DNA from: Atribacterota bacterium
Lineage (GTDB): Bacteria; Atribacterota; Phoenicimicrobiia; Phoenicimicrobiales; Stramentimicrobiaceae
DNA length: 37,722 nucleotides
Reading direction: 5' to 3'
Assembly: GCA_040767965.1 (NCBI GenBank)
Contig: JAXGNR010000015.1
Location: forward strand, 1 to 37,722
Positions 1 to 37,722 of this stretch are shown here, one piece after another. How positions within the stretch are numbered: the stretch's first letter is position 1; every line of letters starts with the position of its first letter. The position numbers and the translations under genes are program-made. Below the pieces are notes generated by a model. The model was not told where the DNA came from, searched no databases, and saw nothing but the letters and a program-made list of their open reading frames with translations.

Positions 1-694
1 AGTTGTTTTATCAGGTCTATTAAATGCACTTAAATTGGCTAATAAAAAATTAGATGAAGTTAAAATTGTTGTTAATGGAGCAGGATCTGCATCTATAGCA
101 GTTGCCAAGTTTATAATGTCAGCAGGTGCACAGAATGTTATTTTATGTGATTCAAAGGGAGCCATATATGAAGGCAGAGAAAATAATATGAATTCTGCCA
201 AAGAAGAAATGGCTAAAATTACTAATAAAGGCAAAGTTAAAGGAAGCTTAGCAGACGCATTAGTTGATGCAGATGTATTTTTAGGTTTATCAGCACCTAA
301 TGTTGTTAACCGGGATATGGTTAAAACAATGGCCGATGACCCAATTATTTTTGCAATGGCTAACCCAACTCCGGAAATATTACCGGATGAAGCAAAAGCA
401 GGTGGTGCCCGTATTATTGCTACAGGTCGTTCAGATTTCCCGAACCAGGTAAATAATTGTTTAGGTTTCCCAGCAATCTTTAAAGGTGCTTTAAGAGTAA
501 GAGCTAGTGCTATAAATGAAGAAATGAAAATTGCTGCTGCTCAGGCTATTTCTTCATGTATTCCTGAAAATGAATTAAGCGAAGACAACATTATACCTAA
601 TGTATTCCATCCAGATGTTATGAAGAAAGAAGCTGATGCAGTTGCTAAGGCAGCTATTGAAAGCGGGGTGGCAAGAATAACCGATATAAAATAA
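1..694 (+). CDS. NAD(P)-dependent malic enzyme, C-terminal part (5' end outside window)
   Basis: Frame is open from base 2 (VVLSGLLNALKLANK...), so the ORF-track start at 35 is not the true start. Motifs NGAGSA, ADVFLGLS, FAMANPTPEI, ATGRSDFPNQVNN, GFPAIFKGAL. Confidence 0.93.
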   Translation, partial: VVLSGLLNALKLANKKLDEVKIVVNGAGSASIAVAKFIMSAGAQNVILCDSKGAIYEGRENNMNSAKEEMAKITNKGKVKGSLADALVDADVFLGLSAPNVVNRDMVKTMADDPIIFAMANPTPEILPDEAKAGGARIIATGRSDFPNQVNNCLGFPAIFKGALRVRASAINEEMKIAAAQAISSCIPENELSEDNIIPNVFHPDVMKKEADAVAKAAIESGVARITDIK

Positions 695-808
695 TTTTAT
701 AACACATTTATAAAACAAAACAGTTAGTGAAAAATGTAAAAAGAATTATAATACAAATAATAATATCTAAAATAAAAAAATAATAGAAAAAGAAAAGGAG
801 AAAGAATA

Positions 809-1726
809 ATGATATTTCAAAAAACTAGAGATTTCATTGAAAAATTAGGTTTACCCGGAGGAGATCTTTTTGATCTGCCAACTTCCGGCAAAACATTCCC
901 GGATGGTGCTCATTATCGTTTAGAAACTCCAACAATTAACTCAGCTGAGGCGATTAAATCTTTGTTGGAAAATGCAAAAAGACAGGGAGTTAACATCAAC
1001 CGTGTAGATGAAACTTATGGTATCTTCAGACATACCTTAACTGAACTTAAAGAGTATGCCAAAATAGCTAACGACTTTGGTTGTGAACTGAATATGTCTG
1101 TTGGCCCAAGAGCTGTCTATGATACCGGTGCTACAGTTCAAACTTCACAGGGTGTTCGCGTAGGTTATAGATTAAGAGGTATGGAACAGGTTGTCAGAGC
1201 TGTTGAAGATATTAAAAGAGCAGTTGAATGTGGTATTCGTGGAATTCTTATCTATGACGAAGGACTACTCTGGCTGGTTAACGAGATGAGAAAAGCAGGA
1301 GAATTACCTAAGAACATGCATTTTAAAACATCAGCTCACTGTGGACATTGTAACCCGGTGTCATTTAAAGTCTTAGAAGATTTAGGCGCAGATTCAATCA
1401 ACCCTATCAGAGACCTTTCATTACCAATGCTTGCAGCTCTTAGAAGAGGAACCAGCTTACCATTAGACTTGCATACTGATAATCCTCCAGCTTCCGGTGG
1501 TTTCATCCGTTCTTATGAAGCACCAGAGATTGTTCGTGTTGCCTCTCCATGTCACTTAAAAGCCGGAAACTCAGCTGTTTCTGCTCATGGACAAATTACC
1601 AATGCTCATGATGGTCAAATGATGGCTGATCAGGTTGTTATCGTGAAAGAAATGGTAGACAGATACTTCCCTGAAGCTATCCAGAGTGAACCAAATCAGG
1701 CAGATATGGCTATTCCTGAAGTGTAA
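809..1726 (+). CDS. Uncharacterised TIM-barrel protein (resembles the 'peptidase U32-like' hypothetical family)
   Basis: 305 aa with AAGGAG RBS. Alternating beta/alpha pattern (RGILIYDEG, FKTSAHCGHCNP, LGADSINP, LPLDLHTD, HLKAG). Family assignment is from recollection only. Confidence 0.5.
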   Translation: MIFQKTRDFIEKLGLPGGDLFDLPTSGKTFPDGAHYRLETPTINSAEAIKSLLENAKRQGVNINRVDETYGIFRHTLTELKEYAKIANDFGCELNMSVGPRAVYDTGATVQTSQGVRVGYRLRGMEQVVRAVEDIKRAVECGIRGILIYDEGLLWLVNEMRKAGELPKNMHFKTSAHCGHCNPVSFKVLEDLGADSINPIRDLSLPMLAALRRGTSLPLDLHTDNPPASGGFIRSYEAPEIVRVASPCHLKAGNSAVSAHGQITNAHDGQMMADQVVIVKEMVDRYFPEAIQSEPNQADMAIPEV

Positions 1727-1804
1727 GGACAAACAAATTATTTATGTAATAAGTATTGTTGTAAATACTTGAATAGTAAATAAATATAAGGAAGGAGAGA
1801 ATAA

Positions 1805-2179
1805 ATGGCAAAAGATAGAATCACAGTTAATGAAAGCGAAGTAGAATCAATAAGAAGGGATCCACCCAGAACATCAAAAATATTGTTAACTGAACATACT
1901 GTAGGTGCCACCAGTATGGCAATGGGGGTTAACTACACAGATGTAGGAAGTATGATTCCTGATGGTGTACATGAAAATCAAGATGAGGCTATGTTCTTAA
2001 CTCAAGGAAGGGCAAAATTGGTTATAAATGATAAAGATGAATATATTATGGAAACCAATACAGCCTTTTTTGTAAAAGCAGGAACAAAACATCGCATCGA
2101 GAATATTGGTGATGAACCTTTTAAGATTGTATGGGTTTATTCTCCACCACTTCCAGCTCATCTTAAAGACGATAAATAA
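1805..2179 (+). CDS. Cupin-domain protein
   Basis: VHENQDEAMFLTQG and FVKAGTKHRIENIGDEPFKIVWVYSP cupin motifs; AGGAG RBS. Confidence 0.85.
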   Translation: MAKDRITVNESEVESIRRDPPRTSKILLTEHTVGATSMAMGVNYTDVGSMIPDGVHENQDEAMFLTQGRAKLVINDKDEYIMETNTAFFVKAGTKHRIENIGDEPFKIVWVYSPPLPAHLKDDK

Positions 2180-2191
2180 AAAGAATAAAAA

Positions 2192-2228
2192 CTATAGGGC
2201 TGACATAATTTATTGATCAGCCCTATAG
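2192..2228. terminator. Stem-loop (terminator or mRNA stabiliser)
   Basis: 12-bp perfect inverted repeat CTATAGGGCTGA / TCAGCCCTATAG just after the cupin stop; no U-tract on the + strand. Confidence 0.65.
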
Positions 2229-2342
2229 AAAATAATACAAACCATCCAAGAGAATTATTATTGTGAAATTAAATAATAGTTAAGTTTTATTACCCTATCT
2301 TCTATCATTGTTTCTTTTTCATAGTCATAAAAAGGAGAGGAA

Positions 2343-3359
2343 ATGAAAGCAGCAGTTTTGCACACAAAACAAGAAATTAGAATTGAAGATTTACCCGCAT
2401 TGGAAATAAAGCAAAATGAAGTTCTGGTAAAAATTTTTAGTTGTGGAATATGCGGAACTGATTTTCATGTTTATACCGGGGAGAGAGAAGTAAAATTACC
2501 TCTAATACAAGGACATGAAATAGCTGGAAAAATAGTCAAGGTTGGTAAAAAGGTTAGCAAAGATCTTGTTAATAAAAGAGTAGCCATTGAGCCGAACTTT
2601 TCCTGCGGGAAGTGCTTTTTTTGTAAAAAAGGAAGACACAATCTATGTGAGAATAAGCAAACCTTAGGTTTAACCCTACCTGGTGGTTTTTGTGAATATA
2701 TTGCGATACCTCAGGAATATGCCTGGGAAATTAGCGAGAAAATATCTTATGATGAGGGCGCCCTCGTAGAACCTTTAACAGTTGGTTTACATGCTATAGA
2801 AAGAGCAGATGTAAAAGTAGGACAAAAAATAGTTATATTTGGCTTGGGTATTATTGGACTTTCTCTTGTTCAATTTGCAAAGTTAGCTGGAGCCAAGGTA
2901 TGTGCAATAGATCTAATAAATGAGAGGCTGGAATTAGCGAAGAAATTTGGAGCAGACAAAGTATTCAATGCTTCAACAGAAGGAACCACATTAGATGAAA
3001 AAATAAAAAAGTGGAGTAATGGTTATATTGATTGTGTATTTGAGGCAGTTGGTGTACCTAAAGTACAGGAAGAGGCTATTTCCATCGTGAGACCTGGTGG
3101 TAAAGTGGTTCTTGTAGGTCAATCGGGAGAACCAATGAAATTATCATCTTTCGTTGCTACACGTAAGGAGTTAGACATAATTGGAACAATTGCTTGTTTA
3201 TATGACTTTCCAACCGTAATTGATTTTTTAGATAAAGGCCTGATAAATGCTGGTTTACTCATTACACATAGATTTAATATGAATCAAACAAAAGAAGCCT
3301 ATAAGGTTATCCAAAACAAGGAAGCTATTAAAGTAGTATTACATTGCCAGGAGTATTAA
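2343..3359 (+). CDS. Zn-dependent medium-chain alcohol/polyol dehydrogenase
   Basis: CGICGTDFH and GHE catalytic Zn ligands, CGKCFFCKKGRHNLC structural Zn site, GLGIIG Rossmann motif followed by Asp (NAD preference). Confidence 0.92.
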   Translation: MKAAVLHTKQEIRIEDLPALEIKQNEVLVKIFSCGICGTDFHVYTGEREVKLPLIQGHEIAGKIVKVGKKVSKDLVNKRVAIEPNFSCGKCFFCKKGRHNLCENKQTLGLTLPGGFCEYIAIPQEYAWEISEKISYDEGALVEPLTVGLHAIERADVKVGQKIVIFGLGIIGLSLVQFAKLAGAKVCAIDLINERLELAKKFGADKVFNASTEGTTLDEKIKKWSNGYIDCVFEAVGVPKVQEEAISIVRPGGKVVLVGQSGEPMKLSSFVATRKELDIIGTIACLYDFPTVIDFLDKGLINAGLLITHRFNMNQTKEAYKVIQNKEAIKVVLHCQEY

Positions 3360-3484
3360 TTTTTGCTATTGTTATAATTATCTAACAAGTTTAATACTTT
3401 ACAAGTACAAGAAAAATATTAGTTATTTGTTAATATAGAGAAGATAATATTATAAATAATATCACATGAAAGGAAGTGTTTTAT

Positions 3485-4438
3485 ATGGGAAAATGGAATT
3501 TTCCACAAGAAGGTTGTTTGGATAAAGATAATGGAATGTATCTCCAAACAATGAATACTAAGTCATTAAAAGAAAGATTGTCTAAAGATGATGTTATAAT
3601 AATTCCAGTTGGAAGTACCGAATGCCATGCTGCACATTCTCCTTTTGGGGAAGATACTTTTTTAGTAACTAGAATGGCAGAACAGGTTGCCGGTAAAACC
3701 GGATGTACAATTGCCCATCCGGTTTGCTACGGTTCACATCCATACCAGCATGTTGGCATGCCGGGTACAGTAATTATTCCGGAATTTGTTTTTATTGACT
3801 ATCTGGTAGCAGTTATTGCAGGTCTGTGGAATGCCGGTTTCCGCAAACAGATTCTTTTAAATGGACATGCCCAGGAATATGTCATTCCAAATGCAATACA
3901 TATGTTTGAAAAAAAATACAAAGTACCGGCAGTTATTGCTAATGTAAACTGGCCTTTTGCAGCTGCTCAATTTTTAAAAGATAAAGAACACGGAGGCCCT
4001 TTTGATACACCATTCAGACATGCTTGTGAAGTTGAAACATCCCTTGCCATGGCCTTATTCCCTGAATTTAACCATCTTGAAAACGCAGTAGATACAAAAC
4101 CCCTCGGGCTAATTAAAGGTGATCATGTTGATAAGGGTGGAGATATTTATCAAAGACCATTACCTGGTCAGTGTCAGGTGGGATTTAGTGCAATGGAGAT
4201 AAAAGGAACTCCAGAGGGAGTTGTGGGTTCGGCAACCAAGGCTGATCCTAAAAAGGCACAACAGGCAGTAGAATCAATATTAGATTACCTGGTAAAATTA
4301 CATGATGATATATTGGAAGCATTTCCTCCAGGAAAATTACCCGATGCTGAATTGATGTCTGAAAGACCCAAAGAAGAGATTGAAAAAGTATTAAAGGGAC
4401 CTTTAAATGGAGGAGTTAGTATTTACGCATTGGATTAA
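3485..4438 (+). CDS. iolN: Creatininase-family hydrolase, closest to 3-dehydro-scyllo-inosose hydrolase IolN
   Basis: IPVGSTECH..H...GEDTFLVTRMAEQVA, GFRKQILLNGH, HACEVETS, PEGVVG match the Thermotoga IolN subfamily as I recall it. ATG 3485 is better spaced from AGGAAG (3471-3476) than GTG 3476. Confidence 0.78.
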   Translation: MGKWNFPQEGCLDKDNGMYLQTMNTKSLKERLSKDDVIIIPVGSTECHAAHSPFGEDTFLVTRMAEQVAGKTGCTIAHPVCYGSHPYQHVGMPGTVIIPEFVFIDYLVAVIAGLWNAGFRKQILLNGHAQEYVIPNAIHMFEKKYKVPAVIANVNWPFAAAQFLKDKEHGGPFDTPFRHACEVETSLAMALFPEFNHLENAVDTKPLGLIKGDHVDKGGDIYQRPLPGQCQVGFSAMEIKGTPEGVVGSATKADPKKAQQAVESILDYLVKLHDDILEAFPPGKLPDAELMSERPKEEIEKVLKGPLNGGVSIYALD

Positions 4439-4490
4439 AATAGAACCTGAGAAGAAATACTATTATTTGTTTGATATGGAAATACTAAAA

Positions 4491-4529
4491 GATAGTAACT
4501 GATGTAAATTAATTACATCAGTTACTATC
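4491..4529. terminator. Stem-loop (terminator or stabiliser)
   Basis: 17-bp perfect inverted repeat GATAGTAACTGATGTAA / TTACATCAGTTACTATC with a 5-nt loop. Confidence 0.7.
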
Positions 4530-4665
4530 CTACAAATATATCAAACCATTTTTATCTTTAAGTTGAAACATAATTTAATATCAATTTATAATACAAAATA
4601 ACTACTTGTGAATATTATAATTATTTATTTCATTAAAAAATATAAACATAGAAGGTGGGAAAAAT

Positions 4666-5733
4666 ATGGCTGATAATTCATTAGCAGCAATTAAAGTAAC
4701 AAGTTTTGATTTAAACAAGTTTTGCCTGTCTTGTTTCTCAAAAATTGGAGTGACTGAAGAACATGCAAAAATATTAAGCGATACTATCGTTCAGGCAAAT
4801 TTAAGAGGTGTTGATTCGCATGGAGTTTCTCGATTACCCGGTTATATCAATAGGGTAAAAAAAGGTTTAATTGAATACCAGGAAACCATAGATATAATAG
4901 AAAAGAACCTTTGTGTTAGTTTGATTAATAGTAAAAATAATTTTGGACAGATTGCTGCCTATTATGGAATGAAAGAAGCTATTAAAAAAGCTGATAAAAA
5001 AGAAACAGGTGTGGGTTTTGTAGGAATAAGTCATACTAATCATATTGGCATGGCCGCCTATTATGCTATGATGGCAGCTAAACAAGGCATGATTGGAATT
5101 GTAATGTCTAATTCACCTTCTACTGTAGCTCCATTCGGAGGGGCAGAGCCTATCTTAGGAACAAATCCTCTTGCAATAGCTATTCCGGCTGGTGATGAAT
5201 ATCCAATTGTTTTAGATATGGCAACCAGCGTTGTCGCCAGAGGTAAAATAAGACTTTCATTAAATAATAAACAGGAAATACCTCTTGGCTGGGCAGTGGA
5301 TCCGGAAGGCAATCCTACAACTAATCCGGAAGAGGCTATAAAAGGCGCTTTATTACCGTTTGGAGGACCCAAAGGATACGCCATAGGGCTAATCATTCAT
5401 ATATTATCAACTTTATTAACCAACTCAGCTAGAGAATATGAGATAAAATCAATAGATGATTTAACAGGAAAATCAGAAGTTGGTAATTTTATGGGAGCAA
5501 TAAGGATAAGCAGTTTTATTTCACAAGAAATATTCAATCAAGAGATTGATGAACTTATTCAGAGAATCAAAAATTCAAAACGGGCAAAAGATGTAAATAG
5601 AATATATCTTCCAGGAGAAATAGAGTTCGAGGTTCAAAAAGATAGAGAGAAAAATGGAATCCCTATTTCTGATGGAGTCGCAAAAAATTTAAGAAAACTC
5701 GCTGAGCAATTAGAGATTTCAATGAATTTTTAG
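4666..5733 (+). CDS. Ldh_2 family (malate/L-lactate/sulfolactate/ureidoglycolate-type) dehydrogenase
   Basis: RGVDSHG, NHIG, GTNPLA, LDMATS, GGPKGY and PGE motifs. Confidence 0.92.
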   Translation: MADNSLAAIKVTSFDLNKFCLSCFSKIGVTEEHAKILSDTIVQANLRGVDSHGVSRLPGYINRVKKGLIEYQETIDIIEKNLCVSLINSKNNFGQIAAYYGMKEAIKKADKKETGVGFVGISHTNHIGMAAYYAMMAAKQGMIGIVMSNSPSTVAPFGGAEPILGTNPLAIAIPAGDEYPIVLDMATSVVARGKIRLSLNNKQEIPLGWAVDPEGNPTTNPEEAIKGALLPFGGPKGYAIGLIIHILSTLLTNSAREYEIKSIDDLTGKSEVGNFMGAIRISSFISQEIFNQEIDELIQRIKNSKRAKDVNRIYLPGEIEFEVQKDREKNGIPISDGVAKNLRKLAEQLEISMNF

Positions 5734-5800
5734 TATAATCAATATTAATTAGAATAATAAAATATAAGTAATACAAACTTATTTAAAGGAGGAGAAGGAA

Positions 5801-6472
5801 TTGGACGAATCAAAAGAAAAAATCCTTGAAAGAATGAAGGAACGGAAGAGTATCAGGGATTATAAGGAAGGAAAAGTAAGCGAAGAGGATTTAAAATTAA
5901 TTTTAGAGTGTGCTAGATTTGCTCCTTCAGGTGAAAATGCCCAGCCATGGAGATTTATTGTGGTAAAAGATACTGAAAATAAAGAATTTTTAGCACAAAT
6001 TTCCAAAAATGGCAGTGGAAGAAGATTTACTGGAGAATTTTTAAGTAAACATATGCAGGCGAGGTTTGCAGGATTAAAAGATCCCGAAAAGAGAAAAAAA
6101 GCATTCAAAAAATTAACTTCAGGAAGCGTTTCAGCCTTTGTAAGCCAGGCTGATTTGATTTTAATTGTATGTGGTAAGAAAAATGTTTGGGACACACCCT
6201 ATGATACTTCAGCCGCCATAGAAAATATTTTATTAGCAGTAACTGATTTGAACTTAGGTTCCTGCTGGGTAATTGCTCCATGTATCGATGTTAGAGACGA
6301 AATGAAAATTAAAGAACATTTTAATATTCCTGATGATGTGAAAGTTGTGAGTATTTTTCCTATAGGCTATCCGTCAAGAATTCCAAATGTTCGCCCGAGA
6401 ATTGCCTTAGAAGATTTAGTATACAATGAAAACTATGGTAATAATTATTATAAAAAAGAGGAGGCTGAATAG
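5801..6472 (+). CDS. Nitroreductase-family flavoprotein
   Basis: RKSIRDY, APSGENAQPWRFIVV, LGSCW and IGYP motifs; TTG start after AGGAGGAG. Confidence 0.9.
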   Translation: MDESKEKILERMKERKSIRDYKEGKVSEEDLKLILECARFAPSGENAQPWRFIVVKDTENKEFLAQISKNGSGRRFTGEFLSKHMQARFAGLKDPEKRKKAFKKLTSGSVSAFVSQADLILIVCGKKNVWDTPYDTSAAIENILLAVTDLNLGSCWVIAPCIDVRDEMKIKEHFNIPDDVKVVSIFPIGYPSRIPNVRPRIALEDLVYNENYGNNYYKKEEAE

Positions 6473-6925
6473 ATGGTACCCGAAAAAGATTTTAGAGAAA
6501 ATTTATTTTTTGAAGCAGTAAGAGAGTTTTGGAACGAACGGGGAAGGGGTGCAAGATATCGCCTAACAACAGTGGGCGTTTCCTTTTTTAAAGACAAAGT
6601 AAAATTAGGCAAATCAAGAGAAGAAAATATTGAAAATTTTAAGAAATATTTAATTGATAATAATTATTGTAAAGCCATAGAATTCAATGATGAGGAATTT
6701 TCGTTTTCAGTTAAAATAAATGATTGTTGTTTGATGAATATTAGAAAGCAATATGAGGATAAAAATATGGAAATTTTAAGCTGTCCTATTGCTAATATGT
6801 TTATGTATATTTATGAATTAGAAACAGGCATGTCTCCAGAATTGCTGCCTGTTGAAGTAAATGAGGGGCAGTGTAAATTAACCATGGGAAAAATGGGAAC
6901 TGATAAAGTAACTGAAGTGGAGTAA
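6473..6925 (+). CDS. Hypothetical protein, possibly V4R-like small-molecule or metal-binding domain
   Basis: 150 aa, ATG directly after the nitroreductase TAG, GAGG RBS. Cys pattern DCC...SCP...QC resembles V4R-type folds. Confidence 0.45.
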   Translation: MVPEKDFRENLFFEAVREFWNERGRGARYRLTTVGVSFFKDKVKLGKSREENIENFKKYLIDNNYCKAIEFNDEEFSFSVKINDCCLMNIRKQYEDKNMEILSCPIANMFMYIYELETGMSPELLPVEVNEGQCKLTMGKMGTDKVTEVE

Positions 6926-6954
6926 TAAAATCAAATAATGTATTGGTGAAAAAA

Positions 6955-7006
6955 ATTGAAACTGGTCAAAAAGATTTCTAAAAATATATTATTGATTAGT
7001 TTCAAT
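6955..7006. terminator. Imperfect stem-loop upstream of first tctC
   Basis: ATTGAAACTGGTCAA pairs with TTGATTAGTTTCAAT (15 bp including two G-U pairs). Confidence 0.4.
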
Positions 7007-7070
7007 AATAAACAATCTCAATATATTTATTTACAATAGATTTAGAGAAAATAAGAAAAGGAGGTATTTT

Positions 7071-8084
7071 TTGAGAAAAATAATCAATATTATTGGGTTA
7101 ATTGCCGTTGGATTGCTATGTATCATTAGTATTAGTTTTGCAGATGTCTATCCTGAACACAATATACAATGTGTGGTGGGTTTCCCCCCAGGTGGCCCTA
7201 CTGACGTAATTGCCCGGGGATCAGTTCCAATTTTACAGGAAATTTTAGGAGTTGGTGTTGCTATTACCAATATGCCGGGTGCCTCTGGAGCAACAGCAGG
7301 AAAACATGTCTTAGACCAGCCTGCGAATGGCTACACATTTTATTATGGTTCTGAAATAATGTCAGTTTGGCAAACAATGGGCACAATGGATGTTTCTCCA
7401 ACCAGAGACTTTGTTCCAGTTAAAATAGTAGCACAGGCAACTCCAGTATTGGCAGTTCCTCCAGATTCTCAATTTAATTCAGCAGAGGAATTTGTAAAGT
7501 ATGCCCAGGAGCATAAAGGAGAATTAAGACTTGGCACTGCTGGTCCTGGTACGGTTCCACATATTTCCGGTTCATTGTTACAGGAAGTGTTAGGTTGTGA
7601 ATTTACCTTTGTTCCATATCAGGGTGGCCCACCAGCAATTAATGCAGTTATGGGCTCCCAGGTTGATGCAACTATCGAAATGGTACAGTCCATGGTTTCT
7701 GCGCATAAAGGTGGACAATTGAAAATACTGGCTTCCTTTACAAATGATCCAATACCTGGTTTAGAGGAGATACCTCCTATTGGACAAATTTATTCTGAAT
7801 TGCAAAAAGATTTGCCCTATGGTCCTTATTTTGGCCCTTTTGTTAAGAAAGGAACACCTCAGGAAGTTATTGATACTTTAAAAGAAGCAATGGATAAAGT
7901 AATTGAAGATCCTCGTTGGATTGAATACACTGACAATTTCTTCCTGACAAGGGTCAATTACAGCGGAGAAGAAGCTTATGAGTTTTTAGATGCTTGGACC
8001 GCAAAAGCAGCCTGGTTACTTTATGATACAGGAGCTGCCCCTAACTCGCCTGAAGAATTTGATATTCTTAGATTAGCTGAATAA
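7071..8084 (+). CDS. tctC: TTT substrate-binding protein (TctC/Bug), copy 1
   Basis: Signal peptide, YPEHNIQCVVGFPPGGPTD..AR, NMPGASG, PANGYT, VPYQGG; AAGGAGGT RBS and TTG start. Confidence 0.93.
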   Translation: MRKIINIIGLIAVGLLCIISISFADVYPEHNIQCVVGFPPGGPTDVIARGSVPILQEILGVGVAITNMPGASGATAGKHVLDQPANGYTFYYGSEIMSVWQTMGTMDVSPTRDFVPVKIVAQATPVLAVPPDSQFNSAEEFVKYAQEHKGELRLGTAGPGTVPHISGSLLQEVLGCEFTFVPYQGGPPAINAVMGSQVDATIEMVQSMVSAHKGGQLKILASFTNDPIPGLEEIPPIGQIYSELQKDLPYGPYFGPFVKKGTPQEVIDTLKEAMDKVIEDPRWIEYTDNFFLTRVNYSGEEAYEFLDAWTAKAAWLLYDTGAAPNSPEEFDILRLAE

Positions 8085-8143
8085 AATTTAATACATATAT
8101 TTATGTTAATATTGAGAAATAGTTAAATAATATAACTTTATTT

Positions 8144-9278
8144 ACATTAAAGGGGGAAATAAAAATATACTTAAAAAAGGGGTGGATTTATGAAAAGAAT
8201 TAACAGTTTCAATTTAATTTTAATAATTATGGTTGTGCTATTCGTTTTTAGTAGTGTTAGTTTGGCAGAATCTTACCCGGAACACAATATACAGTGTGTT
8301 GTGGGATTTTCTCCAGGTGGCCCTACCGATGTTATTGCACGAGGATCAGTTCCTATATTACAAGAAATATTAGGAGTAGGAGTAGCAATTACCAATATGC
8401 CAGGAGCCGCAGGAGCAACTGCAGGAAAACATGTTTTAGATCAACCCGCTGATGGTTATACATTCTATTTTGGTTCTGAAATAATGTCAGTTTGGCAAAC
8501 AATGGGAACAATGGATGTCTCTCCAACCAGAGACTTTGTGCCTGTAAAAATTGTGGCAGAGGCAACTCCTGTTTTAGCAGTTCCTCCTGATTCTCCTTTT
8601 AATTCAGCAGAGGAATTTGTAGAGTATGCCCAGGCACATCCAGGAGAATTAAGAATTGGTACTGCCGGACCAGCTTCAGTTCCCCATGTTTCAGGTTTGA
8701 TGTTAACACAGGAGCTCGGAGCAGAATTTACCTTTGTTCCATATCAGGGTGGTGCACCGGCTATTACAGCAGTTATGGGTTCCCAGGTTGATGCAACTAT
8801 CGAAATGGTACAGTCCATGGTTTCAGCATATGAGGGCAATCAGTTAAAGATATTAGCTTCATTTACTAATGAACCAATACCTGGGTTAGAAGAGATAATA
8901 CCAATAGGGCAACTTTATCCTGAATTACAGGAAGAACTCCCATATGGTCCATATTTTGGGCCAATGTTTAAAGCCGGAACTCCACAAGAAGCAATTGATG
9001 TTTTAAAAGAAGCAATGGATAAAGTAATTGAAGATCCTCGTTGGATTGAATACACTGACAATTTCTTCCTGACAAGGGTCAATTACAGCGGAGAAGAAGC
9101 TTATGAGTATCTGGATAATTGGACCGCAAAAGCAGCCTGGTTACTTTATAATTCAGGAGTTGCTCCTAATTCTCCAACACAGTTTGGAATTAAGAATTTA
9201 AATCTTTTACGAAAATTAGGAAATTAATAATATTAAAAAGTACATTAAGTTAATTTAATAATATTCCCCCTTTAATGT
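8144..9278. repeat. 15-bp perfect inverted repeat pair flanking tctC copy 2
   Basis: ACATTAAAGGGGGAA (8144-8158) and its reverse complement TTCCCCCTTTAATGT (9264-9278). Confidence 0.8.
8190..9227 (+). CDS. tctC: TTT substrate-binding protein (TctC), copy 2; tandem paralogue of copy 1
   Basis: Same motifs and long near-identical stretches with 7071..8084. Confidence 0.93.
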   Translation: MKRINSFNLILIIMVVLFVFSSVSLAESYPEHNIQCVVGFSPGGPTDVIARGSVPILQEILGVGVAITNMPGAAGATAGKHVLDQPADGYTFYFGSEIMSVWQTMGTMDVSPTRDFVPVKIVAEATPVLAVPPDSPFNSAEEFVEYAQAHPGELRIGTAGPASVPHVSGLMLTQELGAEFTFVPYQGGAPAITAVMGSQVDATIEMVQSMVSAYEGNQLKILASFTNEPIPGLEEIIPIGQLYPELQEELPYGPYFGPMFKAGTPQEAIDVLKEAMDKVIEDPRWIEYTDNFFLTRVNYSGEEAYEYLDNWTAKAAWLLYNSGVAPNSPTQFGIKNLNLLRKLGN

Positions 9279-9334
9279 GATTTTTTAAATTAAAAAAGTC
9301 GTACTTAAGAGTAAGAAAGAAAGGATGAAGAATT

Positions 9335-9514
9335 ATGGTAAAAGTAGATAAAGAAAAATGTATAGGTTGTGGGATTTGTGTAACAGTATGTCCTGTTGGT
9401 GCGATAGCGCTTTCTGAGGGAGAAGAATATGCTGTTATTGATAATGACCAATGTATAGAATGCTATACTTGTATAGAATCATGCCCACAAGAAGCAATTT
9501 ATAAGGATGAGTAG
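9335..9514 (+). CDS. 2[4Fe-4S] ferredoxin (59 aa, not in the ORF track)
   Basis: Hand translation MVKVDKEKCIGCGICVTVCPVGAIALSEGEEYAVIDNDQCIECYTCIESCPQEAIYKDE*: two CxxCxxCxxxCP motifs; AAGGA RBS at 9321-9325. Confidence 0.95.
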   Translation: MVKVDKEKCIGCGICVTVCPVGAIALSEGEEYAVIDNDQCIECYTCIESCPQEAIYKDE

Positions 9515-9569
9515 TAAATATAAAAAAGATTTAATTTGAAAAAAAATCCAAAGAACAGGATGGATTATT

Positions 9570-10088
9570 ATGGTTCAAAATGAGGGAAAAAATACGGTTT
9601 ATAAGATATTATCGTTGTCTTTTTCTTTACTTATTATAGTTGTGATGTTTTTTGATATTATTAATAAATATAGCCAACAAAATATTAAAATATTTTCTAT
9701 AGAATCACCAATCTTATTCCCTTTCTTACTTGGCTTACTTTTACTTATAAATTTTATGCTCGAATTAAGGGCTGAAATAAAAAATAGGCCAACTAAAGCA
9801 GAAAATATAGTAGAAAAAATGGGAGAAAAGGCTATTGTTGAAAACAAACAAGGAAAAGAAATTTTAACTATTCTTATTTTCACTGCTATTAGCCTGATTT
9901 ATATGTATATATTGCCTATTTTTCATTTTATTATTGCTACAAGTATCTATATGTTTTTGATTATGTTTATAGCTAATAATAGAGATAATATTTTACAAAG
10001 ATTGGTAAAATCAGCAATTTGGACAGCAATAACAATTCCAATTATTTATTATATTTTCTATGGAATTTTTGATGTTATTTTACCTTAA
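9570..10088 (+). CDS. tctB: TTT small membrane subunit TctB
   Basis: Four to five hydrophobic helices, P..FP motif, C-terminal IF...F...LP; lies between tctC and tctA. Confidence 0.82.
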   Translation: MVQNEGKNTVYKILSLSFSLLIIVVMFFDIINKYSQQNIKIFSIESPILFPFLLGLLLLINFMLELRAEIKNRPTKAENIVEKMGEKAIVENKQGKEILTILIFTAISLIYMYILPIFHFIIATSIYMFLIMFIANNRDNILQRLVKSAIWTAITIPIIYYIFYGIFDVILP

Positions 10089-10120
10089 ACAATGATTGCT
10101 TTTTTGGAAAGGAGTATTCC

Positions 10121-11578
10121 ATGCTAATGCTATTATTATATAATTTTGTTGGAACAATTGTTGGGTTGGTTATGGGTGCCATGCCGGGCTTAACTGTTAC
10201 AATGACAGCTGCATTAATTGTGTCATTAACATTTGGTTGGCAGATGATCGAAGCCCTTGCTTTTATTATAGGTGCTTTTTGTGGAGGAGTTTTGGGAGGA
10301 GCATTGTCAGCAATTGCAATCAATATTCCCGGAACTGCTGCTGCAGTGGCAACTACATTTGACGGATTTCCACTAAAAAAGAGAGGAGAGGCAGATACCG
10401 CTTTGGGTCTTGCTTTATTCAGCAGTTTAGTCGGAGGATTATTCGGACTCATCTTTTTTCTAATTCTAGGACCCATTATAGGTAAATATGCACTAAAATT
10501 TGGTGCACAGGAATATTTTATTTTAACAATTTGGGGGCTAACACTGGTATCTTTGTTAAGTAAAGGTAATTTTAGAAAAGGACTTATCAGCGCCGGTATT
10601 GGTATTTTTATCGGCATGATTGGCATGGATCCGGTAACTGGATTAATGAGATTTACTTTAAATGTTCCACTTCTAAGCGGTGGAATTCATTATGTTGTTG
10701 CAATGATTGGGCTATTCGGTATGAAGGAAGTTTTTGTTCAGCTTACCAGCGAAACAGGATTCAAATTAGATATAAAAGGATACAATATTTTAAAACTATT
10801 GCCAAATTTTAAATTAATAAAAAAATTAGATTTAAAGTGGCTTATTGCTGCCCCTTTAGGAGCGTTTGTCGGATTACTGCCAGGTACAGGTGGTGATATA
10901 GGTGCTTTGGTATCATACGGTACTGCGAAGAATATAATAAAAAAACCCAGCAGACCATTTGGCGAAGGTGCCTATGAAGGTGTTATTGTTCCGGAAGTTG
11001 CCAATAAAGCCGCAGTTGGTGGGGCGTTAACCACGATGTTAACCCTGGGGATACCTGGTGATTCGGTTACAGCGGTTATATTAGGAGCCTTTTATATTCA
11101 TGGATTATTACCTGGACCAACATTTATGCTGGTTGAAAAAGATTATTTTTATTTAATTGCTCTTTTTGTGGGAACAGGAATGATTTTTGCCTATATAGTA
11201 GGAATATTTGGTAGTAATGCTATGATAAAAATGCTAAATCTCCCTAAATGGTATTTAATTGCATTTATCCCAATACTTTGTATCGTAGGTTCGTATGCCT
11301 TACAAAATAAAATAACTGATATTCTGTTCATGCTTATTTTCGGGGTAATAGGCTTTATATTAGAAAAATCAAATTATCCGGTTAGTCCGATTATTTTAGG
11401 AATTATTTTGGGACCAATGGTAGAAACAAATTTCAGACAGGGATTAATTATAACTGGTAGCTTTCAAAGCATGATTACATCTTTCTTTACCAGACCTTTA
11501 GCGTTAGTATTACTGATATTATTTGTAGCTTCTTTCCTTTTGCAAAGTAAAGTGAAAGAATTAGAAGAAAATAAATAA
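10121..11578 (+). CDS. tctA: TTT large membrane subunit TctA
   Basis: GAMPGLT, NIPGTAAAVATTFDGFPL, FGEGAYEGVIVPEVAN, LGIPGD, GPMVETNFRQ motifs. Confidence 0.95.
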   Translation: MLMLLLYNFVGTIVGLVMGAMPGLTVTMTAALIVSLTFGWQMIEALAFIIGAFCGGVLGGALSAIAINIPGTAAAVATTFDGFPLKKRGEADTALGLALFSSLVGGLFGLIFFLILGPIIGKYALKFGAQEYFILTIWGLTLVSLLSKGNFRKGLISAGIGIFIGMIGMDPVTGLMRFTLNVPLLSGGIHYVVAMIGLFGMKEVFVQLTSETGFKLDIKGYNILKLLPNFKLIKKLDLKWLIAAPLGAFVGLLPGTGGDIGALVSYGTAKNIIKKPSRPFGEGAYEGVIVPEVANKAAVGGALTTMLTLGIPGDSVTAVILGAFYIHGLLPGPTFMLVEKDYFYLIALFVGTGMIFAYIVGIFGSNAMIKMLNLPKWYLIAFIPILCIVGSYALQNKITDILFMLIFGVIGFILEKSNYPVSPIILGIILGPMVETNFRQGLIITGSFQSMITSFFTRPLALVLLILFVASFLLQSKVKELEENK

Positions 11579-11648
11579 TGTTATCTGAATTAATTAAACT
11601 ATTTTTATGATAAAATAAACATATTAAGTAGAAAGGATTGTGGTATTT

Positions 11649-13487
11649 ATGTATGGATACTGGGGTAAAGTCCTTCGTATAAATCTTACTAAGAGGAGTT
11701 ACAAGGTAGAAGATATTCCAGAAAGTATATGGAAAAAATTTATAGGCGGTTCCGCATTTGGAGCAAAAATCTTATTAGAGGAAACTCCACCTAAGGTTGA
11801 TCCATTGTCAGAAGAAAATAAGATAATCTTCGCAGTAGGTATCTGGCAGTCTGCTAAAAATCCTGGTAGTGGTAAATGGAGTGTAGTTACAAAATCACCA
11901 CTGACAAAAACATTTCTTGATTCATCAGGCGGGGGTAATTTTGCACCAGCCTTAAAACGGTCAGGATATGACGCTCTAATAATTGAAGGAAAAAGTGATT
12001 CCCCTGTCAAGGTTATAATCAATAATGAAGATGTAAGGATTGAAGAAGCCGATTCTCTCTGGGGCATGGATGCGATGGATACTTTTGATAGTCTTAAATC
12101 CTCACTTGATGATAGACGGTATAGTATAGTTTATATTGGACCCTCCGGGGAAATGGGCCATCCTATTGCCTGCATAGGTTGTGATGGTCATAGTGTAGCC
12201 GGTCGTGGAGGAGCTGGTGCAGTAATGGGTTCAAAGAATTTAAAAGCCATTGCTGTTTTAGGTACTAAAGATGTACCTCTGTATAATCCGGAGAAAGTCA
12301 AAACAAAAACAGTTGAAATGATGAGAGAATTCTCTAAAAGAGCTGCTGGAAAAAGAAGCACAGGTACAACCGCAGCTCCAATAACTTTTGAAAAAGTTGG
12401 CAATTTACCTCTAAAATACTGGTCAGGAGAAACATGGGGTAAAGCGGATATGATTGCCGCTCCCTACTACAATGAAATTTTACATACAAAACCTACCTTC
12501 TGTGCAAATTGTCCTTATGGTTGTCACCGTCATATAAAACTGGAAGAACCCAAAGAATATGCAGTCGAAGGAGCCGGACCAGAGTATGAAACCCTTGGTA
12601 TGATGGGAGGGGCATTTTTGTGCTCCGATCTGCCCGCAATTGCTAAGGCTAATGATATCTGTAATCGAATGGGTATCGATACTATTTCTACCGGTGCCTG
12701 GATAAGTTTTTTAGCAGAATGCTATGAAAAGAATTTAATAAGCAAAGAAGATACAGATGGCATTGAAGTTAACTGGGGAGATGGTAAAGTACTTGTTAAG
12801 TTAACAGAAAAGATTGCAAAACTTGAAGGAATTGGTCAGTATTTTAAAGAAGGAATTATTGGTGCAGCAAAAAAAATAGGATCTGATAGCATGGAATCAA
12901 TTGTACATGTTAAAAATATGGATTATCCTGCCCATGATCCCAGGTGTCATTTAGCTGCAGGTTTAAACTACGCGACAGGTACCAGAGGAGCTTGCCATGA
13001 AAGGGCTGATGTACAGGGATTCTTTTATCCGGAACTTGGAATGAAAGGGCCAGCCCAGACCATGGACGAAGTTCCGGAATATGTAATGCGCCAGCAGAAC
13101 ATGAGCAGTCTTGCCAATACTTTAAGTGTATGCAAATTTATAATAAGGGTACCAAAACTACAATTATCAGAAATAATCGAAATCCTCAATGCTGCTACCG
13201 GTTGGGATTGGAGTATTGAAGATTTGGAAAAAGCCGGAGAACGGGGATTTGTTCTGGAAAGACTGATAAATGTCCGGGATGGTATTACCCGCAAAGATGA
13301 TATCTTACCTAAAAAGATGACTATTCCGGCAAAGACTGGTCCCAGAGAAGGAAGAGTACCGCTTCCCCACGATAAAGCTCTGGATGAATATTATAAGTTG
13401 AGAAACTGGGATAGTGATGGTATTCCAACTGTAAAGGCTCTGAAAGAAGTTGGATTGGAAGAATATAGTAGTTTATTGCAAAGCTAA
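11649..13487 (+). CDS. aor: Aldehyde:ferredoxin oxidoreductase (W/Mo-pterin, AOR family)
   Basis: YGYWGKVLRINL, KSPLT, GYDALIIEGKS, GRGGAGAVMGSKNLKA, CANCPYGC plus distal Cys (VCKF), GPEYET, MGIDTIS, YYKLRNWD. Start is ATG 11649 or GTG 11640. Confidence 0.92.
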   Translation: MYGYWGKVLRINLTKRSYKVEDIPESIWKKFIGGSAFGAKILLEETPPKVDPLSEENKIIFAVGIWQSAKNPGSGKWSVVTKSPLTKTFLDSSGGGNFAPALKRSGYDALIIEGKSDSPVKVIINNEDVRIEEADSLWGMDAMDTFDSLKSSLDDRRYSIVYIGPSGEMGHPIACIGCDGHSVAGRGGAGAVMGSKNLKAIAVLGTKDVPLYNPEKVKTKTVEMMREFSKRAAGKRSTGTTAAPITFEKVGNLPLKYWSGETWGKADMIAAPYYNEILHTKPTFCANCPYGCHRHIKLEEPKEYAVEGAGPEYETLGMMGGAFLCSDLPAIAKANDICNRMGIDTISTGAWISFLAECYEKNLISKEDTDGIEVNWGDGKVLVKLTEKIAKLEGIGQYFKEGIIGAAKKIGSDSMESIVHVKNMDYPAHDPRCHLAAGLNYATGTRGACHERADVQGFFYPELGMKGPAQTMDEVPEYVMRQQNMSSLANTLSVCKFIIRVPKLQLSEIIEILNAATGWDWSIEDLEKAGERGFVLERLINVRDGITRKDDILPKKMTIPAKTGPREGRVPLPHDKALDEYYKLRNWDSDGIPTVKALKEVGLEEYSSLLQS

Positions 13488-13502
13488 TATGTAAATAACA
13501 GA

Positions 13503-13560
13503 ATATAAATATAATAAGCAGGGAAAAATGTATTTTTGTCCCTGCTTATTATATTTATAT
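13503..13560. terminator. Long stem-loop ending the first operon
   Basis: 22-bp perfect inverted repeat ATATAAATATAATAAGCAGGGA (13503-13524) / TCCCTGCTTATTATATTTATAT (13539-13560). Confidence 0.8.
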
Positions 13561-13955
13561 AGTTTGTTGAATATTTATACAAACAAGATAGGTTAACTAA
13601 ATATAAAAAACGAAAGATTAAATATATCTTCAATTGATAGTTTAATATAAGAACATTATTAGAATGATTTAGTTTTTAGATTGTACTCATTTAAAAAAGA
13701 TACTGATAAAAGAGCAATCTTTTTTATGCAATTTTATCTTCACCTATTGATATATTAACAAATTAGTATATAAGGTAAAATGAGAAAAATTATTTTCAAA
13801 TTACCATTCCTCTCTCATTTATTGCTAATTATCTTCATTTTATTGATCAATATTCTTCAAATGAGAAACAATGTGTATATATGTGAAAGCTATTTTGCAG
13901 ATTCCTTTTAATTGAACACTGTTTTTATTTTAAAACTATTTAAGAAAAAAAATAC

Positions 13956-13984
13956 TTGACAGATAAACTGTTTTGATTTATTGT
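13956..13984 (+). promoter_or_regulatory. Sigma70/SigA promoter for gntR operon
   Basis: TTGACA (13956-13961), 17-nt spacer, TATTGT (13979-13984). Confidence 0.7.
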
Positions 13985-14015
13985 TTATTTATTATCGATA
14001 ATCGATAATAAATAA
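13985..14015. promoter_or_regulatory. Palindromic operator, probable GntR binding site
   Basis: TTATTTATTATCGAT-A-ATCGATAATAAATAA: perfect 15-1-15 palindrome directly after the -10 box, over the expected transcription start. Confidence 0.72.
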
Positions 14016-14055
14016 TTATATAAAGAATGAATATCAAGAAGGAAAAAATAAATCG

Positions 14056-14697
14056 TTGATAGATAATAAAATTAATCACAAAAGATTATCAGAAAATATT
14101 GTGGAGTATATTATAAATTGTTTCATAAATAAAACTATTAAACCTGGTGAAAGAGTTGTTGAAAGTAAAATTGCGAAAGATTTAAATACAAGCCAAGGTA
14201 GTGTAAGAGAAGCAATTTATAGGTTAAACAACATGGGGTTTATAATAAGTATTCCATATAAAGGAAGTTATATTAGAAATTTTACTTTGGATGAATTGAA
14301 AGATTACCAAAAAGTAAGAGGAGAAATAGAATTATTGGCCGTCAGGTGGGCAGTAAAAAAATATCAATGGGAAAATTTTGACTTAGTTTTATTGGAAAAA
14401 CTATTAAAACAAATGGAAGATTGTCTAAAAGACAAAGATTACTTAGGGAGAACTAATACAACAATTGAATTTCACAGAATTTTGGTTAAGTCCTCAGGTA
14501 GTAAATGCTTATTAAAGACATGGGAATCTTTAAATATTCAATATTGGGCTCATGTTTGGAATTATATAGATATTTCAATATTAGAAGGAAGATCTAATTT
14601 ACATTCACCAATTTATCTTGCAATTAAGAATAAAGATTATAAAGAGTTAAAATTGCTAATTAGAAACCATTTTTATAATTTAAACACATTAATATAA
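14056..14697 (+). CDS. GntR-family transcriptional regulator (FCD C-terminal domain)
   Basis: wHTH PGERVVESKIAKDLNTSQGSVREA; R..IE, EFHR and H..I..AI...D FCD pattern; TTG start. Confidence 0.92.
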   Translation: MIDNKINHKRLSENIVEYIINCFINKTIKPGERVVESKIAKDLNTSQGSVREAIYRLNNMGFIISIPYKGSYIRNFTLDELKDYQKVRGEIELLAVRWAVKKYQWENFDLVLLEKLLKQMEDCLKDKDYLGRTNTTIEFHRILVKSSGSKCLLKTWESLNIQYWAHVWNYIDISILEGRSNLHSPIYLAIKNKDYKELKLLIRNHFYNLNTLI

Positions 14698-14837
14698 ATA
14701 CAGGTTTAATTATTGTTCATTTTATAAATTATATTAATAAGGGCAAAAAAAGAAAATCAAATAACCAACTTGTTGACTGTCATTTTTTAAAAGCTATTCA
14801 GTATAAATATTTTAATACATATAATAAGGTGACAATT

Positions 14838-16811
14838 ATGGGAGGAGAGAAAATTTACGATAAATTGTTTTCACCAGCAAAAATAGGAAGTCTATTAATA
14901 AAAAATAGAATTATTATGCCTGCAATGGCTACCAACTTTGCCAGCGAAACAGGAGGATTAACAGAGCATTTAGTTGATTATTATAAAGAAAGAGCCCGAG
15001 GAGGAGTAGGTTTAATTATTATTGAGAATACCACAGTTGATTATCCCCTTGGAAGAAATGGAGCAACGCAAATTAGACTTGACCACGACAGATTTATTCC
15101 TGGTTTAAGCAGATTAGTTGATGAAATACACGAAAATGGAGCCAAAATTGCAATTCAAATAAATCATTGTGGAGGTTCAACTGATCAGAGCAAGACAGGA
15201 GGTTTGCAGCCTGTATCATGTTCTCCAATGCCATGCAAATTAGACGGTGATATTCCTAGAGAATTAACTGTAGATGAAATTCAACTCTTAGTAGAAAAAT
15301 TCGCACAAGCAGCCTATAGGGCAAAAAAAGCGGGTTTTGATTCAGTAGAAATTCATGGTGGACATGGCTATTTACTTGCACAATTTATGTCAACATATAA
15401 TAATCAGCGGAAGGATCAATATGGTGGTAACTTAGAAGGTAGAATTCGGTTTCCCTTAGAAGTTATTAAAGAAGTTCGAAAAAAAGTAGGACAAGACTAC
15501 CCATTAATTTTCCGAATTAGTGCTATAGAGTATGTGAAGAACGGAAGAAAACTGGAAGAAACTATAGAAATTGCTAAAATATTAGAAAAATCAGGTATTA
15601 ATGCTTTAAATATTACAGTAGCTACTGCATTCAATACTGCCAAGCAGATTGAACCAATCACCTATCCCCAAGGTTGGAGAATTCCATATTCTTCAGCTAT
15701 AAAAAAAGTGGTTAACATTCCAATCATTACAGTAGGTGTTATCAGAGAGCCTGAATTCGCAAACCAAATTATAAAACAGGGAGATGCTGATTTTGTTGCA
15801 ATCGGGAGGGGGTTGATAGCAGATCCGTTTTGGCCGTTCAAAGCTGCAACTGGAAGAAAAAAAGAGATTTGTAAATGTATTTCCTGCAATGATGGGTGTA
15901 TTAATAATCGTGGGTATAAAGATTTGCCTATTTGTTGTGCAGTGAATCCTGCAGCAGGCAAAGAAAGTAAGTATCTTAATATAGCAAAAACAAAGAGACC
16001 AAAAAATATTGTTATTATTGGAGGCGGCCCTGCAGGTATGGAAGCTGCAAGAGTTTCCCGACTAAAAGGACATAATGTAATCTTATTTGAACAAAATAAT
16101 GAGCTTGGAGGGCAGATGTTATTGGCTGCAAAACCACCTGGTAAGGATAAAATAAGATGGTACATTGATTATTTAACTTATCAAATGCAGATTTTAGATG
16201 TTGATATAAAATTAAACTCAACAATTGATAATGGTGAATTTATAAAAAAGTATAATCCAGATATTATAATACTTGCCTGTGGATCAAGGCCAATTTTTCC
16301 AAATGTTCCCGGTATAGAGAATTCTGAATTTGTTATTTCTGCACATGAATTATTAAAGCAAAATAAAATGATACAGAATAAGCAAATAGCTGTTATTGGA
16401 GGTGGTCTTGTCGGCTGTGAAACAGCAGAATATTTAGAAGAAAAAGGTAATAAAGTTACAATTGTAGAAATGTTGGAAAATATTGCTTTAGATGTGAACC
16501 CGGTGTATCGAGAAGATATTATTGAACGTTTATATAATAATAACAATATAAAAATATTAAAGAATACTCTATTAGTAGGAATAAATATAAATAATAATGA
16601 GCTGGAACTAAAAAATTGTATTAATGGCAATAATAAGAAAATTATCTGTGATTTTACTGTGTTAGCTTGTGGGGCAAGACCAAATCAAAAATTATATAAT
16701 ATCTTTCAGGATACAAATCAAGATATATATTTAATTGGTGATTGTTATTGCCCTGGTAAAATCCTGGATGCTGTTGCAAGCGGTTCAAGGATAGCCCGTT
16801 TATTAGATTAA
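14838..16811 (+). CDS. NADH:flavin oxidoreductase (OYE barrel + 4Fe-4S + FAD/NAD domains; enoate reductase/BaiCD/FadH-like)
   Basis: KNRIIMPAM, RARGGVGLII, HGGHGYLL, RKDQYGG, CISCNDGC...CAVNP, GGGPAGMEAA, GGGLVGCE, IGDC. ATG 14838 follows TAAGGTG; ORF-track start is GTG 14829. Confidence 0.92.
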   Translation: MGGEKIYDKLFSPAKIGSLLIKNRIIMPAMATNFASETGGLTEHLVDYYKERARGGVGLIIIENTTVDYPLGRNGATQIRLDHDRFIPGLSRLVDEIHENGAKIAIQINHCGGSTDQSKTGGLQPVSCSPMPCKLDGDIPRELTVDEIQLLVEKFAQAAYRAKKAGFDSVEIHGGHGYLLAQFMSTYNNQRKDQYGGNLEGRIRFPLEVIKEVRKKVGQDYPLIFRISAIEYVKNGRKLEETIEIAKILEKSGINALNITVATAFNTAKQIEPITYPQGWRIPYSSAIKKVVNIPIITVGVIREPEFANQIIKQGDADFVAIGRGLIADPFWPFKAATGRKKEICKCISCNDGCINNRGYKDLPICCAVNPAAGKESKYLNIAKTKRPKNIVIIGGGPAGMEAARVSRLKGHNVILFEQNNELGGQMLLAAKPPGKDKIRWYIDYLTYQMQILDVDIKLNSTIDNGEFIKKYNPDIIILACGSRPIFPNVPGIENSEFVISAHELLKQNKMIQNKQIAVIGGGLVGCETAEYLEEKGNKVTIVEMLENIALDVNPVYREDIIERLYNNNNIKILKNTLLVGININNNELELKNCINGNNKKIICDFTVLACGARPNQKLYNIFQDTNQDIYLIGDCYCPGKILDAVASGSRIARLLD

Positions 16812-16872
16812 TTTTTTATAAAATATTATTTGTTGCTTTAGCAAATTAAATAAAAATAGAAAGGAATATTAT

Positions 16873-17271
16873 ATGGGTAAGTATGATAAGTATTTTGTAA
16901 AACCCTTCGATTGGGGAGAAAGAGATCTTGTTCATCATAAGATGAAAGGCGGGGTATCTGATATCGGCCCATTGCATGCCTTTTTGAACAAGAAAATGGT
17001 AGAAGGTGCAGATCTAAATGTTTTTGTCCACTACATGGATATTAAGCCCGGAGAGGCACCGGATTATGTTGCAGTCCATACTCATGATGTATCCCAGGCA
17101 TATGTCTTTCCTACAGAAGGATTAAAGTTTGAGGTGATTTTAGGTGATGAGAAATACACTGTAGACAGCCCTGCTACTGTATTTATTCCACCTGGCTTGA
17201 AGCACAACTTAAAAATGTTGGAAGGTAAAGGTATTGAAGTATGTATCTTACGAACAGGCTGGTATGAATAA
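16873..17271 (+). CDS. Cupin-fold protein A, copy 1
   Basis: HTHDVSQAY and VFIPPGLKHN cupin metal motifs. Confidence 0.78.
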   Translation: MGKYDKYFVKPFDWGERDLVHHKMKGGVSDIGPLHAFLNKKMVEGADLNVFVHYMDIKPGEAPDYVAVHTHDVSQAYVFPTEGLKFEVILGDEKYTVDSPATVFIPPGLKHNLKMLEGKGIEVCILRTGWYE

Positions 17272-17330
17272 TTTTTATTGTTATCTAAAAATATCAAAAA
17301 AATCATTTTGAATTTTAAAAGGAGAAACAT

Positions 17331-17744
17331 ATGGGAAAGTATGAAAAATATATTGTAAAACCATTCGATTGGGGAGAAAGACCATTAATTGGTCATAATC
17401 GTAAAGTAATGAATGAATTAGGTCCTCTGATGGCTTTTTTAAATGAGGATATGGTTAAAGATACTGATTTAGATGTATTTATTCATTTTATTGATGTCAA
17501 GTCTGAGAATGGTCCGGATTATGTAGAACCACATGTACATGATTTTTCCCAGGCCTACATATTCCCGGAAGAAGGATTGACCTATGAAGTTGAGCTAGAT
17601 GGCGAGAAATATGTAAAAGACAGTCCTGGTACTGTTTTTATTCCTGCAGGTGTTAAACATACCATTCGTATGATCAAAGGAAAAGGCTTTGAAGTATCCC
17701 TTACCAGAACTTCTAAGTATCACTGGGATGAGAGTAAATCATGA
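17331..17744 (+). CDS. Cupin-fold protein B, copy 1 (paralogue of A)
   Basis: HVHDFSQAY and VFIPAGVKHT; shares the MGKY.KY.VKPFDWGER N-terminus with A. Confidence 0.78.
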   Translation: MGKYEKYIVKPFDWGERPLIGHNRKVMNELGPLMAFLNEDMVKDTDLDVFIHFIDVKSENGPDYVEPHVHDFSQAYIFPEEGLTYEVELDGEKYVKDSPGTVFIPAGVKHTIRMIKGKGFEVSLTRTSKYHWDESKS

Positions 17745-17785
17745 TGGAGAGAGATATTGCAGGACTTAAATTTGGGAAGAAATGA
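17741..17785 (+). pseudogene. 5' stub of aroD-like gene
   Basis: Translates MMERDIAGLKFGKK*, matching MREKNIAGLKFGEK at 25245, with the same ATGA overlap with cupin B. Confidence 0.85.
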
Positions 17786-17968
17786 TTCCACTTTTACTTT
17801 ATTATTCTTTAGATATTAAAATTAGCAACTTATACAGTAAGGGTTAAAAAGTAAATTGTTGGATAAAATTGATTAAAAAAAAGGGGGAATGAATTATTTA
17901 ATCACTTTTAAAAAGTGATTTACATTGTTATATAAATTTGTAAATATTAAAGGAGAATTAAAATAAAA

Positions 17969-18982
17969 ATGAGAAAAATAAATATACTAATCATATTAGG
18001 AGTAGTAGTTGTATGTTTATTGTTGGTTGGGCAAAACATTTCTGCCGAAGAATCATATCCAGAAAAGCCTATTACTATAGTTGTCCCGTGGTCTGTAGGT
18101 GGTGTAACTGACTTAACGGTTAGAAGCATTCAACCAATACTCCAGGAAATATTAGATGCCCCTGTTGTGGTTAATAATATGCCTGGTGGTTCAAGTGCTG
18201 TTGGTTCGGAGTTTGTTGCTAATGCCAAACCGGATGGTTATACACTTTTGTTTGCTACAAACGAATTAGCCATTTTTCAAGTAATGGGTTTATCAGACCT
18301 AAGTTTTGATGATTTTAATCCAATAATGATTTTAACTATGGGTTTGCCCTCATTTTGTGTCCATGCTGATTCTCAATGGGAAACAATAGAGGAATTTTTA
18401 GAAGATGCTAAAAAAAGACCGGGAGAAATTCTTGCAGCCCATTCCGGTTTAGGTGCAAGCAGTCATATTAATGCTATGATGCTTGGAGCAGCAGGCATCG
18501 AAATGAAATTGGTTGGCTATAATGGAGGGGGACCTGCAGTTACAGCAGTCCTCCAAAAAGAAGCTGATGTTACCTTTCAATTATTTACTGAAGTTACGGA
18601 ATATATTGCTTCTGGTGATTTAAGACTTCTAACTACCTTTACTAATGAGAGGACTGATTTTTATCCAGATGTTCCTGCTCTTGGTGAAGTATTACCAGAA
18701 ATAAAAAGTTTCCTACCCTGGGGTATTTTTAATTCACCATGTACTCCAAAGGGAACCCCAGATGAAGTGAACGAGGTGCTTGAGAAAGCATTTATTGAGG
18801 CAATAAAGGATCCACGCTGGATTAAAACAGTAACAGAAAATGTAAAGGCATTAAATTTAGGATATACAGGCGAGGAAGCAATTGATTTTATAAATAAATG
18901 GAGATCTACTACCGGTTGGATGTTATATGAAGGTGGTTTAGCAAAAACTTCTCCAGCTGATTTTGATATTCCAAAACCATAA
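17969..18982 (+). CDS. tctC: TTT substrate-binding protein (TctC), copy 3
   Basis: Signal peptide, YPEKPITIVVPWSVGGVTD, NMPGGS, KPDGYT, YNGGGP. Confidence 0.93.
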   Translation: MRKINILIILGVVVVCLLLVGQNISAEESYPEKPITIVVPWSVGGVTDLTVRSIQPILQEILDAPVVVNNMPGGSSAVGSEFVANAKPDGYTLLFATNELAIFQVMGLSDLSFDDFNPIMILTMGLPSFCVHADSQWETIEEFLEDAKKRPGEILAAHSGLGASSHINAMMLGAAGIEMKLVGYNGGGPAVTAVLQKEADVTFQLFTEVTEYIASGDLRLLTTFTNERTDFYPDVPALGEVLPEIKSFLPWGIFNSPCTPKGTPDEVNEVLEKAFIEAIKDPRWIKTVTENVKALNLGYTGEEAIDFINKWRSTTGWMLYEGGLAKTSPADFDIPKP

Positions 18983-19003
18983 TTTATTAGAAAGTTAATA
19001 AAA

Positions 19004-19058
19004 TAAATTCTATCCACTCGAATCTGTAAATATTATTAATCCGAGTGGATAGAATTTA
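19004..19058. terminator. Stem-loop after tctC copy 3
   Basis: 17-bp perfect inverted repeat TAAATTCTATCCACTCG / CGAGTGGATAGAATTTA with a 21-nt loop. Confidence 0.72.
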
Positions 19059-19096
19059 CTTAAATTACAAAAAGAAAGAATTAAAATTTTCATAAA

Positions 19097-19249
19097 ATGA
19101 ACAATAATATGGTATCTACATTGATAAGGAAAATGCATTTTGATGTTGAAGATAAGCAAAGTATTATGCTAAAATTAAACAATGGTGAGTTTGTTAATAT
19201 GCTTTTAGTAGATTGTACCCCCTCACCTTTTTACAAAATATACTATTGA
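19097..19249 (+). pseudogene. Internal fragment of a Gfo/Idh/MocA oxidoreductase gene
   Basis: FDVEDKQSIMLKLNNGEFVNMLLVDCTPSPF aligns without gaps to FDVEDTASIVLKFKEGGMANIILSDCTPSPF starting at 23821 (19 of 31 identical by hand). Confidence 0.85.
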
Positions 19250-19336
19250 TTAAAAAATGTAGGTATAAATAGTATTTTCGTTTTTTAAAAATATCATCTA
19301 TTTTGAGATATTGATAAAGATAATAGGGGGGCGAAA

Positions 19337-19855
19337 TTGAAAGTATATCCGGGAGAAAAGAACTTAGCAATAATATTTTTTGTATTTTCTTTGTTAGTAA
19401 TGTATTTTTCTTATGAAATATCTGGCTTTAAGAGTATGTCTTCACCGGGTTCATTTCCAATGTTTGCATCTTTTATTTTATTTATTTCTTCAATTTTTGT
19501 GCTGAATGAAGTTAAAATAAAACAAACCAAACACAGACAAGAGACAATTGAGAATAGAGATATCTCAATTTATTCTGCAAATTCTTTAAGCACAAGTGTT
19601 AGCACTATTAGTTATTTGTTTCCTCGTTTATTTGTAATATTTCTTTTTGCTACTTTAGTTTATGTATTTATAATCGTACGTTTATCTTTCATTCCGGCCT
19701 CCATATTGTTCTTGGTGTTTACTAGAATATATTTTAAAAGTGAAAAATTGAAACTTGATATAAGAGAAACGTTTAAAACGATTATTGTATCTATAATAAT
19801 TGTCTATGTAGTATATTTTATTTTTCATGTTCTATTCAAAGTTATTTTGCCTTAG
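19337..19855 (+). CDS. tctB: TctB (no adjacent tctA)
   Basis: SSPGSFP motif, multiple TM helices, C-terminal FHVLFKVILP; TTG start after AGGGGGG. Confidence 0.85.
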   Translation: MKVYPGEKNLAIIFFVFSLLVMYFSYEISGFKSMSSPGSFPMFASFILFISSIFVLNEVKIKQTKHRQETIENRDISIYSANSLSTSVSTISYLFPRLFVIFLFATLVYVFIIVRLSFIPASILFLVFTRIYFKSEKLKLDIRETFKTIIVSIIIVYVVYFIFHVLFKVILP

Positions 19856-19956
19856 AGTTTTAAATTATTATTTAAAAGAAAGGAGGAAATTTTTATACTG
19901 TATTTGAGTTAATAGTTTAAAAAATGATCTATAAATTAAAAGGAGGTTACAAATAA

Positions 19957-20967
19957 ATGAAAACAAAAGTAATTTTAAAAAGTGTGCTGTTAAGTCTGTT
20001 ATTGATACTTCTACTCGGACAGATTAGCTTTGCAGAGGAGGCATATCCTGAAAAACCTATTACATTGATTGTACCGTGGGGTGTAGGCGGAATGACAGAT
20101 TTGACTGCTAGAACCATGCAGCCGATTCTCCAGGAAATATTAGGTGTAGCAGTAGTAGTCAATAATATGCCGGGTGGCTCAGGTGCCGTAGGAACAGAAT
20201 TTGTGGCAAATGCCAAGCCGGATGGTTATACCATTTTGTTTTCTGCTGAAACACCTGCAACTTTTAAGGTAATGGGATTATCGGAATTAACGTTTGATGA
20301 TTTTAACCCTTTGGTTGTTTTAACAATGGGGATTCCGTCCTTCTGCGTACATGGTGATTCCAAATGGGAGACAATTGAAGAGGTCCTGGAATATGCTAAA
20401 GAAAATCCCGGGGAATTAAAATTAGCGCATTCAGGATTAGGTGCAAGCAGTCATATCAATGCCATGATGTTAGAGGCAGCTGGTGTTGAAGTGAAGTTAG
20501 TGGGTTATGCCGGTGGTGGCCCTTCGGTGACCGCTTTATTGCAAAAAGAAGTGGATCTGAATTTCCAGTTGCTGCCTTCAGTCAGTGAATACATTGATTC
20601 AGGAGATTTTAAACTCCTTGCAACTTTTACCAATGAGAGAACTGATTTTTATCCGGATGTTCCTGCAATTGTAGAGGCTTTGCCTGAAATAGAATCTTAC
20701 CTACCCTGGGGCACCTTCTATGTTCCTTGTACCTTGAAGGGAACACCGGATGAAGTTAACGAAGTTTTGTTGAATGCTTTTGAAAAAGCCGTTAAAGATC
20801 CTCGCTGGATTGAACAAACAAAAAATATGAAAGCACTCACACCTAATTATGTCGGTGAAGAAGCAATGGAATTTATCAAGGGATGGCAATCAGTGACTAG
20901 CTGGTTATTATATGAGGGTGGAATTGCAGAGAATAATCCAGCTGACTTTGGCATTCCAAAACCATAA
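19957..20967 (+). CDS. tctC: TTT substrate-binding protein (TctC), copy 4; closest to copy 3
   Basis: YPEKPITLIVPWGVGGMTD; LAHSGLGASSHINAMML shared with copy 3. Confidence 0.93.
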   Translation: MKTKVILKSVLLSLLLILLLGQISFAEEAYPEKPITLIVPWGVGGMTDLTARTMQPILQEILGVAVVVNNMPGGSGAVGTEFVANAKPDGYTILFSAETPATFKVMGLSELTFDDFNPLVVLTMGIPSFCVHGDSKWETIEEVLEYAKENPGELKLAHSGLGASSHINAMMLEAAGVEVKLVGYAGGGPSVTALLQKEVDLNFQLLPSVSEYIDSGDFKLLATFTNERTDFYPDVPAIVEALPEIESYLPWGTFYVPCTLKGTPDEVNEVLLNAFEKAVKDPRWIEQTKNMKALTPNYVGEEAMEFIKGWQSVTSWLLYEGGIAENNPADFGIPKP

Positions 20968-20988
20968 ATAACTTGAACAGTTTATAAC

Positions 20989-21041
20989 AAATTCTATCCT
21001 CCCTAAGCTGTAAACTTTTAAACTTAGGGAGGATAGAATTT
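20989..21041. terminator. Stem-loop after tctC copy 4
   Basis: 19-bp perfect inverted repeat AAATTCTATCCTCCCTAAG / CTTAGGGAGGATAGAATTT with a 15-nt loop. Confidence 0.72.
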
Positions 21042-21078
21042 AAATAACAGAAAGATTAAGGAGTAAGATTATCAGAAA

Positions 21079-21594
21079 ATGAATAATAATCCGTTCTCTA
21101 AACTCATTAAAAAAATAAATAAAAATGAAATTATAATTGGTTTTATGATATTTTTCTTTAGCATCTATATTTATATTGAATCCATTCAACTGCCGGATTT
21201 TGGAAAATCTTTCGAAAGCCCTGGATTACTTCCTGCTTTCATTGCCGTAGTTATGTTTTTTTTGAGTATTTTTATGATTATTGGAGAACTAAAAAAGGGA
21301 TTTTTGCTGATTAAAGCAGAGGAAGGTTTGAATGGAGTTAAGAAAGAAGAAATTGATACTGGGCAAAGAGAGCCTCTTTGGGATCTGAGGGTTTTTTTAG
21401 CCATTCTCATTATTCTTCTATATGTTTTTGTTTTACCATATATAAGTTTTTTAATTGCTTCAATTCTATTTTTATTTATTATGATGTTTTTCTTAAAAGC
21501 GGGAAATGTTTTTTTAATTGGCTTAATTTCAGTATTAATTCCTTTGGGTATTCAATATTTATTTGCTAACGTTTTTCAACAGTTGATTCCATAA
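21079..21594 (+). CDS. tctB: TctB
   Basis: SPGLLP motif, TM helices, C-terminal FANVFQQLIP; precedes tctA. Confidence 0.87.
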   Translation: MNNNPFSKLIKKINKNEIIIGFMIFFFSIYIYIESIQLPDFGKSFESPGLLPAFIAVVMFFLSIFMIIGELKKGFLLIKAEEGLNGVKKEEIDTGQREPLWDLRVFLAILIILLYVFVLPYISFLIASILFLFIMMFFLKAGNVFLIGLISVLIPLGIQYLFANVFQQLIP

Positions 21595-21618
21595 TAAAAG
21601 AAATTTAAGAGGATAAAA

Positions 21619-23136
21619 ATGTTAGATTTGTTAATACAAGCAATTAGTCAGGTATTCGTATTTAAAGTTATTTTTTTGATAGCAATTGGTACTTTTAGTG
21701 GGATATTGGTTGGAGCTATTCCGGGATTAACTGTAACAATGGCTACTGCTATTCTGGTTTCCTTTACCTATGGATGGTCCCTATTAGAGGCGCTTGCTTT
21801 AATTATGGGTGTCTTTGTAGGAGGAGTGTATGGTGGTTGCCAATCAGCTATCCTGGTGAATATCCCCGGAGCACCAGCGGCTATTGCTACCTCTTTTGAC
21901 GGATTTCCACTATCCCAAAGAGGAGAAGCAGGAAGAGCTATCGGGATTGCCACTTCGCAATCCTTTGTAGGGGGGTTAATTGGTACTTTTGTTCTGGCAA
22001 TACTAGCTCCCCCAATTTCCCATTTTGCCCTACGTTTCGGCTCTTTTGAATATTTTTTATTAGGAATTTTTGGTTTAACAACTATTAGTCGGCTTGCCAG
22101 TAAATCATTGATTAAAGGACTCTTTAGCGCTTGCTTGGGAATTTTTGTAGCAATGATCGGTGTTGATCCGGTTTATGGTGTTTGTGGACGTTTTACCTAT
22201 GGAAGTACGCAGTTAATGGGAGGAGTTCATTTTGTAGCTGCTCTAATAGGTTTGTTTGGATTGTCAGAAGTTTTAGCTCAAATCAAATTAGCCCAATTTA
22301 AAGCTATTATTCCCAAAGCAGTTGGTGTAATGCCTAAATTGAGTGATATGAAGCGATATTTTTCTTTAACCATTAGTTCTTCTTTTATCGGCGTTTTCAT
22401 TGGTGCCCTTCCTGGAGTAGGAGGTGATATTGCTTCCCTGGTAGCTTATGATAATGCCAAAAGAACAGTAAAACACCCAACTCGTCCTTTTGGAGAGGGT
22501 GCCTATGAGGGTGTAGTTGCCCCCGAGACTGCTAATAATGCCTGTGTTGGAGGAGCATTAATTCCTGCTCTTACCTTGGGAATTCCAGGAGATGCAGTAA
22601 GTGCGCTGATTCTAGCTTCTTTTTTCCTCCATGGATTAAGACCTGGACCACTGGTAATGGTTCATAATCCAGGACATTTCTGGCAAATTGTAGTTATGAG
22701 TGTTGTGGCGAATTTCTTTATGTTAATATTTGGGTTGTCTTTAACAAAAGTATTTTCCTATGTAGTAGCTATACCCAAAAACATTTTGATGCCCATCATT
22801 GTGGTCCTATGTGTTATCGGCTCTTATGCTATTGAAGGTAATATGTTTCATGTCTGGGCAATGGTGGTGTTAGGAATTCTTGGTTGGATTATGCGGACTT
22901 ATAATTTTTCTGTCGGAGCAATGGTTTTAGGAATTATTTTAGGGCCAATCATTGATCAAAATTTCCGCAGGTCTCTGGTTTTATCAGAAGGAAATATTAT
23001 AGGTGCTATTATTAATAGACCAATAAGTTTGGTTTTATTTATAATTATAATAGTTTTAATTGTAAGTGAAATCCCAGCAGTAAAATTGCTTTGGTCTAAG
23101 ATAATTTTCAGGATATCACAAAAATCTTCTAACTAA
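21619..23136 (+). CDS. tctA: TctA
   Basis: GAIPGLT, NIPGAPAAIATSFDGFPL, APETANNA, LGIPGD, HGLRPGP. Confidence 0.95.
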   Translation: MLDLLIQAISQVFVFKVIFLIAIGTFSGILVGAIPGLTVTMATAILVSFTYGWSLLEALALIMGVFVGGVYGGCQSAILVNIPGAPAAIATSFDGFPLSQRGEAGRAIGIATSQSFVGGLIGTFVLAILAPPISHFALRFGSFEYFLLGIFGLTTISRLASKSLIKGLFSACLGIFVAMIGVDPVYGVCGRFTYGSTQLMGGVHFVAALIGLFGLSEVLAQIKLAQFKAIIPKAVGVMPKLSDMKRYFSLTISSSFIGVFIGALPGVGGDIASLVAYDNAKRTVKHPTRPFGEGAYEGVVAPETANNACVGGALIPALTLGIPGDAVSALILASFFLHGLRPGPLVMVHNPGHFWQIVVMSVVANFFMLIFGLSLTKVFSYVVAIPKNILMPIIVVLCVIGSYAIEGNMFHVWAMVVLGILGWIMRTYNFSVGAMVLGIILGPIIDQNFRRSLVLSEGNIIGAIINRPISLVLFIIIIVLIVSEIPAVKLLWSKIIFRISQKSSN

Positions 23137-23211
23137 ATAATAATTTTGATAGAAAATGTTCTAAAGGCAGTTCAGAAAAATAAGTTTTTAAATTTGAAAG
23201 GAGTACAAATT

Positions 23212-24249
23212 TTGGAGAAAATAAGGGTTGCAGTGATTGGTCTTTTTCATGGCATGAATCATGTTAGAAGTGCTCTTAAATGCGAAGATGCACAACTTGT
23301 TGCACTATGTGACCTGAAAGAGAAATACAGAAAAGATGCAGTAAAATATGGTGTTCCCTTTTATCTTGATTATAATGAAATGTTTGAGAAAGAAGAAATT
23401 GATGGAGTTGTTCTTGCAATTCCCAACAATTTACATGCCCAATTATCGGAAGAATGTGGCAAAAGAGGAATAAATGTTTTAGTTGAAAAACCTGTTGCCA
23501 GCACCATCAAAGATGCTGATCGAATAATTGAAGCCGAAAAAAAGTATAATATTAAAATACTGGTCGGGCATCATCGACGATTTTCCACATATATTCAAAG
23601 ATTAAGAGAGGCAGTCCAAAAAAAGGAGATTGGGGAATTCGTCTGTGCCAATATTATGTGGAATACTCTAAAGAATAAAGAGTATTATCAGGAGATTTGG
23701 AGAACAAAAGAAGGTGGCGGAATACTGAATATTAATGCGATTCATGATATTGATGACATGCGCTTTATTGTCGGTGATATTAGCCAGGTTTATGCTGAAA
23801 TAAGTAATCGAATCAGAGATTTTGATGTTGAAGACACAGCAAGCATTGTATTAAAATTTAAAGAGGGTGGAATGGCAAATATAATTTTGTCAGATTGCAC
23901 ACCTTCACCTTTTTTCTACGAAGCATCCTGTTACGAAGATAAAGGCTTTTCTCCAACACTAAAGGATTGTTACTATATTTTTGGAACAAAAGCATCCATA
24001 GCTATGCCTAGTATGGAAAAATATTATTATATTGAAGAAGAAAGGGAAGGCTGGAGGTGGCCTATAACCAATTCCAGAATAGAAATTCCTAGAGTTAACC
24101 CCATGCTTGAAGAGATGAAAAATTTTTGTAAAATAATTCGCGGAGAGGAACAGGCAGTTACTACAGCTAAGGATGCTAAAAAAAGTTTAAAAGTAATATT
24201 AGCTATTAAAGATTCTGCCAGGACAGGTAAAACAGTGCAGATTGATTAA
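23212..24249 (+). CDS. Gfo/Idh/MocA-family oxidoreductase
   Basis: IRVAVIG, PNNLH, VLVEKP, GHHRRF, GGGILNINAIHDID. TTG 23212 follows AAGGAG; ORF-track start 23146 has no obvious RBS. Confidence 0.92.
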   Translation: MEKIRVAVIGLFHGMNHVRSALKCEDAQLVALCDLKEKYRKDAVKYGVPFYLDYNEMFEKEEIDGVVLAIPNNLHAQLSEECGKRGINVLVEKPVASTIKDADRIIEAEKKYNIKILVGHHRRFSTYIQRLREAVQKKEIGEFVCANIMWNTLKNKEYYQEIWRTKEGGGILNINAIHDIDDMRFIVGDISQVYAEISNRIRDFDVEDTASIVLKFKEGGMANIILSDCTPSPFFYEASCYEDKGFSPTLKDCYYIFGTKASIAMPSMEKYYYIEEEREGWRWPITNSRIEIPRVNPMLEEMKNFCKIIRGEEQAVTTAKDAKKSLKVILAIKDSARTGKTVQID

Positions 24250-24382
24250 AAAGACAATATTTTAGTTTTTCTATTTCAGTAATTACTTACATCATTAAAT
24301 ATTAATTAAAAAATATAGAAAATTGATTTAGATTTTTTCTTTAGCTTTAGCAAATTAAATAAAAGAAGGAAGGATAATTTTT

Positions 24383-24781
24383 ATGGGTAAATATGATAAG
24401 TATTTTGTCAAACCATTCGATTGGGGAGAAAGGGATCTTGTTCATCATAAGATGAAAGGCGGAGTAGCTGATATTGGTCCACTACATGCTTTTTTGAATA
24501 AGAAAATGGTAGAAGGTGCAGATTTAAATGTTTTTGTTCATTACATGGATATCAAACCCGGGGAGGCACCGGATTATGTTGCAGTCCATACTCATGATGT
24601 ATCTCAAGCATATGTCTTCCCTACAGAAGGATTAAAGTTTGAGGTGATTTTAGGTGATGAGAAATATACTGTGGACAGTCCTGCTACTGTATTTATTCCA
24701 CCTGGCTTGAAGCACAACTTAAAGATGCTGGAAGGTAAAGGCATTGAAGTATGTATCCTGCGAAAAGGCTGGTATGAATAA
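24383..24781 (+). CDS. Cupin-fold protein A, copy 2
   Basis: Differs from 16873..17271 at 2 of 132 residues. Confidence 0.78.
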   Translation: MGKYDKYFVKPFDWGERDLVHHKMKGGVADIGPLHAFLNKKMVEGADLNVFVHYMDIKPGEAPDYVAVHTHDVSQAYVFPTEGLKFEVILGDEKYTVDSPATVFIPPGLKHNLKMLEGKGIEVCILRKGWYE

Positions 24782-24834
24782 CTTCTATTTGTTATCAAAA
24801 AAATATTCATTTTAAATTTTAAAAGGAGAAACAT

Positions 24835-25248
24835 ATGGGAAAGTATGACAAATATATTGTAAAACCATTCGACTGGGGAGAAAGACCATTAATTGGGCAT
24901 AATCGTAAAGTAATGAATGAACTTGGACCCCTCATGGCCTTTTTAAATGAAGACATGGTTAAAGATACTGATTTAGATGTTTTTATCCATTTTATTGATG
25001 TAAAATCAGATGATGGTCCAGAATATGTGGAACCACATGTACATGATTTTTCCCAGGCCTACATATTTCCGGAAAAAGGTCTAACATTTGAAGTTGAATT
25101 AGATGAGGAAAAATATGTCAAAGAAAGTCCTATTACCGTTTTTATTCCTGCCGGAGTCAAACATACCATTCGTATGATAAAAGGAAAAGGCTTTGAAGTC
25201 TCACTTACCAGAACCTCTAAATATCATTGGGATGAGAGCAAATCATGA
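24835..25248 (+). CDS. Cupin-fold protein B, copy 2
   Basis: Differs from 17331..17744 at about 9 of 137 residues. Confidence 0.78.
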   Translation: MGKYDKYIVKPFDWGERPLIGHNRKVMNELGPLMAFLNEDMVKDTDLDVFIHFIDVKSDDGPEYVEPHVHDFSQAYIFPEKGLTFEVELDEEKYVKESPITVFIPAGVKHTIRMIKGKGFEVSLTRTSKYHWDESKS

Positions 25249-25964
25249 GAGAAAAAAATATTGCAGGACTTAAGTTTGGAGAGAAACCAATATTAACAGT
25301 TACTATTTTAGAAGAAGAAATAAACAATGTGCTATCTTTATCTGAAAAGGCTATAAAATCAGGTGCAGATTGTGTTGAAATTAGAGTAGATAAGATTAAA
25401 ACAAATAAAGAGATTACGCAATTAATAAAGGAAGCATCTTTCCCTTATATAATTTCATGTAGATCTAAAACTGCAAATGGTTTTTTTGAAGGAAGTGAAG
25501 AAGAAAGAATTGAAAGACAAATTCGAGCAATTGAAGCAGGGGTCTCTATTATCGATATCGAGTTAACCACAGAAGAGAATTTAAGAAATAAGGTGATAAA
25601 AAGCGCAAAGAAACACAATATTCCTCTGTTAATAGGTTTTGAGAATATGCAAAACATGCCTACAATAGGCCAAATATTAAAGGCCCTTAAAGATATTGAA
25701 TCATTGGGTGCAGATATTGCAAAATTTGCTGTGAAAACAAGTAGTTATGAGGATGCCTTGAATGTTCTAAAAATAGCTAATTGGGCTAAGGATTTAATAG
25801 ATATTCCCTTTGCTGCTATTGCAATTGGGGAATATGGATTATTTACAAGACCCATTGCTTTATTGATGGGATCTTCTATAACTTATTGTGCATTAGAAGA
25901 AGGTGGTCCTTTGAAACAGCTATCCATAAGACAGATAAAAAATATTTTAAATATTTTTTCTTAA
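25245..25964 (+). CDS. aroD: Type I 3-dehydroquinate dehydratase homologue (divergent)
   Basis: ADCVEIRVD, SCR....G.FEG, IDIEL, GADIAKFAV (Schiff-base Lys), G..G..TR......GS.ITY. The S-x-H-D-F motif appears as GFENM. Confidence 0.78.
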   Translation: MREKNIAGLKFGEKPILTVTILEEEINNVLSLSEKAIKSGADCVEIRVDKIKTNKEITQLIKEASFPYIISCRSKTANGFFEGSEEERIERQIRAIEAGVSIIDIELTTEENLRNKVIKSAKKHNIPLLIGFENMQNMPTIGQILKALKDIESLGADIAKFAVKTSSYEDALNVLKIANWAKDLIDIPFAAIAIGEYGLFTRPIALLMGSSITYCALEEGGPLKQLSIRQIKNILNIFS

Positions 25965-26100
25965 ATTTAACCAATAATGCAAACAAACATCATTTATTTA
26001 GCAATTATTAAAGAGGGTGATGCAAATAAAATATATGATTGATAGCTAGTAATTTAGAAAAAGACTTATAGAATTACAGATTAAAAGGAGAATAATTAAA

Positions 26101-27120
26101 ATGAAAAAAATATTTCTTGTGTTTTTATCATTAATATTTCTGTTATGCACCTTATTCATTACAGGATTAGCCCAGGATTATCCTGCAAGAGATATTAATG
26201 GGGTTGTTTCCTGGGGAGCGGGTGGAGGCACTGATATTGTCAGTAGACTTTCAATACCAGCTGCAAGCGAATACTTAGGCAAAACAATTATTATGACAAA
26301 TATGCCAGGTGGTTCGGCATCTATAGCACATCAATATGTATTTGATCGTCCGGCTGATGGTTATACTATTTTATTCAGTTCTGAAATACCTTCTATTTAT
26401 CAGGTTCTGGGAATATCTGACTTAACCTATAATGAATTTGAACAAATTTGCCTTTTCTGTAATGTAGCAAGCATTATTATTGTGCGTAAAGATTCTCCAT
26501 ATAACACTTTAGATGACCTGATCAATGATGCCAAAGAAAGACCAGGTAAAGTTACTTTTAGTTTAGCCGGTGTTGGTGGCTTACCTTATGTAGCTAATTT
26601 GTTGTTGAATAAAATTTATGATGGAGTTGAATTTGCTATTGTTAACTACGCTGGTGGTGATAATGAGATTATTCCAGCAATTATGGGTGAACAACTTGAT
26701 GTTGGGGTTGTAGCGACTGGAACAGCTGTTCAACATATTCAGGGTGGAGATTTTAAAGGATTGGCAATTGTGTCAAATAGACGTATCTCAGCTATGCCTG
26801 ATGTTCCCGCCTTAGGAGAATTAGAACCTCAAGCTCAAGGATTGTTGGAAATAACAGGAACCTTCTTTGGTGCTCATATAAAGAAAGGGACTCCAGAAAA
26901 TGTAAAAGAAAAATTAACCGAAGCTTTTCAGAGAGGATATCAGGATCCCAGGATGCAGGAATTTCTTGAGAATAGTGGTTATATTCCATTGGGCTTATCA
27001 GGGAATGAAGCTAAAGATTGGATAAAAAAATGGCAATCCCAGACTGCTTGGTTAATTTATGATGCAGGTGATGCAAAAGAATCACCTGAAAAATTCGGGA
27101 TTGAAAGACCAGTAGATTAA
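26101..27120 (+). CDS. tctC: TTT substrate-binding protein (TctC), copy 5
   Basis: Signal peptide, YPARDINGVVSWGAGGGTD..SR, NMPGGS, PADGYT. Confidence 0.93.
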   Translation: MKKIFLVFLSLIFLLCTLFITGLAQDYPARDINGVVSWGAGGGTDIVSRLSIPAASEYLGKTIIMTNMPGGSASIAHQYVFDRPADGYTILFSSEIPSIYQVLGISDLTYNEFEQICLFCNVASIIIVRKDSPYNTLDDLINDAKERPGKVTFSLAGVGGLPYVANLLLNKIYDGVEFAIVNYAGGDNEIIPAIMGEQLDVGVVATGTAVQHIQGGDFKGLAIVSNRRISAMPDVPALGELEPQAQGLLEITGTFFGAHIKKGTPENVKEKLTEAFQRGYQDPRMQEFLENSGYIPLGLSGNEAKDWIKKWQSQTAWLIYDAGDAKESPEKFGIERPVD

Positions 27121-27129
27121 CAGTGATAA

Positions 27130-27160
27130 TGACTGAAGGGATTTCAAATCCCTTCAGTCA
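27130..27160. terminator. Stem-loop after tctC copy 5
   Basis: TGACTGAAGGGATTT-C-AAATCCCTTCAGTCA: perfect 15-1-15 palindrome. Confidence 0.72.
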
Positions 27161-27193
27161 ATTTGGTACAATATATAGTAAACAGGTATTGAA

Positions 27194-27688
27194 ATGTTTC
27201 AACCTAAAAAAAATAAACAAAAAATAAATTCGACAGAGTCGTACAATTCTCCGGGAGAATACTTGATTTTTATTATTCTTTTCTTTATAACTGGGTTATT
27301 ATTCATAGAATCAGTAAAATTACCAGGTATTTTCCAGGGCTATACCCATAGAATGGGTACAATGCCGCAGATCATGACTGGAATTGTATTGCTGTTGCTT
27401 TTTCTAATTTTAATTCAAATGATTAAAAATCGATATAGGCAGGGCACAGTAAAGGAAATATTATTCCATCTTTTTTCTAAAGAAGTTATAATTCTAATTT
27501 TTGCCGTGATTCTATATGCTTATCTTCTTAAATATTTGCATTTTAGAATTACTACCCTGTTTTTTCTATGGGGGTGTATGTATTTCTTTGATACCAAACA
27601 ACCATTACAAAAGTTGTTTATTTCTATCGTAGTTCTGATACTGATAAACTTTATTTTTTCAACTATATTTAAAGTATTGTTACCATAA
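27194..27688 (+). CDS. tctB: TctB
   Basis: GTMP motif, TM helices, C-terminal FSTIFKVLLP. Confidence 0.85.
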   Translation: MFQPKKNKQKINSTESYNSPGEYLIFIILFFITGLLFIESVKLPGIFQGYTHRMGTMPQIMTGIVLLLLFLILIQMIKNRYRQGTVKEILFHLFSKEVIILIFAVILYAYLLKYLHFRITTLFFLWGCMYFFDTKQPLQKLFISIVVLILINFIFSTIFKVLLP

Positions 27689-27707
27689 GTATAAATAAGG
27701 AGAAAAA

Positions 27708-29210
27708 ATGACCGGAATTGAGGGATTTTTAGTTCCTTTTATGAATATTAGCTTAATTCTATTAATAGCAAGTGGTGTTTTTGTTGGAATTTATATAGGT
27801 GCTATGCCAGGTCTTTCGGTTACCATGGCTTTTTCGCTATTAATCTCTTTTACTTATGGGTGGGATGTAATGCCTGCTTTAGCAACTATGATAGGAATTT
27901 ATACTGGTGGCGTTTATGGAGGCAGCCGATCGGCGATTTTATTAAATATTCCCGGTGCTCCCGCTGCGATTGCAACCTCTTTTGATGGATATCCTATCGC
28001 AAAAAGAGGCGAAGCAGGAATAGCAATGGGATTATCTACTACTGAGTCAGTCATTGGCGAGTTTTTTGGAATATTTATTCTGGCTATTGCATCACCTTTA
28101 GTTTCTATGCTAGCCCTCAAATTTACTCCACAGGATTATTTTCTATTAGCAATTATGGGTTTATTTTTGGTTGGAAGTTTATCTATGGGGTCTTTAACAA
28201 AATCATTAATTACAGCTTTTTTAGGTATAATTCTCGGGATGATTGGAATTGATCCCTCCACTGCACAAGCAAGGTTGACTTTTGGAAGTCAAACATTGCT
28301 TGGTGGGATTCATTATGTTGTTATTATGATTGGTCTTTTCGGATTGTCAGAAAGTTTGTTACAACTGAAAAATAAAGAAGAGCCTGTAAAGCAGAAGATT
28401 GACAAGATTTTACCCAATTTAAAAATAATAAAAAAATACTTGCCTCTAACTCTGAGATGTTCAGCTATTGGCACCATTATTGGTGCATTGCCTGGTACAG
28501 GGGGCGATATTGCATCTATGATTGCTTATGATCACGCAAAACGAACAGTGAAAAATCCCAGTTATCCATTTGGACAGGGAGCTTATGAAGGTGTTATTGC
28601 TCCAGAATCAGCGAATAATGCGGCAATTGGCGGGGCTTTTATTCCTATGATGACTTTGGGGATTCCTGGAGATTCTGGAACAGCTCTTTTACTTGGTGCC
28701 TTGTATATCCATGGACTGAGGCCAGGCCCATTAATGATGAGAGTTCAACCGGAGTTCTTCTGGATAATTGTAGGGTGTCTATTTCTATCAAATATTTTTT
28801 TATATTTTTTTGGTATGACTGGTGTAAAAATCTTTAGTAAAATTGTAGAAATACCAAAAGCAATTATAATTCCCATAATTGTTATTCTTTCTGTGATTGG
28901 CAGTTATAGTATCAATAACAAAATTGGAGATATTTATTGGATGATTATCTTTGGCATAATGGGTTATTTTCTAAAAATATATCATTATCCCCTGCCTCCT
29001 ATTATTTTAGGAGTAATATTAAGTCCAATTATCGAGCAAAATTTATTAAGAGGTATTCAACTATCATATGGAAGTATCTGGGGTTTTATAGGTAGCATTT
29101 TCACTCGTCCAATATCTCTGGTTTTATTTTTATTCATACTGATGATGGTCTTTGCAAAGACCAAAATATGGAGAATAGTAATAACAAGGTTTAGGGGGAA
29201 AATTAATTAA
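27708..29210 (+). CDS. tctA: TctA
   Basis: GAMPGLS, NIPGAPAAIATSFDGYP, APESANNA, LGIPGD, HGLRPGP. Confidence 0.95.
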   Translation: MTGIEGFLVPFMNISLILLIASGVFVGIYIGAMPGLSVTMAFSLLISFTYGWDVMPALATMIGIYTGGVYGGSRSAILLNIPGAPAAIATSFDGYPIAKRGEAGIAMGLSTTESVIGEFFGIFILAIASPLVSMLALKFTPQDYFLLAIMGLFLVGSLSMGSLTKSLITAFLGIILGMIGIDPSTAQARLTFGSQTLLGGIHYVVIMIGLFGLSESLLQLKNKEEPVKQKIDKILPNLKIIKKYLPLTLRCSAIGTIIGALPGTGGDIASMIAYDHAKRTVKNPSYPFGQGAYEGVIAPESANNAAIGGAFIPMMTLGIPGDSGTALLLGALYIHGLRPGPLMMRVQPEFFWIIVGCLFLSNIFLYFFGMTGVKIFSKIVEIPKAIIIPIIVILSVIGSYSINNKIGDIYWMIIFGIMGYFLKIYHYPLPPIILGVILSPIIEQNLLRGIQLSYGSIWGFIGSIFTRPISLVLFLFILMMVFAKTKIWRIVITRFRGKIN

Positions 29211-29240
29211 TAAATATTTTTTAAATAACTGGAGAAGCAA

Positions 29241-29696
29241 ATGATTAAATTATTATTAATATTTGGGCCGAATATAAATTTAATGGGTTCACGAGATCCC
29301 AGTCATTATGGAGATACTCCTTTTGATAGTCTTAATCAAATGATTATAAAATATGGCAGTGACCATAAAGTGGATATTGACATTTTTCAATCAAACTACG
29401 AAGGTGCGATAATTGATAGAATACATGAAGCAAAAGATTACGCAGATGGCATACTGATTAATCCAGGTGCATATGTGCATTATAGTTATGCAATTCGGGA
29501 TGCTATAGCAGCAGTAAAGATTCCTACTATTGACGTTCATATTTCTAATACATATGCCAGGGAGAGATTCAGGCATGACGATGTTTTAGCTTCAATATGC
29601 CAGGGAATTATAATTGGTTTTGGAATTAATGGTATTTTCCTCGGGTTAAATGGATTACTCGATATTATTTCAAAAAAGAATCAAGTTGAAAAATAA
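29241..29696 (+). CDS. aroQ: Type II 3-dehydroquinate dehydratase homologue, copy 1
   Basis: GPNINLMGSRDP..YG, FQSNYEG, INPGAYVHYSYAIRDA, DVHISN...RE.FRH. Confidence 0.88.
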   Translation: MIKLLLIFGPNINLMGSRDPSHYGDTPFDSLNQMIIKYGSDHKVDIDIFQSNYEGAIIDRIHEAKDYADGILINPGAYVHYSYAIRDAIAAVKIPTIDVHISNTYARERFRHDDVLASICQGIIIGFGINGIFLGLNGLLDIISKKNQVEK

Positions 29697-29837
29697 CAAG
29701 AGAATAAAGTAATGAACTGTTTTATTTTATATATGATTATTACAATCTAATAACTATTGTTAAGAATTTTTTATAATATAGATTTTAAATTGTATTATCA
29801 AAGAATCAAGTAAACTAAATGTGTGGGGGTAGCTCGA

Positions 29838-31349
29838 ATGTTTTTAGAATCAATGTTAATGGCTTTGGATATTAAGGTTTTATTATTAGTAGCAATTGGA
29901 AGTGCAGCAGGAGTTACTGTTGGAGCTTTACCTGGACTATCAGTATCAATGGCCACAGCTTTACTTGTTTCTATTACTTATGGCTGGTCAATGGAATATG
30001 CTTTGGCGATGATTATCGGAGTTTTCTGTGGAGGGGTTTTTGGAGGGTCTATTTCTGCAGTATTACTCAATATACCAGGTGCTCCAGGAGCAATATGTAC
30101 TGGCTTTGACGGTTATCCGTTAGCTAAAAGAGGAGAGGCATCATTTGCTTTAGGCTTAGCTCGGATAGGCTCATTTATTGGAGGAATCATAGGGGTAATA
30201 TTCTTAGCTACATTTGCTCCTATAATTGCCAGAATTGCTTTGGCCTTTGGGCCATTTGAATATTTATCACTGGTTGTATTGGGTTTAATCACCATTGGCA
30301 ACTTGAGCCAGGGCTCTTTTATAAAAGCCCTGATTACCGGTTTAATAGGATTATTGATTTCGTGTGTAGGTATGGATCAGATTTATGGAATTGGTAGATT
30401 TACCTTTGGAAACATAAATTTAGCTGCCGGAATTGGATTAATTCCTTGCTTAATCGGATTTTTTGGCATGTCTGAGGTACTTATAAATTTAAAAATTCCC
30501 AGCGGTAAAGCGGAAATTATTGAACAGTTAGGCAAGGTAATTCCTAAGATGTCTACTTTTATTAAAATGTTACCACTAATTTTAAGATCTTCTGTACTCG
30601 GAACATGGATCGGTGCCTTGCCCGGGGTTGGTGGTGCGGTTGCTGCTCTTTTGGCTTATGACAATGCCAAGAGAACAGTAAAGAAACCATCCAGGCCTTT
30701 TGGAGAAGGTGCATATGAAGGAGTAGTTGCTCCTGAAGTTGCTAATAATGCAGGTATAGGAGGGGCTTTGATACCATTGCTTACCTTGGGAATACCAGGA
30801 GATGCAGTCACTGCTATTATGATAGGTGCTTTCATGATGCATGGCTTGAGACCGGGTCCTTTATTGATGGTACAAAGTCCGAAGCTGTTCTGGTATATTG
30901 TAGTTCTTCTATTAGTGGCAAATGTGATGTTTTTATTTATTGGTTTGGCTGCAACAAAATATTTCCCTAAAATTCTAATGATTCGTAAAGAAATACTAAT
31001 GCCAATAGTTATTATTCTTTGTGTAGTAGGAGCTTATGGTATTAACAATTCAACATTTGATATTTTGGTAATGATATTAGCCGGTGTCATTGGTTACCTT
31101 TTAAAGCAGGCTAATTATCCGGTTGGCCCTCTGGTAATAGGTTTAGTATTAGGGTCTTTAGCTGATGGCGAATTAAGACGATCGGTAATGATATCAAAGG
31201 GTGATTTTATCGGGACTTTTTTAAATCATCCTATAGCAATTGTTATTTTGATGTTTGCTATTTTGCAAATTTTAAATCAGTCTACTTCATTTAAGAAATT
31301 AAGTGCAGGTTTATTTAATATGATTTTAAAAAGAATAAAATCTAATTAA
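29838..31349 (+). CDS. tctA: TctA (precedes its tctC-tctB: order A-C-B)
   Basis: GALPGLS, NIPGAPGAICTGFDGYPL, APEVANNA, LGIPGD. ATG 29838 follows GGGGGT; ORF-track start is GTG 29823. Confidence 0.95.
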   Translation: MFLESMLMALDIKVLLLVAIGSAAGVTVGALPGLSVSMATALLVSITYGWSMEYALAMIIGVFCGGVFGGSISAVLLNIPGAPGAICTGFDGYPLAKRGEASFALGLARIGSFIGGIIGVIFLATFAPIIARIALAFGPFEYLSLVVLGLITIGNLSQGSFIKALITGLIGLLISCVGMDQIYGIGRFTFGNINLAAGIGLIPCLIGFFGMSEVLINLKIPSGKAEIIEQLGKVIPKMSTFIKMLPLILRSSVLGTWIGALPGVGGAVAALLAYDNAKRTVKKPSRPFGEGAYEGVVAPEVANNAGIGGALIPLLTLGIPGDAVTAIMIGAFMMHGLRPGPLLMVQSPKLFWYIVVLLLVANVMFLFIGLAATKYFPKILMIRKEILMPIVIILCVVGAYGINNSTFDILVMILAGVIGYLLKQANYPVGPLVIGLVLGSLADGELRRSVMISKGDFIGTFLNHPIAIVILMFAILQILNQSTSFKKLSAGLFNMILKRIKSN

Positions 31350-31549
31350 AGTTTTTAAATACAAATCAATAGTCAAAGAAGATTGATCTGATCCGATATC
31401 TTTAACTTAAAGAAAGAGATAGGAGGTGATAATTATAATTATTTATAATTAAACAAATATTTTTATCGACTAAATATATATTAGTTGATATAAATATATT
31501 TGTGGTTTAAAGGAAGTAAAAAAATAATTATATATGGAGGTTTAGTTAA

Positions 31550-32575
31550 TTGAAGAAATTTAATTTATTATTGAATTCAATATTTATAGTTGTATTGTTT
31601 GCGTTTATGTTTTTTTGCGCTGGAGTAGTTGTTGCCAGTGCTGACTATCCGGAACGCCCGATTGAAGTGGTGGTCCCCTGGGGTGCAGGTGGAACTACTG
31701 ATAGTGTAGCAAGGGTCTTTGTTCCGATATTAGAAGAACAGTTAGGTCAAGCAATGCCAATACAGAATAAATCAGGTGCTTCGGGAGCTGTTGGTACTCA
31801 ATATGTGTTAGACAAAGAGGCTGATGGTTATACAATATTGTTTTCAGCTGAAAGTCCTGGAGTTATGCAAGTTATGGGAACGGCAGATATAGATTTTCAT
31901 GATTTTGATCCCATTATACTTCTTGTTGGACTAATTCCTACACTTACAGTAAGTGCAGATGCTCCATGGGATACTGTTGATGAGTTTGTTCAGGAAGCAA
32001 AGGAGAAACCGGGTGAGTTAATTGCTGCTTATGCTGGCCCTGGAACAACAGGACATATAGCATCCCTTCTATTTGAAAAGTATTCAGGTCTTAAATTTAC
32101 CAATGTACCGTTTGGAGATGGTGGGAAGGTTGTTACTGCACTCTTAGGTGGTCATGCAGATTTGCAATTTGCACCTTTAAATTCAGTTATAGAACAATAT
32201 CGTGCTGGAAACTTCAAGCTCCTGGCACTATTTACAAATGAACCAGTAGAAGGTATGGAAGAAATTACCCCTATTGGTCAAGCAATTCCTAGTTTTCAAG
32301 AATATATGCCCTGGGGACCCATGATTAGCATATTAGTTAAAAAAGGAACACCAGTGGATATGGTAAACAAACTAAAAGAAGCAGCTTCTATTGCTATTAT
32401 GGATGAAAGATGGCTTAAATTTTCTGAAAGCATCTCTGGTAATAACCTGGGATATCAAGGTGAATATTTCTGGAATTACGTAGATAAATGGACTTCTGTT
32501 ACCAGCTGGTTACTATATGATGCAGGTGCAGCACAAAATTCTCCTACTGATTTTGATATACCAAGGCCAGAATAG
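31550..32575 (+). CDS. tctC: TTT substrate-binding protein (TctC), copy 6
   Basis: Signal peptide, YPERPIEVVVPWGAGGTTD..AR, NKSGASG, ADGYT, VPFGDG. Confidence 0.93.
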   Translation: MKKFNLLLNSIFIVVLFAFMFFCAGVVVASADYPERPIEVVVPWGAGGTTDSVARVFVPILEEQLGQAMPIQNKSGASGAVGTQYVLDKEADGYTILFSAESPGVMQVMGTADIDFHDFDPIILLVGLIPTLTVSADAPWDTVDEFVQEAKEKPGELIAAYAGPGTTGHIASLLFEKYSGLKFTNVPFGDGGKVVTALLGGHADLQFAPLNSVIEQYRAGNFKLLALFTNEPVEGMEEITPIGQAIPSFQEYMPWGPMISILVKKGTPVDMVNKLKEAASIAIMDERWLKFSESISGNNLGYQGEYFWNYVDKWTSVTSWLLYDAGAAQNSPTDFDIPRPE

Positions 32576-32583
32576 GAAAAATT

Positions 32584-32618
32584 AATGGGCAAAAGCAATA
32601 AAAATGCTTTTGCCCATT
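32584..32618 (+). terminator. Stem-loop after tctC copy 6
   Basis: 14-bp perfect inverted repeat AATGGGCAAAAGCA / TGCTTTTGCCCATT followed by a short T run. Confidence 0.72.
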
Positions 32619-32685
32619 TTAGAGAAATTATTATGCTTTATGCTTATCATAAAAATGATATCTATATTCAGAATTGAGGAAAATT

Positions 32686-33165
32686 ATGTCATCTTTTGAA
32701 TCATATTGTACAACAGCAATATTACTTTTAGGAGTTTTTTCTATTATACATTCATTTTATTTACCTGTGATGGGTCCTAGAGCATTAAGTCCTGCTTTAT
32801 TTCCACTGGTCATCGGAATATTGCTTGCAGCATTGAGTGCATTACAATTAGTCCTGGATATTTTAAGAAAAAGAAAGAATCAGAACAATTTTGGAAATTT
32901 CTCTCAAGAAAAAAATAATAAAATACAACATACCAGTGATAAGAAGAAAGAAGAAAGAAACCTGTTTATAATAGTGATTATACTTTTATTATATATGTAT
33001 TTATTGCCATTAATTCATTTTGTTCCTTCAACATTATTATTTTTAATACTGCTAATGACATATATTAATAATAAAATATCATTAAAGATAATTATTATTT
33101 CTGTAATTATCACTGTATCAATATATTATTCTTTCAGTTCAATATTTAAATTAATCTTACCATAA
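32686..33165 (+). CDS. tctB: TctB
   Basis: LSPALFP motif, TM helices, C-terminal FSSIFKLILP. ATG 32686 follows GAGGA; ORF-track start is TTG 32674. Confidence 0.87.
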   Translation: MSSFESYCTTAILLLGVFSIIHSFYLPVMGPRALSPALFPLVIGILLAALSALQLVLDILRKRKNQNNFGNFSQEKNNKIQHTSDKKKEERNLFIIVIILLLYMYLLPLIHFVPSTLLFLILLMTYINNKISLKIIIISVIITVSIYYSFSSIFKLILP

Positions 33166-33214
33166 AAAATTAGAAGTAATCTAAAAAACAGATAGTATAG
33201 GAGGAATTGTTTTA

Positions 33215-34513
33215 ATGCTGGCAATTGTTCAAAAATCTCAATTATATGGAGAAACAATAATACCTGGATCAAAATCACATATGATACGCGCTTTGTATTT
33301 TGGAACATTAGCCAAAGGGGATTCAACAATCATTAATCCAGTTGAATCAAATGATGCTCTTTCATGTTTAAGTGTATGTGAGGCTTTAGGAGCCAGGATA
33401 GATAGAGCTAATCCAGAGTGTTGGATAATAAAAGGAGTAGGAAAAAATATAGAACCCTCTGAATATATTTTGGATGTAGGGAATTCCGGGACAACCTTAT
33501 ACCTTGGTGCTGGTTTTGCATCCTCGATAGACGGATATTCGATTTTTACCGGTGATGAACAAATCAGAAAACGTCCCATTCAACCAGTTCTGGATTCATT
33601 ACAAAAATTAGGAGTTTTTGCAGAATCTACTCGGAATAACGGTAGTGCACCTGTAATAATCAAAGGTCCAATAAAATCTGGCAGGACAGTTATAAACGGA
33701 CTTGTCTCTGCTTATGTTAGTGGTATAGTATTAGGCTGTACCTTATCTCCGGTTGATTGTGAGATTGAAGTTGAGAATGTCAGGGAAATCCCTTATATTA
33801 ATATAAGTTTAGATTGGGCTAAAGCTGTAGGGTTAGAAATAGAGGCAACGGAAGATAGAAGCAAATTTTATGTTAAAGGCAATCAATTTGTTTCTCCTTT
33901 TAAGAGAGCAATACCGGGAGATTTTAGTTCGGCTGCTTTTATGTTAGTGGGAGCAGCTATTACGCAATCGGACATAATCTTGATGGGATTAAATATGGAT
34001 GATGTGCAAGGTGATAAAAAAATAGTCTCTATTCTTCAGGAAATGGGAGCAGATATTACAATTATTAACAATGGATTAGGTGGAATCAAAGTCAAAGGCG
34101 GAATTAAGTTAATGGGAACTACAATTGATTGTAATGAAATACCAGATTCAATTCCTATACTGTCTATTTTAGGCTGTTGTGCTGAAGGAGAAACTAAGTT
34201 AATAAATATTGAAAGTTCCAGAGTAAAAGAATCTGATCGTCCATTATTAATGACTCGAGAGTTGAGCAAAATGGGAGCAAATATCAATTTAGAGAATGAT
34301 GAGTTGATAATTAGAAAAAGTAACTTAAAAGGAGCATTTCTGAAAAGTTATAAAGATCACAGGATAGCAATGGCAAATTGTATTGCCGGGCTTGTCGCTG
34401 ACGGTGTCACTTTAGTTGATAATGTAGAAACAGCTGATGTTTCTTTTCCTGGTTTTGGAAAGATATTGAACAGTTTGGGAGCAAATGTTTCTTTTGTTAA
34501 TGCCATATTGTAA
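33215..34513 (+). CDS. aroA: EPSP synthase (enolpyruvyl transferase) homologue with altered substrate site
   Basis: PGSKS...R, DVGNSGTT, GD...RKRP, PGDFSSA, QGD, PD..P, RVKESDR, DHRIAM, VSFP. The SSQ motif appears as VSA. Confidence 0.85.
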   Translation: MLAIVQKSQLYGETIIPGSKSHMIRALYFGTLAKGDSTIINPVESNDALSCLSVCEALGARIDRANPECWIIKGVGKNIEPSEYILDVGNSGTTLYLGAGFASSIDGYSIFTGDEQIRKRPIQPVLDSLQKLGVFAESTRNNGSAPVIIKGPIKSGRTVINGLVSAYVSGIVLGCTLSPVDCEIEVENVREIPYINISLDWAKAVGLEIEATEDRSKFYVKGNQFVSPFKRAIPGDFSSAAFMLVGAAITQSDIILMGLNMDDVQGDKKIVSILQEMGADITIINNGLGGIKVKGGIKLMGTTIDCNEIPDSIPILSILGCCAEGETKLINIESSRVKESDRPLLMTRELSKMGANINLENDELIIRKSNLKGAFLKSYKDHRIAMANCIAGLVADGVTLVDNVETADVSFPGFGKILNSLGANVSFVNAIL

Positions 34514-34704
34514 GCAATTACATAAATTACATAAAAATAGTCTGTTGAGTATATATTTGAGTTAAGGAAAATTAATAGGATATTGATTATAAATTAAAAA
34601 AATTAACAAAAATTTGAATCTTGAATTAAGTTGTTTTTATGAAATTTAAATATAGCTTTATTTATTCAGAAATTAAAATAAATAAGATTTGGAGGGAGTT
34701 TTAT

Positions 34705-35361
34705 TTGATAGATATTAAAAATTATTTTAAAGATGCAAAAATTTACGATATCTCAGTAAGTTTATCTTCTAAAATGCCTGTTTTCCCCGGGCAACCAAAA
34801 TTTAAGAGGGAATTTATTTCAAAAATTTCAAATGGTAAAAACTCAAATGTCTCAAAAATTACTATGACTTCCCATACAGGAACACACGTTGATTCACCAT
34901 ATCATTTTATCCAGGGTGGAGATAAAATTGGGGAGATTAATTTTTCCAGCATTATTGGTTTTACCAAAGTTTTTGAAATTCATTCCTCAAAAGTAGGTAT
35001 AGAAGAAATAAAAGATTTAGAGATTGTGAAAGGTGATATTATTCTTTTTAAGACAAGTAATTCAAATTTATGGGGAATGGAAAACTTTTCATATGATTAT
35101 GTTTATATTACACCTGAAGCGGCTACTTATTTAGCACAAAGAGAAGTACATGCAGTGGGTATTGATTATATTATCCTGGAAGCCTTAGCTGACCCAAAAA
35201 GACCGGTACATCACATTTTATTAGGACAAAACATTATATTAATTGAAGGTTTAAATTTTAGCAATGTTCCAGCTGGAGAATATCTATTGGTCTGTTTACC
35301 TTTAAAAATATCAGGAAATGAAGCAGCTCCTGCTCGAGCTATATTAATTAAAAACAAGTAA
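34705..35361 (+). CDS. Cyclase-family metallohydrolase (kynurenine formamidase-like fold)
   Basis: HTGTHVDSPYH, VGID, H..LL....IIEGL, PLKI....AAPARA. TTG 34705 follows GGAGGGAG; ORF-track start is 34639. Confidence 0.9.
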   Translation: MIDIKNYFKDAKIYDISVSLSSKMPVFPGQPKFKREFISKISNGKNSNVSKITMTSHTGTHVDSPYHFIQGGDKIGEINFSSIIGFTKVFEIHSSKVGIEEIKDLEIVKGDIILFKTSNSNLWGMENFSYDYVYITPEAATYLAQREVHAVGIDYIILEALADPKRPVHHILLGQNIILIEGLNFSNVPAGEYLLVCLPLKISGNEAAPARAILIKNK

Positions 35362-35660
35362 ATATGATAGAATAATATAAGAAGCTATAAAATATAATAA
35401 TAATTAGAGTATATTGGAATGGTTTTTTTGTTTGTAATATGCAAATTATGATTATTATATTATATTATTTTCAGTATTCATCTTAGGCTAGTATTATTAT
35501 CTCAAGATTATCACAGTTAAAAATCTATTACTTTTAATTTAAAAGTATAAAATAAAACTTCTTTGATGTAAATTTATACTTTATGCTAAATTAAAAATTT
35601 ATTAATTAAAATAATTAAAAATTCTTTAATAGTAAAGATAAAGAAAACATAGGAGACAAA

Positions 35661-36098
35661 ATGATTAAGATATTTCTTATTTATGGACCAAATTTAAATT
35701 TAACCGGGATTCGTGACAAAAAACACTATGGGGATAAGCTTTTTGAAGATATCAATAAAATGGTTTTAGAATATTGTGAAAACAATGAGATTGAGATTAC
35801 AATTTTTCAATCAAATTTTGAGGGGAAAATAATTGATAAAATACACGAAGCAAGAAATAACGCTAATGGAATCATCATTAATCCAGGAGCGTATGCACAT
35901 TATAGTTATGCTATTAGAGATGCAATAGAAGCGGTTGATATTCCCACTATCGATATCCATTTTTCTAATATATATAACCGAGAAAGTTTTAGGCATGTTG
36001 ATGTCTGTGCACCTGTATGCCAGGGACTTATTACTGGTCTTGGAATAAATGGAATTTTTTTGGCAATCAAAGGATTGGTCGATATTATTTCACAGTAA
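35661..36098 (+). CDS. aroQ: Type II 3-dehydroquinate dehydratase homologue, copy 2
   Basis: GPNLNLTGIRD...YG, FQSNFEG, INPGAYAHYSYAIRDA, DIHFSN...RESFRH. Confidence 0.88.
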   Translation: MIKIFLIYGPNLNLTGIRDKKHYGDKLFEDINKMVLEYCENNEIEITIFQSNFEGKIIDKIHEARNNANGIIINPGAYAHYSYAIRDAIEAVDIPTIDIHFSNIYNRESFRHVDVCAPVCQGLITGLGINGIFLAIKGLVDIISQ

Positions 36099-36162
36099 AG
36101 ATTTAAATATACATTATGTATTTCTACAGTATTGAATTTAATAAAATAAAAAGGAGTTAACA

Positions 36163-36909
36163 ATGTTGTTAAAAAATTGTATTGCAATTATAACCGGAGC
36201 TGGCAAAGGTTTAGGCAAAACGATGGCAGAAGAATTTTTTAAAGAAGGCGCCTATCTTGGCTTATTTGATATTCAGTATGATTTGGTAGATGACCTTGCA
36301 GAAAAATTAGATCCCTCTAAGGAAAAAGTTTTCCCGGTTAAAGCTGATGTAACTGATGAAACTATGATAAAAAATGCAATGGAAGAAGTCTTTACTAAGT
36401 TTGGTAGAATTGATATTTTGGTTAACAATGCCGGGATTTCATTACATGAACCAACCAAAGAAACGTCTATAGGAAACTTTAATAAGGTCATCAATATTAA
36501 TCTAAATGGCACATTTATTTGCTGTAAAAATGTGATTAGCTACATGGAAAAACAAAAAAGAGGAAAAATTGTAAATATTGCTTCCTTGAGCGGAAGAACA
36601 GGCAGACCGGGAGTTGGTGTAAACTATGCTGCTTCAAAGTCAGGTGTTATTGGATTAACACAAACCTTGGCTCGTGAGTTTGGCCCTTCAGATATTTATG
36701 TAAATTCTATTTGCCCGGGTCCTATATTAACTGAGCAGACTAAACAATATTCAGCGGAAGTTTTTGCCAGCTGGAATGCCGGTAGGGCAATTAATAGAGA
36801 TGGTATACCTGAAGATATTGCCAATGCAGCAATATTTTTGGCCTCAGATAAATCAGACTGGATTACCGGGGCAACCCTTGATGTAAACGGTGGTATTTTA
36901 ATGAGATGA
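36163..36909 (+). CDS. Classical short-chain dehydrogenase/reductase
   Basis: TGAGKGLG, NNAG, S...YAASK, ITGATLDVNGG; Asp after beta-2 (FDI) suggests NAD. Confidence 0.93.
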   Translation: MLLKNCIAIITGAGKGLGKTMAEEFFKEGAYLGLFDIQYDLVDDLAEKLDPSKEKVFPVKADVTDETMIKNAMEEVFTKFGRIDILVNNAGISLHEPTKETSIGNFNKVININLNGTFICCKNVISYMEKQKRGKIVNIASLSGRTGRPGVGVNYAASKSGVIGLTQTLAREFGPSDIYVNSICPGPILTEQTKQYSAEVFASWNAGRAINRDGIPEDIANAAIFLASDKSDWITGATLDVNGGILMR

Positions 36910-37280
36910 TTTTAAATAGAATATTAATAATTAATATAAGCTGATTATCTTGATTTTCAATAAAATAACATAGTATCATAATAAAATCACGATGAGTTTT
37001 AACTAAGAAAATTATCATGTTTAAATATTATTCTGCTAGTAAATTATCTTTATTTTTTGCCAATATTGATCTTTTGCAATTTTTAAAGCCACTTAATAGT
37101 TCTCCTTTATTAACATATTTAGTATGTACAAATAATAAAATAAATAGTTATTAGTTGAGAGTATTTCTTGTATTAGATGTAATAATCATATAAAAGCATA
37201 TTTTGAAGATTCAAGTACTAGATACTTGTACTATACAAATATCTCTTAAATTATTAAATTATGCTATCATGATACTCAGA

Positions 37281-37460
37281 AGAGTTTGCAGTAGGCAAGG
37301 TCAGCTATATTACAGGAGCCACCTGATAAGGTGAGCTCGATAATAAGATGGACCGCCCTTCTCCAATCTTGGACAGTATCAGAAGCGAAACAGATTAAAT
37401 CTGATTTCAGCTTGGGTTGCCACAAGTAAAAGTTACAGAAGGGCGACCCACACAAACTCT
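37281..37460 (+). ncRNA. Candidate IS110 bridge RNA
   Basis: Closing stem AGAGTTTG/CAAACTCT encloses two stem-internal loop-stem modules: GGTC..GACC with a GAGC-CACCT/AGGTG-GCTC hairpin, and GCCCTTCT..AGAAGGGC with an AAGC-GAAA-CAGAT/ATCTG-TTTC-GCTT hairpin. Confidence 0.75.
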
Positions 37461-37490
37461 CCTAATAATAAATCAGGAGGTTTCTCTATA

Positions 37491-37722
37491 ATGTATTATA
37501 TCGGAATTGATGTGTCAAAGAAAGCCCTATCTGTGTTTGATGGTAAAACAAGTTTAGAATTTGAAAATGTAGCAGGTCTAAAACCCTTCTACTGTTATCT
37601 TAAAAAACATTACAAGCACTTTGATAATCTGGTTTTAATATTTGAGGCTACCGGCATCTATTCAGACTCCTTAAGGGAATTCTGTGCTACTCATCAGATC
37701 AAGGCCTATATTCTAAATCCTA
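37491..37722 (+). CDS. IS110-family transposase/recombinase, N-terminal RuvC-like DEDD domain (partial, not in ORF track)
   Basis: Hand translation MYYIGIDVSKKALSV...LVLIFEATGIYS...AYILNP: GIDVSK, EATG.Y and NP motifs; AGGAGG RBS at 37475-37480. Confidence 0.93.
   Translation, partial: MYYIGIDVSKKALSVFDGKTSLEFENVAGLKPFYCYLKKHYKHFDNLVLIFEATGIYSDSLREFCATHQIKAYILNP

Follow-up and report, generated by a model that had tools for sequence, protein, structure and literature searches.

The right-hand extremity of the stretch of DNA analyzed here very probably harbors the left part of an insertion sequence of the IS110 group, whose left end would encode a bridge RNA of about 180 nt with a donor and a target loop. 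This stretch, called the window from now on, corresponds to an entire contig (C15; 37,722 nucleotides) of an Atribacterota genome of 2.33 Mb, distributed over 30 contigs and with 32.8% GC. The part belonging to the element comprises the last 500 bases: positions 37227–37722 are its left end, and the end of the contig cuts it inside the recombinase gene. An IS110-group element with a bridge RNA encoded in the left end had been proposed in an earlier note on this DNA, and the proposal has held up in view of the domains of the recombinase, the boundaries of the element and the structure of the leader. The element is a new orthologue within a known system, bridge RNAs having already been predicted for most IS110 elements (85.7% of them, as reported by Durrant et al., PMC11208160). 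Its main parts in the window are as follows.

37218–37224, forward strand: left flank of the window copy, CTAGATA (boundary from the homology of other copies).
37225–37226, forward strand: core dinucleotide CT of the left junction, where the homology of copies in other genomes begins.
37227–37490, forward strand: non-coding left end, 264 nt, predicted to encode the bridge RNA (sequence and leader alignments).
37491–37721, forward strand: DEDD recombinase, first 77 codons, open at the contig end (ORF and profile match).

The boundaries of the element could be read from its other copies. Of the 61 related genomes searched, 22 (that of the window included) contain homologs of the leader, and within the order these occur in 20 of its 52 genomes. 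The point from which the copies resemble one another is precisely CT-TGTACTATAC, position 37225, in more than 12 loci, the DNA further left being unrelated. A complete element of about 1.28 kb, lying on a metagenome contig (L077) and retrieved by means of a 20-nt stretch from the first loop of the window, is 93.6% identical to the window part, and here too the DNA to the left of the CT is unrelated to the flank in the window. This element presents its left core at positions 19–20, an ORF of 313 codons at 287–1225 and its right core at 1300–1301, with a left end of 266 nt, a right end of about 73 nt and CT at both junctions. The window and L077 together thus show the hallmark of the IS110 group: a long non-coding left end, a short right end and a shared core dinucleotide. 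On the other side, the similarity stops at ACAGTATCT / ACAGTAT-CT in a second contig of the same genome (C27) and in L021, L022, L040, L042 and L077; the right end ACAGTAT-CT foreseen by the earlier note is consequently present on C27 and on five homologous elements that are complete or bear a right end. The same note had placed CTTGTA at the candidate left end. This hexamer occurs twice, at 37168 and at 37225, and the first occurrence (CTTGTATTAG) was rejected as the left end, the true one being the CT at 37225/37226. The CTTGTA at 37168 is probably due to chance, because the homology starts sharply at 37225 and the flank at 36910–37224 shows no similarity to any IS copy or locus. An empty site was sought in the relatives and was not found, the intergenic DNA that follows the SDR gene being unconserved in six of them.

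Within its 77 codons, the ORF of the window carries the first D (in IGIDVSK) and the E (in IFEATG) of the DEDD motif, and it scores 19.3 bits with PF01548 (DEDD_Tnp_IS110), under the cut-off of 29 bits because it is truncated at 77 aa. The same cut-off is exceeded by the fragment encoded at the start of C27 (35.7 bits) and by the full-length homolog from L077 (51 bits), which in addition score 56.8 and 56.6 bits with PF02371 and contain the serine motifs ESGSS and ESGTS, respectively. The PF02371 Tnp domain and its catalytic serine are therefore seen in C27 and L077, the contig ending before this part of the window copy. Residues 1–306 of the L077 recombinase align with residues 7–314 of the IS621 transposase (E 2.1e-25), ISCro4 being its second-best PDB match (E 6.6e-25). 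For the C27 fragment the best PDB match is ISCro4 (9t56, E 4.1e-22), with IS621 at E 1.1e-20. The D, E, D..D and the serine of ESG are visible in these alignments, from which an identity of about 30% was estimated by reading the printed alignments, the search itself giving E-values. The closest protein relative found (88%) belongs to a MAG labelled Atribacterota, and further relatives occur at 61% (a MAG labelled Actinomycetota), 36–41% (Campylobacterota) and 30–31% (Runella and Spirosoma).

The leader, extending approximately from 37279 to 37460 (about 180 nt), is made of a helix that closes its 5' end on its 3' end and of two arms with internal loops. The four motifs to which the earlier note had drawn attention lie where it had placed them, that is, TATATTAC at 37306–37313, AATAAG at 37342–37347, ACAGTATC at 37373–37380 and CACAAG at 37421–37426. 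The predicted parts of the RNA can be listed as follows.

37282–37288, forward strand: 5' strand of the closing helix, GAGTTTG (seven pairs, 99.2% of cells paired).
37453–37459, forward strand: 3' strand of the closing helix, CAAACTC (alignment and MFE of the window).
37299–37354, forward strand: target-binding arm (covariation of its upper stem; guide/flank covariation).
Within 37299–37354, forward strand: basal stem of the target arm, GGTC:GACC (weak, 69.7% of cells paired).
37306–37313, forward strand: left target guide, TATATTAC (guide/flank covariation).
37316–37338, forward strand: upper stem-loop of the target arm (three pairs with compensatory changes, in 4, 7 and 2 sequences).
37344–37347, forward strand: right target guide, TAAG (guide/flank covariation).
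37348–37349, forward strand: handshake dinucleotide of the target arm, AT (in 22 of 22 elements).
37355–37444, forward strand: donor-binding arm (alignment of 19 leaders and RNAalifold).
Within 37355–37444, forward strand: basal stem of the donor arm, GCCCTTCT:AGAAGGGC (RNAalifold).
37373–37380, forward strand: left donor guide, ACAGTATC (equal to the terminus of the right end).
37383–37415, forward strand: upper stem-loop of the donor arm (the top of the arm covaries).
37422–37426, forward strand: right donor guide, ACAAG (complementary to CTTGT of the left end).
37427–37428, forward strand: handshake dinucleotide of the donor arm, TA (alignment of 19 leaders).

The region is unusually stable when folded on its own, with an MFE of -71.4 kcal/mol for 37270–37495 (z -4.55) and of -63.6 kcal/mol for 37279–37465 (z -4.95), and 0 of 200 shuffles as stable in either case. 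In the single-sequence MFE of 37279–37465 the closing helix, AGAGUUUG:CAAACUCU, is formed, as is the first arm, but the second arm is folded differently at its base; the form in which both arms have their basal stems derives from the comparative analysis. For this, 19 distinct leaders were aligned, the proposed structure was written out with the addition of the short basal stem of arm 1, and the pairs were counted. From the same leaders RNAalifold recovered, unprompted, a 5'/3' helix of 7 bp, the upper stem of arm 1 and both the basal and upper stems of arm 2. Pairing was found in 92.5% of 788 cells, compared to 30.2–49.8% when the partners were slid by one to three columns. Both sides had changed at seven pairs (23 cells), with compensatory changes in the upper stems of both arms, and 0 of 500 shuffles reached either the covariation score or the percentage paired, figures that overstate independence, homologous leaders being kin. 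The 180-nt region with a closing stem and two looped arms, and the covariation of its stems in homologs, are thus as had been anticipated. The arms abut at 37354/37355 with no linker between them, and the approximately 16 nt that precede the first arm pair with the 3' tail. A search of Rfam with 36900–37722, at E up to 10, yielded no relevant family but two unrelated chance matches (a miRNA and an lncRNA, at E 6.3 and 8.8).

The closing helix admits a different reading, unlikely in our opinion although it has to be weighed, in which GAGTTTG would be conserved as a motif of the DNA or as one recognized by a protein, and the two arms alone would make up the bridge RNA. Such a motif would account for five of the seven helix pairs being invariant in the 19 leaders, for a 5' strand that is nearly identical in Campylobacterota relatives at 36–41% protein identity, and for the presence of the motif in the right end as well (GGGAGAGTTTGTG). 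The near invariance of the closing helix and of several basal pairs is compatible with pairing and, at the same time, means that covariation barely tests it. However, L033 changes both sides of one pair, from U-A to C-G (the one double compensatory change in this helix), and the MFE of the window itself contains the helix. Moreover, when the Campylobacterota leaders were folded singly, the MFE closed the 5' end (RRGAGTTTGTT) on the 3' end (AACRAGCTC) in five out of six, by means of a longer helix with G-U variation, the sixth leader being cut at its 5' end by the start of its contig. The reading of GAGTTTG as one strand of an RNA helix is preferred here, and a scaffold devoid of 5' hairpin and linker, in which the 3' tail closes on the 5' end, is a real variant, as judged from the published descriptions of IS621.

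The second loop had been interpreted as a donor-binding loop spelling a donor similar to that of IS621, an interpretation that the ends of the element confirm. The left donor guide, ACAGTATC, is identical to the terminus of the right end in six of six right ends (C27, L021, L022, L040, L042 and L077), the right donor guide, ACAAG, is complementary to CTTGT at the left end, and in L033 the guide and the core of the right end both present T where the others have C. These features together constitute the donor-loop hallmark of a bridge RNA of the IS621 type. The donor at the circle junction would read ACAGTAT-CT-TGTAC, to be compared to the IS621 donor, ACAGTAT-CT-TGTAT (ACAGTATCTTGTAT), as printed in the methods of PMC13396178. 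In addition, the base that follows the right donor guide, first of a handshake dinucleotide such as IS621 has, complements position 7 of the guide in 16 of 18 leaders (counted by eye, with L033 set aside). The 14-nt string corresponding to the circle junction of this element was not found in the literature.

Regarding the first loop, the guide was compared with the left flank of the same element in 22 cases, L028 and L043 being left out because no left end could be located in them. The 7-nt guide matched its own flank at 7/7 positions in five elements, 6/7 in six, 5/7 in six, 4/7 in three and 2/7 in two. The mean match was 5.32 of 7, against 2.44 for non-self pairings, and 0 of 100,000 permutations reached the sum, a test that overstates independence since the 22 elements are kin. 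Across these elements different guides accompany different flanks, the right target guide matches the first two bases of the flank in all five with a known right flank, and the dinucleotide that follows this guide is, in 22 of 22, AT, the complement of the last two bases of the donor. Judging from such sequence comparisons, the first loop has, throughout the family, the behavior of a target-binding loop.

The covariation between target loop and insertion site thus holds at the level of the family but not, on the left side, for the window copy itself, whose guide TATATTA-C matches its own flank CTAGATA-CT at only 2/7 positions, which is the background level (mean 2.44) and one of the two worst values. 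In L077, where alone among the other elements this exact 20-nt guide stretch was found, the same left guide and a right guide TGAG accompany the site CTTATCA-CT-CATT, the match being 4/7 on the left and 2/2 on the right. The earlier note had deduced that loop 1 programs a target near TATATTA-CT-TATT. What stands of this deduction is that the programming follows the rules of the family; what does not is its agreement with the flank of the window copy (2/7) or, on the left, with that of L077 (4/7). The length also needs to be corrected: according to the rule described for IS621 (PMC11208158), the right target guide spans just 4 nt, complementary to the core and to two further bases, hence the predicted target is TATATTA-CT-TA and not one ending in TATT. 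TATATTA-CT-TA is the site programmed by rule, yet it is not where the window copy sits. As an 11-mer (TATATTACTTA), it occurs in the same genome in four exact copies and in 125 copies with one mismatch and the core fixed; none of these is occupied in the present assembly, which is uninformative as a test. The misfit most likely reflects either an off-target ('half-match') insertion or a change in guide or flank after insertion, and possible routes include, besides off-target insertion, a change in the loop once the element was in place or a flank rearranged by recombination between copies. IS621 can insert, according to 10.64898/2026.08.31.748434, at sites that match one arm only.

It could also be argued that the window copy is a relic, either a left end that is truncated or in decay or a bridge-RNA fragment on its own, immobile and with a guide that has drifted since insertion. 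The match of guide and flank at just 2/7, the fact that the contig stops inside the ORF and the existence of leader-only partial elements in relatives (L019, L020 and L027) would be in keeping with this idea, which we nevertheless consider clearly improbable. Indeed, the 77 codons are open and keep the catalytic D and E, the window shares every invariant column of the 19-leader alignment (true, admittedly, by the definition of 'invariant'), and L077, 93.6% identical and with the same left guide, is complete and has an intact ORF of 313 codons. Furthermore, drift would require five substitutions in seven guide positions within a leader that, around them, is about 90% identical to those of L015 and L016. 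An element of the IS110 group cut by the end of the contig is still the preferred reading.

The start of C27 contains a 5'-open ORF of 248 codons and represents the right part of a sister element. It overlaps the end of the window by 34 bases with two differences, and further differences exist at the ragged ends. Since L015, on one piece, is colinear with both the window part and C27, these are parts of one kind of element. C27 was not accepted as the other half of the window copy: it is probably another copy or a strain variant of it, because the overlap differs and because the genes adjoining the end of C15 and the start of C27 lie on different contigs in G009 and G014, the sole two relatives that have both. 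The right flank in C27, CT-TGTTAG, which resembles the left end itself (an 'RD-like' half-site) and is matched by the right guide of the window at one of two bases, is likewise not assignable to the window copy.

Sequencing runs were also inspected. None contained half of the sampled words (best value, 0.41). Four runs were compared, and among them X2 provided a contig identical over 37000–37238, and X1 a contig that shares the flank and the left end but differs in its target loop, with accompanying compensatory changes in the stem. The X1 contig may be real, in which case it would fit an exchange of the loop, or it may be an assembly chimera across 70 nt common to the copies. No joints and no empty-site reads were observed in these four runs, their uncovered parts providing no evidence. 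Two studies provided RNA libraries with contigs that correspond to relatives of the leader and ORF (X15, 37246–37720, with 25 differences; X17, 37392–37667) and that, as assembled contigs, show neither transcript starts nor RNA production.

Several candidate signals for expression can be recognized in the left end.

37229–37234, forward strand: TACTAT, candidate -10 half of a circle-junction promoter (position count).
37262–37270, forward strand: TGCTATCAT, candidate extended -10 of a resident promoter (TGnTAnnAT, conserved in homologs).
37460–37480, forward strand: hairpin TCCT...AGGA (97.2% of cells paired, no compensatory change).

The right end carries a putative -35 box, TTGACT, and the spacer that would separate it from TACTAT across the junction amounts, by counting, to 17 nt, a spacing that would fit the junction promoter described for IS110 elements, whose principle is set out in PMC11208160. 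From the position of the candidate extended -10, the RNA would be expected to start near 37277–37283. A simple consensus promoter scan of the left end returned no promoter on the forward strand and did not pick up TGCTATCAT. The TCCT...AGGA hairpin pairs with part of the ribosome-binding site AGGAGG (37475–37480), and it may also regulate translation. Its overlap with the ribosome-binding site and its conservation (97.2% of cells paired), together with the circumstance that the guide-RNA role of this element is deduced from sequence, could be invoked to propose that the conserved fold is only a cis-regulatory 5' UTR, such as a translational attenuator hiding the ribosome-binding site, and no guide RNA at all, but this notion is very hard to credit, as it leaves unexplained that loop 1 tracks each left flank (0 of 100,000 permutations), that loop 2 equals the termini of the element itself and that the layout matches that of the IS621 bridge RNA region by region (PMC11208158). 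The roles as UTR and as guide could coexist.

Taking the bridge RNA as the preferred interpretation, a mechanism can be outlined. The 264-nt left end would encode an RNA of about 180 nt in which the 5'/3' closing helix carries two arms, each one made of a stem, an internal loop and a stem-loop. In the donor loop, ACAGTATC would read the last bases of the right end and ACAAG would pair with the first bases of the left end, CTTGT, so that the donor guides would together recognize the junction of the excised circle, ACAGTAT-CT-TGTAC. In the target loop, insertion at TATATTA-CT-TA would be specified by TATATTAC together with TAAG. The invariant AT that follows the right target guide would pair with the last two bases of the donor, in the manner of the 'handshake' of IS621, and the DEDD/Ser recombinase would exchange the strands at the CT core.

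This outline owes much to IS621, whose RNA of 177 nt is described as a 5' stem-loop (nt 1–33), a target-binding loop (TBL, 34–98), a linker (99–109) and a donor-binding loop (DBL, 110–177) (PMC11208160, PMC11208158). Both systems share a recombinase with DEDD and Tnp(Ser) domains that aligns over its full length (L077) and, upstream of its gene, a left end that specifies the RNA. The latter has two arms, each with an internal loop, and the target loop precedes the donor loop. Left guides comprise 8–9 nt and have the same sense as the top strand, in agreement with the rule for IS621 that the left target guide corresponds in sequence to the top strand to the left of the core (PMC11208158). Each right guide is short, terminates in AG facing the CT core and is followed by a handshake dinucleotide. 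The core is CT in both, and the donors differ in the last base shown (ACAGTAT-CT-TGTAC here, ACAGTAT-CT-TGTAT in PMC13396178). The putative right-end -35 and left-end -10 are also, in the present element, 17 nt apart across the junction, as counted. There are differences too. Protein identity, as estimated from alignments, is only about 30%, the predicted target is AT-rich, and the host is an uncultured low-GC anaerobe (32.8% GC) and not an enterobacterium. As far as IS621 is known by description, its 5' stem-loop has no counterpart here, where the 3' tail pairs with the 16 nt that lead up to the first arm, and neither does the linker that occupies nt 99–109 between TBL and DBL. The 5'/3' closing stem thus proved unlike the IS621 5' hairpin when set against the descriptions in PMC11208160 and PMC11208158, as had been suspected from the sequence. 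Because the 5' stem-loop of IS621 is reported to be dispensable for specific contacts (Hiraizumi et al., PMC11208158), its absence denotes a variant of the scaffold and not a failure of the mechanism. A distant blastn search of the leader against E. coli genomes gave no match, and tblastn against plasmids gave 1685 records, all of them under 60% identity. A Salmonella element considered as a possible IS621 was rejected (E 3.3e-49 to 8wt6).

Two other systems are worth comparing. ISCro4, or IS622 (PDB 9t56; 10.1101/2025.05.14.653916), presents the same domain order and is the best PDB match to C27; it is a distant orthologue, likened to the present element by its protein alone. The IS1111 group, with its seekRNAs, shares the recombinase family and the RNA-guided principle. 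However, IS1111 elements as described in PMC11208160 encode their RNA in the right end, possess long subterminal inverted repeats and often have the donor-binding bases in a multiloop, whereas the present element has its RNA in the left end and a right end of only about 73 nt (L077).

A more ambitious proposal, which we regard as quite improbable, is that the bridge RNA of this clade, which belongs to Atribacterota and has distant relatives in Campylobacterota, is a closed three-way junction, with a target loop that is exchanged between resident copies and a competing copy of one strand of the helix. According to this proposal, the 5'/3' helix would replace the 5' hairpin, no linker would separate the loops, and resident copies would swap target loops through recombination in the near-identical stretches that border the loop on both sides. 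If true, copies like that of the window would carry guides unrelated to the site they occupy, a natural reprogramming by cassette exchange, and the right-end copy of the 5' strand of the helix could compete for the 3' strand, coupling folding to the state of the element. In the literature neither a bridge RNA in Atribacter nor an IS110 bridge RNA with a three-way junction was found; the supplements of the IS110 surveys, outside this search, may already list the orthologue or the scaffold.

The basic finding, an IS110-group element with a bridge RNA in its left end, contains nothing surprising to the specialist, because such RNAs have already been predicted for most IS110 elements. Its interest is of a comparative nature: bridge recombinases are under development as programmable tools for the insertion, excision and inversion of DNA, and natural orthologues enlarge the base on which they can be compared. 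This family offers a donor similar to that of IS621 on a recombinase only about 30% identical to it, and a scaffold in which a single closed junction unites both loops, which is relevant because an IS621 synaptic complex takes its two loops from different RNA molecules, as described in PMC11208158. The 22 elements form a natural series of guides that can be read against their sites, and the window copy provides a natural example of a site unexplained by its guide, which bears on the 'half-match' behavior described for IS621 (10.64898/2026.08.31.748434).

A sequence much like one strand of the helix that closes the predicted bridge RNA recurs at the opposite end of the element. The motif GGGAGAGTTTGTG is found in the right end, about 20 nt ahead of the terminus, both in the sister copy carried by another contig of the same Atribacterota genome (C27:785-797, locus L002) and in the complete element of the metagenome contig L077 (1267-1279), and it is likewise present in the right ends of the homologous loci L021, L022, L040 and L042. 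This right-end motif is almost the same as the 5' strand of the RNA closing helix, and it is perfectly complementary to the 3' strand of that helix (window 37449-37460). In L022, where the 3' strand of the RNA shows an A-to-G change, the right-end motif changes as well, from T to C. In L051, a Campylobacterales relative, the right-end terminus TTTTTAAGGTGGCAACTGACCC is present twice in tandem downstream of the ORF.

The insertion sites were inspected by eye. Within the subgroup to which the window's element belongs, many of them fall within a short series of 7-nt units that terminate in ACT (NNNNACT), one of which contributes the core CT, as can be seen in the window itself (37206-37226) and in the flanking DNA, left and right, of L017, L019, L020 and L077 (for instance, L077:1-20 and 1300-1330). 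In the other subgroup (L022, L024, L026 and L040), insertion is at the base of a palindromic, GC-rich sequence (GGGTTCGAT..ATCGAACCC, directly before CT). The left junction of L016 reads CCAGCTA-AC-TGTAC, which can equally be taken as CT-GTAC lacking one T, in place of CT-TGTAC; either the core has mutated or 1 nt has been deleted at this junction, in a copy that is otherwise well matched (6 of the 7 guide positions).

Further IS110-family material was found in the same genome, namely a right-end-like remnant (C19:796-840; 45 nt at 82% identity) terminating in ACACATCATCT, a different, intact gene with a 421-codon frame (C10:63474-64523), and a fragmented gene with an internal TAG (C8:127369-128426). 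An exact match to a 20-nt stretch of the window's target loop also occurs in an unrelated metagenome contig (L076:949-968) with no IS context and, given the very large collection searched, is probably due to chance.

Relatives also carry incomplete elements. At L020:1132-1406, one such element of 189 nt, which retains the left end, the whole target arm and one half of the donor arm, is enclosed by a pair of direct repeats, 43 nt of flank sequence that are perfectly repeated and have the core CT as their last bases; target duplication is not expected of IS110 elements. In L032 (700-804), a miniature element has its left end (up to ATGATACTGGAAGAGTTTG) joined directly to the right end (GAGTTAACTTTCGGCACAGTATCT), the fusion running through AGAGTTTG, a motif common to both ends, and another left-end-like remnant lies 188 nt upstream. 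From its sequence, this miniature element looks like a deletion derivative devoid of both recombinase and bridge RNA.
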